A stretch of DNA of 63,431 bases, counting the filler, from Basidiobolus ranarum (lineage: Eukaryota): the NCBI GenBank assembly GCA_040143965.1. It is 6 parts of 6 records of this genome, joined end to end, with 100 filler letters (N's around TTAATTAATTAA, not from the genome) between each part and the next. Parts side by side here need not be neighbours in the genome. Positions count along the whole stretch, not along the records: positions 21,212 to 31,706 come from JASJQH010000700.1; 5 more parts are not named here. One strand, written 5' to 3'. The position numbers and the translations under genes are program-made. Positions 1 through 63,431 of this stretch are shown here, piece after piece; within the stretch, counting starts at the first letter, position 1; each line of letters starts with the position of its first letter. The notes below the pieces were generated by a model. That model made no database searches, was not told the origin of the DNA, and saw nothing but the letters and a program-made list of their open reading frames with translations.

Positions 1-765
1 TAGGGGACCGCCACTATCACCAAGACAAATATCTAAATCAAGAGCGCGTGAATGGGCATAAAATAGAAGATTTCAGTCTTACTTATGAATTACTTTCGTC
101 CCCCTCGTCTGTCCCGGCGCAAAGTTCAACGCGGGACTCGAATCCACCCAAAAGAGATTCGCATTTTTTAGACGGATAGATCTGCAAATTAGCTTGTTGC
201 AGAGTTTCGGCTGGTTGTTGTTCTTTCATTCTACCCCAGCCTAGTGCACGAACCCAAGTACCAGGTGTCGAGGCTTTTCCATCATCTAGCAACACCTGGG
301 AGTCATAGGGGGATGGGTTACTCAGCTTCAAAATGGCATCTGGATATGAAAAATGATTAATGACGAGTGACTTGTACGCCAAGGTTATTGAAGATGCCTA
401 CAATCATTGACCAATTTGTTACGATCCCATTCTGGGTGAATGTGAATGGCTCGAATTCCTGTAACAAACCCATTCTCTTCACGTGCAGAGCGAGATCGAT
501 TATGGCGATGAAGCTGGGCCATGACTACCTGTGGAGATGTTGCCATATCCACACAGTGGGCGGCAGTTAGAATTGTCTCTCGATCTAATAGGGTGCCACC
601 ACAAAAGGTAGCCTGTGTCTGGCTGGTTCGAGTGTGAATCATTGCCATCCAAGGGTAACTAAATGGAGGATGCACCTCAGACCCCCCAAAAATTCCAGAG
701 TTAGGGCGTGTAAAAGGGAAAGACTCGCTACATACAACCATCATCAAAAGAAAGCCAATGCGCAT
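1..765 (-). CDS. Secreted S1 (trypsin/chymotrypsin-family) serine protease, 3' end cut by the window/contig start; exons ~765-402, 339-94, 32-1
   Basis: Signal peptide, mature N-terminus IFGG, LTAAHC (His57), spliced NDYAILKL (Asp102), GDSGGPL (Ser195); GT-AG introns at 401-340 and 93-33. Confidence 0.93.
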
Positions 766-1769
766 GTCGTAGGTTAATCAAAGGGAATGGGGTTAAATGG
801 ATTTTTGGTGGGTGAGAGGTAGAATAACCATCTTTTACTAGGGTTAGTCTGGATTTATAAAGTTTTTAGAAGTGGTTTTGGGGAATTCGTTGTATTTTCC
901 ATTGTGAACATTCAAGAAATATCTGAATAAATCCAGATAAACGTACGCCGGATCTCTTATCACACGCAGATATACTAAATATTCCGAAAAATCCTTGCCA
1001 CCCATAGTGTAGTAAACTCAATTTAACGCCTGGAACCTTAGGCTATTGTGTACGCTAATCCTAAATATCGTATGTATTGGATTATGCGTAAATCCTTAGC
1101 AGTGATATGTTAACCTATAATGATCATACATTGATTGCTTAATGAAGGGCCTTGCCTAGCGCTTTTACCAATTGTAATGTACACCATTCAAGTTTGTTGT
1201 CTCAAAACTTCAGACCGGTTATGTAACACCTCTCGGGTTGTTTCTCAGGTAACAATTAACAATAGTGTAATGGCTATTTAATTTCTAACATAAATCTGGT
1301 ACGTAATGCTAACAGGCCTATGAAAGCGGATGTGGCCAGCGATCAATAATAAGTCCATATTTTTGTTGGCTTCAAACTGAGATTACAAAGACTAGCTAAC
1401 TCTGCACCTGGGAGAATATAGACTAAGCACTCTGTCGAAGACTCATAACTAGTGATAAAGGTCGCTTATTGTTAATTCTAGAATCACTGTTAAATCCCAC
1501 TTACATTTAAATACAAGCAGCTTTGGAACTATCATGAATCAAAAGCTGCAACTATAATATGAAACGAAATCAAGAGCACATGAGGGATAGTTACTAAACT
1601 GAGAAAATTCACCACAGGAAGCATTAGAGATATATAAAAACAAAAGATGCAACAAAACAATGTACTTTATACAACATTTAAAATTTTCAATGTTAAAAGT
1701 GTTTTAGTCCTTTACATGATTTCCGCGCTTGAAGCTGCTCAAAAATAATTTCATCCAGCAAAAAGAATA

Positions 1770-1976
1770 CTATTCGAACCGGTCATTGACATAACAGTCA
1801 ATAGCTACATAACTGCAAACTAAAAGACCGATACTTAGACAGATATTCAAGACTCTATTGATGTCAAAATCTGCGGTCCCTTGAGACAGTTCGCTTAGTT
1901 CATCATTTGCTATGCTTTCATATCGAACATCGATGGTGGTAGATTCCGTTGTTTTATCGTGAGTTAGTGCTGACAT
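1770..1976 (-). CDS. Possible small single-pass membrane protein (68 aa), function unknown
   Basis: ATG-started ORF with an acidic N-terminus and a hydrophobic stretch (VLNICLSIGLLVCSYVAI); TATAAA-like box about 50 nt upstream; no family recognised. Confidence 0.3.
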   Translation of the reverse strand: MSALTHDKTTESTTIDVRYESIANDELSELSQGTADFDINRVLNICLSIGLLVCSYVAIDCYVNDRFE

Positions 1977-3255
1977 AGTGGTTAAGGTATGTTGTAAAGT
2001 TTTGGCACCATTTTAGGTATCCTCCTTTATACCATTATCTTCAAGCCTTTATTTCCCATGTGACTAGAAAGCAACTGGTTCTGGCCTTTTGTAGTCCCCC
2101 AATTTCCAATGGATGTTCTATTTGCTGGTTAAAACTTTAATTTATACTATTTCGGGGTAAATATTGATTTGTCACAAATGTTACAGGAGTAGGGCAATTT
2201 CTTGTTGCAAAGTCGTTGGATTAATAGGACATAATCCCTCGATCTGAACATTGGTATTTGGTTAGAAAGAGTTCATTTCGGGGGATTCTTGGTATTTTAG
2301 GTGTATTTTGTCGCTGATTCAGTCGAGTTTTGGGATTTGAACCTTCCAGTTCAGAGGGCCAAAATCGCATCTTTTTATCGGTCTCCCACTTGGTCTTTAT
2401 CCATCTCTTATTCTACAATAACTTTCTCTCGCTTTTCCATTGATTTCTCTTTTACTAAATGTCCTGTCTCATTCGTCTCATTCGCAGTTTTACTGTCACT
2501 TGGTATCTCCAGTATTCACGAATCGACGTTAAATCTTTGCTCATTTCAAACCAAAAAATACTTTTTAAGATGCGGCAGAGGTAGAGTAAAAGGGGATATA
2601 GACATATTCGTTAAGCCTATGGGGTAGGTTTAGGATTTCCAATCCTTCTACTACGTTGTTAATTGGTACATTCGAAGTAAAGAGTGATTTTGTTGTTTCA
2701 TTACTTCAACTTGGAATCTTCGGTGGTCTATTTGTTTGGATTCATCTCAGATCGAATTTTCACGGATAGCCAATTGTCGTCTAAAGTCTATTTCTCAAAT
2801 TGAAATGCTTATCTGGTATTGGCGCACCCATTTGGCCTAGTTTATTAATAATTGTAATATTTTTAGTCATCTTCTCTATTTAATTACCATAGTTAACCAA
2901 TGCTAAATTCCTCCTTAATATAGGGTGGGGATAATCAAAGAAATGGGGCGATGATCACAGAGTGCTTTAATTTTTTTTTAATTCAATGAATGTTAACTTT
3001 CCTGAGTGAACCAATATGATACAAGAGAGAAAAAAAATTCAACCATGAGGAGATTTGGAAATACTGGGGAAATTGGAGGGGTAGAAAATGATACTAAACG
3101 AGTGAAGTGGATGTCTTCGTTCCTTGTTACTTAACCGAACCGAAAATTCATTTGGTATGTTACGAGCTTTGTGCTGAATGAAGCATTTTCACATAGCATT
3201 AGCAAAATAATTATTAACCATATCTATGTATTGATTTTGTCCCTTAAGACTCAAA

Positions 3256-3735
3256 ATGTTCGCCCGTATTGCTTCTGTTAATGCTAAGAGAGCTCTTACC
3301 CGCTCTGCTTCGACAACCTCCACCCCCGCTTTGGCCAACATTCGGGACTCCTGGAAAACTATGGCCCAAGAGGAAAAAATCAAACTGTACAACCAAATTT
3401 TAGAGGCTCAACAGGGTAATTGGAAGGCTTTAAGTCTTGAGCAGCAAAAGGCAGCCTATTGGATTTCTTTTGGCCCCCACGGTCTTCGTAAGCCTCCTTT
3501 GGAGAAAGGTGATGGTATGAAAGTGCTCGCTGGTGTGGTTGCCGTTGTTGCTGTTTCTGCTGGTCTTTTCCAGCTCATTCGTAAAGCTGGACAACCTACT
3601 CCTCACACCTTCACTAAGGAATGGCAAGAGGCTACCAACGAAAGAATGAAGGAGCAGAAATCTAACCCCATTTCCGGTATCGCTTCCGAAGGTTACAAGG
3701 GTAAGGGCTACGTTAGTTTCACCAAGGAAGAATAA
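3256..3735 (+). CDS. COX5: Cytochrome c oxidase subunit IV (yeast Cox5 type)
   Basis: Mitochondrial presequence, WKALSLEQQKAAYWISFGPHG, one TM helix, TFTKEWQEATNE and NPISGIASEGYKGKG motifs. Confidence 0.95.
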   Translation: MFARIASVNAKRALTRSASTTSTPALANIRDSWKTMAQEEKIKLYNQILEAQQGNWKALSLEQQKAAYWISFGPHGLRKPPLEKGDGMKVLAGVVAVVAVSAGLFQLIRKAGQPTPHTFTKEWQEATNERMKEQKSNPISGIASEGYKGKGYVSFTKEE

Positions 3736-3972
3736 ACTCTAGTTTATCACGGAGCATTCCTTGTAATTTCTACCGAGCATTTAGGTTCACTTTTCGTGTA
3801 ACTGTAACACCCTTCACAACTTCTCATTCTCTCAAGCTCATCGTTTTCGCTTCTTTCAAACACACTAGACATTTTCAATTCAAGTAGTTTACTTAACTTT
3901 TTACTTAAAGAGAAATAATACAATATATAAAGCTTGTCACTTATTCTTTGCGTAAGATTAAAATGGATCTAT

Positions 3973-5013
3973 TTATTCATAGAATGTTGACAAGGCAGAG
4001 ATGTCTTGGCCATACTCTAGAATTTCTTGGTTTTCGTCTTCATTCTTCATTAGTTGTGATATCCATGACTCCTTTACATCTATCCTAGCAAATACTGCGG
4101 GTATAGCTGGGTTACAGCTAGCTCCGTAACTAGTGGTACCTACAAGTATTGGTCCTTTGTTGGTGATCGTTATTAGGGGACCGCCTGAGTCACCAAAGCA
4201 GACGTCTGTGTTCAATAGATGAGATATAATTGTTGCTATATGAAAAACATTGAGTTGCTTACTTTTCCCACCACCTTTAGTACCAACACATATAGCTACT
4301 CGCGGATCGAAAGTTGGTAATTGCTTTGAATATTCGGTTAAACATTTTTCCCCAGAAAACACCTCCAAGTCCACCTGCTGTAAGGTCTGTGTGTGTCGTA
4401 GCTCTGAATTTAAACCCCATCCCATAGCGCGTACAACCAAACCAGGTCGAAGGGTGTCTCCTGTATCAAGGCCTATAACAGCATGGATTTGTGCCGGTCT
4501 GACTAGTTTCAATACAGCAACTACAAAATCAAAGGAATAAATTTGATATTGATAGTCAATGGTGATAAGGGGGATTTTTGCTCTAAAGCTTCCAAGAATT
4601 CAATTTAAATCATAATATAAATAAGATTTACCATCGTTTGTTAAAGTTCTCACATTCCAATCGGGGTGAAGATGAATCGCTTTTATCCCTACTACATCCC
4701 CATCCTCTTCGTCGGCAGTTCTTGATAGGTTATGCCGTCTAATATGTGCTATGATAGCCGATGGAGGTATCGGCTTGGTAAAACAGTGAGCAGCAGTGAG
4801 GATGGTTTCGGAGTCGATTAAAGTGCCACCACACAACCCCTGTTGTGATCCAAAACCAGTGGAACGTAAATAAAGAAAAGTCATCCAAGGATATGAAAAT
4901 GGTGGATGAACCTCTGTGCCGCCAAAAATGTGCAGTTGCGGTGACCGATGAGGTACTGCATTGATTTGTGATAGCAGAGTAACTATAACCAGCGATTGAA
5001 ACATTAAAACCAT
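3973..5013 (-). CDS. Secreted S1 serine protease, paralog of the gene at 1-765; exons 5013-4632, 4520-4263, 4205-3973
   Basis: Signal peptide, IFGG, LTAAHC, spliced NDVAVLKL, CFGDSGGPL; both introns sit at the same positions as in the paralog. Confidence 0.95.
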
Positions 5014-5709
5014 CGTCTAGATTTCGTTTTACTATTAGCTTTCTTTATGAATTTGATGTATATGGTAGAAAGTTCCAGTGAATATGTGGGACTAGGTTTT
5101 ATATCTTTGCTCGACGAGCCGGGACATAATAACAATTATTGGATATGCCACTAATAAAGTTACATTTCAAGATACAATCATAGAGTAAAAATGTCCGAAT
5201 AATCCGGGTAACGTAACGTCTCTTAATTCTTTTGTAAGAGAAACCACATAGAGTGAGAGTAATCTCCGGCATTCTCGTTCAACAATCCAACTCCTGCTTT
5301 TCCCTAAATCTAATCAAATCCCAAAATTAACCCCTCTTTATCCATTATCATATAATCTCAATAATGTATATGAACATTAAGTATGCCGATTAGAACACGA
5401 TGCTAGTTCACCACATTGTCAAATAGCTCAAAAGCACAACTAATCCAGGAGAAACTCAATACCATAAACACTTATATTCTTTAATGGTTGTGTTAACGAG
5501 TGAACTCTTCCGATATATAAATCAAGTAAAATCGTAATGAGAAGTCAAAGAAAGTTACTAAATAGTGTACGGCATTTTGAGGCGAAAAAGAAAATATTGA
5601 CGGCTTAGAACAAACTAAACCACATTAGCTACAAGAATTATAAGATGGGCTCAATATTGACTTCGTTTAATTGAGGATGAAGGTATGTGAGAATAGGAGA
5701 GGTGAAAGC

Positions 5710-6451
5710 TTAGATATGTCCTTTCTTGTTTGTTGCAAAGAGCATACGAATTGCAAATACTTGAAGAGATGCGATTCCGACTATGAGAACACATTCAGAT
5801 AGAGAGTACCAGAAAATTCGATTTTCGGTGGATTCAACAGTAGCAAAGTTTCTGTTTTCACGTGTACGGAAATACTTTTGCATACGATTGATGTTATGTA
5901 AAGAGCCACCAATTCGTGTAACAGCCTCCTCGGTAGGATTGGTATGATGATCTTCCAGAGTTTGTCTGTGAGGTAGCATAGCTTTTACTTCATGTTCTAC
6001 GCTGATGTCAAAGTCGACCAATTTCTCAGCAAAAGTGGACATGGTGTTGCTGAAGCAGAAGCTATATTCTCCTACATCATTACCAGTGAATACCATATCA
6101 CCTTGACGTTCCTTTTCACCCTTGGCGACGATACGCAATTTGGGATCCAGAATCTCGTAATCGATATCAAAATTACCTCCAGTTTGTACCTACACATTAA
6201 CAAACTAATTGTAAGCATAATTGCAATTGCACAAAGTGAATAATAGGATGAAAATTGGAAGATATTCTACTTACAGCAAAATAAAAGGACACCTTCTTTC
6301 CTTGCTCATCTACCCAAGCATAGAAGCATGCTTTATCGCTAGCTGGGACCCAATGAGTTAAAGCAGTTGCCTGGACAGTGGGAGTGTATGTAGATAGTAA
6401 AAGAGTAATATAGACACTTAATAGAGTCACGAAAGCGGTGAAGCTCTTCAT
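5710..6451 (-). CDS. p24/emp24/gp25L GOLD-domain cargo receptor (Erp2/Erp4-like); exons 6451-6275 and 6189-5710
   Basis: Signal peptide, spliced CFY...FYFAVQTGGNFDIDY, GEYSFCFSN, RTRENRNFATVESTENRI coiled coil, TM helix and short basic tail. Confidence 0.93.
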
Positions 6452-7293
6452 TGTATATGGATATGTTTACTACAAAATTGACTTCGACCTTTTTCTAACT
6501 TTCAGCTATTAGCTAGCAAGGAAAAAATAGGAGTAAGACCAAGAAGACAATTGTATCTTTCCAAGCACAAGCTTTACAACTGCGACCTAGTCAGATCAGT
6601 TACGTTAGTTCATTGTATCCTTTCAAATGTTACTTGGATCATTTGGATTGGTTCATTTAGCATCAACAATTTGAATATTTATTTCATCACGTGTGACAGG
6701 TTAGTGCTCACTGATTGTAGTTGCTAGCATTGGCTCTTAATTAAATGAAAATGGTGTATTCAGGGATGACATTTGGTATGCACAATATATTAACCTTTTC
6801 CCCACAGCCAACCACAGCACATTGCATTTTTTTGCTCCATGATTACAATTTTTTAACGCAGTGCGACACAGGGGACAGCAGCAATTAAACGAAAACTTCT
6901 ATTCAAGATAAAGCAGTTAGTATTATCATGATGAAAAAGAAAAACTAGGGATTTGTCCTTGTATTCATCTCCTTCAGTCAAAGAGATACATTACCTGCTA
7001 GTCCCTATACACACATATAGGTGGACTAGAGGCAACAGTAAGGAGAAGAACAGAGAGTAGTCCGACTATCAAGGGTGCTGAAGCAGTAAATCTTGCTCTA
7101 TGATGATTCGTTTGATTCGGTGGCTTGACTATTACTCTGGTGCACATCAGTATTATATCGAATGCATAATCAATTTATGTAAGGTGACATTATATGTTTA
7201 ACATCTTGGATATATGTTTGAATAAATGTAAATTCTAAGGTAACTGTGCAATGATTGAATTTATTATGAGAAAATGAGATATCTACTAAAATT

Positions 7294-7896
7294 CTAACTA
7301 ACTGTTGCTTTTTTCCAAATGTTTATGCTAAAGGAGAAATTGGGAGGTAAAATACGAGAGGCTCTAGAGATGAATGAATCTGCGTGTAGAATCCCCCAAT
7401 GTAGAGAGTCTCTTTTAATAATGCCGTATGCACTGGACTCTTTAATTGAGCAACCACCCTTGGTTTGACCCTCTTCAAATGCGTCACAAGAAAATTCTTT
7501 GGATTGCGACAATCTCCACATATGAGGACCATCACCACCCATTCTCCCCCAGTGTTGTGTACATGTTGTAGCATTTCCTTCTTCGGGATGCTTTTCCATC
7601 ACTGACGGACAACTCGTTAGCATGCAGTGACGAAATTGCTCTTCACATAACAACTTTGTCGCTCCACAGGTTTGATAGCACTTTTCTTTGAGTTCACAGC
7701 AGGGAACGTACATTCCACCATAAGAGATACGTATCTTGCTACAACCAACGTCTTCTAGATATTCTACGGGGGAATTGCTTGGGCATACCAGAGGTGGAGT
7801 TGAGTTTATCGGCGGTTTTTGTTCCCACTGAGTAGAGACGAATTGCGACATACTTGCTTTTGCAAGAGTCAATATCAAAAGGCTTGAGATAAGCAT
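7294..7896 (-). CDS. Secreted group-XII-type phospholipase A2-like protein lacking the His-Asp dyad
   Basis: Signal peptide; CCELKEKCYQTCGATKLLCEEQFRHCMLTSC follows the PLA2G12 pattern CCxxHDxCYxTCGxxKxxCDxxFxxC, with HD replaced by KE; 3' end uncertain. Confidence 0.7.
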   Translation of the reverse strand: MLISSLLILTLAKASMSQFVSTQWEQKPPINSTPPLVCPSNSPVEYLEDVGCSKIRISYGGMYVPCCELKEKCYQTCGATKLLCEEQFRHCMLTSCPSVMEKHPEEGNATTCTQHWGRMGGDGPHMWRLSQSKEFSCDAFEEGQTKGGCSIKESSAYGIIKRDSLHWGILHADSFISRASRILPPNFSFSINIWKKATVS

Positions 7897-8703
7897 TGTT
7901 TCTTATTGAACAATATAATCCTACTCGACAGAAGTGGGCTTTATATTAACCTGCCCCCGTTATTTGCATAGTAACATTAAAAGAATTGGCGTCAACCTCG
8001 TTCGAAAACATTCAAAAAACTTGGGACATTCTGGATATTCGTGGATATGCATTGGGAGTATCAGTGCGGATTGCATCAATGCATATGTTGGCAAGTACGC
8101 AAACCTGCAATAAGCAGAGCTTAAAGATCGTCAGGTACCAATTACCACCCTTAAATTTAGGTACAAATCCTAAGAGTGACTGATTAAACTGATGAGTTCA
8201 AAAAAGTGAAGGACTTTACATCAGGTTATTTCCATCATCTTTAGAGTTTAACAAGAATCAATATAAGCCTGCATTGCCCTGGGAAATCGGAATCGAGTTC
8301 TTAGGGAGATCTCCTACTTGCTCCCTGTCCGACTTTCCCCACACATAACATGATTTTTTATACCATCACCATGCCTCAAATATTCACAACTGGAGTAACA
8401 TGTTATTCTGAATTTTAAGTTTGCTAGCCAGTCCTGTGATCACTGCTTTGTTTAAATTACAGCATAGCTCATTGGGGGTGAGATCAATTAATATCGTATC
8501 CTGGGGATAGTTATGGGGCTAACTCGATGAGCTTAGCATATACTCAAATCTAGTTTCCATAGACTTCAATCTTGGATAAAAATTCAAATCTAACTCAAAA
8601 GGCGTTTTGTAAATACTACTCGGATTATTAGATTTTGAATGGCTCAATCATCTCTTCTTTTCTTACTCTTTAACCAAGTTAAATAAAAGGAGCTTATTCT
8701 ATC

Positions 8704-9171
8704 ATGAGCGCTACCGAAAGCTGGAAATATCCTGAACATAAAACCTACACTAAAGTTACGGAAATCGAAGAAGTTGATAAAAATGACCGTGAAGGTAATC
8801 TTTTGGTGTTGGTTTCATATTCCTTTGGAAAGAGTGCGCTCTATATTCCTCCATGACGTAGCACTAAGACATCATTTAATCTTTGTAGCTGTTTTGGCTG
8901 CTCGTAATCAGAGAGTTCGTGAAGACTGGGTCAAATTGATGGAAGAGAGAATCGTGAAGAAAAAACTTCGCGAATGCTATAAGACCCAGGGTGTCAACCA
9001 CTATGAAAACTGTCGCCACCTCGCACTTTCGTATCTCAAGTCTCTTCGTACGAACAAGGTTCGCGGTCCAAGGGAAATCAACGATACTCTAGCTGATGTG
9101 AGTAGATTGTTAACAAATCCATATATGATATTCTCTTGATTGATCAATTTCCTATTTTCATCCAGTTTTAG
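8704..9171 (+). CDS. NDUFB10: Complex I accessory subunit NDUFB10/PDSW (12-kDa subunit); exons 8704-8794, 8889-9097, 9166-9171
   Basis: Spliced product contains REDWVKLME...LRECYKTQGVNHYENCRHLALSY; canonical GT-AG introns. Confidence 0.88.
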
Positions 9172-9279
9172 TCAAGCTATTGAGTTATTGAAAGCGATTC
9201 ACGTCCCACTGTTCCAAATCTATCCGTATTATTAAAGTCGTTTTTCTCGAAAATATTCCAATGTTTTTACGGATACTAG

Positions 9280-10035
9280 AGATTGAAGAAAGAGGCCATG
9301 TGTTTATCGAAGTCTATCCATTATTTCTTGAATTATACTTGAGCAAACCTATTAGAGATGGATACATTTTGGAGGTGAGGTGGGCTTTTCTTATAATAAG
9401 CCGACTCCAATTTAATTACCGTCGAGAAGCCTGCTTTAATATCTTGAAGTTCTTGCTAGAGTTTAGTAGCTTGATTATAAGATAGATATTACATAACGGG
9501 TGCTTTTGATATGGAAAATAAATGTGACTCGTTCTTGTTCTCTTGAGTGAAGTTATCACTTTATATATCTTTTCAGGATAACCGTAAATCATAACGTCGA
9601 CAGTTTGTTATAGGTAAATTATTCCACAAGGAATCCAGGTGTTATAGGTTTTAGTATACTATGCATCTCCCAATGGGTAGCATTTTTAGCACAATGTGTC
9701 TTTATCTGCGGATTATGATGCTGATATCAGGGCACTTTCATCACATAAAGTAGGGTGTGCGATGTTGTTAAACTCCCATTAATGTTAGTGTTTGGTCTAT
9801 GTATTTAAGACTTTTAGAGTATGCAGAGATCAAAGCATTGCATATCACAGAATACGAATAGTCTTTGAATTTCATTATATAGTAGGATAGAAGCATTACT
9901 ACGTTGCATTGCACTTTCTGCAGTTGTTAGATATTCCAACATCAAATTCGGTATTACATATCCTGCAGCGCATATGTCTCTATGGATTACAGGATCTTCA
10001 GACACCCCGTGATTTGGAGATCACTGTCATTCGAA
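9280..10035 (-). CDS. Possible multi-exon gene of unknown function, divergent from NIF3
   Basis: Coding-like segments bounded by splice-like signals (e.g. ctag|QELQDIKAGFST|gtaatt...ctaatag|VCSSIIQEIMDRLR*) plus ORF 9814-10005; no consistent full model could be built. Confidence 0.25.
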
Positions 10036-10186
10036 TATATGGTATGTCTTCCCATCACAGCAGCCTATATAAAAAAAATCGACGTCACCACTTGAGAACA
10101 AAAAAAATCAAGTCGTATTCGGTATATAACTTTGGTCAGGAATATTCATATTAATATTAACTTTTTGTATTAACTCTGCAAAAACT

Positions 10187-10512
10187 ATGTCCCTTTTATC
10201 GAGAGTGATTCGTCGCATGGAGCGCATTGCTCCCCTTACTTTAGCTGACACTACTTGGGATAATGTTGGCCTTTTGATTGGTATTCCTTTTTAAAACCTT
10301 ATAGTCGAGAGATATAAGAAGTTAAGAATTAATCAAAATATCCACTTTTTAGAGGCACCTTTCCCTCGTCAGGCTGCAACTCGTGTATTCCTTACCATTG
10401 ATCTAACCACGCAGGTACTCGAAGAAGCAATGAAGGACGAGAAGGTTGGAGTCATTATTGCCTACCATCCCCCAATCTTTAGCTCTATGAAACGTTTGAA
10501 TATGTCGAATGT
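10187..10512 (+). CDS. NIF3: NIF3 / GTP cyclohydrolase 1 type 2 homolog, 5' part; exons 10187-10280 and 10353-contig end
   Basis: APLTLADTTWDNVGLLIE, LTIDLT and IIAYHPPIF motifs. Confidence 0.92.
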
Positions 10513-10612
10513 NNNNNNNNNNNNNNNNNNNNNNNNNNNNNNNNNNNNNNNNNNNNTTAATTAATTAANNNNNNNNNNNNNNNNNNNNNNNNNNNNNNNN
10601 NNNNNNNNNNNN
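10513..10612. other. Artificial contig-join linker (N44-TTAATTAATTAA-N44)
   Basis: Identical 100-nt block occurs five times; the 12-mer gives stops in all six frames. Confidence 0.97.
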
Positions 10613-11400
10613 AGTAAAAGGCTATGCTCAGAAACATGGCATTGACTATGATGAAACATTTTCTCCTGTTGCTAAGTTTACCTCAATCAGAGTAATCCTA
10701 GCCATTGCTACCCACCAAGGAATACTGATTGGGTAAATGGAAGTCAAGACAGCATTTCTTAATGGAGAAATTGATGAAGATATATATATGGATCACACAG
10801 AGAGATATATTGCAAAAGCAAAAGAACATCTAGTATGCAAGCTACAGAGAAGTCTATATGGTCTGAAGCAGGCTCCAAATGCATGGAATACCAAAATCAA
10901 TCAGATCTTCATGAAACAACTTTTCTATTGTAGCAAAGCTGATCACTGCATATACTTGGGTATTCATTTTCAATCAAAATCTGAGGCCTTAACAACATAC
11001 AAGCACTACAAAGCAATGGTAGAGAAAGAATTGGTTCAAAAGTAAGGCTCAAGAGGAGTGATGATGGTGAAGAATACTGCTCAAAAGACTTTCCTAGTTT
11101 TAGCTTCAAACAAGGATGCAAGCAGTTAACTATTGTACCTTTCTGTCCACAGCAAAATGGAGTATCCTAACATGCTAATATGACCATGGTAGAGAAGGCA
11201 GGATCAATGTTATTTGCTAGCTTCTCAATAGTAGGCTGAATTTGTCTCCACTGAAGTCTATATGAAGATCAAATGCCCAACAAGATTGCTACAATTTTCT
11301 ACTCCATTTGAAGCTCTATATGGATTAAAACAAAGTGTGCATCATCTGGAAATCATTGGTTACACAGAACATTGCCAAATTCTGGCTCAGAAATGCTCTA
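10613..11400 (+). mobile_element. Degenerate Ty1/copia fragments: RT followed by a juxtaposed integrase piece
   Basis: [29 protein letters not shown], then PQQNGV-type integrase text; many stops. Confidence 0.9.
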
Positions 11401-11402
11401 AG

Positions 11403-14400
11403 TGATAAAAGGTTTTAGGGGATTTGGAAGTGTTTTAGACAAGATTTGGATGAGTGAATTAGAAACTGATATTTTATTGAATTGAAGATGTCCTATTTAC
11501 CTAATTTCAACATTCCCACTCAACTAATTATTATGTATTTCTTTTAAGCTAACTTATATCTTGATAATACCAAATGTGATTAAGCTCAAGGTCTAGTTGG
11601 GATGTCAGCAATCATTCCTTCAGCAGGCAAATGGACAAGTTCAGTTATTTCATTCTCTACTGCTTGTTCAACAAAATGATGCCTTATATCTCTTTGTTTT
11701 GTTCTAGCAAGAAATGTAAGGTTTTTAGCATGAAATTTAGGGTTTAAAGCTTATGAAATACAACTTTAATTTTCTTCCAATACAACAATAGCATGCTTTT
11801 GCATGTATCACAAGTCTTTAAATAACTTCCTTAACCACATGGCTTTGTGTGTAGTAGTAGAGGAAGCCATCTACTCTGCTTCTGTAGTGGAAAGTGCTGT
11901 GGTTGGTCACTTCTTACTTTTCCATGTTATAGCTCCATTAACATAGAGAAAAGTGTACCAATTAGTTAATCTTCTATTGTGAAGGTTTCTTCCCCAGTCT
12001 GCTTCACTCTAGCCTTCAAAATTATGTGCATCAGGAGTGACCAAGTAATCCAGAACTTGATCTACAGTTCCTCTCAAATACCACAATATCTACTTTGCTG
12101 CAGTTGTGTGCTCAGATCCTGGATTTTTTAGGCTTTGGCTGATAGTTCCCACTGCCACAGCAATTTCTGGAGCTGTTGAACCATTGTATACATTGAGCTA
12201 CTCACCATGGAGTGCTAAGGGAACTGCTGACATTGATTTGAGTCATTTTGGGCCAAATTGAATGATGTTTTTATTAATTTCACATTGGGATCCATTGGTT
12301 TTAATACAAGCTTGAAAATCCCAATGTTGAAGCACTTTAGAATGACCCGGATGTATCTAGACTGATTCATCATGATTTTCTACCTAGGTGTATCCCACAT
12401 GAGTTGAATTCTAAGAAAATAATTAAATTAACCCAATACCTTCATTCATATTATTCATCTGAATTTGGTTCAAGAAGCTGTTTTCTGTCTGATTAAGTTC
12501 TTCTAAAACATTAGTGGCTATGATCAAGTCATACATATATAGTGCCAACATAAGGATCCTACTTCTGGATATTTTGATGTAATTCTGTGATCTGCTGTGC
12601 ATTTTTGGAATTACAGTGACTTCAAATAGGTATTTATCTTGTTGTACCATGCCTGGATGCCTGCTCAAGTCCATATGGCAATCTTTATGGTGTAAAGACC
12701 AAATCAGGATAATCCGGGTCAACAAATCCATCTAGTTGATCCATATAGCCTTCTTCTTCCAGATTTCCATTCATAAGGCTGTTTTTACAGCCATTTGATA
12801 TAAATGAAGGTTATTAATGGTTCAGAGTGCCAGTACCAATCTGGTGGAGCTAAACGTAACTACTGTAGAAATAGTTTCACTTAAATAAACCCCTGGAGTC
12901 TTGGAATAATTAGTGGCTATTAATCTGGCTTTGTACCTTCTATGGTACTATCAGCTTGCTTTTTAACTTTGCAGACCCATATGCAATGTATTAGCTATCA
13001 TTCAAATGGTGAAGGACCTAAATTTCTCATTTCATTGCCTGAAGTGAAGAAAACTCATCAGACATTACTTTTTCCCATAATTTTTGATTCTGGACACTCC
13101 AGTGCTTGTTTTATATTTGTGGCTCATCCCAGGATGCTGCATAAGCATAGACTTCAACATTGGAAGTGTTCAATCAGTTCCCTGGTTTGTTCCTTCTTCT
13201 AGATGATCTTCTAGGTCCAGCATCATCCCCCAATGTAATTTGGGTGGCAAGTTTGGTTGAATTGGGCTCAGATACAGCTGGAATTTTGTCAGACACTTCC
13301 TGAATAGTGCTGATGGCATTTTTGGGCTCAAGAACTTTGATTTGAGATGAAAAATATGCTTTTAAACAAAAACCACAATTTGGCACTTAATTAGCTTCTG
13401 ACCTTTGGTTTCAAACAGTCTGCAGGCCTCTGATCCTGCACTGTAACCAAGAAATATGCATTTTCTGCTTTAGGGATCCAATTTAGAGCATTCTGAAGCT
13501 GGAATTAGGCCATATGCTGTGCAATCAAAGATCCTGAGACAATCCACAATTGGTTTTGATCCATATATAAGCTTCAATTGGGCATCTGTTTTGACATACA
13601 TAGCAGTGTAGACGGATTCTGCCCAATAATGGCAGTCTAACTTTTAATCATATAACAATGATCTTGCCATCTCCACTATGTTCCTATTAGCACATTCTGC
13701 AACTCCACTTTGCTGTGGAGTACAAGGTACAGTAGTTTGTTGCTTAATTCAGTGTTAAGAACAGAAACTAGCAAAGTCTATAGAGCAGTATTCTCACTCA
13801 TTATAACTCCATAGTACCCTTATTTTCATGTTGAGTCTTTCTCTAACCTTGAATGCAGAGCTTGACATAGCCAAGGCTTCAGATTTGATTTGAGAAAGAA
13901 TACCCAATTATATCTTGTTTTGTCATCAATAAAGGGCACAAAGTACATTTTGACAACTAGTGACATATTTTTCATGGGCCCATATAAGTTGGAATGGTTC
14001 AGGGCAGAATTCTGAATAGACTTAATCTCTCCAGAGCTTCAGAATAGCTGTCTGTGATGTTTTCCATATGTGCAACCTTCACACATAGCCAATTTGCCTA
14101 TATTTTTAGTTTCTATGCCGGATTTTCTAGATCATATCACTCAGTTTTTGTTCCCCAATGTGGCCTGACCTTCTATGACATGGGCAACAGCTTACTTCAC
14201 TTGTTTTGGCCAAGGTTGCATTCTGAGAGTGCAACATGCTGATCTCTGGTTTGTATAAGTTTTGAGTGCTGATGCTAGTAGCTATTTTGGTATTTACTGC
14301 TCCATGATAGTGCATCCAACTTTGCTAAAAACACAAATTAGTCCTTGAGTTGTTGCTTAACTTACTAAGAGTAGATTCTTGGCTCTATTTGGTGCATAGG

Positions 14401-14945
14401 GTACATCATCCAATTTTGCAGATGGTGTAGCTGAATTTGGGTCTAAAAGAAGCACAACTGTGCAAGTACCAACTGCATCTGGTGCATAGTCCTCATCTAA
14501 GTAGACTTTCCTAGTTTGTATGTGTTTTAAGCCAGAAAACAGATATCAGTGGTTTGACATATGCTGGGAAGCTCCTCAATCAATGTACCACATTTCTAAG
14601 TCTTCCTTAGTAGTTACTGAAAGGGCAGATACATATAGGCAACCCCTATCAGTTCTTACTAGATTTGCTTGTTTGAATTTTAACTTTTTAGTAAAATCTT
14701 TTTTTTGCAATCTTTGTTGATATGGCCTTGTTTCTTGCAAAATTTCCAGATGATTGATTTTTTAATAGGGGCTCTATTATTGAAGCCTGTTGGTTGTTTT
14801 ATTGCTCCAAAAGATGCCTGATTTACATTATTCTGCTGAGAATTAGATCTCCATAATTGCACTTTTGAAAGCCAAGCACCAACATACTCCATTGTTAGTG
14901 GCTCTGATTCACATTCAAGGGCAATTGCAAGGCTCAAACTCATCT
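11403..14945 (-). mobile_element. Degenerate Ty1/copia element (gag end, PR, INT, RT, RNase H, PPT, shortened 3' LTR at ~11510-11403)
   Basis: Minus strand shows WYID..ASQHM, PQQSGVAE, LALYMYDLII and STTEAE; PPT GAGTGGGAA directly before TGTTGAAATTAGG; LTR ends ...TATCA. Confidence 0.9.
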
Positions 14946-15540
14946 GGCAGTTAACTATGGGTGAAAATTTGAGTTTATTTGGAGATGCTTTGGGAAAATA
15001 GTGAATACTGGTAAAAGTGATCTGATTGATGTTTCTGTCAATTAGAGCAATAAACACATGCTTTTCAATGACATAATTGAGTGCTAAATAATCAGAATAT
15101 CAACAAACTCACCAGTAAATAATGAGTTGCTATTTATCTAATTTGAACATTCCCACTGAACTTATTGCTTATATTTCTCTTAAAACTAACTTATATCTTA
15201 ATAATTCAAATTGTGCTTAAGCCAAAGATTTGGTCCGGATGTTAGTAATTAATTCTTCAGTAGGGCAATAGACAAGTTCAATAGTAACAATTTCAATTGC
15301 TTTTCTAACAAAATGATGCCTAATATCAAAATGTTTTGCTTCGGCAAGAAATGTAGGGTTTTTAGCCAAAGAATGAAACTCTCATTGCGTTCAAATACAG
15401 TAATAACACATTCTTGCTCTAATCCTAAGTCTGTAAACAACTTTCTTAACCACACAGGTTCTTGAGTAGTAGCAGAGGCATCCATATACTCTGCTTCTGG
15501 AGTGGAAAGTGCCAAGTTTGGTTGCTACTTACTTTTGCAA
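14946..15540 (-). mobile_element. 3' end of another copia copy (RNase H, PPT, truncated LTR)
   Basis: ALSTPEAEYM..WLRKL; PPT then TGTTCAAATTAGATAAATAGCAACTC, homologous to the other LTRs. Confidence 0.85.
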
Positions 15541-15545
15541 ATTAT

Positions 15546-16965
15546 TGTTGAAATTAGGTAAGTAGCAACTCATTATTGAGTAGTTAGTTCTTTCATATTC
15601 TGATGATTTAGCACTCATTTCTGCTATTTAAAAGCATGTATTTATTGTCCTAATGGATTGAAATACCAATTAGATTACTTTTACCAATTTTGACTATTTT
15701 CTCAAAACTTCTCCATATCACCTCAATTTTCCCCCAAGCTTAACTGGCATGTTTGTTGTAATCCAAGCACATTCAATAGTCCTATATCATAGTAAACTGT
15801 AAATGGGACATATTCACATCACTAAAACTTAAGTGTCTAATTCCCAAATCCAAATCTTGTCCAAAACACTTCCAAATCCCCTAAGCACTTTTCTCAGGCT
15901 ATGGGCTCTGTGCTAGCTGTTAATGGATTGTCTACTAGCACTATTACCAACCTTTTTGCATCCCCAGAGAGGTTCAATGGTGAAGACTTTCACCTTTGGA
16001 AGTTCAAGGTGCAACTGGTGCTGGAAGACAATGACCTTTGGGAATGCATTACCAAGGAAGAAATAGAGCTAAAGGGACCACCAGAAGCTATTGTTGCCTT
16101 TTGCAAGAAGCAAAGGAAAGCACTGTCTAAACTTTGTCTGCATCTCCAAAACTCTCATTTGAGGCAAATACAATCAGCCAAAAATATCCAAAAAGCTTGG
16201 GAAACACTTGAGGGAATATATGAGACTATAGGTTTTGCTGATAGGTTGTATCTGCAGTTAACATTACTCTCAATTCAGATGAATTCTGATGATTCTGTGC
16301 TTAATCATATATGTTGTATAAAAGCTATGGCAGATCATCACTCAATCATTGGAGCACCTCTAAATGAAGATGATTTAGCCATTACACTATTTAGGAGCCT
16401 GCCAGGCAAGTTTGGGAGCCTTGTAACTGCGCTAGAATCAAGATCAGAGCCATGAACAATGGACTATGTTGGTGCTAGGTTTTTGAATGTGGAATTAAGG
16501 AGATCCAATTCTAAGCAAAATAATGCTGATCAGGCATTTTTTTGGAGCTGTAAACATCCAACAGGCTTCTATAAGAGTGCTTATAATTGGAAATTAATCA
16601 TCTGTAAGTATTGAAACAGAGAAAAGCCATTTAATCAAAGATTGCAGCAAAAGGAATGTTGCCAAGAAAATAGAATTGTAACAAGTGAACAAGTAAGTAA
16701 TAATAGGGATCATCCATTTGTGTATGCCCTATCAGTGACCACTATATATAACTCAGAAACATGGTACATTGATTCAGGAGCTTCCCGGCATACATCAAAC
16801 AAGAAAGATTGGTTTTCCATTTTAAAACACATCCAAACTAAGAAAATCTACTTAGGTGTTGACTATGCACCAGATGCAGTTGGTAAGGGCATAGTTGTGC
16901 TCATTTTGACCTAAATTCCACTTCACCATCTGCAAAACTGGTTGATGTACTCTATGCTACAAATA
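15546..16965 (+). mobile_element. Copia 5' LTR (15546-15896), PBS, gag and protease; cut off by the next LTR
   Basis: TG...CA LTR; GGCTATGGGCTC PBS; FNGEDFHLWKFK gag motif; WYIDSGASRH protease motif. Confidence 0.92.
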
Positions 16966-17730
16966 TGTGGAAATTAGGTAAGTAGCAACTCATCACTTGG
17001 TAGTTAGTTTATTTATGTTCTGATTATTTAGACCTCATTTCTGTCATTGAAAAACATGTATTTATTGTAGTAATTGATCAAAATATCAATTAGATCCCAT
17101 TAACCAATTTTTGCCATTTTCTTAAACTTCTCCAAATCATATCATATTTTCCCCATGCTTAACAGGCATGTTGGTTATGATCTAGGCACATCCAATAGTC
17201 CTATTTTATAGTAAATAATAAATAGGACATATTCAATTCAATGAAACCCAAGTATCTAATTCACAAATCTAAGACTTGTCCAAAACACTTCTGTCAGGTT
17301 ATGAGCCCTGAGCTAGCATTAAAGGAATGTCTACCAGTACTATAACCAACATTTTGGCTTCCACAGAGAAGTTTGATGGTAAAGACTTTCAACTGTGGAA
17401 GTTCAAGATACGAATGGTGCTGGAAGATAACAACCTTTGGGCAACTGTGACAGGAGAAGAAATAGAGCCAAAGGGACTACCAGGAGCTATCCTTGCCTTT
17501 CACAAGAAGCAGAGTAAAGCACTCTCTACACTTTGTATACATCTCAGAGACTCTCAATTGAGGCACATACAATCAGCCAAAAATGTCCTTAATTGTTGGA
17601 AAAATTTTGAGGGACTAAGGCTATTTGCAACTCAGATGAACACTGATGATTCCATGCTTAATTACATAAATCAGATAAAAACTTGGGCAGATCAGCTCTC
17701 ATCCATTGGAGCACCTTTAAATGAAGATGA
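16966..17730 (+). mobile_element. Copia 5' LTR (16966-17296), PBS and partial gag
   Basis: LTR homologous to 15546-15896; GGTTATGAGCCC PBS; FDGKDFQLWKFK. Confidence 0.92.
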
Positions 17731-20250
17731 CTATTGTTTTGGGTTAATAAATCCATCTGATTGCTCCATAAAGATCTCTTCTTCTAGATCTCCATTCAAA
17801 AATATTGTTTTTATATCCATTTAATTCTAATTATGGTGATAGACAGCAGAGAGTACCAGGATTGATTTAATGGAGCCCTACTGGACAAATGTTTCATTAT
17901 AATTAACTCCTGGAGTCTGGAAAAACCTTTTGCAACTAATCTTGCATTGTACCTTTCCATGGTTCCATCAGTTTATTTTTTAGCTTTATAGACCCATTTG
18001 CAACCTATTTGCTTTCACCCGGATGATGGAGGACTTAATACCCATGTTTTACTGTCCTGAAGTGAAGATAACTCCTCAGACATTGCTTTCTCCCATAAAT
18101 TTTATTTTAGACATTCTAGAGCTAGCTTTAGAGTCTGTGGCTTGTCACAGAAGGCTGCAGAAGCATAGACATCATTGTTGGGAGTGCTTCACTGATTCCC
18201 TGGCTTCTTTATCCTTGTAGATGATCTTGCAGGTGCTGAATCAGCATCTGATGCAATTGGTGCTGGAATTTCAGCTCAATTGGGCTCACATACAGCTGGA
18301 AATTTGTCCAACACTTCATGAATAGCACTAAATGCATTTTCTGGATCAAGAACTGTGATTTGAGATGAAAAATATGCTTTTCCATCATATAGTCACATCT
18401 TGGCACTTAATGAACCTCTGATTTTTGGTAGCAAACATTTTGTAGGCCTTACAACCATCATAGTAACCAAGAAGTATGCAGTTGCTGCCTTTGGGTTCCA
18501 ACTTAGAGCATTTTTGTGCTGGAATTGGGCAATATACTGTGCAACCAAAGATCCTGTTATGATCCACACTTTTTTTTGATCCTCAGAGGGCTTTAAATGG
18601 AGTAAAATTTTATAGCAATATTTTTGGCATCTGTTCAAGATATAGACTGAAGTAGAGATAGATTCAGCCCAATAATTGTAATCTAACTTTGGATCATGTA
18701 ACATCAATGTCACCATCTTCACTATGGTCCTATTAGCACATTCTGCAACTCCACTTTGCCATGGAGTACAAGGTACAGTAGTTTGTTGCTTTTTTCAGTG
18801 TTCAGAACAGAAACTAGCATAGTCCTTAGAGCATTATTCTCCACCATGATCACTCCATAGAACCCTTATTTTTTGCACTGATTATTTCTCTACCATTGCT
18901 TTGTAGTGCTTGAACATAGCTAAGGCTTCAGATTTAAGAAAAAATACCTATGTTTATCTTATTTTGTCATCAATCATGGTCTTAAAGCACCTTTTGCCAC
19001 CTTGCAAGAAGTTTTTCATGGGCTCACATAGGTCAGAATGAGTCAGGGTAAGATTCTGAGTGAGTTTGATCTCACCAGAGCTTGAAAACAGCTGTGTGTG
19101 ATGTTTTACATGTATACAACCTTCACAAAGATCTAACTTGGTGTTAATTTCACTTTCTAAGCCTGAAACAAGATGATTTTGGATCAATTGGGTCAATTTT
19201 GATTTTGCCATGGGTAGGTTGGCATGCTCAGAATGAAATTTGTTGATACCTAGCTAGTATCAGTTTTGAATTCTGATCCCAGTAGTAAATTTGGTATTGT
19301 TCTGATTAGTGATAGTGAATTAAGCCCTGCTGATTTTGAAGTTTAGTCCTTGAACTGTTGCTAGACTTACTGAGAGGAGAGTTGTGGCTATATTTGGTAC
19401 TTAGAGTACATCTTCCAATTTTGTAGATGGTTTAACTAAATTTGGGTCTAAATTGATTACAATTGTGCCAGTAGATATTGGCTAGATTTGGTACATAGAG
19501 AACATCATCCTATTTTGCAGATGGTGTAGCTGAATTTTGGTTGAAGTCAAGCACAACTATGCCCTTACCAACTGCATCTAGTGTATAGTCATCACCTAAG
19601 TAGATATTCCTTGCTTGGATGGATTTTAAGCTAGAAAACCAATCTTTCTGGTTTGACATATGCTGTGAAGCCCCTGAATCAATGTACCATGTCTATAAGT
19701 CTTCCTTAGTGGTTGCTGATAGGGCAGACACAAAGAGATGTTCCCTATCAGTGCTTTTTTGATTTGTGTGTTTCAATTTTAGCTTTTTGGCTACAATCCT
19801 TTTTCTGCAATCTTCAATTTAATGATCAGATTTCTTGCAATACTTGCAGATGACAGATTTCCTATTAGGAGCACCATAATTGAAGCCTGTTGGACATTTA
19901 CAGCTCCAAAAAATGCCTGAGCTACATGGTATTGCTTAGAATTAGCTCTCAATGCCCTATTCAAAAACCTCTTACCATCATATTCCATCATTAATGGCTC
20001 CGATCTTTAATCAATGACAATTGTGAGGCTCCCAATCCTATCTGGTTGGCTCCCAATTAGTGTCATGACTAAGTTATCTTCATATAGAGGTGCATCAATG
20101 CATGAGAGAAGATGTGCCACAGTTTTTATCTAATTTATTTGATTAGCCATACTATCATCAGAATTCCTCTAAGTTGAGATCAGTTTTTGCCTAAGATATA
20201 GCCTGTTAGCCAGACCTTTAGTATCATATAGTCCCTCAAGTGTATGTCTC
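17731..20250 (-). mobile_element. Degenerate copia internal region (gag, PR, INT, 5' RT)
   Basis: WYIDSGASQHM, CEGCIHVK..HSDLCEPM, RIFGCTVY, CILLGY and YNARLVAK-like text on the minus strand. Confidence 0.9.
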
Positions 20251-20258
20251 TCACTTGA

Positions 20259-21111
20259 TGTTGAAATTTGGTAAATAGCAACTCATTATTTAGTAGGTAT
20301 TTATTCATATTCTGATTATTTAGCACTTAATTCTACCATTTAAAAGTGTTCATTGCTTTAATTGATAGATATATATTCAGAACACTTTTACGAATTTTTA
20401 CTATTTTCTCAAAACCTTTCAAATCACCTCAAATTCTCACTCATGCCTAACAGGCATGTTTGTTATGATCTAGCACATCCAATAGCCCTATTTCATAGTA
20501 ATATATAGATAGGATATATTCCAATCAATAAAACTTAAGTGTCTGTTTCACACAATGAAAGCTGGTCTGAATTCAGATGAATCCTGATATTCTATGCTTA
20601 ATCATATAAATTGGATAAAAACAATGGCATATCAGCTCTCATCCATTGGAGCACCTCTAAACAAAGATGACTTTGTCATGACACTACTTGGGAGCCTGCC
20701 AGATGAGTTTGAGAACCTCATAGTTGCCCTAGAATCAAGATCAGAGCCACTAACAATGGAATATGTTGGTGCTAGGCTTTTGAATGAAGAATTAAGGAGA
20801 TCTAATTCTCAGCAAAATAATGCAGAACAAACAATTTTTGGAGCTGTAACACATCCAACAGGCTTCAATAATGGTGCCCCTATTAGGAAATTCAGCATCT
20901 GTAAGTATTGCAAGACACCAGGCCATTTAATCAAAGATTGCAGAAAAAGGATTTTTGCCAAAAAGCTAAAATTGGAACATGTAAATCAAGTAAGCACTGA
21001 TAGAGATCATCTATTTGTGTCTGCCCTATCAGTACCCACTAAAGAAGACTCAGAAACATGGTACATTGATTCAGGCGCTGCCCAGCATATGTAAAACAGG
21101 ACAGATTGGTT
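20259..21111 (+). mobile_element. Truncated copia LTR (~20259-20550) joined to gag zinc knuckle and protease
   Basis: TGTTGAAATTTGGTAAATAGCAACTC; LLGSLP, CKYCKTPGHLIKDC (CCHC), WYIDSGAAQHM. Confidence 0.9.
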
Positions 21112-21211
21112 NNNNNNNNNNNNNNNNNNNNNNNNNNNNNNNNNNNNNNNNNNNNTTAATTAATTAANNNNNNNNNNNNNNNNNNNNNNNNNNNNNNNNN
21201 NNNNNNNNNNN
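21112..21211. other. Artificial contig-join linker
   Basis: N44-TTAATTAATTAA-N44. Confidence 0.97.
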
Positions 21212-21654
21212 GCTCCATATACACTCTTGGCCTTTATGGTTGCCTGACCACCGTGAGCAGGGACGTCAAGAGTGTACGACTCGTCAGTGTCAAGATCGAG
21301 CCTGATATCGCTGCCACTAACACGAATCTCAAGTGCACTCAGCAATGGGAAGTTACCCTTGGGTCCAAGTGCTTGAGTGGGTACTGAGGTGGTAGGGGTA
21401 GGGAATGTAGTCTTGTCAACTGTATTAAGGAGTGAACCAAACTCCCCTTTGATAAAGATCAATTTTTTATAGCGGTCTACTGCTCTCTCAAGAATATCGG
21501 CTCCAACAGGGGCCTTGATGGAAATGTCAAGATTATTGTGATCGAGGTGAATAATATTATGGCCAATGTCCATCCTGTGAGGCAAGGGCCAAACCCAAGC
21601 CAAAGAAGAAGAAACCAAGAGAGAGATGGAGGTAAGAAGTTTAATGGCAATCAT
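21212..21654 (-). CDS. Beta-N-acetylhexosaminidase (GH20), N-terminal part, cut by the contig end
   Basis: Signal peptide, VWPLP start and DESYTLDVP...ATIKAKSVYG, typical of the GH20 N-terminal domain; TATA-like box near 21715. Confidence 0.88.
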
Positions 21655-22054
21655 AACGCAAACTAAAAGTCTATTGCTTCAAAATTAAATAAGGTAAACA
21701 TTCTGACAAGTCACTATATATAGGATTTCTAGTGACTGGGCTTTTGACTGATTTTAGCTTGGTTGGTCTTGCATCACGTCTCCAAAACTCCTATTTGCTT
21801 GAAGCGATTTTACGTGCAGCTATAGTATTACGTCAGAGACAATTAGATTGTCTGTTCAATTAAATCTTACTTTTTCAGTACTCTTAAGTGTGTATGAGTA
21901 TCTAATCAACATGAGCTCAGCTTAATTATTAAATTTTACCCCATTCTGTACTAGATATCTCAATGTACACATGTTATGTGCCCATACGCAAGATTCTATG
22001 CCATATATTGTGGTTAGAACCTGATGTCTCAGCATACAGGATTTTACTCTAAAA

Positions 22055-22170
22055 TTAGACGATGTCAGTACTTTCTTTAGACGAATCAAAATAAATTCTT
22101 AGACGCTTTACTTATCCTTTTTGGACGAAATGAAAATAATATTGAGACGATAAAAATATTAGTTTAGACA
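22055..22170. repeat. Phased direct-repeat array: six TTAGACG-like motifs with a 22-bp period
   Basis: Motifs start at 22055, 22077, 22099, 22121, 22143 and 22164 (TTAGACG x3, TTGGACG, TGAGACG, TTAGACA). Confidence 0.85.
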
Positions 22171-22213
22171 AGATAACAATGGCCAAAATGATGTTCTTTA
22201 CCTGTAAGAATCT

Positions 22214-22435
22214 TTAAGGAACAACCACATTCTATGTGGCACGTTATCCTGTTGGACGAGAGAAGATATCGGGTCGTTCATTACCGGACCAAAATTGGGT
22301 TGAAATGAACATCATATTTTTAGCCGCAAGCACGTCTCGACTCCAGAATATATTAAATTCGTTGTAGATCAATATATTGTAGAAGGTACGTTCTTGGATA
22401 TTCGTAGCTCAGTCCACGTTGGGTTCACACAGTAC
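22214..22435 (-). pseudogene. Degenerate C-terminus of a Fanzor/TnpB-like RNA-guided nuclease (decayed zinc finger plus RuvC-III)
   Basis: Manual translation ...RTFYNILIYNEFNIFWSRDVLAAKNMMFISTQFWSGNERPDIFSRPTG*RAT*NVVVP* fits CxxCxxxWNRDxNAAxNM...RPxxFxR; not in the supplied ORF track. Confidence 0.75.
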
Positions 22436-24975
22436 CTATTCCCAATACTCATGTCTTTAGTGACATACGAGTGTATGGTACTAGTACAGCTCTACCCCCA
22501 AGTATAGTGTAGTAGTTATTCAAAATGTTTACCAACTCTACAGCTAGTTTTGACATGTCAGCCACAGTAATCCAACAATCTCGTTCGCACTGGCTTTTGG
22601 AAAAGTCATTGTTATTCATTATCCATGATTCCTTGAGTTGAATCAATATCGATGATACATATGAGAAGTAAAGAAATGATCAACAACTGCAGGAAACTTG
22701 GTAATCCAATTCTACCACATAAATCGGCCATTGGGGTTGCTGCACGTTCTTGCTAAATGGCTTTACTAAAACTGTAGTATAGCATTTTCCAGAGCGGGAT
22801 ACCAATGTTGTTAAGCTTACCTGTAGCTGTAGATGTAGATGTAAATATAAAAGTGAGCCGAAGTATTATGTAGATAAATTGCTCAACAACAACTCTATGC
22901 ATGATCTCCATTTGGAAGGTGAAGTCCGATTTTTTACTATCACATATCTTTCAGGAAGCACACATTCTTCTATTCATAATTGCATACTTGTATGTATTCC
23001 GCATATTCTCATAACCCTCCGCCCATTGTGTAAACTCTGATTGAAATTCGAATATCCATAGCTTTTACTTTGAGAAGATGGTTGTAAAGCTAGTGATAAA
23101 CACTCATTAAGTTTAGACCATTACTCCTGATTGGAAGCTGCGGAACAAATAGCTTTACTATGGAAACTTCCTGAAGATTTGTATAGAGCGTCCATTTACT
23201 ATCAACCGAAAACTTGTTGTGAGTATGCATCAGACAACACATATTCCCGTTTACCACTTGCTATCGTTTAATCCCGCATATCTCAGGAAATCTATTTGGA
23301 ATCCAAGCGTATTTACATGTATGCACCCTGCCACTTACAACTCAGTACATTTCTTCTAATACTATTGTTCGTCATTGCGTGATTGGAGATACAGAGCAAG
23401 ATATATAGATTGACGTAGATTTATATGAATAATCCATTTAAACTTCTTGATATTAGGTTAATTGGATGATTTTATGGCTAGTGGTTGTGGTAGAGCTTAC
23501 AAGCATTGTAGGCATGATAAAATAGGGATGAAGGATACATGTACTCTGATGGTAGACTATATCTTGATCAGGTCAGTTCTTATAGTAGTAAATTTGTTGA
23601 ATACTGATCTTTGGGTGTACTCCGAAAGATTCACCCTCCATTACTGAGATATAGTAAAGATTACATGTTCACTCATCCAACTATCTGTGGGAGAAACAGA
23701 GAACGAGGATTACATATGATGGTACACTATCCAATATTATGAAAGTTAATGATTTCGTTTAGATGGCTGTTGCTTTTTATAAGTCTGAATACTTACCGTC
23801 ATCGCTCTATAATAATTACGAGAGTCACTGTCAATCTCAAGGGAGCAAGGTTTGCTATGGATTTCACCAGGTTGATCAACAAAATATTTTCTTGAATATC
23901 TAGAAACATCTGCTGATTCAAATTGTGTGAAAGGGAGTATTCCGTTGGGTTGATCTCTTAGATGCTCAAGAGCCGGCCGATGGTATCGAACAAATAGCTT
24001 AAGAGGAGGTCAGTCATGTAGTTAAATTGGGAAGTCGATGTAAATCACGAATCAATGATTGAACGGTAACCCGTAGCCTGTTTCTGCCTAGCCAAACTTG
24101 CAAGTGCATGTCTTTGTATATCGCTCATATGCATGCTCAGAATTGAATTTTCTTAGTTCCACATCACTATATATATATATACGTGTCAACCATCGCCTTT
24201 TTAATATCCTACGCATAAAACTCACTCAAACATTCATAAAAGTAGTCCGATTGATTAGTAATATGTAGCATCCGTATTGTGAGATTCACATTGATTGTCA
24301 AGGTTAAGTACAAATATGTATAGAGATGACATCAACAGTATTTGGTCAATCTGACAAATGGTCCAGCTTATATTCGGATCAAACATTTACTAGTGAAGAG
24401 CAACTTCATCTTAGCGGTGTAGCCCTCAATGGTTTTGATTGAACTTGCCGTCAGGATATACACTCCATCGAGATACGTGAACTTCGCGCAACCATATAAA
24501 AGTATTCTTACTCTTGCCATTTTATTACCGTATAGAGGGACGGTTGATTCTATGGATCCTGGATCAATTGAGAACGCAGGAAAGGGATTCACAAGCTTAA
24601 CTGCTTGAGTAGAGCAAAGTATCTGCAACATCCGGTGAATCGATAGCTAATAGAACAATGTGGCCAATGCATGCCGAAGAGAGAAAGGATTGTGGTGGGT
24701 CATATACTCTACAAACAGTCGATTACAAGCGAGAAATATATTCAATGGAATCAAATTCCTCCGAAGTTTGAATGGATATGGAGCGAACGAGGTAAAAAGT
24801 AGTGAGAATTTTCCTTCCACTCATCCCTCCCATTATTCTCCAGCAGATGAAAAGTGTCGATTATGATTCACCTCATACGCGCATATATATAAGCAACCTT
24901 CTCCCCCACTTCTTGCTGAGAATTATCAAAGTACTTCCCTAATTTTAGTCAGTTTCGTCTTCTCTTTTGAAAATC

Positions 24976-25968
24976 ATGTTCTTCCCTAGTCGGTATCTAC
25001 TTGTTGTTAGCATGCTCGGTAGCTTGAGTTTGGCACAAGATACTGGCGTCAATATCTTGACAGAGTGTACTAAGCCTGGTCTATTTGCACTCACCTTCGA
25101 TGATGGTAGGCTTAGATTAGTCGTTCGTTATCCAATTTTGGATACTTCTTAACTGATTTCTCAATGTTGTGTAGGACCAGGACCAGCTACGGGAGAATTA
25201 CTTGGAGTTTTGAAGAAGAAGAAAGTCAAGGCTACATTTTTCTCGCTCGGGGTACAGGCAAGAGATATTAATTTGGGGAAATACCTAAAGCAAGCATTGG
25301 ATGATGGTCATCAAATTGCCTCTCATACTGATCGACATCTATCTTTAAATACTCTAACTGTTGAAGAAATCCAAGAGGAAATGAAGATGGCAGATAAATC
25401 CATCAAACAAGCAACAGGTGTGATCCCAACATATATGAGACCACCTTACGGGGATTGCAATCCGGCTTGCCAAGAAGTAATGAAAACTATGGGGTACCAT
25501 ATCGTGGCTTGGAATGTGGATTCGAACGATTGGCAGTACGTTACCACACCTGAACGCTACGATTCCTTGGTTAAAAACATAGTTGAAAAAGTGAACCATT
25601 CAAACCCCAAGGTGGATAGCTTTGTCTCTCTACAGCATGATATTCATGATTTTAGCATTGAAAGAACCGCTAAAGTCATCGATGCTATTAAAGAGAAAGG
25701 CTATCAATTCACCACGGTTGCTGAATGCTTGGGAAATCAATGGCCCATGTACAGAAATGCTACCATGGCCAAATCAACAGTATCTATGGAGACAACCAGT
25801 GTACCCACTCCCACGACATCGACGAATTCAGCCAGCATCATTGTAGCTCAGACAAATGCCCTCAAATCGACACCATCCAACAACTTAACTAGCGAAAGTA
25901 ACCATTTGAATAGTTATTCTCACTTTTTGTGGTTGGTTGTGATGTGGTATTTTTTCTACCAGAACTAG
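24976..25968 (+). CDS. Chitin deacetylase (CE4/NodB), probably GPI-anchored; exons 24976-25105 and 25175-25968
   Basis: Spliced ALTFDDGP, HQIASHTDRH, MRPPYG, DSNDW and LQHD; signal peptide, Ser/Thr-rich tail and hydrophobic C-terminus. Confidence 0.95.
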
Positions 25969-26444
25969 ATATTCATCCATTTTGTTTACTATCAATACTC
26001 TCTTGAGTGGAGAACTCAATCGATTCACCGTTAGAATACCTGGATGTACACACAACCAATACCTTCATTCAAATATTCACTTTGTTTTTATTCATAGAAT
26101 GAATTGAAGAATGAACAGTCTATCTCAAATATTCCCATAAATAAGACATATGCACCTTTCCATTCAGGAGAACGATTAAAGTTATTATTCTTTCCTTGAG
26201 CTTTAAATTTTTCACTTGACATTCTACGAGTACCAGTAAGGTGCCCAAGGAACCAATTATCACGTAACGACGCTCGTTACAGATTAGATAGATAGATTTC
26301 TTGTTCGTGGACAACTATATGGCCATTTCACATTATGTATAGTGTCAAGTATAAAATTTTTACGAGGTTTTTCGATTATATATTTTTATTTCTAATTAGA
26401 GACGGCAATATATATACATAAATATACCATTGATTAAAGGTCCA

Positions 26445-27788
26445 TTAGTTGTTGATGGCCTTGATGATTTGTTTCCAATCATCCTCACTCAAGAGCTCGG
26501 GATACTTCTCCTTTAGAGCGGGAATAAGAGTCTTAAGAGATTGTTTTTGCTCAGGAGCAAAGCCATCACCAGATGAAGAAAGAGTAAGGATAAGGAACAA
26601 AGTCTAAGTGGAGAAATTGTATAGAGTATGAGTAGATTGAACCTATGGTACTAAATATATGATAAAATAGATCAAACCTTCTCTACGATCATTTCATTAT
26701 CTTGATCTTTTTCGGTACGTCTGATAACATCGCCAATAAGACCAGATTTCTGAAGATGTGCATAGGTAAGGAACTGTTGTTGAACCAAAGAGTTCAGCAA
26801 AAAGATGGTCTTGGTAATCAATGAAACATCATCCTCTTTGTTAAGAATATCCTTCAAGACTTGGAAGCCACCTTCGGCTGTGAAAATTTTAAAGCCCTCA
26901 GGGAAGTGTTTGATCAGACCTAATCAAAAATGATCATTAATAAAGAACATTCCATTAGCAGCTAAATAGCATTGCCAATTACCTGAAATACAGTACAGAG
27001 CCTTGGAGCGAACAGCATTATCTGTATCTTCGCGAAGAACACGAAGCATTGGTACTAAACCCTCATTGTCCATGAACTAAAACAAAAACAAAACAGTGAG
27101 TAAAAATTACTTCAATAGTCGTATCCAAGTCAACTTACTGCTTTCTGAGCTTTGGGATTGTTCTGAAGAGCAGTTCCACAAACCCAGGCGGCGTTCATAC
27201 GAAGAGAAGGATGAGGAGAATCAAGAACCTCAAGTAAGGGCTTCCAGAGGCGAAGATTTTCTAGATCTAATTGCAAAGTAAATTCGAATAAGATAAACGT
27301 TTTTTACTCGGTGACTGTATACAAGGATACATACTCATTGCATTATCGATCCCTTCAATAAGCTACAAAGATGAGAAGAAACTTTTAGTATGATTGTTTA
27401 CTAATTCAAAGGTTGCGGAATTATTTTTAAGTAGCATACCATTTCCAAATCATCAAAAGCAATTTCTTTGGCCTCCAAAGGGGTCTCGGCATCCTTGATG
27501 GCAGTCATACATTCTAATGGATAAAACTAAATAAGTCAAAGTTCACTGAAAACTCCATTGACCTCTGTAGGTACCTAACATTCTGGTGGCGTCGTCTTTA
27601 CCCAAGATGGCATCAATAATACCCGGATCCTACACAAAAATCATATTAGCTAATAAGTTCATTTGGAGTATCGATTCCAATGAGTAACTCCTTACAAGCT
27701 TCTGCATTTCAGAAGGAGTCCTTGATGAAGGAGCATCTTCACTTTCGGTAGCTTGGTTAACAATAGCCCACTGTAACAGTTTGTCCAT
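26445..27788 (-). CDS. FES1: Hsp70 nucleotide exchange factor Fes1/HspBP1 (about 8 exons)
   Basis: Exon translations MDKLLQWAI, AFDDLEM|LIEGIDNA, AAWVCGTALQNNPKAQ and VRSKALYCIS; GT-AG introns. Confidence 0.93.
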
Positions 27789-27897
27789 TTTCAAAGAAAG
27801 ACCAGTATATGTTCTAAAAACTAAGTGTTCAACGACCTAAGTGCTCCTTTTAATACCAAACCCAGCCCGCCCCCCGTATTCCAATTTTTTTTTCCAA

Positions 27898-27935
27898 TTT
27901 CCAGATTTCTCCCGAATCCTCTGGAAATTCCTCGA
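27898..27935. promoter_or_regulatory. Imperfect heat-shock-element-like cluster upstream of FES1
   Basis: Clustered TTC/GAA units (ttccagatttc...gaatcctctggaaattcc) 110-150 nt upstream of a chaperone cofactor gene; not a perfect HSE. Confidence 0.3.
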
Positions 27936-28564
27936 TTAATGACTAATTGATTAAGATCTGTTTGTTTCGCTGAATTTAGAAAGAAAAAAAAAGAAACAGA
28001 TTAAACAAAACCATAACTGATTTTAACTTGCTTAAATCTAACACGTCATAACTATCAAATCATCAATGCTCAACATTACTTCACCGTCATATCGAATCAA
28101 AAGATCCATGTAACAATCATATCAAAGCAGGCTCTGCACAAAATTCGAGGAACTATTTCGCATGATTTAAATGCAGTTAAACTATTAGAGATACAGATCG
28201 AAAATCTTCAGTAAACAGATTCACAGTACAACCAGAAAGTTCGCGAAATTTCAGTAAGTTGAAATTGCGGTTGATTAAGGGAGCATTGAGAAAAGTAAAC
28301 TGTAACTTTCTCTCATAATGACCCCTGACATTTCAAATTTTCCCCTTCGCTTGCAAATTTAACCATCGTTGGGGTGTGCCATTATCATTCGGATAATTGA
28401 ATCTAACGATCTATAGAAGCCCCTGTAAAATAAATATTTCTTTAAAAAGACCAAGATTACGAAGGATATTGAGTGGTTTATTCGATGGAGCAATTTTCAG
28501 AATGATAATGAACGTAAATGCTATTCTGTTAATTCATATTCATAATTAACTTGTCCACGATAAT

Positions 28565-29380
28565 TTACCATGCAGTGGACTTGCTACTTTTTGGGTTGCG
28601 AGCTGGTAACATTTTGAGAGTTCCTTTGTTGTAAGGGACGGTGTTGATGACAACATTAGTATTCCAGCCCTTCTTTTCAAATGACTTACGGGCATTCTTA
28701 TTCTTAGAGTCCCAGCATCTGTTCCACTTACAAACACCAAGACGATCGCCCCAGCCAATAGCGCAAACTTGTTTCTTTGGATTACGAGCATCACCACCTT
28801 CGAATGCGGCTGGTTGCTTGTTTCCCTTGGGACCACCTTTAACAATGATATCGGAGCAAGAGTAGAAGTCACCATGACCTTGAATTGAACCATACCAAGA
28901 CCATTGCATAGTCCACTCGCCATCACCCAACCATTTTGGAATCTTGATTGCAGTGTTACAACCTTTTCCGCGAGTGCCTAATTTGTCATTGTTGGATTTA
29001 CCTTGACCGGAGCAACCAACGCCAGCTTCGTAGCAGGAGTATTTATGGACGTTCTTGTTAAATTCATTGGCACTCTTGGATTTCTTGGTTTGGGCGAAGG
29101 CTAAGCGAACAAATCCACCAGGATGATTGTTTCTTGCCCAAGAAACCTTGATCTCGTCCCCTCTCTTGTAAACCTTACGCTTATTAAGTGGGGTGACCAC
29201 CGTGGTCTCGCAAGGACCATAGCATTTCTTAGGATTGGAGCCAGTGAATGTCTTACCATCCAAGCGGCACTGACCGCGATCAACGCGTGGGGCAGGGTTG
29301 GTCAAATAGGAATGACTTTCGACATTCCCAATACAAGCTAAAGCTAGTACCGCCAAAGTAAGATAAACTTTTCCAAACAT
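28565..29380 (-). CDS. Secreted histidine-brace, LPMO-like copper protein (family unassigned), Lys-rich and intronless
   Basis: Signal peptide ends ...VES|HSYLTNPAPR (His1); second His in RNNHPGGFVR; WTMQWSWY and FYSCSDIIV match the LPMO QWxW...YxxCxD pattern. Confidence 0.8.
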   Translation of the reverse strand: MFGKVYLTLAVLALACIGNVESHSYLTNPAPRVDRGQCRLDGKTFTGSNPKKCYGPCETTVVTPLNKRKVYKRGDEIKVSWARNNHPGGFVRLAFAQTKKSKSANEFNKNVHKYSCYEAGVGCSGQGKSNNDKLGTRGKGCNTAIKIPKWLGDGEWTMQWSWYGSIQGHGDFYSCSDIIVKGGPKGNKQPAAFEGGDARNPKKQVCAIGWGDRLGVCKWNRCWDSKNKNARKSFEKKGWNTNVVINTVPYNKGTLKMLPARNPKSSKSTAW

Positions 29381-30289
29381 GATGCTCCTAAAGTATTATG
29401 AATAAAGTATGAAATAAACTTCAATGTGCGCTGCACAAATTCGATATGATAAATGAAAGAGACGAAGATGTATGTATTTATACGAATTCAAGGTTTCGAC
29501 TTGGTATAAATCCCGAATTTCTACAAGTCACTTTGAGTTACAGTAATAATTCTAGTATCACCTAGGGAATATACATTTTCGCGAAGATAAGACCGGATCG
29601 AGCGGTCAAAGACACCATTCATCTTGCGATGGGTACTCTTGACAATAGAGACTCACTTGCATTGCTCATCCTTAAAACTCTTAAACTTTCCGTGGGGTCT
29701 CAATATAACGCGCTCACCATTGGCTTACATCATAATTTAATATATTTAGAATCAAATCTTAATCAGAGAAAATCTTAATTTCAGTCACAGCATTAAGGTA
29801 ACGTGAGCGTAATTTATTGAGTTTTTGTCACCCGTGAACTGGTGTAGGTCTTTTCATTAAAAGGAAGTGGCTCAAAGCCATCCGGCATCAGCTAGCCTAA
29901 TATGCAAAGAGGTGGGAGTACCAAGGGAGAATCTCTTTCAGTTTTGTCCGAAGAGACCTCAAAGCGACCCCGTTGATTTTTCATTCACACATCGAAGACA
30001 AAGTATACTAATGCATGTATGTATGAGTTTCACTGGGTTGATCTTATCATTCTAATTCAAGATATCCACTGCGATCAATTTTATCTGTCATAACTACTAT
30101 TCAGCAGTGAAGGTCAGAATCATGTTAAGGTCCTCTGTGCCGTCGCCGTCATACAGCATTTAGCAACAAGGGGAATTTGTTCATAATGTCGATAATCCCA
30201 CTTTCCTATTATAGTTCAATATTTGATAAATACGCCGCAGAAACGACGGACTATTGGATGATCAGGAGAATGCGCCCACAATGGGCAAG

Positions 30290-31105
30290 CTATATATGGT
30301 AATTGGTAATTAAAACTTCAATTCCAGATGGTTTGATTAAAGTAATAGGCATTTTCCGTAAAGCATTGACCTAAATGATCCCTTTGTCGAAAACATCGAC
30401 ATGTTTGAACTCACTGAGGAAGAGAATTCTTAATATACTAACATATTGAAGGATAAACCGGAAGACGATACAAAGGTTAAGGAAGTTTTTATCAACCTGC
30501 AAACTTTTATGAAGATCGACAAGGAAGAGGAAGAGGAACAAGAGGAGGGAGAAACAGCGTACTTAAATCCTGAAGAAGCATTGGCTGTAAATGAAAATGC
30601 GCTCGAGTCTACGACACGGAGAGATGGCTATCGCTCCTAAACCAACGAACAGATAGCAAGGTTCATTTCGCTTGTCAATTTTGAAGGTTGCTCGAGAAGA
30701 AAGGCTGCCATTGTAGCGGGTATCAACCTCAGAGCAGCCTGTAACTACTGTAATCGATACATCGCTGATGAAAAGGGCAGAGAAGGGGCCGAAACCTAAC
30801 GTTAAAACAAGTTCACACAAATCATCTTCTGAACTATGTTGAAAAAAACCCTATAACCGTCTTGGAGGATATCAAGGATGACCATTGTGCAGCTTTTGAG
30901 GGTCTTACGATTGGTAAAACAGCACTACACAATCATTTGAAAGAAAAGTGCGACCTTCCCTCAAAAAACTGGAGAAGCAGAAGGCAGCAAGAAAAACCAA
31001 ACGGATCCTGGACTTGAGACGTGAGCGTATTTTTCAGTGAGAGGCTATGCCGGATATGGATTTCAAAAGAACAGTGTTTATCGATGAAGCTGGCTTCCAT
31101 CTTCT
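30290..31105 (+). mobile_element. IS630/Tc1-mariner transposase relic, ending just after the first catalytic Asp
   Basis: HTH-like text KAAIVAGIN, then VEKNPITVLEDI...IGKTALHNHLKEKC...VFIDEAGFHL; stops and frameshifts. Confidence 0.85.
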
Positions 31106-31517
31106 ATATATTATTCCAAATCAACATATTAATAATATATTTCAAGAATCATTCAATGTTATGAATGAGAAATATTCATGTTCCTATTGATTAATTAATA
31201 TCAAGTCTATATGATGATAATATTTAATCAGAAGGAGACATCTCTCCATGATCTGTATAAGATAGATAACAGATATAAGGAGAACTATAAAGAAAAAACA
31301 TAGACAAGTCCAAAAAAGTGTTGAACACAACTATCCTGCCATATTTTAGGCAGTGGTCCAATGTGCTTATGTCTCTGCCCCTAAGTGACACCGTCATTAA
31401 TAGGGCCACGGTCACTCCCTTGCATTCCTGAGACAGATAAAGAAATTTAGCCAATCGACTAATCTCAAAGGGAAGCTATTTATTAATGAAACATTCAGAA
31501 ATATATCACATCAGTTA

Positions 31518-31706
31518 TCATTTAGAGCTAGACTGTTTTTGATGCCACGCGAACGCCGTGTTGATAAAGCTCCTGAATTCAACCGCGAGGTGTTCAGCGT
31601 GTTCATCAAAGAATACTTCAGGTGCCGCGGCAGGGAATAGGAGTCGCAGGCGGAAGTCACAACCTTCTTCCGAATCCCGAATCTCCTGTAAGATGTAGAA
31701 CAGAAC
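31518..31706 (-). CDS. C-terminal 62 aa of an unidentified, GC-rich protein (rest lies beyond the contig end)
   Basis: Frame open from the contig edge: VLFYILQEIRDSEEGCDFRLRLLFPAAAPEVFFDEHAEHLAVEFRSFINTAFAWHQKQSSSK*. Confidence 0.6.
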   Translation of the reverse strand, partial: VLFYILQEIRDSEEGCDFRLRLLFPAAAPEVFFDEHAEHLAVEFRSFINTAFAWHQKQSSSK

Positions 31707-31806
31707 NNNNNNNNNNNNNNNNNNNNNNNNNNNNNNNNNNNNNNNNNNNNTTAATTAATTAANNNNNNNNNNNNNNNNNNNNNNNNNNNNNNNNNNNNNN
31801 NNNNNN
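31707..31806. other. Artificial contig-join linker
   Basis: N44-TTAATTAATTAA-N44. Confidence 0.97.
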
Positions 31807-31813
31807 TTTTGCA

Positions 31814-31964
31814 AGATCTTGAAATTTCACTCCTGAAACTGAAAAAATTGATTAAAATCAAATCTAACTTGACAATTTTATGATGGTAAGTAAATGGTCA
31901 ATCCCAAATGGATTAAAATTGTGACGGATTTCCTACAATAATAATCCTCAAATTTTGGTTAGGG
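31814..31964 (-). repeat. Terminus of a probable DNA transposon (5'-CCCTAAC...), inverted copy of 42149-42299
   Basis: About 150 bp, with about 9 mismatches to the reverse complement of the other contig end. Confidence 0.9.
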
Positions 31965-32680
31965 AACAATGCAGAAGACTGCAAGTCCAGAACTGGATCT
32001 GTGTTTAAGCTAGCAGTTACAACAAACTGTTGCATGATCAACTACAGAAGCAGAATATATGGCAAGCTCTATAGCTGTTCAAGATGCTATATGGCTAAGG
32101 AGTCTTCTCAACAAACTAGGATATGATCAAGTTAATTCTACCCTAATATATCAAGGTAATATTAGTTGTATTCAGATCACCAAAATCCTGATGATTGCTT
32201 GAGGATAAAACATATTGACTTAAGACATCATTGTATACAAGTGAAAGTCCAAGAGAAAGAAGTGAATTTTATCTATTGTAATACTGAAAACCTGCTTGCA
32301 GATATACTAGCAAAACCACTCAAAACTTGATGCTTTAAAAAGTTAAGAGCAGGAATAGGCATTAGTTAATATAAGCACAATGCAGAACAAGAATTCAGGG
32401 AAGGTGTAGGCTAATTAATCTTCATTTAACAGCATAGTTTACTTTAGTAAAGGTACATATATCAGAAACACCAAGCTGCATATCTATAGCTCCTATTTTC
32501 TAAATAGGAATATCTCTATATCCATATACAAGTATGTCTTATTACCCCCACTTGGCTATAATATCTTATTACACAAACTTCTGAATATCTCAAACAATTG
32601 ATTTACTTTTCTACTATATGAGTCACCATATACTCTTAAGAATAAAGTAACTAAAACCACTATCATAAGTTGCTCCTAAT
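31965..32680 (+). mobile_element. Copia RNase H 3' end, PPT and probable LTR (second family)
   Basis: KSRTGSVF, TTEAEYMA, KHIDLRHH, ENLLADILAKPL; purine tract followed by TGTAGG. Confidence 0.8.
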
Positions 32681-32699
32681 ACACAAAGTCTACACCCAT

Positions 32700-34250
32700 T
32701 GTGTCAAGATCATCCAACATAATCGCTTCAGAAGGGGATAGTGGATGGCTGGACTGCTCATCAATCAAGTCTTGTGTATGTGCTGGATTTTTTCTTTTCC
32801 TGCCAGTAGGCTGTTGCTAGAATGGTTATCTAATGTGCTTCAGATAGGTGACTATTTTCTTGAGGCTTACATCATTGTATATATTGCAGACACACTGACT
32901 ATTAGTGAACTTGAAGGTGTTTGTGGCCACAATGCACCATCTTGATGTAGATTCTGTCAGCCAACTTGAGTTGACACAACCAGGCATACACAATAATGCT
33001 ATCCAATATGCTACTTAACCCAAAGATTTTGCTGTCAACAGCCTGGTTGTACTTTGATATGCACACTGTTGTCAATTAACCAATCTGTCAGTCTAACATC
33101 CAACTTAGGATTATCCAAAATCCTAAGATTAGATTCTCAAAGTAGACTAGCTGATGCCAGAGCTTTCCATTGGATACTTTGAGTTTATTACTCAATAATA
33201 TTCCAATATTAACTCATCTGTAGAGTGCAGAGTTCAATCTGATAGAGCTGTACAAGATACAATTAAAGATTTAATCAATTGGGAAAATGCCTGCAAATGG
33301 CAAGATACCTTCATAACTTATTACAACTCTCTTTGACATCACCTCATCCAGGAATTTTTAAGTGCAAGGGCTGGGAGTATTAGATTTGTATATACTTATG
33401 TGGAATCTCAAAAAGATTTCTACCTGACAAGTATTGGCAACATTGGAAGTTGTTTTTGTATGTTGTTTAAGATATTCTTTTGGCATCAACCCACATTGGC
33501 AAATTTCAGACAGATGCAGCTACTATGCAAAGATTCTGTAATTGGATACAAAGAACTCAATTACAGGCTTAAACAAGATAGACTTAATCTATGCCAGTAT
33601 TCAATACATTCTCTGCTGCATTTTTCACAAAGCTTAGAGATCATATGCCCTTGCTATATATTCTGGGAGCTCCCAATGGAGCATACCTGTGGTGAAACAA
33701 TGCTCTGTGTGAAGTCACTGATATTACCATGTTCTAATCTGATTAACAATATCTGCAAAATCAGTAATGACTGTTATGCAGTTGGATAAGGCAACTCCAC
33801 ACAGTGTTAACCTGCCAACACATGGCTATTTTCAATGTGCTCATAGACTTTTCCATACTTGCAGCACAATAACAGCAACAAAACCGATTCCATGAAAACA
33901 GAATAAATACCTGTGTCATTTGCACTATATTTTTCCTGTAATATTCTGATAGCATTTCCCAGAAAGCTCCAAGATGGACTTCTTGGTGAGATAAATGAAG
34001 GGACTTGTTCCCTGAGATAGGGCCAGATTGGCAGATTCACTCTTCTCAAGCACAACACCATCCAAGGACAATCACAATATCAATGGTTTGCATTATGCTA
34101 GATATTTTGATGGTATGAAGATGGCTTCTTGTTGGGTTATTCAATTTCTTACAATTTTTGGCAAAACTTAAATTTGAATGCCAAATTATTAGGTTTACTG
34201 CTATGGGAAATTGGATTAATATGCAAGCCTTTGCTTAGATATTTAAGGCT
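32700..34250 (+). mobile_element. Degenerate CACTA/EnSpm (CMC) transposase
   Basis: IADTLTISELEGVCGHNAPS*CRFC (D.PA...GH...CxxC) and SIHSLLHFS...CPCYIFWELPMEHTCG (H.LLH...GP...W.FPMER..G motif). Confidence 0.75.
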
Positions 34251-34479
34251 TTGTATTCCAGCCATAATGAGAATAATAAAAACAAGAAACCTGTTGTGTT
34301 AGCCTCTACATATGCACTTACTAGACTGATCAGATATAACTCAGCAACATCCATCTGCTTGGCCAGCACACTGATGGTAGAAAAATTGCTAAACATCTTA
34401 AGTTTGAATCATACTGACATCTTGCAAATGGCTGACTCTTGTTACCATTGGGAATGAGAATAAGCTCTTGGATTTTGGC

Positions 34480-35960
34480 ATATTTGAGTAAGAGTTCAGC
34501 CTAAATATCCACAACTTTCAAGCAAAAAATGGCCTGACACAAGTAGAAGTGTCACATATTGAATAGTTTATCTTGGGGCTAAAACAATAATTTAGCATAT
34601 CTTGATCTATCTTAACAGTAGGTCTGTCTTGAAGCTTTCCTAAAAGTACCATCAGATAATCATAAGAATAAAGTAGTCCAAATTATAGAGGTATTTACTT
34701 CATTTCATGCATTTGTGTTTGTTGCCATAATTGTGCTCAAACAAAGCAAAAATCCACATGAACATTGAAAAGAGCGCTGTACCAAAAGGATAGCATATTC
34801 CAGAGTGCTTTTAGCTTGTAACACTTTATCCATCACTGATTTTGTTGTTACATTATAAATTAGATTGGCATATGGTAAAACTGACTATTTCACTCAAATC
34901 ATCATATATGTGCAGGTACACTACATTGAAAACTCCAAGAGCATATGGGACAGTTCTATCATCTGTAAGCATTGTGAAAGATGCAGCAGGGAATGTTTTG
35001 AATACTGGCACAGCTTCCAGCTATCTTCTTCAAATCAGAAATAAAGCTTGTCATGTGCAATTACAAAGTCTTTGTACAGTCACTCTATCTGCTGGAGCTC
35101 TGCAAATGTGGGTTAATGCCATAACAGTAAATAAACAATATTCACAAACAACCCACAATATATGCCAGTACTTGTCAGATGGAAATCTTTCAAAAATTCC
35201 ACTTAAGTCTTTACCAATCCAATACTTCCAGTTTTTGCATTTAACTATATGCTAAGATGAGTTGATGTTGATGGGAGTCTTGGCAAAACATGAGAATATC
35301 ATGACTTTTCAAGTACTTTTGAAATTGCTTGAGACTTTTATTATTTCTTGTATGGCTCATTCAGATTGGATTTTCCACTCTACAGCTGAGTAAATAATGT
35401 TGGTATGTTGTTGAATAGTATGTGTTTAGTGCCTAATAGGAAAATCTGGCTCCATTTGATCTCCTTTGTCAATAAAATCTTTGGCTTACAGCTAATTCCA
35501 AGTTTGATGTTAGCCTGACTATTGGGTGAATTGATGTCAATGAGCATGCTGAAATTTGACCACACTCTTCATGGTAAAATTGCAGGGTATGGTGCTGTAT
35601 TGGAACAGTAGTAATTTGTTTGCCTGGTAGAGTAAACTCCATTGATCTGATTGAATCTACAGCAAGATTGCGCATTGTGCCTGCAAAACCAGCTTACTGA
35701 TGGCAGGTGTGTCACTAATACATACAATAACATTAGCCTTGAGAAATATTCACCCATCTAAGCCCCATTCAATAACCTTTTAAATTCAACATTCAAAGGC
35801 TGAAAGATTTTAGCTTTTAGCGCTGGCAAATTAGGTCCAGATATGATGGATAGCATGAAAATATTATAACTTTTATACTCATCAGTAGGAAGAAGATTTA
35901 AGTTATTAAAATGCTTGACTTGTAAACCTTTCCAACAATATATTTGTTCAGTGAAAAACC
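34480..35960 (-). mobile_element. Second degenerate CACTA/EnSpm transposase, convergent with the first
   Basis: Minus strand gives NLLPTDEYKSYNIFMLSIISGPNLP...FQPL (Transposase_21-like), ISDTPAISKL..GHNAQSCCRF and LCQYSKHSLLHLSQ. Confidence 0.75.
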
Positions 35961-35989
35961 ATTGGGAGTCAATACAAATGTGTATTCAT

Positions 35990-38955
35990 GCATTCTCAAA
36001 AAAACCTTGACCCTTCAGATTCTGGTAGTGTTATCTATTGAGTATATTGTTAATACCATCAGCTTTACTGTCATCTGCTGGGCATATTTGGAATTCCAAT
36101 GACAGCAAATAGGTATCTATCTTGTGTAACATGCCCTGGGTGCTTGCTTGCATCCACATTGTGATTTTTGCAGTGTACAGACCATATCAGGGTGTTTAGG
36201 GCCAACAAACTCATCAAATTGTTCCATATGGATGTCTTTCTTGGAATCACCTTTCAGAAAAGCTGTTTTTACATTCATTTAATGTGAAGCATAGTTTTTA
36301 CAGCTTAGAGTGCCAGGATTGCGCTAATAGAGCAAAAATTAGCTGCTGGAACAAAGGCTTCATCAAAATAAACTCCTTGAGTCTGATAATAACCTTTTGC
36401 AACTATTCTAGGTTTGTAACTTTTGATGGTTACATCAGCTTGGCTTTGAACTTTGTCGACCCTTTTACAGCCTATTTGCTCCTCCCTGATGGTAGAGGAG
36501 TCAAAACCTACATTTTATTATCTTGAAGTGAAGAAAACTAATTTCACTTTACTTTTTCGCTTTATTTTGATTCTGGACACTCCAGAGCTTGATCTAAGGT
36601 CAGTGGCAGGTCACAGAATGGTGCACAAGTATTGAAATAAACCATTCAAAGTGTTCCACCAGTATCCTGGCTTATTCCTCCTTCTGGATGATCTTGCAGG
36701 TCATGATTCATCCTCTGATACAATTAAGCTGGAACGTTGGCTGCATTAGGCTCAGATAGAGCTGAAAATTTGTCAGTGACTTCATTAACAGTTTTGTTTG
36801 TGCTTTCAGGATCAAAAACTGTGAGTTGTAGTGAATAATCTGCTTTTTCATCATCATTCACTGCTCTGTACTGGGTGAACTGATGATTTTTGTTATCAAA
36901 CAGTCTGTAGGCTTTAGATCTGGCACAGTAACCAAGAATTATGCATTTTGCTGCTTATGAGTTCCAATTGAGAACATATTTGAGCTGGAATTAGACAATA
37001 CGCTGTTCAATCAAAGATCCCAAAATGAAAAGCACTTAGTTTGGATCCACATAGCGCTTCAAATGGAATAGAATTTTTTAGAATTTTGTTTGGCATCTAT
37101 TTTTCATCTAGACTGCAATGGAGACTGATTCAGCCCAATGAGATTAATCTAAGTTTGGATGCTGTAACATGGATCTTGCCATCTCCACTATGGTCCAATT
37201 AGGTGGTTCTGCAACTGTGCTTTGCTATGGGGTATAAGACACAGTAGTTTGTTGCCTAAATCCATGTTTAGAACATAAACCAGAATAGTCTTTAGGGAAG
37301 TATTCTCCACAATTATAACTCCTTAATTCCCTTTTTTTTGAATTAATTCCTTTTCTACCATTGCTTTTTAGAGCTTTGATGTAGTTAAGACTTTAGATTT
37401 TGGTTTAAGAAAGAATACACAAGTATATCTTGTTTGGCATGAATTGAGGTCATGAAGTAACTTTTGCCACCTAGTGAGGTGTACACATAGGGCAAAATCA
37501 ATAAGGGCAACACTTGGAGTGGATGTTAACTTTCCAGAGCTTGAAAATGGATGTATGTGATGTTTTCCATATATGCAACCTCCACACAGTTCTGATTTGC
37601 TGAAATCTTACATCTCTTGGTCTGATACAGGTTCATATGGAACATGAGGGTCAGTTTTTCTTCCCGAATGTGGCCTAATGCTCTATGGCATGTTTGGCAG
37701 TGCATTTCACTGGTGTTGGCTATGTTTGCATGCTTCAAATGCAATTTGATGATTTCTAGCTTGTATAAGTTTTAAGTTTCACTCCCGGTAGCTAATTTGC
37801 TATAATCTGATCTGAGATAGTGCATCCAGCATTGGTGAACATAAATCAAAGTCATTCAGCTGTTGCTCAGCTTACTGAGAATATTTTCTTGGCTACATTT
37901 GGTACACACAGTACTTCATTCAATTATGCAAATGATGTAGCTGAATTTCAGACCAAATTGGGCACCTTTGTGCCCTACCAACTGCATATAGTGCATAATC
38001 ATCACCTAAGTAGACTTTCCTTGTTTGGATGGGTTTGGAGCTGGAATACCAATTGTTCTTGTTTGACACATTCTGGGAAGCTCCTGACTCAATGTAACAC
38101 ATGTCTGAGTCCTTCTTAGTGGTTTCTGTTAGGGTAGACATAAATCAATGATACCTATCAGTGCTTATATGATTTATGAGAGCTGATCTGCCATAGGTTT
38201 TATCCAATGTATATAATTAGCCATAGATTGGTCAATATTCATCTCATTTGAGAACAATGTTTATTTAAGATATGGTGTATTAGCCTTACTTTTAGTCTCA
38301 TTTGGTCACTCAAATGTTTCCCAAGCAGTTTGGCCGTTTTTACCTGAATATATGTGCCTGAAATGAGAGTCTCTGAGTTATAGATATAGTGTACAGTGTA
38401 CTTTCCTCTACTTTTGGTTAAAGGCAAGTAGAGCTTCTGGTGGTTCCTTTGGCTTAATTTTTTCTCCTGTAACAACTCACCTAAGGACCTGGTCTTCTAG
38501 CACCATTTGCATCTTGAACTTGCAAAGGTGAAAGTCAACACCATCAAACTTCTCTGTTGATGCAAAAATGTTGGTAATAGTACTGGTAGACATTCCTGCA
38601 ACAGCTTGCTTGGGGCTCATAACCTGACAAAAGTGTTTTGGACAAGACTTAAATTTGTGAATTAGACACTGGGGTTTGATTGAATTGAGTGGATTATATT
38701 TATAGTTTGCTATGAAATTGGATCATTGGATATGCTTATATCATGACAAACATGGTTGCAAAGCATGGGTAAGATATGAGACAATTGGAGGGGTTAGAAG
38801 AAAAAAGTCAAAATTGCTAAAAGTGATTTAAACAATATTTCAATAACTAGAGCACTAAAAACACAGCTTTGAATGGCACAATTGAGTGCTAAATATTTGG
38901 AATACTAATAAACTAGCTGCTAAATAATTAGTGCTACTACACCCAATTTTAATAT
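35990..38955 (-). mobile_element. Degenerate copia of the same family as contig 2: 5' LTR ~38955-38625, PBS, gag, PR, INT, partial RT
   Basis: LTR homologous to 15546-15896; GGTTATGAGCCC PBS; FDGVDFHLCKFK, YIESGASQN, VKTAFLKG. Confidence 0.88.
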
Positions 38956-41900
38956 TATCAAATTTAGAAAATTAAAATGAAAATGCAGCTGCAAGAAAAG
39001 GGACTTTGGGACACAGTTGTAGGGGATGGAAATATATAAAAAATTATCTGAAACCAAAATTTTACCCCAGCTAGAAAAAGAACAAAGTGCCTTTAACAAA
39101 TTTGTCATAATGGTGGCAAGAAGGTATGGAGTGCCTCAGAAGACACCTACCAAACATGCTTTGAGGCCAACAAGAAGCTTCTGGGAAGGCAATATGCTCA
39201 CTTAAAGATGTAGCCAGAAGAAGGCATTAAATACTCATGGATAGATTTGATATTTTAGTGGATGACATGGAATGCATTGGAGTACCTACAACTGATCAAG
39301 GTATCATAGTTACAGTCCTGAATGACCCACCACACAAGTTTCAGAGCCTAGTAATACCTTTACAAATAAACAATATCAATTTGATCTTAAACTATATAAT
39401 TGATAGACCTATGGATGAATATTTATGCAAATCAAGATTCAGCTAAAAGAATGAAAAACAGGCTCTAATAGGCTATTATAAACTTTCCTAAATAAGGTCA
39501 AAAGTGCTTTGAAATAAAAGTAACACATTTTGTGATAATGATAGAAAACTGGCAATTTGAGTAATGATTACTTTGAAAGAACTGCAAAAGAAGCAAAATA
39601 TACTGAATCTGGAATGTCTTTGCAAAAAAAGATTACTTGTCCATATTGCCTCATACTGTGCCAATTAACAAGGATTCTCAGAAGTGGTATATTGATTCTG
39701 AAGCCTTGCAACATTGCATAAATGAAGAACTTTGGTTAGTGAATTACAAAGAAATACTAATCAGACTGGTTTTCTTGGGAGATTACAATACATTTTATGA
39801 AATTGGAATGGAAACAATTCAAGTCAATTCAACTGCAGCTTCTGAAGAGAAAGTATATACATTTAAGGATGTATTCCATGCTTCAGATATTGCCAAGAAC
39901 TTGATATTTGTATGCAAGGCTATCTCAGAAGCGCTAAAATTCAATTTTGAAAAGTCAAAATGTGCCATCACCAATCAAAATAGGAATGATTTTGATTTGA
40001 GATAAAAGGATCAGAGATGATACAAACCTACCTAAAATTAAGAAGGTTTATGTGCAACCATTTGTTATTTTAATCAAGAAGATATTCAATTATGGTATCA
40101 GAGATTTGGTCATTTTGGTTTTGATTATTTGAGCAAAATGATCAGAAATTGCCTATATTTGGCAATTCAATTTAACTTCCCATCTAAAATGGAAATTTGT
40201 GAGGGTTAAATACATGTATATTCAGGTGGGAAAAGACACTTCATCACATTTATTGATGATTATTCAATATGCACTTGGGTCTACTTTATAGAAGAATTAG
40301 AAAGAGCTCTCTTTATCTTGGGAGATTTAAAATACTTATGGAGACTGAAACCAGAACTAAAATCAAAAAAATTTGTGCAGTCAATGGTGGTAAGTTCTTC
40401 AACAGTTTTCAATCACTTTTACAAAGTCCATGGTATTAAGCAAGACACTACTGCCTTCTATTCACCTGAACAAAGTGGAGTTGATGAAAAAGCAAACAGG
40501 ACTATGATATAAATGGCAAGATATATGATGAGTGCACAAAATTTACCTTATAATTTTTAGGTGGCATCGTTAGATAAAGATGTATATCTGAAGAATAGAA
40601 GTTTTACAAGAGGTTTGTCTAACTCTATGCCATGTCAAGGTTGGACTGGAGTTAAGCCTAATGTAAAATATTTGGGGATCTTTGGATGCATTGCTTATGT
40701 CAAAATGATGACCAAAAGATGGTCTAAATTTGATCTAATAGGTAAGAAATGTATATTTCTGGGTTATTGGACTCAAACTAATGCCTAAGGACTCTATGAT
40801 ACCAAAATATCCTAGTAAATCAAGTCCAGGGATGTTACGTTTGATGAAAAGGAAAAATATTCATCCACATTGACCTCACATGATGACAAAAATCAATTTT
40901 CTTCTGATTCAATCATTCAAATTGTTTTAAACCAAAACAATGAAGAAAATAGCATTCCTGAGGACCCTGTGACCAAAACTCTACCAGAAGTTGCAGTACT
41001 CTCAACCCAAACCAGTAGATTAAACAGTTCAGAAATACCCTTGATTACTGTATCAACAAGTCCCAAAATAGGATCTCTGCCTGCACATCAGTAGTACATG
41101 AGCCTCATACTTCAAAAGTGGTCCTGAATGGCCCTGACACAAAATCTTGGGGAGCTGCAATGGCTGATGAGGACCATGCTTTGATTTACAATTATACTTG
41201 GACTCTAACCAATGGATTGGATTATTGAAAATCAATTGGCTTCCATTATGTGTTTGAAGTTAAGTACAACCATGAAGGCAATAATGAAAGGTACAAGGCT
41301 AGGTTAGTAGCCAAAGATTATTCCCAAGCACCAGGAAGAGATTATCTAAAGATCTTTGCTCCTGCAGCAAAATGTAATTCAATTAGATTGATTTTAGCAA
41401 TCACAACTAAGAAACAGCTTATTATACATCAAATGAATGCAAAAAAACACTTTAATGAATGGTAAGCTTGCTGAGGAGATTTACATGACCAGCCAGAAGG
41501 GTTTGTGGACCTAGAAAACTTTGAAAAGTTTACAGACTCTGGACAATGCTTTATAGCTTAAAGCAAACTCCATGAGCTTGAAATAGCAAGATAGATACTT
41601 TTTGGAAACACTCATATTCCTAAAGTGTAATGCTGACTGTAATATCTACTTTGGGCCAGTAAAGATAAACCTCATTTATTTAGCCTTATATGTAGATGTT
41701 CTGATTATATAACCAATGACTCATAGACTTTGGAGAAAGCCAAATCCAGCTTATCTGCTAAATTCAAAATGACTGATCTTAACAAATTAACATAGTATCT
41801 TGGAATAAAAAGTTAGGATAGATTGAACTACCAATACATAAGCTTTAATGCAGTCTAAGTCTATCCTTGATATAACAAAGAAGTTCAAAATTCAAGAATG

Positions 41901-42148
41901 TAATCCAGTATCTACCCTAAAAAAGATAAAACTTGATCAAAAATTGCTTGATTCAAAAGTTGTTGGATTCAAATAAAAGCCAGAAATTTCCTTGTCAATG
42001 TATGGCTGGTAGTTAGTTGTCTATCATGGTTGGAGCATTGCTACATATTGCATATTTTGTGGGAATTATGTGCTAATATCTTCAAAATCATCATTATGAT
42101 TAAGTCATAGTACTTAAGCAAATTTTCAGATAATTAAAAATCCTATTA
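38956..42148 (+). mobile_element. Degenerate copia internal region (gag-PR-INT-RT), different family, interrupted by the CCCTA terminus
   Basis: WYIDSEALQH, FITFIDDYS, PEQSGVDEKANRT, IFGCIAYV, RYKARLVAK, LALYVD. Confidence 0.9.
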
Positions 42149-42299
42149 CCCTAACAGAAATTTCAGGATTGTTATTGTAGGAAAACCGTCACAATTTTAA
42201 TCCATTTGGGATTGACCGTTTACTTACCGTCATAATATCGTCAAGTTAGATTTGATTTTAATCAATTTTTTCAGTTTCAGGAGTGAAATTTCAAGATCT
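42149..42299 (+). repeat. Terminus of a probable CMC/CACTA-type DNA transposon running off the contig
   Basis: Begins CCCTAAC (fits the CMCWR terminal consensus); inverted match to 31814-31964. Confidence 0.85.
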
Positions 42300-42399
42300 N
42301 NNNNNNNNNNNNNNNNNNNNNNNNNNNNNNNNNNNNNNNNNNNTTAATTAATTAANNNNNNNNNNNNNNNNNNNNNNNNNNNNNNNNNNNNNNNNNNNN
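42300..42399. other. Artificial contig-join linker
   Basis: N44-TTAATTAATTAA-N44. Confidence 0.97.
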
Positions 42400-44433
42400 T
42401 ACCTCTGAAGAAATCTTACAAACAATTATTAACAGAAACTTGAACATGAAAAACATCCCAATTTTAAGCCTTTTTCAGTCATTATACTATCTATTTTGAA
42501 TCAGATTTCAGCTATGGGATTGATATTCTTAGGTCATAGGAAATGTTCACACATTATTGGTTACAATACAGTACAACTTATGATGAAGTAATATCTGAAA
42601 ACTATAACTTCTATTTTACTTATCTATTACTTGGAGATTACTTTCTCATCTTAAAATTTCCAGTTTCTTTTCTATTGTCTCTTCCATACATATAATAAGT
42701 GCTTCATAGCCTAAATTTGGTGCTCACCCAAAACAACTTTGCATTATTACCTCCATCAAAGTCCACCACTACAATATCTGTTCTAACTTAACATTCGTCC
42801 AGTTATCTGGCTGAAGCCTTTTGACATTACACCATTCTATGGTAAGTTCTTCCCAGATATCTGCACAATCAACATGAGCTGTCAAATAAAGTTAAAATTT
42901 AAACTGGACAAGTAACATATGATATACTTACAATAGATTCTTTGCTTTAAGCCAGACAAAGTAATATTCTAGTTCTTTTGCTATTTACTCAGGACCTTGT
43001 AGTCTAATACTACTCACCATGGTAACAGGTACTTTAATAATTTAGGCTACTTCAGTAATTTGATGAAATTAGCATTGCCATCTATATAGTCATACATGGC
43101 TTAGTACTTAGTTATTGTATAACTCACTAAGATATTATCCATTATTCTCAATTTGTATTTATTTAGAATATTGACACCAACTTAGATGTTCTCAGATATA
43201 TAGATTTTGCAAAGAAGCTCCAAACTTTGCACCCATGTTCCTGGGACCTTCCTTAACACATTGCACATGTTAGTTTGTTTACATCTTGACAAAACTATAA
43301 ATGTCAACTGAATACTCAATAAATCAATAAGTGAAAACCACCAATTTCTCTAATTCTCCAAACCACTTCCAACAGGCTCCCAAATACTTTAACATAATTG
43401 AGTCTAATTTCAAATTTATTAAGAGTTTCAGATACAGGTGCAGAGCTTTGAGTCACAGTGAATAGTGCTTAATCTGAACAAGAGATATTAAGCATAGGAC
43501 AAGCAGTAAAATCTTTGACCCTTTCAGCTAGCATGCTGTGTGGTATAATCATAAGCCTTGTAACAATATTTCTGTCAGTATACTAGACTTAGTACGTTAT
43601 ATTCTTTGTAATACTGCAAGAAAAGTATTGGTGAGATAGTGAATTTTGGGCTCACTATCTCTTTTGCTTTTCATTTGAGTTTACTTCTCTCCTGCTCCTC
43701 AGCTACAAAACATGTCTGGATTGAGATATTTCCAGGACTAATTCATTCAAATTTAAAGTGATTTTCGGAAAGTTTTGAAGTAATTTCTAACACATTATCA
43801 TCAACTTTACAAATAACAGCTGCTTTGACACTTAAAGTCTGTTGCCTTGCTGGTTTACTATGCCATTTCATATTGATGTCCTCATGCAATTTCTTAGGAG
43901 GATGAAGGGTTTGGCTTTTAGATGATTTATTGTGCATTCCCACTGGTAGACATACACCTGGAGCATAGTTCCGGAAAGAGTCTGCATTCTAAAATGCTTT
44001 CAGAACCCTACTCTGAGAGTATGTAGAAGCATCATTTAAGACCTACGGAATTTTTATTTTCTGCAGATTTGGAGTTGGAAATACTTTGGCACATATGACT
44101 GGAAACCAAGAAACGGAACCTAACAACAAGAAGTTTGCGTCAAAGTTATTTACAAAATCTAGTTCACTTATTACTATTTTTACCATTGTTAGTTTGGCAA
44201 AAATTGGATGCGTAATATAATATAATATAATAATAAGACACTACAACGGTTTTTTATTTCCAAATATCCCTTAGTATTAGGTTGGGATAGAGCTGGTATG
44301 GTTGAAGCAATTGGTGAGGGAATAAGGCAATGCTGAGATAGTGATCATGTGATATTTGCAGAATTCGAAATGGTTGTAATGAAGTAAATAATATAGGTTA
44401 ATATCCGTTACCACTAGAATATCTGAGCTTGAA

Positions 44434-44506
44434 ATAGCAATGACAATAACTTCTGTACTTCAAGCATCAATAGCGATGACAATATGTTCTGTACTTCTTG
44501 TATCAT
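44434..44506. repeat. Imperfect 36-bp tandem duplication (x2)
   Basis: aatagcaatgacaataacttctgtacttcaagcatc followed by aatagcgatgacaatatgttctgtacttcttgtatc. Confidence 0.7.
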
Positions 44507-45914
44507 CCACTATGCTAACAATTGCTAGTTGAATATAGGTTTATCATTGGTTGAGTTTGATACAACGTTTGATTGATTACTTGAGGTTGGTCAAATTGAT
44601 TTGAGTCAGATACTCTACCCGTTATCTTCAAGTCCAAAGAATCACCTCATTTAATACTGGAAATGGATCTATTTTCATACGATTACCAACCCTCATAAAT
44701 AAATATGAAAAACTCAGTAATCCTTGCTTTGTATCTGTAAAACATTTCGATAAATAAAGGGATAAGCGGAGAGATGCTATCTGGAATTAGATGTTGGCAA
44801 GCAAGAAGTTTAGAGGAATTGTATAGTTCAATTGCAAAAGTGCCAAGAGTTCCAGTGTAAACACTGATGCAACCACTAGACTTTGATTTGCACTAGTTAC
44901 AGTCAGAGTGATATCTATGAGACCAGCGACATAATTCCACTTAATCTATTTCAGTATAGTGTCCGTGGATTCGAGCAGGTAATGATTAATCTGAAACCTA
45001 GTCGTGAAAAGGATGAGTGTATTCAACTATATCGTGAAGTAAAATAATATTACTGCTTGATTAAGACATATTGTATAATAATCTAAAGTTGTCAGTATAA
45101 ATTTATCCAAGTAGTTTTGGGTGGCTTAGCAGTAAAACACAGACGGCGATCTATATAGTTTACTATTATTGGGCTTTGATATCCACTCCACACGCATTCA
45201 CTCCTCTTGCTACGGTCTTATTTAAGCATTAAAATACAACTTTTTCTTGATCTTTTCACTGATAGCAGCAATTACTGAAAACGGAAGAGCTTGGGGTGCT
45301 AAAATTTCAGTCCGTGATATACAATATATACCTAACCAAGAAAAATATTGGTTTACATTGAGGATAAATCTGCAGAACTTGGACCACACTCTGTTATATA
45401 ATTTCGAACGATTTGATTTCTCTATTAATATGTCCATATGTCACTAAAAGCGGTAATAACTCTGACTTTAAACTCCCAACTGCAGGCGTTGGCTGAACTC
45501 TCAAAACTTCCTTTTTGAGAATTACAACCGATTAAAGTCTCAAAAAAGGCATTGATTTAAATAACTGTTGAATGCATTTATAATCTTACTGTATTGAATA
45601 ATTCAGAAACGTTCTGAGGATAGTTTTGAACTTTCATATAATCTGGATACTGCAATTTAGTTTGAAGTTGGATAGAGTCAATTTACAATGCATAATGATT
45701 GGATGATTGAGTCAGAGATACCCACGGTTTTGGGAAAGAGCTTTACCAGGAACCAAGGAGTTAAATCTGATTTAAAAATACTTCGAGTCGGGAATGCTAG
45801 TTACTCTTCTTGGGAACTGATTGAACTCAAAAAATAGACTGGCTAAGCCGAGGCTGTGCGAGATATTGATCCTAAAATTAGAGTATGAGAAAGTTATAAT
45901 GCAACATATATAAT

Positions 45915-48889
45915 TTGACTCAGATTAACATAAATGCTACATCAAAGTCACGTCTTAAATCGAGTATATATATTCCGGTGATTTCCTTTGTAGATCAGCA
46001 AATGAGTAAGGTTGAGTTCAGAGAGAAGGATAGGCAAGCGCTCGAGATCCAGAACTGCATTTCTCTAGCTTGTGCTATTTCTGGAAATAACTTTGATGCC
46101 GTGAACACTCATCTTCTGCGACCAGGAACTACCATACATAGCGTGGTAAAAATCGCCTCAGAATCACGCCACAAATACGTTATTGCCGAGTCTGAAGAGA
46201 ATGGCCTAAAGACAATATATGTGGCATTCAAGGCTACAGAAACCAAAAAGGATATTCTTACTGATGTAAGTATTGCCAAGTATACATCACTAGGAAGCTT
46301 CGATGTAAATATTCACACTGGCTTTTACTGGGAGGCAATGAAGATCTCTTTGGGCTTTTTTATATCCAAGTTAACTCAGAGAAATCAAGAGAATATCAAA
46401 CTTATCTTCACGGGTCACTCTTTGGGAGGTGCAATTGCCAAATGTGTCGCTCTTACCCTATTACAAATTCCTGAGATCAGACAAGAACGACTTTCTGTGT
46501 ATACTTTTGGTTCACCACCCTTTGGAGATGCTAAACTCGCTGAGTTTTGTAACACAAACCACTTCCGGGCTTTTATCGCATTCCGCAACAACCAGAATGA
46601 TATTATATCTATCGCTACCGAAGTGGCTCTCATTATGACCGCAACGCTACATGCTCTTGGTGGAAACATATACGACTTTCTCCACAAATCAAGTTGTGCA
46701 TCGATAGAGTCTCTACAATATTTTATGGACAAAATTAGTAAAATCACAAATATAGACAATTTTATCCACTTTGGGCAACATTATACCTATTCTGACGTAA
46801 CAAAAACGTGGTCTCTTATGTCCGAGGTGGAAATTGATAGAAACGCTCGAGAAAGCATCGATACCAACGCATTGCATAAGGAAGGGGTTGGAAGAACAAT
46901 CAAACATCACTACGTGGAGGAATACTACCGGAATCTAAATCAGTTTCCTGAAATAAGAGATATTAGAGAATGCTACTCAAATACTTCGCCCATTTCGCGT
47001 TATACTGAGTGTCTACCGGATATATCTGAGGTTATAGTACTCTCAAAATACAGGATCGACCGGGAACTCTACTGTGATCTCATCATTAGGGGAACGAACA
47101 TTTGCCATACTGTCTTCTGGCAGAAATAGAAGTGATGCCCTTGGAAATTGGAAAACACTGTTACATCAGAGATAGCTAAGAGAGCTTTAAAGATAGTTTC
47201 TAAAGATATCTCAAGAGAACAGTTCACGTAGGAACCAATCTTTGGTTCGGTGCGAAAAACCGTGAACATAGTTGACCAAACCTCTAGGAGTTGGGAAAGA
47301 CATATTGAAAGCATGGGAATAGGAGAATTACTTAACGTTGGCTTCATATTTTCCGCCTATGAATTCATTGATAACCAGCAACGTAATCGGCTCTGTGTCA
47401 TCATGGACGACTTGGAGAAGGTTATTGGCAACCAGGACACTGGAATCTACAAAATAGAACTTGACGAAGCGTATGAGCATTTTGTCAAACTACTAACTGG
47501 GTAGAGCTCGGTTCAAGATGATCATAGAAACAGTCAATCTGATACAGATCTGAAACCATTTTCAACCGGTACATCTATTATAAATACAATCGTCACCCCA
47601 ACGAGCGATACTATGACTTATACTGGGGCCAGAAGAAGTGTTACAGATATTGGAGCATACGAACTGCAACAACGCCTAGCCAAGAATGTGACTCTTAGAG
47701 TTCTCCATCTATTCATGGCAGGCGATATGTCCCGGTTCGTAAATCTTTCCAAGAAGATTGGAATACGTATGGATATCAATCCTAGTTCCTTGTTAATGCT
47801 TAGAAAGTGGGCTGTATATGTATCTAAGTTTCTGGTATCCACTACCGCCTTATCTTTTGTTCCCTCTGCATACACTTTAAGGTCCACGGTTCGAAAACTC
47901 GACCAGGATCATCAATACAAAGCATCCCTATACCTGAAGCATATGGAGAAAACTCAGTTCAATGCAATAAGTAAAATACTTGGTAAATTGAGTACTATCT
48001 CTACCAAGTCGTACTCCACAACAAAGAAGATACAAAACATAGAGGAGTCTATTTATAAATTTTTACGAGAAAAAGGTCTAGCTACATACGAAGATATTAC
48101 ACGAATCAGGGTCAGTTACGAGAACCTCGATGTTAAGCCGTACAGGGATTTCATCGCAGGGACAAACCTATGGAATGCCAAAGAGAAAGTGGTACCACTA
48201 CTTAATATCCTGGAAGTCACCATGATGGTACACGAAATACGCGACATCATTAGAAGTTATTATGTGGTCAGGATTATTGGAGACACCAGGTCAGGAAAGA
48301 GCAGTTTCTTGTACAAACTGGGTTTCGACTCGAATCCCAACACATCAGAAAGAATACTTGATGTAAAGGTTCACAGAACTCAAACAAATAGTACTAAGCT
48401 TGTAATGGTAGATTTTCCTGGGATGGACTCACACCCACAGGCCACTCAAGATAACATCTATTACAATGCTATGATCATTGGCACGTATGTCGTCATTGAA
48501 AACATCGAAAATGCACACAACAGTTCCAATTTTACCGACATGTTGGCAAAGCATATGATAAGAACGCAAGACAGCAGTAACTACATGATCTGAGCCATGT
48601 TGATGTATACATACTGGATATCCTCAAGAAGCACGACATCCCAACTGCGAAAGAAATACTGGAATCCGTGATTGCACAACTCCGAATGAAACTTCAACAT
48701 CTAACTCCAAATGCTGAAATATATCCTGTATGTCTGGTTTTGGATTACAACAACCTCCCTGCAGGGCTCGATGAAGGCATCTTGCAATCATGTGGAGTGC
48801 TAGATTCAAGGAGAATGATGAACAAGATTAAATGTTTGCTGAATAGAGAGGGCGTAGCATGTGAATTGGATCACTTTAACTACCGATAG
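45915..48889 (+). pseudogene. Disrupted lipase class 3 (alpha/beta hydrolase) plus C-terminal P-loop GTPase fusion gene
   Basis: ORFs at 45915, 47250 and 47613 share one frame, split by stops at 47127, 47133, 47229 and 47502; FTGHSLGGA, YTFGSP, NDII; GDTRSGKSS (G1), DFPG (G3); a 4-nt deletion near 48590 shifts the LSHVD (G4-like) segment out of frame. Confidence 0.8.
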
Positions 48890-49369
48890 AGATGTCCGTA
48901 AAGTAACAACACAACAAATAAAATAATATTTGCTATCAAAGTTTATTTTCTCTCAACATAAACCTTATATTCATGTTTACTTGGAGGAACCAATCACCGA
49001 ATTGTTTGGTGGTATAATCTATGAAGAAATGCTGGCATAATTGTTAAATCACGTGGATCAGGGTAGCTAGGTAAACTCACTATTTATCTGCAATCACGAT
49101 TGCCAGATTCCCGCTGATCTCTTTTGAAAGTTTAAATTCACTGAAACCTCAAACTGAATATATATTAGATCACTTGATTACCAGTATCGTAATGAAGCCT
49201 AGCCATCTTAGGGTCAAGACACTTAGTATAGTAATATATAATCTTCAGTATAACTTACTGAATCAATAATCTGACAATGATCAACACATGATGGAGGTCT
49301 GACGTAGCATCATTTGCCTTGACTAATAACACATGTGTACATTCAGGTCTACAATCAACTGATACCCTT

Positions 49370-50090
49370 CTCCGAAGAAATATATAACTGATGTTGCTTG
49401 CGCGAATAAAGAACATCGTGTATGAATTTAAACAAGAATATAGGAAGTCTCACTATAAATATATAATTGTCATATCCGATGAAAATAACCTGAAAACAAT
49501 CTATATGGGATTATTGGAGACACAAGGTCAGGTAAGATCAGTTGCTGATACAAATTAGATTTCGACTCGAATCCCAATACATCGAAGAGAACACTTGATG
49601 TAAAGGTTCACAGAACTCAAACAGATAGTACTAAGCTGTTTAATGGTAGACTTTCCCGAGATTCGCTCATGTTAACGGTCGCTCAAGATAATATCTATTA
49701 TAATACGATGCTCATGGGCACGTATGTCGCCATTGGAAATATCAAAGGTACCCTCAATAGTTTGTATTTCACCGATATCTAGGCAAAGTATATGATAAAA
49801 TTGCAAGATAGCAGTGACTATATGCTCTTTCTGAGCCATGTTGATGTATACATACTAGATATTCTCAAGAAACACGATATGCTAACTACGAAAGAAAGAG
49901 TGGGATCCGTGATTGCACTTCTACTTACGCGAATTCGCCATCTTACTTGACGTGTTGAAATATATCCAGTGTGTCTAGCTTTGGATTACAACAACCTCCC
50001 TGCAGGGCTCAATGAAGGCATCTTGCGGTCATGTGGGGTACTAAATACGAGGAGGATGGTGGATAAGATTGAATACTTTCTGAATAGAGA
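49370..50090 (+). pseudogene. Internally deleted tandem second copy of the lipase-GTPase gene
   Basis: 49509-50090 aligns with 48271-48848; the preceding HYKYIIVISDENNLKTIYM matches RHKYVIAESEENGLKTIYV near 46170-46225. Confidence 0.88.
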
Positions 50091-50585
50091 AGTTTCTTCA
50101 AGTTTCTTCTTGTCAGCAGCTTCTAGTTGACCAGTGCTTTTCTCATTTTGCAACGCATAATGAAGATCTAGCATTCCGGCTCATAGAAGAGACATGAGAG
50201 GCGGCTTACTCATCTTCAACTGTGTACTTCTCACCTTCACTTTGTTAATCTTGGAGTCACAGAGAACGTTTTCAATGGGGCTTATAGTAGAGCGGAACAG
50301 ATCTTGGCCGAGTTTCTAGAACCTAGCACGAGTTAATGAGGTGTAGAAATTAATACCCCCAAATAAGGAACCAATATCAGCAGTTGAGTGTTCCAGGATG
50401 ACGAAGAGCACGGGGAATACTAGATAAATCCTTCTTAATCTTGCGTTTGAACTCTGAGGCAAAATGACTAATTTAAGTGAATGTCACTGACAGTAAAGTT
50501 GGATTCGGAAATACTACCTTCAATAGTTAAAAGACAAACTTCGAAGGCGACACCACCAAGATCGAAGATGATTACATGATAGACA
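50090..50585 (-). pseudogene. Heavily deleted cytosolic Hsp70 (SSA-type) relic
   Basis: Minus strand gives VIIFDLGGVAFEVCLLTIE, EFKRKIKKDLSSIPRALR, SLFGGINFYTSLTRARF*KLGQDLFRST, EGEKYTVEDE and LEAADKKKLEE. Confidence 0.88.
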
Positions 50586-52095
50586 GTCCATTAGGGTAAT
50601 TCTGTCACTCGTCAGTTGTTAATAACCGCAAACATGGTAGTAAAAATAAAACTATAATCCTTGAAGTTGAATGGCTGACTAGTGTTAATCATCAGGAAGG
50701 ACGATATTTCCAATATTTATGGCTTCTTTCGTAGGGTCTATAACGCTGAACAATATTTTATAATTTTTATCTAGTCTATAACCCTGATTTATTGCTAAAT
50801 GCTCTCAAGAGAACGTTTAGGCTCTATATTCTCAGAAAACAAGGCCAAATATATCCCACTTCTTAATGATATCAAAGAAAATCTGCTCTCTGTGCTTGTA
50901 ACTTTGTCACCACGACATACTAAAAATCCTCCAACCGACTATCAAGTAGAATTTGATCACCTTCACTGTGTATATTTCAAGCATTCCATTATCTAGTAAA
51001 AATGCATATCTGGACCAAGATCCCCATTGATTCGGTAGAGGAAACAAGTTTAATTAATAATTGCCAAGTCATCTTTTCCATAAAATACGTCCATTACGAA
51101 CAAGGCAGTACTACCATAGTCTTCTTAATCTAGTACAAGGGTACGGATGTCATCTGAAGCAATGGGCTACCGTTACCCAGTTTCAGCGATAGGCATAAAT
51201 CAAAGTGGACCAAATAAAAGGAATAGGTAGTGGATTGGATAGGTTTTAAACACGACGTGTAACACTCAATGTGTTGCAAAACTAAGATAGTTACAGTTAC
51301 TGTTTGTCTCGACTAAAAGTATCGAGTTATTCATAGATATTATAAGGTGAACGTACCATGACCGAGAATTAAAACTTGTACCTGGGTTAGAAAATTTATG
51401 CATTATAGGATGATTATTTTCCTTAGATCAACGTTACACTAATAGGCCCAAAATGTGACCCAGCTTTACCCTTAGCGACACAATGAGTTTATAATGAGCA
51501 ACTAGGTAACGTTCAGTTAATCTAGATTAACGATCAGCTAGATCCGAGACTAAGATGCAATTTGATATGGTTACCTGCTTAGAGGTTAAAATGGTCAATG
51601 TGCGAGTGTTACTCAAAGCTTTCCTAATAAGTAACATAGTTTAATGTATCTAGCGTGTACTATACAAATGCAACTACCTCCCCCCAAAGTCAGCCAACTA
51701 AACTCCCATGGTATGGTGCAACAAAAACGTGCATAGTTACAATATTGAACTATCACTGAGCCGGAGTCACAAATTAAGGTTTTGTTACTTCTTAGGTGAT
51801 AAGTAAAATTATAATATTCTACAGGTATATACATTTATTGGGCTCAAGGTAACTATTTAGATACTACCAACAACTAACTCTAAGAACATGCAGCCTTCCC
51901 ACTTTCTAGTCTTTACCCTACCTCAAATAGGTTGTTCTTGTTGTACTTGGTGTAATTAATACATTATAGCAACACAATGCAGCTTCCTACCATCATCTGA
52001 TCCGAATGTAACTGTCGCATGACGATTATAAAAGGGTGAAGCTACACCTCGTACTTCTTTACACCTATATTTTCCCTCAGACGATTGTAACGAAC

Positions 52096-52874
52096 ATGCG
52101 CCTTTTAATTAGTTTGGTGTCAAGTCTGGCTCTGATCAATACTGCTTTTGCCTGGGATGTCTTACAGGTATGTGTTCTAATCTCCAGTCGTAAATAAACA
52201 TCTGCCTGCAATAACTACGAGCTAATAACATATGTATTTAGACCACTCGATATGGCTATCGCTGCTTCGAATTCAAAGGGGGACAAGTAGTTATGCAGCC
52301 ATGCCGCTCTGAAAATTCTGGACAGCGAATTACCATCCGCAAGTGGGGTCCTAGCCCACCTGGTCTATTTTACGGTGTGATCTCGGCTCCAGTTAAAGGT
52401 GTCGATCAATGTATGTACGCTGATGGATTGACTCTCAAGGTAAGTAGTAAAATTATGATACCTACGTATGCAGCAATGTAGAAACTAATCATAATTGTTA
52501 ATGTAGTATTCAAAGTGCAGCGGTAACGACAATGATGCGGCAAAAAGACATTTTGCATGGGAAATCTTTCGTAAGTATCATTAATAATTTTAATGAAAGT
52601 ATCTATGCCAGTTTCAACTAGGTATACAAATTCATATCATCATGGATACTAATTGATGAACTGGCTTCCTCTGTAGCCATCAGCGAAGGATTATTCCAAT
52701 GGCGAAATCATTGGTACGATAAACATTGTGTTACTGAAGATGGTGGTTCTGGTGCTGCTCGCCTTGAGGATTGCAACGCAAGTAGCCACGGCCAACAGTA
52801 CGTATACAATTCAAGAGTTTTTCCTTCATTCTTGCTCTTTGCGCATTGAATTAACACTCTCATAGCCTTAACTG
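52096..52874 (+). CDS. Small secreted ricin-B-like (beta-trefoil) lectin; exons 52096-52167, 52242-52439, 52507-52570, 52677-52797, 52866-contig end
   Basis: TATAAAA near 52027; signal peptide; four GT-AG introns keep the frame open; three Cys-x(11-14)-Cys repeats followed by Q/W (RCFE..QPC..GQR; QCMY..SKC..FAW; HCVT..EDC..GQHLN). Confidence 0.75.
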
Positions 52875-52974
52875 NNNNNNNNNNNNNNNNNNNNNNNNNN
52901 NNNNNNNNNNNNNNNNNNTTAATTAATTAANNNNNNNNNNNNNNNNNNNNNNNNNNNNNNNNNNNNNNNNNNNN
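52875..52974. other. Artificial contig-join linker
   Basis: N44-TTAATTAATTAA-N44. Confidence 0.97.
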
Positions 52975-53905
52975 GCCGGTTGCAGAGAAGCTCAGTTGGC
53001 TAGCTCAAGTTCTAGAGAACCGGCGCATCCGGGTCCCACAGGATCCGATCCGAAGTTATTTTCTCAGATTCACTAGGTATCATCTAAGCAGATGGATGCC
53101 TAATTTATATGAATCCAAAAGGTTCATCCAAAAAAGCGTGTTCATGATTCATAGATATCTGCCTTCTATAACCAAGATCTACCAATCAAGATACCACAAG
53201 GGTATCCCCTGATTGCCATTAGAACATGTCATAATGACAACAAGTGTATCTGCTCCATCACTAAGCACCACGACGTGATAATGGATTAGCATTGGCGTCA
53301 ACTCCAATCTTCTAGAAAATAGGCAGCCTAGTCCTAGCCTAGCCCTAGCATAGCCAAGAACCATCCTCATGTTTTATTTGAACGTGACTAGTCGATTGGC
53401 ACCAACAGGGCATGTGAGGGGATGGATCTTTGTTAAGGATGATTTATTAATAGTATGGTTTTACATGATTAATGGATAATTGCGATTGTTCCGATACTAA
53501 AAAGGTTCTAATTAGAAGCTCGTACATGATGTAGATTTAGAGGTACATAGTGAGCAGATAGACGTGTGGGTTTAGTGAGTTTATGTTTGACTACTTATTA
53601 TTATGGCGTTTATATATTAATTCATTCGTGAAAAGTAGATACGAAGGTAGGAACTGTTTGGTCCACAAAGAGTATTGTAAAGTAAAAATGACTACATTCA
53701 AAAAGAACAAAGGGCAAGGAGTTGTTCAATAAAAGTACGATAAAGATTTGCTAATCAAGAAATACTGTAATGCACGTAAAAATATAGCTGTACGAAAGAA
53801 TAAAAACCGATAAAAAATTCCTCAAGACATTGGGGTAGGAGTAGTAAAGATTGTCCATGTCGAAGTGACTGAAGGAAGGTAGCAATAGAAAAAAATATCT
53901 TACGT

Positions 53906-54607
53906 TCACAAATAAAATAAGTGGTTGGAGTAGCAGCCTAAGGAAAACTTCCGCGAGTTACCGGACCAGGTTTTATCGTTGGGAACATCATTGGAGGGTA
54001 CCGCACTATCTCTACAGAAATATCTTGACAGATAGGCTTGATTCTCTTGAGGAGTGGTGGCAAGTGAATTTGGAGTGGATTGTGGCTCACCTGGTGTGTT
54101 GCGCATGATGCAATGCGCATGCGGATCGTCAATCTCAAATCTCTCCTTCGACTGATGGAAGTAATAAGGAGGTGTTGCATGAGACTGTGGCGACGAACTG
54201 TCATAGTCCATGAAGGATTCCTCAGGGGCGTTGCTCGATGACCAAGACCACTCCATCTCCTCATCAGAGTTATCGTATTCATCTTCGTCATCATGCAAGT
54301 CCTCCAAGCATGAGTCAAACCAAGATTGCTCCTCCAATTCTATAGTGGGTACCGATTCACTTTGATAGTTTCCTTTCTCCCGATCAGCTATGTACACTCC
54401 TTCTTGCGATGGTGGTAAATGGCGAAATAAGTTGTTAATTAGAACCGCTTTGCGAACTCCTTGGTCTATTCGTGATTCAGTTATGGACAAAAGTTTTTTT
54501 TGTGATATAGCGTATAGGTGATAATATACATCTTCATAATAAACGGCACTATGAGTAGGAGGATACGAGTATTCCTCGTACCTCGTACTTTGATAGTCGA
54601 TAGTCAT
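53906..54607 (-). CDS. 233-aa, mostly disordered protein with a SERTA/IER-like helical hairpin and an acidic region
   Basis: First in-frame ATG at 54607; LYAISQKKLLSITESRIDQGVRKAVLINNLFRHL resembles the SERTA pattern SxxKL...LRRxVLIxN; EEQSWFDSCLEDL followed by a D/E tract. Confidence 0.65.
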   Translation of the reverse strand: MTIDYQSTRYEEYSYPPTHSAVYYEDVYYHLYAISQKKLLSITESRIDQGVRKAVLINNLFRHLPPSQEGVYIADREKGNYQSESVPTIELEEQSWFDSCLEDLHDDEDEYDNSDEEMEWSWSSSNAPEESFMDYDSSSPQSHATPPYYFHQSKERFEIDDPHAHCIMRNTPGEPQSTPNSLATTPQENQAYLSRYFCRDSAVPSNDVPNDKTWSGNSRKFSLGCYSNHLFYL

Positions 54608-54624
54608 GTTGAGTGGGACGGTTC

Positions 54625-54741
54625 TTAGTCGTAGAAAAGATTCGTTCTGTGACGAAATATTGTTTCCGAACGCAGGCGGTAGTTGTTGTGGTGTAGGTAA
54701 TGAGGACGCCGGGGGCTTAGAGAGTTTGTTAAGCGCTTCAT
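54625..54741 (-). promoter_or_regulatory. Long upstream ORF (uORF2, 38 codons)
   Basis: ATG at 54741 in atcATGa context: MKRLTNSLSPRRPHYLHHNNYRLRSETIFRHRTNLFYD*; stops 17 nt before the main ATG. Confidence 0.6.
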
Positions 54742-54866
54742 GATACTTTGGAAGGGGGATAATATTGCTTGAATAAATCGAAATTCTTTCTTTAGAAGGA
54801 ATTATCGCAGACAGATAGCTGGTAGTAATTAAATGGGAAGAAATACTAGGTAGGTTGGGGGGCAAT

Positions 54867-54878
54867 CTAGAAAGCCAT
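54867..54878 (-). promoter_or_regulatory. Short upstream ORF (uORF1: ATG GCT TTC TAG)
   Basis: Strong context ataATGG; lies downstream of a TATATAAA box at ~54968-54975. Confidence 0.55.
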
Positions 54879-57800
54879 TATCGCAATTTCTAATGTCAAA
54901 ATTTAAAGAAAGAAGGGGAAAATAAAGAACGGACACACAGTAACGAAATCAGATCATCCTCATCTCCTTTATATAATTTTAGGTGAACCTCATGAGACCA
55001 TGCCCTTGCTGCTGGTCACTATCTCTCCTGAAACTCTACCCATCTGATCAAAATAGCCGTTTGGCCAACCAGAATTTGTGATCCGCCAAATGTAGCTCAA
55101 GATTCAGATTCCGCAATTGACGACTCACATTTGGTAATCTCACTTGGAATTCTAAAGATAACCATTCATAATGGTGTGATCACATCGTGCATAACATGAT
55201 GATAGATACCTTGAGGATACCAGGATTACTGTGATAGTTGCGACATGTGGGCTATTCTCTACACACCATACGTGATTTCTCTAGATACCTAAAGCAGCTT
55301 TTGGAGTCTGGGCTTCTACCAAAACACCGGCGACAGCAGGGAGGATATGGGTAGAAGCCTCCTCTCACTACGATAGATCATCTTTATCGGACAATGAACG
55401 AAACTCGAGACATAATGGTATCATTGCCCACCATTTTGCCTATCACGCTCAAACACCAGATCTTTACTTGTAGGAAAACATTAGCACATAGGTTTTAGAC
55501 CATAATGACGATGGCGATTCCTCGGTCATTGGGCTTGCAGCGATTCAAACATCCCGTGACGAATATCCTTTCTTCCTTCGAAAGTCCCAGCTGCCTCATT
55601 CCCGACAAGATAAGCGACGGTTCGGAGATAGTCGAAAGGACTTCCAAATTCGTTAGATCATGGGCAACCAAGGAGATTGGACGCAAGTAACACCTTGCGA
55701 ATGCATCCACTAGCATCCCCAAAGCTCCGATTCCCCCTCAGAAATCCAGTCACAAGGTCCACCAAACAGTCACACAACCTCTATCAACAATAAAAATAAC
55801 CATATTCCGTCCGGCACGTGACAGGACAGCCCTTACTCCAATCGACCATTTCGGCTTAAATTGGTGTGTAACTTGTGACTGGATGGATGCCAAACTAACC
55901 GCTTACTATTATTTATTACGTCCGATCTTGACTTTTTTAAGATATGAAACGGACATGTCTAAAAGCAGACTCGAACGCGCAATATGTGCACCCTTGTAGG
56001 TGGACGAAGAGCAAAGCATCAACAATCACCAAACACGGGAATTTCAGTGAGACATGTATAATCCTTGTCCAGTTTTAGGCTTAGCCGAAAGTTTAGTATC
56101 TCAAACAGTCATGGATTCCGTTTGGCGACCACAGGTGTTGGAAAGTTTAAGAGGTCCCATTGAGACTGGGGTCACTAATGAAATGCATAATTAGATCTGC
56201 TGGCCATGTATTGCTGGCCATCAGATGTTTGGTCAAATCTCCCTAGTGTAATCGATGGCGATGCGCCATTGGTGTGCCGCGCGACTGGCAAATCTATTAT
56301 GTTGTCAACTCATGCATCCCTCGTGTTTACTTCAAATTGCTATTGACGGATAAGAGTGCATCAGGATGACTCTTAAGGCATCACAAGATCAGCCAATCTC
56401 GAGCCTTGCTACCTCTTTTTTGTAATAGCTGCTGATTGACGGGAAACGAATACACTATGCCAGAATACTTGGTCATGGGAATAGTACTAGTGAACGTTTT
56501 CTGAGTGCTCCTTACAACTCAAGTGCCCGCTGTCTGCAAAAAACTAGACAGATGCAGCTTCATGATACGATGGAATCCTCCGGCTACAATCGGAAGCTCA
56601 GAAGACCCAGTGTGTTCCCATTCGGTCAAATGAGAAGGAAGGGGTGAGACGTCTCAGAAGCTGGATACCCATCTGTTAATACTGATGAAGCACGGGCTAG
56701 TATATGGTTACGTTCAGTGTACCCTTTCTCAATTCACTTTCCATTGTATCCATGCGAATAGTCTCTACCTGCAAGGCCGTACCGGCTAAAAGTTACAAGT
56801 ATCCTACACTATGTGACACCGAAGTCACATACTCAACGCGGCAACAACGAACACTTGACATGAACATGCGATGTATAGCCTCAGATGAGGTGCGAATATG
56901 TGACTGTGAACAACTTGAGTTGAACTGGTTACTGCCAAGGTCCAGGCTACCGATGAATTACATTCCCGAGTCCGATTCCGATCCTAATCATGAACAGAGC
57001 TGGGTACTCACCGTATGTTTTAACCTGTTAGAAGTGCATTCTTTTGCTAAACCCTGTGATCATCAGGGAATCCCAATATGGAGTAAAGGCACTTGCAATT
57101 TCTGATGTTCAATTAATCTATGCATCCCTCCAATCTATTTTGCTCATACCCTTCTGCCCCTACGGTCAATAAGTTTCAAAGACCACAGTCGTTGTGTAGA
57201 GAGAATTGCATCATTTTGCAGCTATTTATCGCCACTACTCTACCAAGCCATTATTTACATCATTGGGCTTCAACTGCACTTCAATTGGCAGCCCAACTGC
57301 CGGCAAGTTCTATTTTTAATATTCGGAATAAATTAAGCTTTATCGCCTTCGCTTTTGCCTTTATCCACTAATGCTGCGTTGGGAGCAACGAATGTTAGTA
57401 GTTTCCATCCTGGTGCTCACCACTAACATTAATATATGAATTTATGGGACTTGTCAATGAAATAATTCCCATTATATCAGGATCGTTCATTTAGTTACTG
57501 ATCCTTGCCCCTTTGAATAAATTATCGACCATAGCTTCAAATAAGGTAACTGGAAAATTGGATTTGAAATTCCACCCCAGGCCAGATTAGCATCACATCT
57601 CTTTAGCTCTTCGACATCTCGGTTATCCATCCTCACTGCCGCATCTGATGTTTCGGCTTTTTCTGGGGGTTTACTTGAACTTGCTTAATTGGCCGGGGAT
57701 CTTGGGGATCGTTTTTTTTCAATCACTAATGTCAAATTGAATCCGTGCTGTATACGTCATATCTAGGTTGATCTGCTTGTTACCTTACACCAATGTTGCT

Positions 57801-59169
57801 GTACAGAACACACCATATGGCACCTTCTGTAATCTAGTTCATGCATTGGACTGGGTATTTGTTACCTTGACTTCCTAGTTCTTAAATACACTCTATACCG
57901 CCTGGTTGAGGATCATGGCATTCTTAACGTGTTTGGGTGGTGCTTGTGCATGTCTATTCTTAATATTTTTTGGTCGAGGGGAGGGGGATCAGTTAATTTG
58001 GGATGATTTCCATGCAATCAGTGATGTCAGTTGCCTTTTCCTAAACTAACTTAGAAACCTTCGAGCCAAGAGATGTACTTAATTGACTTAGCTAGAAGTG
58101 ATTGAGCTGGACATATGACATCAATAGAGTTCAACAAACTCAGAAACGTCTTTTAATATCATGACTAGATGGCAGTGAGTTGCTCCCAGGACACAGTATT
58201 GCTTGGAAAGTTATCCTAGAATACACTTTGCTTTATTATATAGGATGGATTGACTATCATATTACTGATGAGTGTTACTGTCAAAGTTTCTTTTAGACCC
58301 CACATTCCTGGCATTAAATGGTAACAAAATCTAAAGTAGAAGATCCTTATTTGATTCTTTCTCTTTCCCAAAGAAACCTCGCTCCATGATAGATATTGCC
58401 AGTGAAAGATAGATCTAGCAATTGATCATGAAAGGCTGAAGCTACTACTGTAGCAAAGAAGTCAGTACTTTCTTTGTAAATTCCAATTTTCTAGTTGCAT
58501 CAGAACACACGTGTTGATATTTGTACTGACTCAAGTTATGAGCCAGTTCGTTTTCCTCTTTCACAGATAGGCGAATGATGGACAAGTGTGGTCAGACATA
58601 CAGTTTACCAGTTCAATGGTCAGATACTAAGAAACTTATGCTTGCTTGCTTTGATGAGTGATTATCTTTGAGATCTTGAAAGCAATTTCAATGCTTTACA
58701 CTCTAGTCAATCAAATATATATTTGTTATTCCTTTTCCATAACCTTCTCTAGGTGAACAATCTCACATGGTTAGTCGTAATTAGAGTGGATGTTTAATAT
58801 CATGTACTGACGTAATGGTGCTTAAGAGCCGAGTACAATTGTAGCGTGAAATGGAAATGATACAAATGGAATGGATGCGTTTATGACAGTCAAGCATCGG
58901 AGTGAATTCAAGATTTGATTGCAAGCAAAAACAGAGTATTCATACATAGAAAGGGAGCATGGGCAAATAATGTTTATAAGGAAGTCCAGGTGAATTTCTC
59001 AATATCTGGATATCCCTTTCGTCAATAATTCTACTGTAGCAAGTAAACAAGTTGGAAATGCTCAACAGTTGCGAGTTTGTAAATATGCTTGGTGTGTTTC
59101 TTTCGCGATATCCATTCAAAATTCAATCACAAATGCTCATCATAGGAATTCCTCCCAAGATAATGACCT

Positions 59170-62100
59170 CTATATCCATTGTGGATTCATCTGTGGGGCC
59201 AGCGGTGGTGGATTTGCTCCTGGAGCACGAAATTGACGTATATAGACCATCCATCCCACCAATACGCATAGAACCAAAATGATTAAATCTTCAATAAAGC
59301 TACTCTCATCTTCTTCTTGATTATACCTGTCGTCTCCATCATACTCACTATCGTCATTAGAGTCACCCCTTCCCCACTCGCTAATATCTTCATCCGGTGC
59401 AATTCGTTCAAATTCTTTCCGGAGTGGATCCTGGACGGGATTTAATGGGGAATGGTCAGGACTACCATCATAGAGCGGAGCCGAGCCGAAGTAAAATTCA
59501 CCTCCAACACTATCCCCCGTAAGATAACTCCATGCGTATTTTGCACTTAATTTGATAAGGGAGAGGGTCACGGGAAGGTAGGCATCAGGATTTTGGCTTA
59601 AAGAATTATCGTAGGATCTTTTAGCGAGATGGAAATCCTAAAAGCAAATGGGTAAATTGGGGAACAGTTCCGAAAGGTGGATTAAGAAAAACGTACTTTG
59701 GGAACACCTATTCCATTCTCATACATCCAACCCATATTCCACATTCCAAGTTTACTCGATTCATGCTCTGCTGCCACCTCATAACACTTGGCTGCCTTTT
59801 GTAAATCCACATCAGTTCCAATACCATAAAAGTAATAATCCCCCATCTTCACTCTAGAATCGCCATGACCTTGGTTGGCCGAACGAGTCCAATAGATCAG
59901 GGGTAGGTCTTCGGGGACTAGGCTAGGAGATTTCTCTACCAATCCGTAACGATCTAGAAAGAAAGAGATAATGCAAAACAGTTGAGCCCCCTGGTGGCGC
60001 TATTTTAGTTACAGTAATGTTCAAATTGGACATACCTTCGTCAAGTAGCCAAGCAACATTCGTTTGACCAACTTCATAGCCCATCTCAGCTCCAATCAAA
60101 TACCACAAGAAGGATGTCTCAATGTCTCCTCTCTTATAAGTGCGATAGGCTTCGGGAAAAGGGGAGTGCAGCCAATCGCCCCGCTCTGAGACGATCTTAT
60201 AGAGCTAAATCACAAATGTGTCAATCTGGGGCTTGGAGTAACAGTCTTGGGAACCACTTACAGTCACTGCTTTTTGGCACGATCGTTCAAGTCCCTGGCC
60301 GTTATAATACATCTCAGCTAAATAATAATACGCGGGGAAATACTTGTGCTTATGTGCCGAGGCAAATTGATAATACGCGGATTTATATTCAGGCTTGGGG
60401 GCATCTATATGCCATTGGAAATATTTCTCACTAGTAAGTTTTCGGTGGACAGGGGACAATTCAAAATCAGCACTTACTTAGGAACAAAAGACCAAGATTC
60501 ACTTGGGCCTCCGGATTCTTTTTCTCAGCGGCAAGCTTAAATTTCTCTATGGCTTTTTCAACATTCTACATGGGTTTACAATTCTTGTTTAGATCACAAC
60601 ATTCCATACACAATCACGGTATATGCCGCTTTCCTACCTTTTCAACGACGATTCCCTCTAAATACATCACACCAAGGCCATTGAGAGCAATAGGATCATT
60701 CTAAAAATGGAGAATTTAGTGATGTTGGTCCTACAGTCACAAATACACTTTCTCTTACCTGCTTTGCACCTCGAGAGTACCACATATGAGCGGCAGTATA
60801 GTCTTGAGGAGTTGCCTCGCCACGACGATACATCTCTCCCAACATTGCGCAAGCTTCAGCGACTAACTTTGCAACGTCTGGGTCTTTTACATCTTTCACA
60901 CGTCTATTGGTATACATATGGCTAGCGGCACTCTGAAAATATCTAAAAGCTTCCTTATAATTTTGACGAATGGAATGACTACCTTGATAATAAATTATGC
61001 CTAGGGAATGCTGATTTCAAACGAATCATTAACAGTTGACTTCAATTGTCCAAAGCATCAGGTAAGTTAATTACCTGGGCAACAATATGGCCATTATCCG
61101 CAAGCTGGCGATGATATTGCAAGAGATCCTCTACTTCAGACTGATCATGGTGTTTACCTCCCTTGCTATTTATGTACCCGTAAATGCCACCATGTTCATC
61201 AGACAGGCGTATTTTTGGAAAGGGTAATACTCGGCCTCCAGGTGGACCGGATCTATAGTGCTCCATAGCTAAAATCAGATATGAAAGACAGGCTGATTAA
61301 TCATAATGCCTTGATGAATAGATTGTCATCACATAGAAATATACCTTTATCGGCCACATTTTTATAATAATGTGCAGCATCTTCACAGTTTGCAGGAGTC
61401 CCGATACCCACAAGATGCCGGAAACCTAAGATCATTTGAGACACAGTATCTTGGCTGAGAGTAGCAAAGGTGGTGTAAAGTAGAGCCTGTTCACAAAGTT
61501 TGATATCTTTAGATGTAGCAGGATTTAAAAGAGTGCTTCCATGGGAGGGGAATTCTAGCTCACCTTTCCTTGATCTCTATCGACTACATTGTCTATTCCA
61601 GTAGCATACATTAAAGCAACCATTCGCTGGGCAGTAGCGTTACCATGTTCTGAAGCTAATCGAGAGTAATAATCAAAAGCCAACTTAAGGTTTCGTGGAT
61701 GACCGTAATATGAAAACTTATGAAATGCTCAATTAGCCACGTAATATTAGTATGACTGGCAGATGTATACTTACAAAATTAAGCTCGGCCAAGTTTAAAA
61801 GGGCGTCGGGATTGCCAGTGTTAGCTTCCCTCTCCAGTATAGAAGTGACCTTTTGTAATTTGGTTGATATAACTCTTGCTTGAGACTGTTTAGAATCGTT
61901 TTCGGAGCCAAATATACTATTATAGAGAAATGTGAAGAATTTATCAAACTGGGGTTGGAATAATCCCCGCGATAACTTTGGTCTGTTGGTAATTTCTCGG
62001 TATTTGGGTAAGGAGTTTAAAAGTTCCATAGCCTCTTCGTAAGATCCTAAACTATCAGCAGTAGTCTCCGGCGGCTTGACTTTCGAAGATAAAGCGTATT

Positions 62101-62282
62101 CTAGGCCACCATCTTGTGAAGGCGGAGGATTGGAATTCTCTGCTTGATGGGCGTGGACTGTTAAACCACTAACTAATCTCATTGAAATATAGAATTAGCA
62201 AAAAATGACAAACCCAGTACTCAAATGGATGACTACCTAAGACCAAAAAAATCAACGTCCTATATTTACACGACAGTTTCAT
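59170..62282 (-). CDS. HRD3: ERAD component Hrd3/SEL1L (Sel1-repeat type I ER membrane protein), many exons
   Basis: Spliced signal peptide MKLSCKYRTLIFLVL|VSGLTVHA; Sel1 repeats (AEMGYEVGQTNVAWLLD, SRVKMGDYYFYGIG, WNMGWMYENGIGV, DFHLAKRSYD); C-terminal TM helix. Confidence 0.93.
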
Positions 62283-62993
62283 TATCCAAATGTGTACTAA
62301 TTCAGAAAACTCTAAGAAGCTTAGAAAGTTATAGAAATAAGAATAATAAGGAGCGAGGGCCCGTGGAGTTCAAAGCTTACGAACAAAACAGGGCGAAAGG
62401 GACTGTGAAAAATTGGTTAAAACTTAGATTATGCTATTATTTACGAGCATCGCAGCACATAATTTCCTACCAAATACCTTAAAAAAATGCCCAATCAATG
62501 TTTACCACACTTTAGATTTTTAATTACTGATATTTAGAATGCTTAGTTCGATTGCGTGATAGCGTCCCAAATCGCCGGAATGAATACTGTAGTGGAATGT
62601 TTAGGAATAGATGTGACTGAGGCGCAGCTTAATTAGACACATTGCTTTGTAGATATAATGGTATCATTGATTAATAAAATGATTAAGATTAAACATTGAA
62701 GATTTTTTTTCCTCCTGACCATTGTGGAGCCAGTCAAGATCCAGGAATTTTTGAATCGGTGTTAGATATAGTTTCCATGATTTTCCCTTCATCGCCCTCT
62801 TTCCACTATCTATACCTTTTGAGCATCGCCTTGTAGGTAGAGTATATTAATAATTGTTGTATCACTAGCAGATGATGTATCTGAATATACAATCTTCTCT
62901 CCCAAACATCCAAACGGATACCAACCCCATCCATCCACCTACATTCCAAGAGACTAATGTTTATTTCGATTATTTATAGGTCAGTAAGTAAAT

Positions 62994-63431
62994 ATGGTCA
63001 GATACTCTGCCACTCCTGCTAACAGCGCCAAGTCTGCCCAAACTCGTGGCTCTTACCTCCGCGTTCACTTCAAGAACACCCGTGAGGCAGCTGCTGCCAT
63101 CTCCGGAATGAAGTTGCAAAAGGCCATCACCTATCTTGAGGATGTTAAGGAACACAAGCAATGCATTCCTTTCCGCCGTTTCGCCGGTGGTATTGGTCGT
63201 TGTGCTCAAGCCAAGGCTTTCGGTACCACTAAGGGACGTTGGCCCGTAAAGTCTGCCGAATTCTTGTTGGGTCTTCTCAAAAATGCCGAAAGCAACGCAG
63301 AAAACAAGGGTTTGGAAGTCGAAGCTTTGGTTGTCAAGCATGTCCAAGTTAACCAAGCCCCTAAACAACGTAGACGTACTTATCGTGCTCACGGTAGAAT
63401 TAACGCCTACATGAGTTCTCCCTGTCATATT
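62994..63431 (+). CDS. RPL17: 60S ribosomal protein L17 (uL22), 3' end truncated
   Basis: MVRYS...[14 protein letters not shown]...[12 protein letters not shown]...[21 protein letters not shown]; probable 5'-UTR intron ending tttatag at 62979. Confidence 0.98.

Follow-up and report, generated by a model that had tools for sequence, protein, structure and literature searches.

The cataloguing of Fanzor1 elements in Rhizopus, Mucor and Phycomyces goes back to 2013, and four Fanzor1 families were described in Rhizopus oryzae (Bao & Jurka 2013, PMC3627910). According to the supplementary table of that paper, ROr-1, ROr-2 and ROr-3 all have a 2-bp TA target-site duplication, and a Mariner transposase is entered for the first two but not for ROr-3. 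ROr-3, as tabulated there, is 2862 bp long, with 133-bp terminal inverted repeats, the 2-bp TA duplication, a Fanzor protein of 720 amino acids, and a value of 16 in what we read as the copy-number column. At its right end, as given in the same source and counted by eye, ROr-3 contains six GTCT motifs with spacings of 22, 22, 22, 21 and 22 nt, the last of them lying 23 nt from the terminal G.

The second system of direct relevance is Spu-1 of Spizellomyces punctatus with its nuclease SpuFz1 (Saito et al. 2023, PMC10432273; PDB 8gkh), whose omega-RNA is described there as starting at the stop codon, extending across the 3' inverted repeat and taking in a further 14-15 nt of flank. Other Fanzor RNAs are described as abutting the right end of the transposon (PMC10530073). 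Bacterial TnpB proteins (IS200/IS605 and IS607; OMEGA) carry the RuvC-III motif RDxNAAxN after a C4 zinc ribbon.

Here we compare with these systems a short stretch of a 63,431-nucleotide sequence of Basidiobolus ranarum (assembly GCA_040143965.1; six parts joined end to end, hereafter the window), in which a first-pass annotation had noticed a Fanzor/TnpB-like nuclease C-terminus and had taken it to be the right end of a decayed element. We conclude, with a probability of roughly 0.88, that positions 22037-22396 on the minus strand are what remains of the right end of a Fanzor1-carrying DNA transposon of the ROr-3 type, a solo piece that is truncated on its 5' side and bears point mutations. 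The span proposed at the outset, 22040-22435, was thus nearly exact, the homologous stretch being 22037-22396.

Results and Discussion

Identity of the coding remnant

The minus-strand frame on which the annotation was built reads exactly as claimed when 22408..22214 is translated: the stop-to-stop ORF (22408..22244) encodes ATNIQERTFYNILIYNEFNIFWSRDVLAAKNMMFISTQFWSGNERPDIFSRPTG and is closed by its stop, after which the same frame continues with RAT and a TAG (22234-22232), and then with NVVVP and a TAA (22216-22214). The ORF is short and its 54-residue peptide by itself has no Pfam match, both of which would favor a chance ORF, or an exon of a host gene, unrelated to any Fanzor or transposon. 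This reading is refuted, however, by the similarity searches (tblastn, E 3e-22; family HMM, E 4.8e-15), by the match falling precisely on the C-terminus of both the relatives and SpuFz1, and by a transposon terminal repeat whose distance and strand are as expected.

In a word-indexed search, a Rhizopus microsporus protein of 256 amino acids (P0001, PF07282) proved 85% identical over 87% of the peptide; in tblastn its residues 201-247 align with 22396-22256, with 40 of 47 positions identical, and this is the alignment that gives the E-value of 3e-22. Over the same stretch P0002 (789 amino acids) and P0003 (590 amino acids, Benjaminiella) are 46.7% and 55.9% identical, respectively, and all three proteins pass the Pfam cut-off for PF07282, the Cas12f1-like TNB domain. 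A family HMM, constructed from 226 aligned segments of 153 proteins and run on 3437 six-frame pieces of the window, produced a single match in the whole window (22408-22247, E 4.8e-15, profile positions 725-772 of 788), with the next best at E 3. The sole PDB sequence with an E-value up to 10 for the peptide is that of SpuFz1 (8gkh), which matches with residues 996-1027 of its 1032-residue construct (E 0.027). Its RuvC-III segment aligns with 13 of 32 residues identical, and its ...GRPxVFSR ending lies equally far from the end of the protein. The single HMM match, together with the C-terminal alignments of P0001 and SpuFz1, identifies the piece as a Mucorales Fanzor1 C-terminus with the rest of the gene absent from the window. 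Judged by homology, then, 22256..22396 on the minus strand is the C-terminus of a Mucorales Fanzor1 nuclease, which bears out the original assignment.

This remnant comprises the last 47 aligned residues of the nuclease, that is, the second half of the zinc finger, RuvC-III and the C-terminal segment. The RuvC-III motif (W-x-R-D-x-x-A-A/S-x-N) reads WSRDVLAAKNM at 22345-22313; its W-S-R-D (22334..22345, minus strand) aligns with the WNRD of the relatives and the YWNRD of SpuFz1, and the codon of the catalytic Asp is retained.

Further candidates elsewhere in the window were set aside. A pair of Fanzor-like tblastn matches at 41587-41684 (E 0.6) resembles, by eye, a copia-type reverse-transcriptase relic. 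Two weak RuvC-I-like matches (24162-24091, E 8.5; 23937-23866, E 37) and an HMM match at 24009-23749 (E 3.8) are not colinear, score about 3 bits and are regarded as noise.

The subfamily to which the remnant belongs is widespread in Mucorales. Searching representative proteins exhaustively with P0002 by phmmer returned 1190 at E ≤0.001, 523 at 1e-10 and 91 at 1e-30, and its named members come from Rhizopus, Mucor, Chlamydoabsidia, Mycotypha, Benjaminiella and Backusella. P0002 carries the motifs VDPGRRD, INEFRTS, CNSC, CSTC and WNRD, and it aligns with SpuFz1 at RuvC-I (VDPGRRD versus IDPNKRD) as well as at the C-terminus. All four motif classes are present in three of the 22 relatives examined, namely P0002, P0162 (Mucor saturninus) and P0168 (Rhizopus delemar), and these three have both the RuvC-I Asp and the RuvC-II Glu; among the R. 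microsporus gene models the nearest are fragmentary, at 65-356 amino acids. Live members of the subfamily therefore probably exist in Mucorales, to go by the motifs in these three proteins. The earlier expectation of intact family members in the lineage is thus borne out only at the level of Mucorales in general, one of the three being from R. delemar.

The ATSNVV-like tail, which had been put forward as typical of fungal Fanzors, turned out to be a true signature of the family, since it is seen in the C-termini of the relatives: exact ATSNVV occurs in five of the 22 proteins examined and the variants ATLNVV or ATTNVV in two more, and distant members continue through ATSNVV(A/V)...HSGES.... 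Among viral contigs, none of 54 pattern matches was confirmed. Metagenome contigs yielded nine loci related to Fanzor1, none of them with both element ends.

With bacterial TnpB the locus shares the RuvC-III motif, and its relatives match PF07282. It differs from TnpB in its eukaryotic host, in its carrier, which would be a cut-and-paste, TA-targeting element with long terminal repeats and not of the TnpA type, and in that the copy in the window is without all other domains.

State of the copy

Homology to every Fanzor relative ends at 22397..22400 (minus strand), as judged from the protein alignments. Upstream of the Gln-Glu-Arg at 22396 the relatives P0001, P0154 and P0157 read ...HQRNL(K/R)HHT(A/V), where the window reads ...ATNI, and no reading frame restores the relatives' match upstream of 22396. 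Using P0001-P0003 as queries, tblastn finds no other part of these proteins anywhere in the window, and nothing in the window matches HMM positions 1-724, which include the RuvC-I Asp and the RuvC-II Glu (next best E 3). Pfam searches of six upstream minus-strand ORFs returned nothing but a meaningless match to an SH3-WW linker (E 0.17). Because RuvC-I and RuvC-II are missing, what the window holds is a relic of a Fanzor1 member and not a member.

The part that was retained has not escaped mutation either. The second CxxC of the zinc finger is intact in all 23 relatives that carry the RuvC-III motif, and P0001, P0154 and P0157, all from R. microsporus, have ICNDC where the window has IYNEF. 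The site (22355..22366, minus strand) now encodes Y-N-E-F (TAC AAC GAA TTT), with Tyr (TAC, 22366-22364) and Phe (TTT, 22357-22355) in place of the two cysteines, whose loss had been correctly spotted. The single-base routes suggested for it, TGC>TAC and TGT>TTT, are plausible. A C4 zinc ribbon of two CxxC pairs is accordingly not to be found here, the second pair being YNEF and the first being absent.

The closest copies are P0154 and P0157, from the latter of which the window differs by seven residue changes. They end in ...FSRPTGQRAT, and the window reads ...FSRPTG, stop, RAT, stop; it follows that the TAA at 22246-22244 replaces a Gln and that the subfamily's own stop corresponds to the TAG at 22234-22232, four codons after the premature TAA. 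At the position of this TAG, which is the natural stop of the Rhizopus subfamily and falls within a hairpin loop, more distant relatives have a Ser (ATSNVV...). The divergent tail of P0001, QQDNAPHR, comes from the same stretch when its frame is shifted by one base (22254-22231, which gives QQDNVPHR).

With RuvC-I, RuvC-II, the WED/REC parts and the first CxxC all gone, with YxxF for the second CxxC and with an early TAA, the copy is dead by its predicted protein and no nuclease is possible from it, just as had been proposed. The word "decayed", on the other hand, fits in part: there are a few point changes, but the damage consists mainly of a sharp 5' truncation at about 22397. The fragment most likely has no present-day role.

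The terminal repeat and the boundary of the element

Beyond the coding remnant, the 3' non-coding DNA runs for about 60 nt and contains one stable hairpin before it gives way to an array at 22037..22172 (minus strand), about 136 nt in length, in which six subterminal YGTCYNA motifs begin at 22170, 22149, 22127, 22105, 22083 and 22061 (spacings of 21, 22, 22, 22 and 22 nt). This chain of six is the only one longer than one on either strand of the window, and in 300 first-order Markov simulations the longest chain was one (242 runs) or two (58 runs). The phased repeats that had been noticed are therefore real; they are, first of all, a terminal inverted repeat.

The resemblance to the right end of ROr-3, as given in PMC3627910, extends from the repeat number to the terminus. 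The 22-nt terminal motif of ROr-3, when allowed up to three mismatches, has its sole match in the window at 22041-22062 (minus strand), with three mismatches and 0.01 matches expected by chance. Compared by eye, the last 27 nt agree with those printed for ROr-3 at 23 positions (window, ATCGTCTAATTTTAGAGTAAAATCCTG; ROr-3, ATCGTCTCATTTTAGATTAAAACACTG), and the distance from the last GTCT (22060) to the terminus is 23 nt, the same as that counted by eye in ROr-3. The terminus itself, ...CCTG, is at 22037, and a TA dinucleotide (22035..22036, minus strand) lies directly outside it (...AAAATCCTG), as read at the right end only. Both ROr-3 and the window thus have six GTCT-core motifs about 22 nt apart in a long terminal repeat (133 bp versus about 136 nt), a Fanzor1 gene that reads toward the right end, and a TA outside that end. 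Owing to the same number and phase of the repeats and to the terminal match, and as judged from one end, from a comparison by eye and from one 22-nt motif, the array is best explained as the long terminal inverted repeat of a TA-flanked transposon of the ROr-3 type. The call of a right end is borne out in this way, with the putative element class and TA rule being read from that end alone, and the six phased repeats are probable binding sites for a transposase.

The likeness to ROr-3 is nevertheless not complete. The window holds a fragment of about 360 bp as opposed to a 2.9-kb element, and the ROr-3 protein is, by eye, about one-third identical over the C-terminus as compared with 85% for P0001, implying that protein subfamily and type of terminal repeat are paired differently in the window. 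The subfamily words AAKNMM, GNERP, GNGRP and TSNVV are likewise absent from the protein supplement of the 2013 catalogue in its available part (PMC3627910). Spu-1 is also TA-flanked and has inverted repeats according to the supplementary table of the same paper, but these are 30-33 bp long and contain no six-fold phased array.

A terminal repeat of this kind could, in principle, also belong to an internally deleted, non-autonomous "ghost"-like element that kept both ends and was mobilizable, and not to a truncated fragment. Non-autonomous derivatives are common among such transposons, and 134 Fanzor-less loci with both inverted repeats are reported for S. punctatus (PMC10432273). Such an element should have a partner for its right end, and none is seen: neither strand of the window contains a second copy of the terminal 28 nt (≤3 mismatches), region 21500-24600 has no inverted match elsewhere in the window beyond chance matches of 18-25 nt (E 0.58), and there is no second cluster of YGTCYNA, the best 150-nt window on the other strand holding two motifs with a longest chain of one. 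We thus give scarcely any credence to this alternative. With no matching left terminal inverted repeat within the 63-kb window, the element is represented by a solo right end, as our preferred reading of a 5'-truncated fragment has it.

Going by what has been published on other Fanzors, the intact ancestor of this fragment would have been carried into TA sites by a Tc1/mariner-type transposase that was provided in trans and attached to the phased repeats, and an omega-RNA would have been loaded onto the RuvC nuclease for RNA-guided cutting of DNA.

The 3' region and the question of an omega-RNA

The first-pass annotation had further proposed a candidate omega-RNA end composed of a hairpin, a possible second stem and the repeats. 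We know of no published omega-RNA for this Fanzor1 subfamily. By analogy with the systems introduced above, the scaffold of the ancestor's omega-RNA would have lain in 22231-22037, with the guide starting at 22036. For Spu-1 the omega-RNA was shown experimentally, whereas the window is known from sequence alone.

The first hairpin, with its core GCCACAT-AGA-ATGTGGT at 22240-22224, is present and locally stable. Over 22217..22250 (minus strand), where it spans the end of the ORF, it folds at -11.3 kcal/mol (z -2.94, none of 200 shuffles as good) and comes within the top 1.5% for stability when 616 44-nt windows between 20000 and 24500 are compared. The second stem, TTCTTA-CAGG-TAAAGAA (22194..22210, minus strand), did not hold up: with -1.1 kcal/mol (z 0.13) it is no better than chance, 92 of the 200 shuffles folding equally well. 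The 241-nt 3' region as a whole folds no better than its shuffles (z -0.57, 51 of 200 as good), the terminal-repeat parts give z-scores of 0.31 and 0.69, and Rfam has no match at E ≤1 within 21700-22700.

Aligning the window with three of the metagenome relatives, L003, L005 and L007, in RNAalifold yields a 4-pair hairpin only, at the corresponding position of the alignment (total -0.9 kcal/mol), in which two of the four predicted stem pairs show compensatory changes in the two closest of these relatives. A conserved stop-codon hairpin was considered and rejected: among nine rows only the window (1.5%) and L003 (4.9%) stand out, the other seven lying at 14-87%. L003 (3551-3590), L005 (2315-2355) and L007 (1385-1412) have in common a block of non-coding sequence, ...TTGTGGTAAGAGATTCA..., located at the stop codon or immediately behind it, which could be a conserved 3' intron or part of a guide-RNA scaffold. 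The by-eye impression that the window shares this post-stop block (AGATT..TAC..GGTAAG) failed a profile test, in which a profile of the three blocks produced 27 matches in the window up to E 430 and none at 22185-22262. A splice-donor-like GTRWG occurs near the end of the ORF in eight of ten rows, one of which, L002, is uninformative, as its contig ends inside the ORF and the position given as its stop is no stop codon; the pattern is absent from the rows of L006 and the window. A looser GTAAAG, outside the GTRWG pattern, can be seen by eye in the window at about 22202-22197. The omega-RNA of the relic is thus a candidate for which these indirect tests were mostly negative and the first hairpin alone is notable.

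It is conceivable that the orphan right end is still transcribed and that its omega-RNA, with a guide taken from the host flank, is used in trans by intact Fanzor1 proteins. Omega-RNA-like orphan loci are described in S. punctatus (PMC10432273) and in Chlamydomonas reinhardtii (PMC10530073), the hairpin at the end of the ORF is locally stable, and, set against ROr-3 as published, both the terminus and the non-coding part look little altered. However, the region as a whole has no significant fold, and the nearest R. microsporus gene models are the above-mentioned fragments, so that we consider this very improbable and retain the truncated, inert right end as the preferred reading. A related speculation starts from the position of the 22250-22217 hairpin, which coincides exactly with the codons for ATSNVV, the tail motif found across the family: this hairpin might be the 5' stem of the omega-RNA, the tail being kept by the overlapping RNA structure and orphan ends supplying guides in trans. 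We see this as a long shot.

Significance

A truncated, dead copy adds no new biology and matters little in itself. It does, however, mark a Mucorales-wide Fanzor1 subfamily (the 1190 representatives at E ≤0.001) whose signature words fall outside the catalogue proteins of 2013 as far as their supplement is available, and it shows this subfamily riding on a six-repeat terminal structure like that of ROr-3 as published. In addition, it fixes the right boundary at 22037, which is needed for locating the guide-RNA scaffold of the subfamily.

Genomic surroundings

The window has about 37% G+C, and the surroundings of the relic are rich in transposons. Decayed copia-type LTR pieces lie at 15841-16455, 17312-17824 and 20588-21094 (plus strand), at 18954-20006 (minus strand) and at about 41300-42100 (plus strand); the ORFs at 15841-16455 and 20588-21094 match Retrotran_gag_2 and a zinc knuckle, the others are gag-like by translation, and the stretch near 41600 has, by eye, the look of a reverse-transcriptase relic. 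A TGTAGA hexamer array (3.7 copies, 22822-22843) is found about 430 nt upstream of the relic, to which it has no apparent link.

About 390 nt downstream of the relic, on its own strand, is an ORF whose N-terminal domain is beta-N-acetylhexosaminidase-like (21212-21678, minus strand; PF14845, E 2e-13), with a signal-peptide-like start and a start codon that we place near 21650. A polysaccharide deacetylase gene is located 2.7 kb from the relic on the opposite strand. Further away, the minus-strand ORF at 28565-29395 encodes 276 amino acids, is Cys-rich with a signal-peptide-like start and has no Pfam match; cleavage as predicted would leave a His at the start of the mature protein (…NVES|HSYL…), a feature that recalls copper-dependent lytic polysaccharide monooxygenases. 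On the plus strand there are a class-3 lipase ORF at 45900-47129 (PF01764, E 3e-20) and, after it, an ORF at 47505-48593 whose P-loop GTPase-like matches, to IIGP and SRPRB, are weak and stay below the cut-offs (E about 1e-3).

Finally, runs of N occur at 10513-10612, 21112-21211, 31707-31806, 42300-42399 and 52875-52974, each of them a pair of 44 Ns around 12 bases, with a period of about 10.6 kb. Their regularity looks like masking rather than assembly gaps, and one of these pairs interrupts the hexosaminidase-like ORF just downstream of the relic.

What the first reader, a model, noticed from the sequence alone, without database searches (positions are those of the whole stretch)
22055..22170. 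Six TTAGACG motifs phased every 22 bp, just downstream of the Fanzor relic
Seen: motif starts are 22, 22, 22, 22 and 21 bp apart, with largely unrelated AT-rich spacers of about 15 nt (units 2 and 4 resemble each other). A conserved motif with divergent spacers at two helical turns points to protein-binding sites on one DNA face rather than a simple tandem repeat. Known: IS607-family ends carry helically phased direct repeats bound by the serine transposase, and some TnpB/Fanzor genes ride on IS607-like elements. Inference: these are transposase-binding sites defining the host element end near 22047. A less likely reading is a repeat-spacer segment of the transcribed RNA.
Basis: partly seen in the sequence, partly recalled or inferred. 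Interest (0 to 1): 0.7.

Follow-up and report, generated by a model that had tools for sequence, protein, structure and literature searches.

The report
Phased motif array behind dead Fanzor gene
Six copies of a short DNA word, spaced exactly two helical turns apart, lie just behind the broken tail of a Fanzor (RNA-guided nuclease) transposon gene in a fungal genome; they look like protein docking sites at the transposon's end, but this could not be tested on other copies.

Summary
The array is real. Six same-strand heptamers start at 22055, 22077, 22099, 22121, 22143 and 22164. Three are exact TTAGACG and three differ by one base. It is the only such structure in the 63-kb window (33 of 35 matches; 200 simulated windows reached at most 30). 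The 15-nt spacers are no more alike than their composition predicts.

The "Fanzor relic" is also real, but it lies on the minus strand. Window 22396-22256 is 85% identical to the C-terminus of a Rhizopus microsporus Fanzor-type protein (E 4.8e-18). Its stop codon is at 22200-22198, 27 nt before the array. Fanzor1 elements carry their guide-RNA scaffold and right end in this position.

The IS607/serine-transposase reading is not supported. The relatives are Fanzor1-type, no recombinase gene was found, and the IS607 motifs I read about are phased at about one turn, not two. The array does not fold as RNA and is not a whole-unit tandem repeat.

Best reading (confidence 0.4): sub-terminal protein-binding sites of the carrier transposon's right end, now stranded 400 bp upstream of a hexosaminidase gene. 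No other copy could be examined, because the genome is not held and the metagenome and viral scans found nothing. The function is therefore inferred.

The parts
22055..22170 (+). Array of six phased heptamers. As read on the + strand: TTAGACG x3, then TTGGACG, TGAGACG, TTAGACA. Each is followed by a 14-15 nt AT-rich spacer. In the Fanzor relic's orientation (minus strand) the motif reads CGTCTAA.
22198..22396 (-). C-terminal remnant of a Fanzor1-type gene (RuvC-III 'RD..AAKNM' segment). 22396-22256 aligns to P0001 residues 201-247 at 85% identity. A frameshift follows, then 22254-22231 reads 'QQDNVPHR'. The tail 'MWLFLKDSYR' resembles the end of P0002. The stop codon TAA is at 22200-22198. The second CxxC of the zinc ribbon is lost (CNDC in P0001, YNEF here).
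22171..22197 (-). 27-nt linker between the relic's stop codon and the first array unit, in the relic's direction.
   Evidence: Read from the sequence.
22046..22052 (+). ACTCTAA, a 5-of-7 inverted copy of the motif. With unit 1 it forms the palindrome TCTAA-AA-TTAGA (22048-22059). It is too short to be significant.
   Evidence: Read from the sequence.
21213..21654 (-). First exon or N-terminal part of a secreted beta-N-acetylhexosaminidase (Glycohydro_20b2, E 4.1e-13). It is cut by the end of the piece. Its ATG is at 21654-21652, 400 bp from the array and on the same strand as the Fanzor relic. TATATATA lies at 21716-21723.
   Evidence: TATA read.

Best explanation
The array belongs to the 3' non-coding tail of a dead, 5'-truncated Fanzor1-carrying transposon on the minus strand. 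It most likely consists of sub-terminal binding sites for a DNA-binding protein of the carrier element, either its transposase or an accessory protein. One site would occupy every second helical turn, so that several protomers could line up co-operatively along the right end.

Shown:
- The array is real, strictly phased and unique in the window.
- Only the 7-8 bp core is conserved.
- It starts 27 nt after the stop codon of a Fanzor1-type gene remnant, in the same orientation.

Inferred:
- That it is part of the element rather than host DNA.
- That the core is a protein-binding site.
- That the binder is encoded by the transposon.

The carrier is not an IS607-type element; which superfamily it belongs to is unknown. 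At this locus the element is dead, so the array is a relic. Its present position, 400-515 bp upstream of a hexosaminidase start codon, is probably incidental.
For: Reality of the array:
- It scores 33 of 35 in-phase matches. It is the only place in the window scoring 30 or more, and the 200 simulated windows reached at most 30.

Selective conservation:
- Motif identity is 86%. Spacer identity is 38%, against 34% expected from composition.
- The conserved columns are contiguous (643 of 200,000 column shuffles). The motif is 45% G+C and the spacers 21%.
- If the spacers have diverged to background, three exact and three one-off heptamers cannot be neutral leftovers of a whole-unit tandem repeat.

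Link to the transposon:
- The only Fanzor remnant that tblastn with P0001-P0003 finds in the window ends 27 nt from the array. By my own rough estimate, about 0.5% of positions in 63 kb lie that close.
- In Spizellomyces Fanzor1 loci, about 80 nt separate the stop codon from the 3' inverted repeat and hold the guide-RNA scaffold (PMC10432273 passages). In Fanzor1 elements the terminal repeats are predicted to lie inside that RNA region (PMC10711439 passages). The stretch just behind the stop codon is therefore where a right end is expected.

Precedent:
- Multiple short direct motifs bound co-operatively by a transposase are documented for IS607-family ends, and sub-terminal repeats for hAT elements (PMC6188088 passages).

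Not RNA and not coding:
- The array folds worse than shuffles on both strands (z +1.36 and +2.02).
- Rfam gives nothing beyond one chance-level hit elsewhere.
- A 22-bp period is not a multiple of 3.
Against: - No second copy of the array or of the element could be examined, so membership of the element and the position of its end are inferred from adjacency alone.
- No matching inverted cluster of the motif exists elsewhere in the 10.5-kb piece. No convincing terminal inverted repeat or target-site duplication brackets the region. The 5' part of the element is missing, so this is weak evidence.
- No transposase gene was found nearby.
- According to the passage I read, hAT sub-terminal repeats have variable spacing and mixed orientation. 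A strict 22-bp same-strand phase is unusual for them.
- The Fanzor elements listed in the DNA supplement of PMC3627910 show only 10 isolated occurrences of the heptamer in 470,471 characters and no array. A motif split by a line break would have been missed.
- 22 bp is 2.1 turns, so the six sites drift by about half a turn across the array. This is my own arithmetic.
Confidence: 0.4

Rival explanations
1. The array is a host cis-regulatory element, or a transposon piece co-opted as one. A cluster of transcription-factor sites would form an upstream activating or repressing region for the hexosaminidase gene, whose start codon lies 400 bp away on the same strand.
For: - The array sits 400-515 bp upstream of the ATG at 21654 and about 330 bp upstream of a TATATATA element. 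My recollection is that this is a typical distance for fungal upstream elements.
- Only a short core is conserved, as expected for factor-binding sites.
- The neighbouring genes are both secreted chitin-related enzymes, a GH20 hexosaminidase and a CE4 deacetylase.
Against: - The motif is not enriched elsewhere in the window. There are 6 exact hits against 3.5 expected, and 3 of them are the array itself.
- No copy lies upstream of the deacetylase gene.
- Lying 27 nt from a transposon gene's stop codon would then be a coincidence.
- I could name no factor for this word, and the literature word search returned only primers and barcodes.
Confidence: 0.17
2. The array is a functionless by-product: an old 22-bp minisatellite in the transposon's tail or in host DNA whose units have decayed, with the surviving core being luck or a mutational cold spot.
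For: - A strict head-to-tail period is the signature of tandem duplication.
- Units 2 and 4 still resemble each other.
- From memory, tandem repeats are common in transposon tails.
Against: - Spacers are at background identity (0.38 against 0.34) while the core is 86% identical, with three perfect copies.
- The column-shuffle test gives 643 of 200,000.
- TRF does not see a repeat.
- The adjacent coding remnant is only 15% diverged at protein level from a Rhizopus copy. The element is therefore not old enough for the spacers to have reached saturation neutrally.
Confidence: 0.18
3. The array acts at the RNA level. It would be part of the Fanzor guide RNA (omega/reRNA) transcribed from the minus strand, or a repeat-spacer-like segment of it.
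For: - The position is right: directly 3' of the stop codon, where Fanzor1 guide-RNA scaffolds lie (PMC10432273 and PMC10711439 passages).
- The spacer length of 14-15 nt equals the 14-15 nt guide reported for SpuFz1. It also matches the roughly 15 nt by which insect-virus Fanzor1 RNAs extend past the target-site duplication.
Against: - The array is less structured than shuffled controls on both strands. Sliding 120-nt windows on the minus strand give z of +0.4 to +1.0 over it.
- There is no Rfam match.
- A 7-nt repeat cannot carry a scaffold.
- The spacers are 79% A+T.
- Only one spacer has a near match elsewhere in the window (17 of 18 at 58458-58475, blastn E 0.61 for the 3.3-kb query). That match has no motif beside it.
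- Complementary segments flanking the array are no better than 10% of control windows.
- Expression could not be checked.
Confidence: 0.07
4. One reading: binding sites for an IS607-type serine transposase that define the end of an IS607-like element carrying the Fanzor gene.
For: - IS607-family ends do carry several short direct motifs, helically phased in IS1535 and bound co-operatively by TnpA (PMC6188088 passages).
- Fanzors as a whole descend from IS607 TnpBs (PMC10711439 abstract).
Against: - The relatives are Fanzor1-type.
- No Fanzor1s appeared to be encoded in IS607 transposons (PMC10711439 passage). Fanzor2 alone rides on IS607-type elements (PMC3627910 abstract).
- No Resolvase domain was found in 47 of the 63 ORFs of 90 aa or more in the window. 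None was found in the 40 ORFs of 40 aa or more in 21693-24989, nor in 24 short ORFs next to the array.
- The IS1535 motifs are 9 bp long and lie about 20 to 60 bp from the terminus; the paper measures spacing in increments of 10 - 11 bp.
Confidence: 0.03

Closest known systems
Sub-terminal TnpA-binding motifs of IS607-family transposons (IS1535 left end; PMC6188088, passages read)
   Same: Several copies of a short direct motif sit in one orientation near a mobile-element end, in helical phase. Transposase dimers bind them co-operatively and form a filament.
   Different: There the motifs are 9 bp long and lie about 20 to 60 bp from the terminus, with spacing measured in increments of 10 - 11 bp. 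The element encodes a serine recombinase and a TnpB or Fanzor2. Here the period is 22 bp, there are six units over 116 bp, the partner gene is Fanzor1-type, and no recombinase gene is present.
Sub-terminal repeats of eukaryotic cut-and-paste transposons (hAT as described in PMC6188088; CACTA and Harbinger recalled from memory)
   Same: Many copies of a 5-12 bp word in the sub-terminal region recruit the transposase or an accessory DNA-binding protein. Fanzor1 genes ride on such elements: Mariner, Helitron, IS4-like, Sola and MuDr (PMC3627910 abstract), and hAT and Crypton (PMC10711439 passage).
   Different: Those repeats are described as variable in spacing and orientation and occur at both ends. 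Here the phase is strict, the orientation is single, and only one end is visible.
3' region of Spizellomyces punctatus Fanzor1 loci (PMC10432273, passages read)
   Same: The stretch directly behind the Fanzor stop codon is a conserved non-coding module that ends at the element's right inverted repeat.
   Different: There it is an 80-nt segment encoding a structured 75-nt guide-RNA scaffold. Here it is a 116-bp unstructured AT-rich array with a repeated heptamer.
Iterons of bacterial plasmid origins (recalled from memory, not tested)
   Same: Direct repeats are phased at about 22 bp, on roughly one face of the helix, and bound by one protein.
   Different: Iterons are conserved over most of the unit and sit next to a rep gene at an origin. 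This is nuclear fungal DNA with only 7-8 conserved bases per unit. The 22-bp TTAGACG arrays found in bacteria and phage contigs were mostly whole-unit tandem repeats.

Membership tests
IS607-family transposon end | The element encodes a serine recombinase (TnpA, Resolvase domain). | tested here: not met
   No Resolvase or Recombinase Pfam hit in any of three scans. These covered 47 of the window's 63 stop-to-stop ORFs of 90 aa or more, 40 of the 45 ORFs of 40 aa or more overlapping 21200-24900, and 24 of the 27 ORFs of 20 aa or more overlapping 21655-22250. Caveat: Pfam also missed the true Fanzor remnant, so decayed genes can escape this test.
IS607-family transposon end | The partner nuclease is an IS607-type TnpB or Fanzor2. 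| tested here: not met
   The relative P0002's best solved match is SpuFz1 (8gkh, E 5e-9), against the mimivirus TnpB-like L79 at 5.5e-5. P0002 carries TDG at 447 and DPG at 491. PMC10711439 (passages) names TDG as a Fanzor1 hallmark and reports that no Fanzor1 appeared to be encoded in IS607 transposons.
IS607-family transposon end | Short direct motifs within roughly 20-80 bp of the terminus, spaced at increments of 10-11 bp in the studied case. | tested here: not met
   The period here is 22 bp (21 for the last step) over 116 bp. The comparison rests on PMC6188088 passages, which also say that spacing varies between family members.
IS607-family transposon end | GG termini, insertion at GG, and no target-site duplication. 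| not testable with these tools
   The end of the element cannot be located without other copies. No genome is held.
Fanzor1 gene (the neighbour of the array) | C-terminal RuvC-III segment and zinc ribbon homologous to Fanzor proteins. | tested here: met
   Window 22396-22256 (minus strand) matches P0001 (PF07282) with E 4.8e-18 at 85% identity. It matches P0002 at 47% identity (E 1.7e-8) and P0003 at 56% (E 1.6e-7). The RD..AAKNM motif is kept.
Fanzor1 gene (the neighbour of the array) | An intact open reading frame. | tested here: not met
   Only about the last 56 codons are recognisable. There is a frameshift at 22255, the CxxC is replaced by YxxF, and upstream there are stop codons and no similarity to P0001 residues 1-200. 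The 76-aa ORF just upstream has no relatives at all: 0 hits among 1.84 billion representatives.
Fanzor/TnpB guide RNA (omega RNA) scaffold | A stable multi-stem fold. | tested here: not met
   Minimum free energy is -17.7 kcal/mol (+ strand) and -15.8 kcal/mol (- strand) for 171 nt, against shuffle means of -22.3 kcal/mol on each strand. That gives z of +1.36 and +2.02. Sliding windows agree.
Fanzor/TnpB guide RNA (omega RNA) scaffold | Transcribed as a small RNA ending about 15 nt beyond the right end. | not testable with these tools
Tandem repeat / minisatellite | Similarity over the whole unit. | tested here: not met
   TRF at minimum score 30 reports nothing here. Spacer identity is 0.38 against 0.34 expected from composition.
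Sub-terminal repeats of a cut-and-paste transposon | The same word clustered at both ends of the element, with terminal inverted repeats and a target-site duplication. | tested here: inconclusive
   There is no cluster of the motif on the opposite strand in the piece. The candidate inverted repeats are short and lack duplications, for example 14 nt at 21693 and 22520. The 5' part of the element is missing, so absence is expected either way.
Sub-terminal repeats of a cut-and-paste transposon | The array recurs with the element in other copies. | not testable with these tools
   No genome is held. Metagenome scans found no relatives, nor did the viral-contig scan. There are no look-alikes among earlier windows of this scan.

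The most novel reading that the evidence does not exclude
The array is a small arrayed-guide module of a Fanzor1 system. A transcript from the minus strand would carry six 14-15 nt variable segments, each bounded by the constant heptamer CGUCUAA. The segment length equals the guide length measured for other Fanzor1 RNAs. That would make it a eukaryotic, CRISPR-array-like multiplication of the guide position, or of right-end-plus-flank units captured in successive transposition or homing events.

The evidence does not exclude this: the position, strand and spacer length all fit. But the lack of RNA structure, the 7-nt repeat and the low-complexity spacers make it unlikely.
Probability: 0.03. 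Interest if true: 0.95.

Novelty: new variant of a known kind. Interest (0 to 1): 0.4.

Why it matters
How Fanzor1 genes travel is still unclear. They sit on several unrelated transposon superfamilies, and for many fungal families the ends and the mobilising enzyme are unknown (PMC3627910, section 12).

If this phased array recurs behind other copies of this Fanzor lineage, it would mark the right end of a new carrier. It would also give a concrete DNA word with which to fish for the protein that mobilises it.

It would further show what occupies the space where other Fanzor1 elements keep their guide-RNA scaffold. That bears on how the nuclease, its RNA and the transposase share the same few hundred bases.

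If it is instead single-copy host DNA, it is an unusually regular natural promoter array in an early-diverging fungus. Either outcome is modest in scope. The finding is a lead, not a result.

Tried and rejected
- **Own genome and read data.** Not available, so copy number, polymorphism and expression are untested.
- **Pfam on ORFs around the array.** Searches found no Fanzor or TnpB domain even at E up to 10. I first concluded that the relic was absent. A minus-strand 'RDxxAAxNM' motif seen, followed by the word-indexed protein search, overturned that.
- **Whole-stretch translation.** Sent to the Pfam scan and turned down because of stop codons. I then sent separate ORFs.
- **phmmer on the upstream ORF.** The 76-aa ORF at 22449-22679 (minus strand) gave 0 hits among 1.84 billion representatives. 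Faint collinear tblastn matches further upstream (E 7-16) map the same protein region to two places, so I treat them as chance.
- **Candidate second relic at 41587-41684** (E 0.54). Its neighbourhood reads like a Copia reverse transcriptase; rejected.
- **Pattern scan for three in-phase TTAGACG.**
  - Viral contigs gave 8 loci. Prokaryote genomes gave 112 loci, estimated at about 120 in all.
  - In the rows of the 120 loci that I could see, most were whole-unit 11- or 22-bp tandem repeats or palindromic Bacteroidota repeats (the output was cut in the middle).
  - A few, such as L021, L032, L037, L038 and L106, showed a conserved motif with varying spacers. I did not follow these up.
  - These hits do not bear on the fungal array.
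- **Relatives of the Fanzor tail with flanking DNA.**
  - Metagenome contigs by protein: 99 pattern matches, none confirmed.
  - A degenerate pattern for AAKNMMFI: 9 loci, none a convincing relative and none with a phased array in the four loci checked.
  - Viral contigs by alignment: 77 pattern matches, none confirmed.
- **Supplements of PMC3627910.**
  - The protein file lacks this lineage's signature strings.
  - The DNA file has 7 and 3 isolated hits for the two orientations of the heptamer and no array.
  - Line breaks could hide matches.
- **Literature search for the heptamer.** 3,228 papers matched; the 20 listed were primers or barcodes.
- **Similarity of 21655-24966 to the rest of the window.** Nothing below E 0.01.
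- **RNA readings.** Rfam gave one chance-level hit elsewhere. Folds were weaker than shuffles. The complementarity flanking the array is -22.4 kcal/mol, equalled or bettered by 10% of 1,010 control windows.
- **Spacers as guides.** There is one 14-of-15 match (17 of 18 with flanks) at 58458-58475, with nothing notable beside it.
- **Earlier notes of this scan.** Nothing near this place or resembling it.

Full report
**What the window is.** The 63,431-base window is not one stretch of chromosome. It holds six pieces of about 10.5 kb joined by N44-TTAATTAATTAA-N44 linkers. The finding lies in the third piece (21212-31706).

That piece carries ordinary fungal genes:
- The start of a secreted GH20 beta-N-acetylhexosaminidase on the minus strand (21213-21654, Glycohydro_20b2, E 4.1e-13). 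It is cut by the piece's edge.
- A CE4 polysaccharide deacetylase on the plus strand, from about 24967.

The 3.3 kb between them has no ORF longer than 92 aa. The deacetylase is 100% identical to a protein that a source names as Basidiobolus ranarum. The contig recorded for that protein is 10,495 bases long, the same as the piece. The piece is therefore probably a whole contig of a fragmented assembly.

**The observation.** Three are TTAGACG and three differ by one base (TTGGACG, TGAGACG, TTAGACA). An A follows in five of six, so the core is TTAGACGA.
- I scanned every period from 9 to 60 for five in-phase heptamers. This is the only place in the window with 30 or more of 35 matches; it has 33.
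- 200 Markov simulations of the window never exceeded 30.
- The spacers are 79% A+T. Their pairwise identity is 0.38, against 0.34 expected from composition alone. The core's pairwise identity is 0.86.
- The conserved columns form one contiguous block. Only 643 of 200,000 column shuffles did as well.
- Tandem Repeats Finder sees no repeat.

The structure is real and non-random. It is not a decayed whole-unit repeat, because something has kept the core while the rest is unrelated.

**The neighbour.**
- *False negative from Pfam.* Pfam scans of the local ORFs found no TnpB or Fanzor domain, even at E 10. For a while I took the 'Fanzor relic' to be imaginary.
- *How the relic was found.* A six-frame read of the minus strand showed 'FWSRDVLAAKNMMF', the look of a RuvC-III motif.
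  - The 54-aa ORF 22408-22244 (minus strand) then hit a 256-aa Rhizopus microsporus protein carrying PF07282, with E 4.8e-18 and 85% identity.
  - tblastn places P0001 residues 201-247 on 22396-22256. After a frameshift, residues 248-255 fall on 22254-22231.
- *End of the gene.* The frame runs on as 'MWLFLKDSYR' to a TAA at 22200-22198. This tail resembles the end of the 789-aa relative P0002 ('MWLLLTHPGEFAI').
- *State of the gene.* It is dead. The second CxxC of the zinc ribbon reads YxxF, there is a frameshift, and nothing upstream of about 22400 resembles residues 1-200 of P0001. The adjoining 76-aa ORF has no relatives at all.
- *Type of Fanzor.* The relatives are Fanzor1-type. P0002's best solved match is Spizellomyces SpuFz1 (8gkh, E 5e-9). 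P0002 also has TDG 44 residues before the DPG of RuvC-I. Passages of PMC10711439 describe these as Fanzor1 and Fanzor-clade signatures.

In the relic's own direction the order is therefore: Fanzor C-terminus, stop codon, 27 nt, six CGTCTAA units, about 400 bp, hexosaminidase ATG.

**What the array is likely to be.** It is the only such array in 63 kb, and it starts 27 nt from the end of the only Fanzor remnant that tblastn finds in the window. Chance adjacency is improbable, and I take the array to be part of the element's 3' tail.

[quoted passage not shown] In insect-virus Fanzor1 elements, the terminal repeat and target-site duplication are predicted to lie inside that RNA (PMC10711439 passages). 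The array thus occupies the place of the right-end module.

As RNA it is a poor candidate:
- It folds worse than shuffled controls on both strands (z +1.36 and +2.02; sliding windows).
- Nothing in Rfam matches.
- The complementary segments flanking it are unremarkable.

A short conserved word in one orientation, every second helical turn, with free spacers, is the anatomy of co-operative protein-binding sites. My best reading (confidence 0.4) is sub-terminal binding sites for a DNA-binding protein of the carrier transposon, now a relic.

**Why not IS607.**
- Passages of PMC6188088 describe IS1535's four 9-bp motifs as helically phased, about 20 to 60 bp from the left-end terminus. The paper measures spacing in increments of 10 - 11 bp, so the motifs are about one turn apart. 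Other family members are less regular.
- The abstract of PMC3627910 says Fanzor2 alone rides on IS607-type elements. PMC10711439 says no Fanzor1 appeared to be encoded in IS607 transposons.
- No recombinase domain was found in the ORFs I scanned. Pfam's miss of the real relic shows that this test is weak for decayed genes.
- According to these papers, Fanzor1 carriers include Mariner, Helitron, IS4-like, Sola, MuDr, hAT and Crypton elements, and some fungal families remain unclassified. Which carrier applies here is unknown.

**Rivals.**
- *Host promoter element for the hexosaminidase gene (0.17).* The distance is plausible, but the word is not enriched elsewhere, and this reading leaves the adjacency to the relic unexplained.
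- *Functionless decayed minisatellite (0.18).* This fits the strict period but not the core-versus-spacer contrast. It also fits poorly with a coding remnant only 15% diverged from a Rhizopus copy.
- *RNA-level role (0.07).* Position and the 14-15 nt spacer length fit. That length equals the reported Fanzor1 guide length, which is worth remembering. Structure and composition speak against it.

**What could not be done.** The decisive test is whether the array recurs behind other copies of this Fanzor tail, and where the copies stop being alike.
- Scans of metagenome contigs and viral contigs found no relatives.
- The prokaryote and viral pattern scans returned mostly ordinary whole-unit tandem repeats.
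- Earlier notes of this scan hold nothing similar.
- The Fanzor elements in the DNA supplement of PMC3627910 show only isolated occurrences of the word, and its protein supplement lacks this lineage.

The functional reading is therefore an inference from one locus.

**Verdict.** The association with a Fanzor remnant is confirmed. The IS607 mechanism is not supported. The general idea of mobile-element protein-binding sites is the best available reading but remains untested.

Interest is moderate (0.4). The array is an undescribed feature in the right-end region of a Fanzor1 element, and it is worth one genome-wide BLAST. It rests on a single dead copy.

Noticed in passing
window 10513-10612, 21112-21211, 31707-31806, 42300-42399, 52875-52974: The window is a concatenation of six pieces of about 10.5 kb joined by N44-TTAATTAATTAA-N44 linkers. 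Features on either side of a linker are not neighbours in the genome. The Copia gag relic at 20588-21094 is not next to the array.
   Followed up: yes
window 22231-22396 (minus) versus 25210-25965 (plus): The host gene next door is 100% identical to a Basidiobolus ranarum protein. The Fanzor tail's best match is a Rhizopus microsporus protein at 85% identity. This cross-phylum likeness suggests horizontal spread of the element. I built no tree.
   Followed up: partly
window 22252-22259: A seventh copy of the extended core (TTGGACGA, identical to unit 4) lies inside the Fanzor coding remnant, exactly 88 bp (4 x 22) from unit 6. The three in-phase positions between them hold no motif. There it encodes the conserved residues 'SR|QQ'. 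It may be coincidence, or a hint that the array's word derives from the end of the gene.
   Followed up: partly
window 58458-58475: A 17-of-18 match to spacer 1 plus its flanks (array 22061-22078) lies in another piece, in ORF-poor DNA with no motif beside it. The blastn E-value is 0.61 for the 3.3-kb query, so it is probably chance.
   Followed up: partly
window 22002-22042 and 22223-22261: Two short complementary segment pairs flank the array in a crossed, pseudoknot-like order (14 nt at 86% and 16 nt at 75%). The duplex energy of -22.4 kcal/mol is matched or beaten by 10% of 1,010 control windows, so they are not significant.
   Followed up: yes
window 22244-22408 (minus): Pfam's PF07282 model did not detect this true Fanzor remnant even at E up to 10. 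A sequence search against the large protein set found it at E 4.8e-18. Domain scans alone under-call short transposon relics in this genome.
   Followed up: yes
L011, L017, L035, L036, L091, L098, L102, L103 (Parabacteroides); L016, L019, L027, L029, L083 and others (uncultured Parabacteroides): Two multi-copy families of short repeat blocks in Parabacteroides genomes carry TTAGACG at a 22-bp period. The units contain small palindromes (TTAGAGGTACCTCTAA-like, or CGTCTAACAGCTGTTAGACG-like). They look like dispersed REP-like elements. They are unrelated to the fungal array and I did not identify them.
   Followed up: no
L021, L032, L037 (Pirellulales MAG); L038 (Arenicellales MAG): These bacterial loci have TTAGACG(G) recurring at 22 bp with spacers that do differ between units, unlike most of the other scan hits. 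Three near-identical copies occur in one Pirellulales genome. I did not examine them further.
   Followed up: no
window 21213-21654 (minus) and 24967-25968 (plus): Two secreted chitin-related enzyme genes, a GH20 hexosaminidase and a CE4 deacetylase, are divergently arranged around a 3.3-kb ORF-free stretch. Apart from the Fanzor tail, that stretch has no recognisable content.
   Followed up: partly
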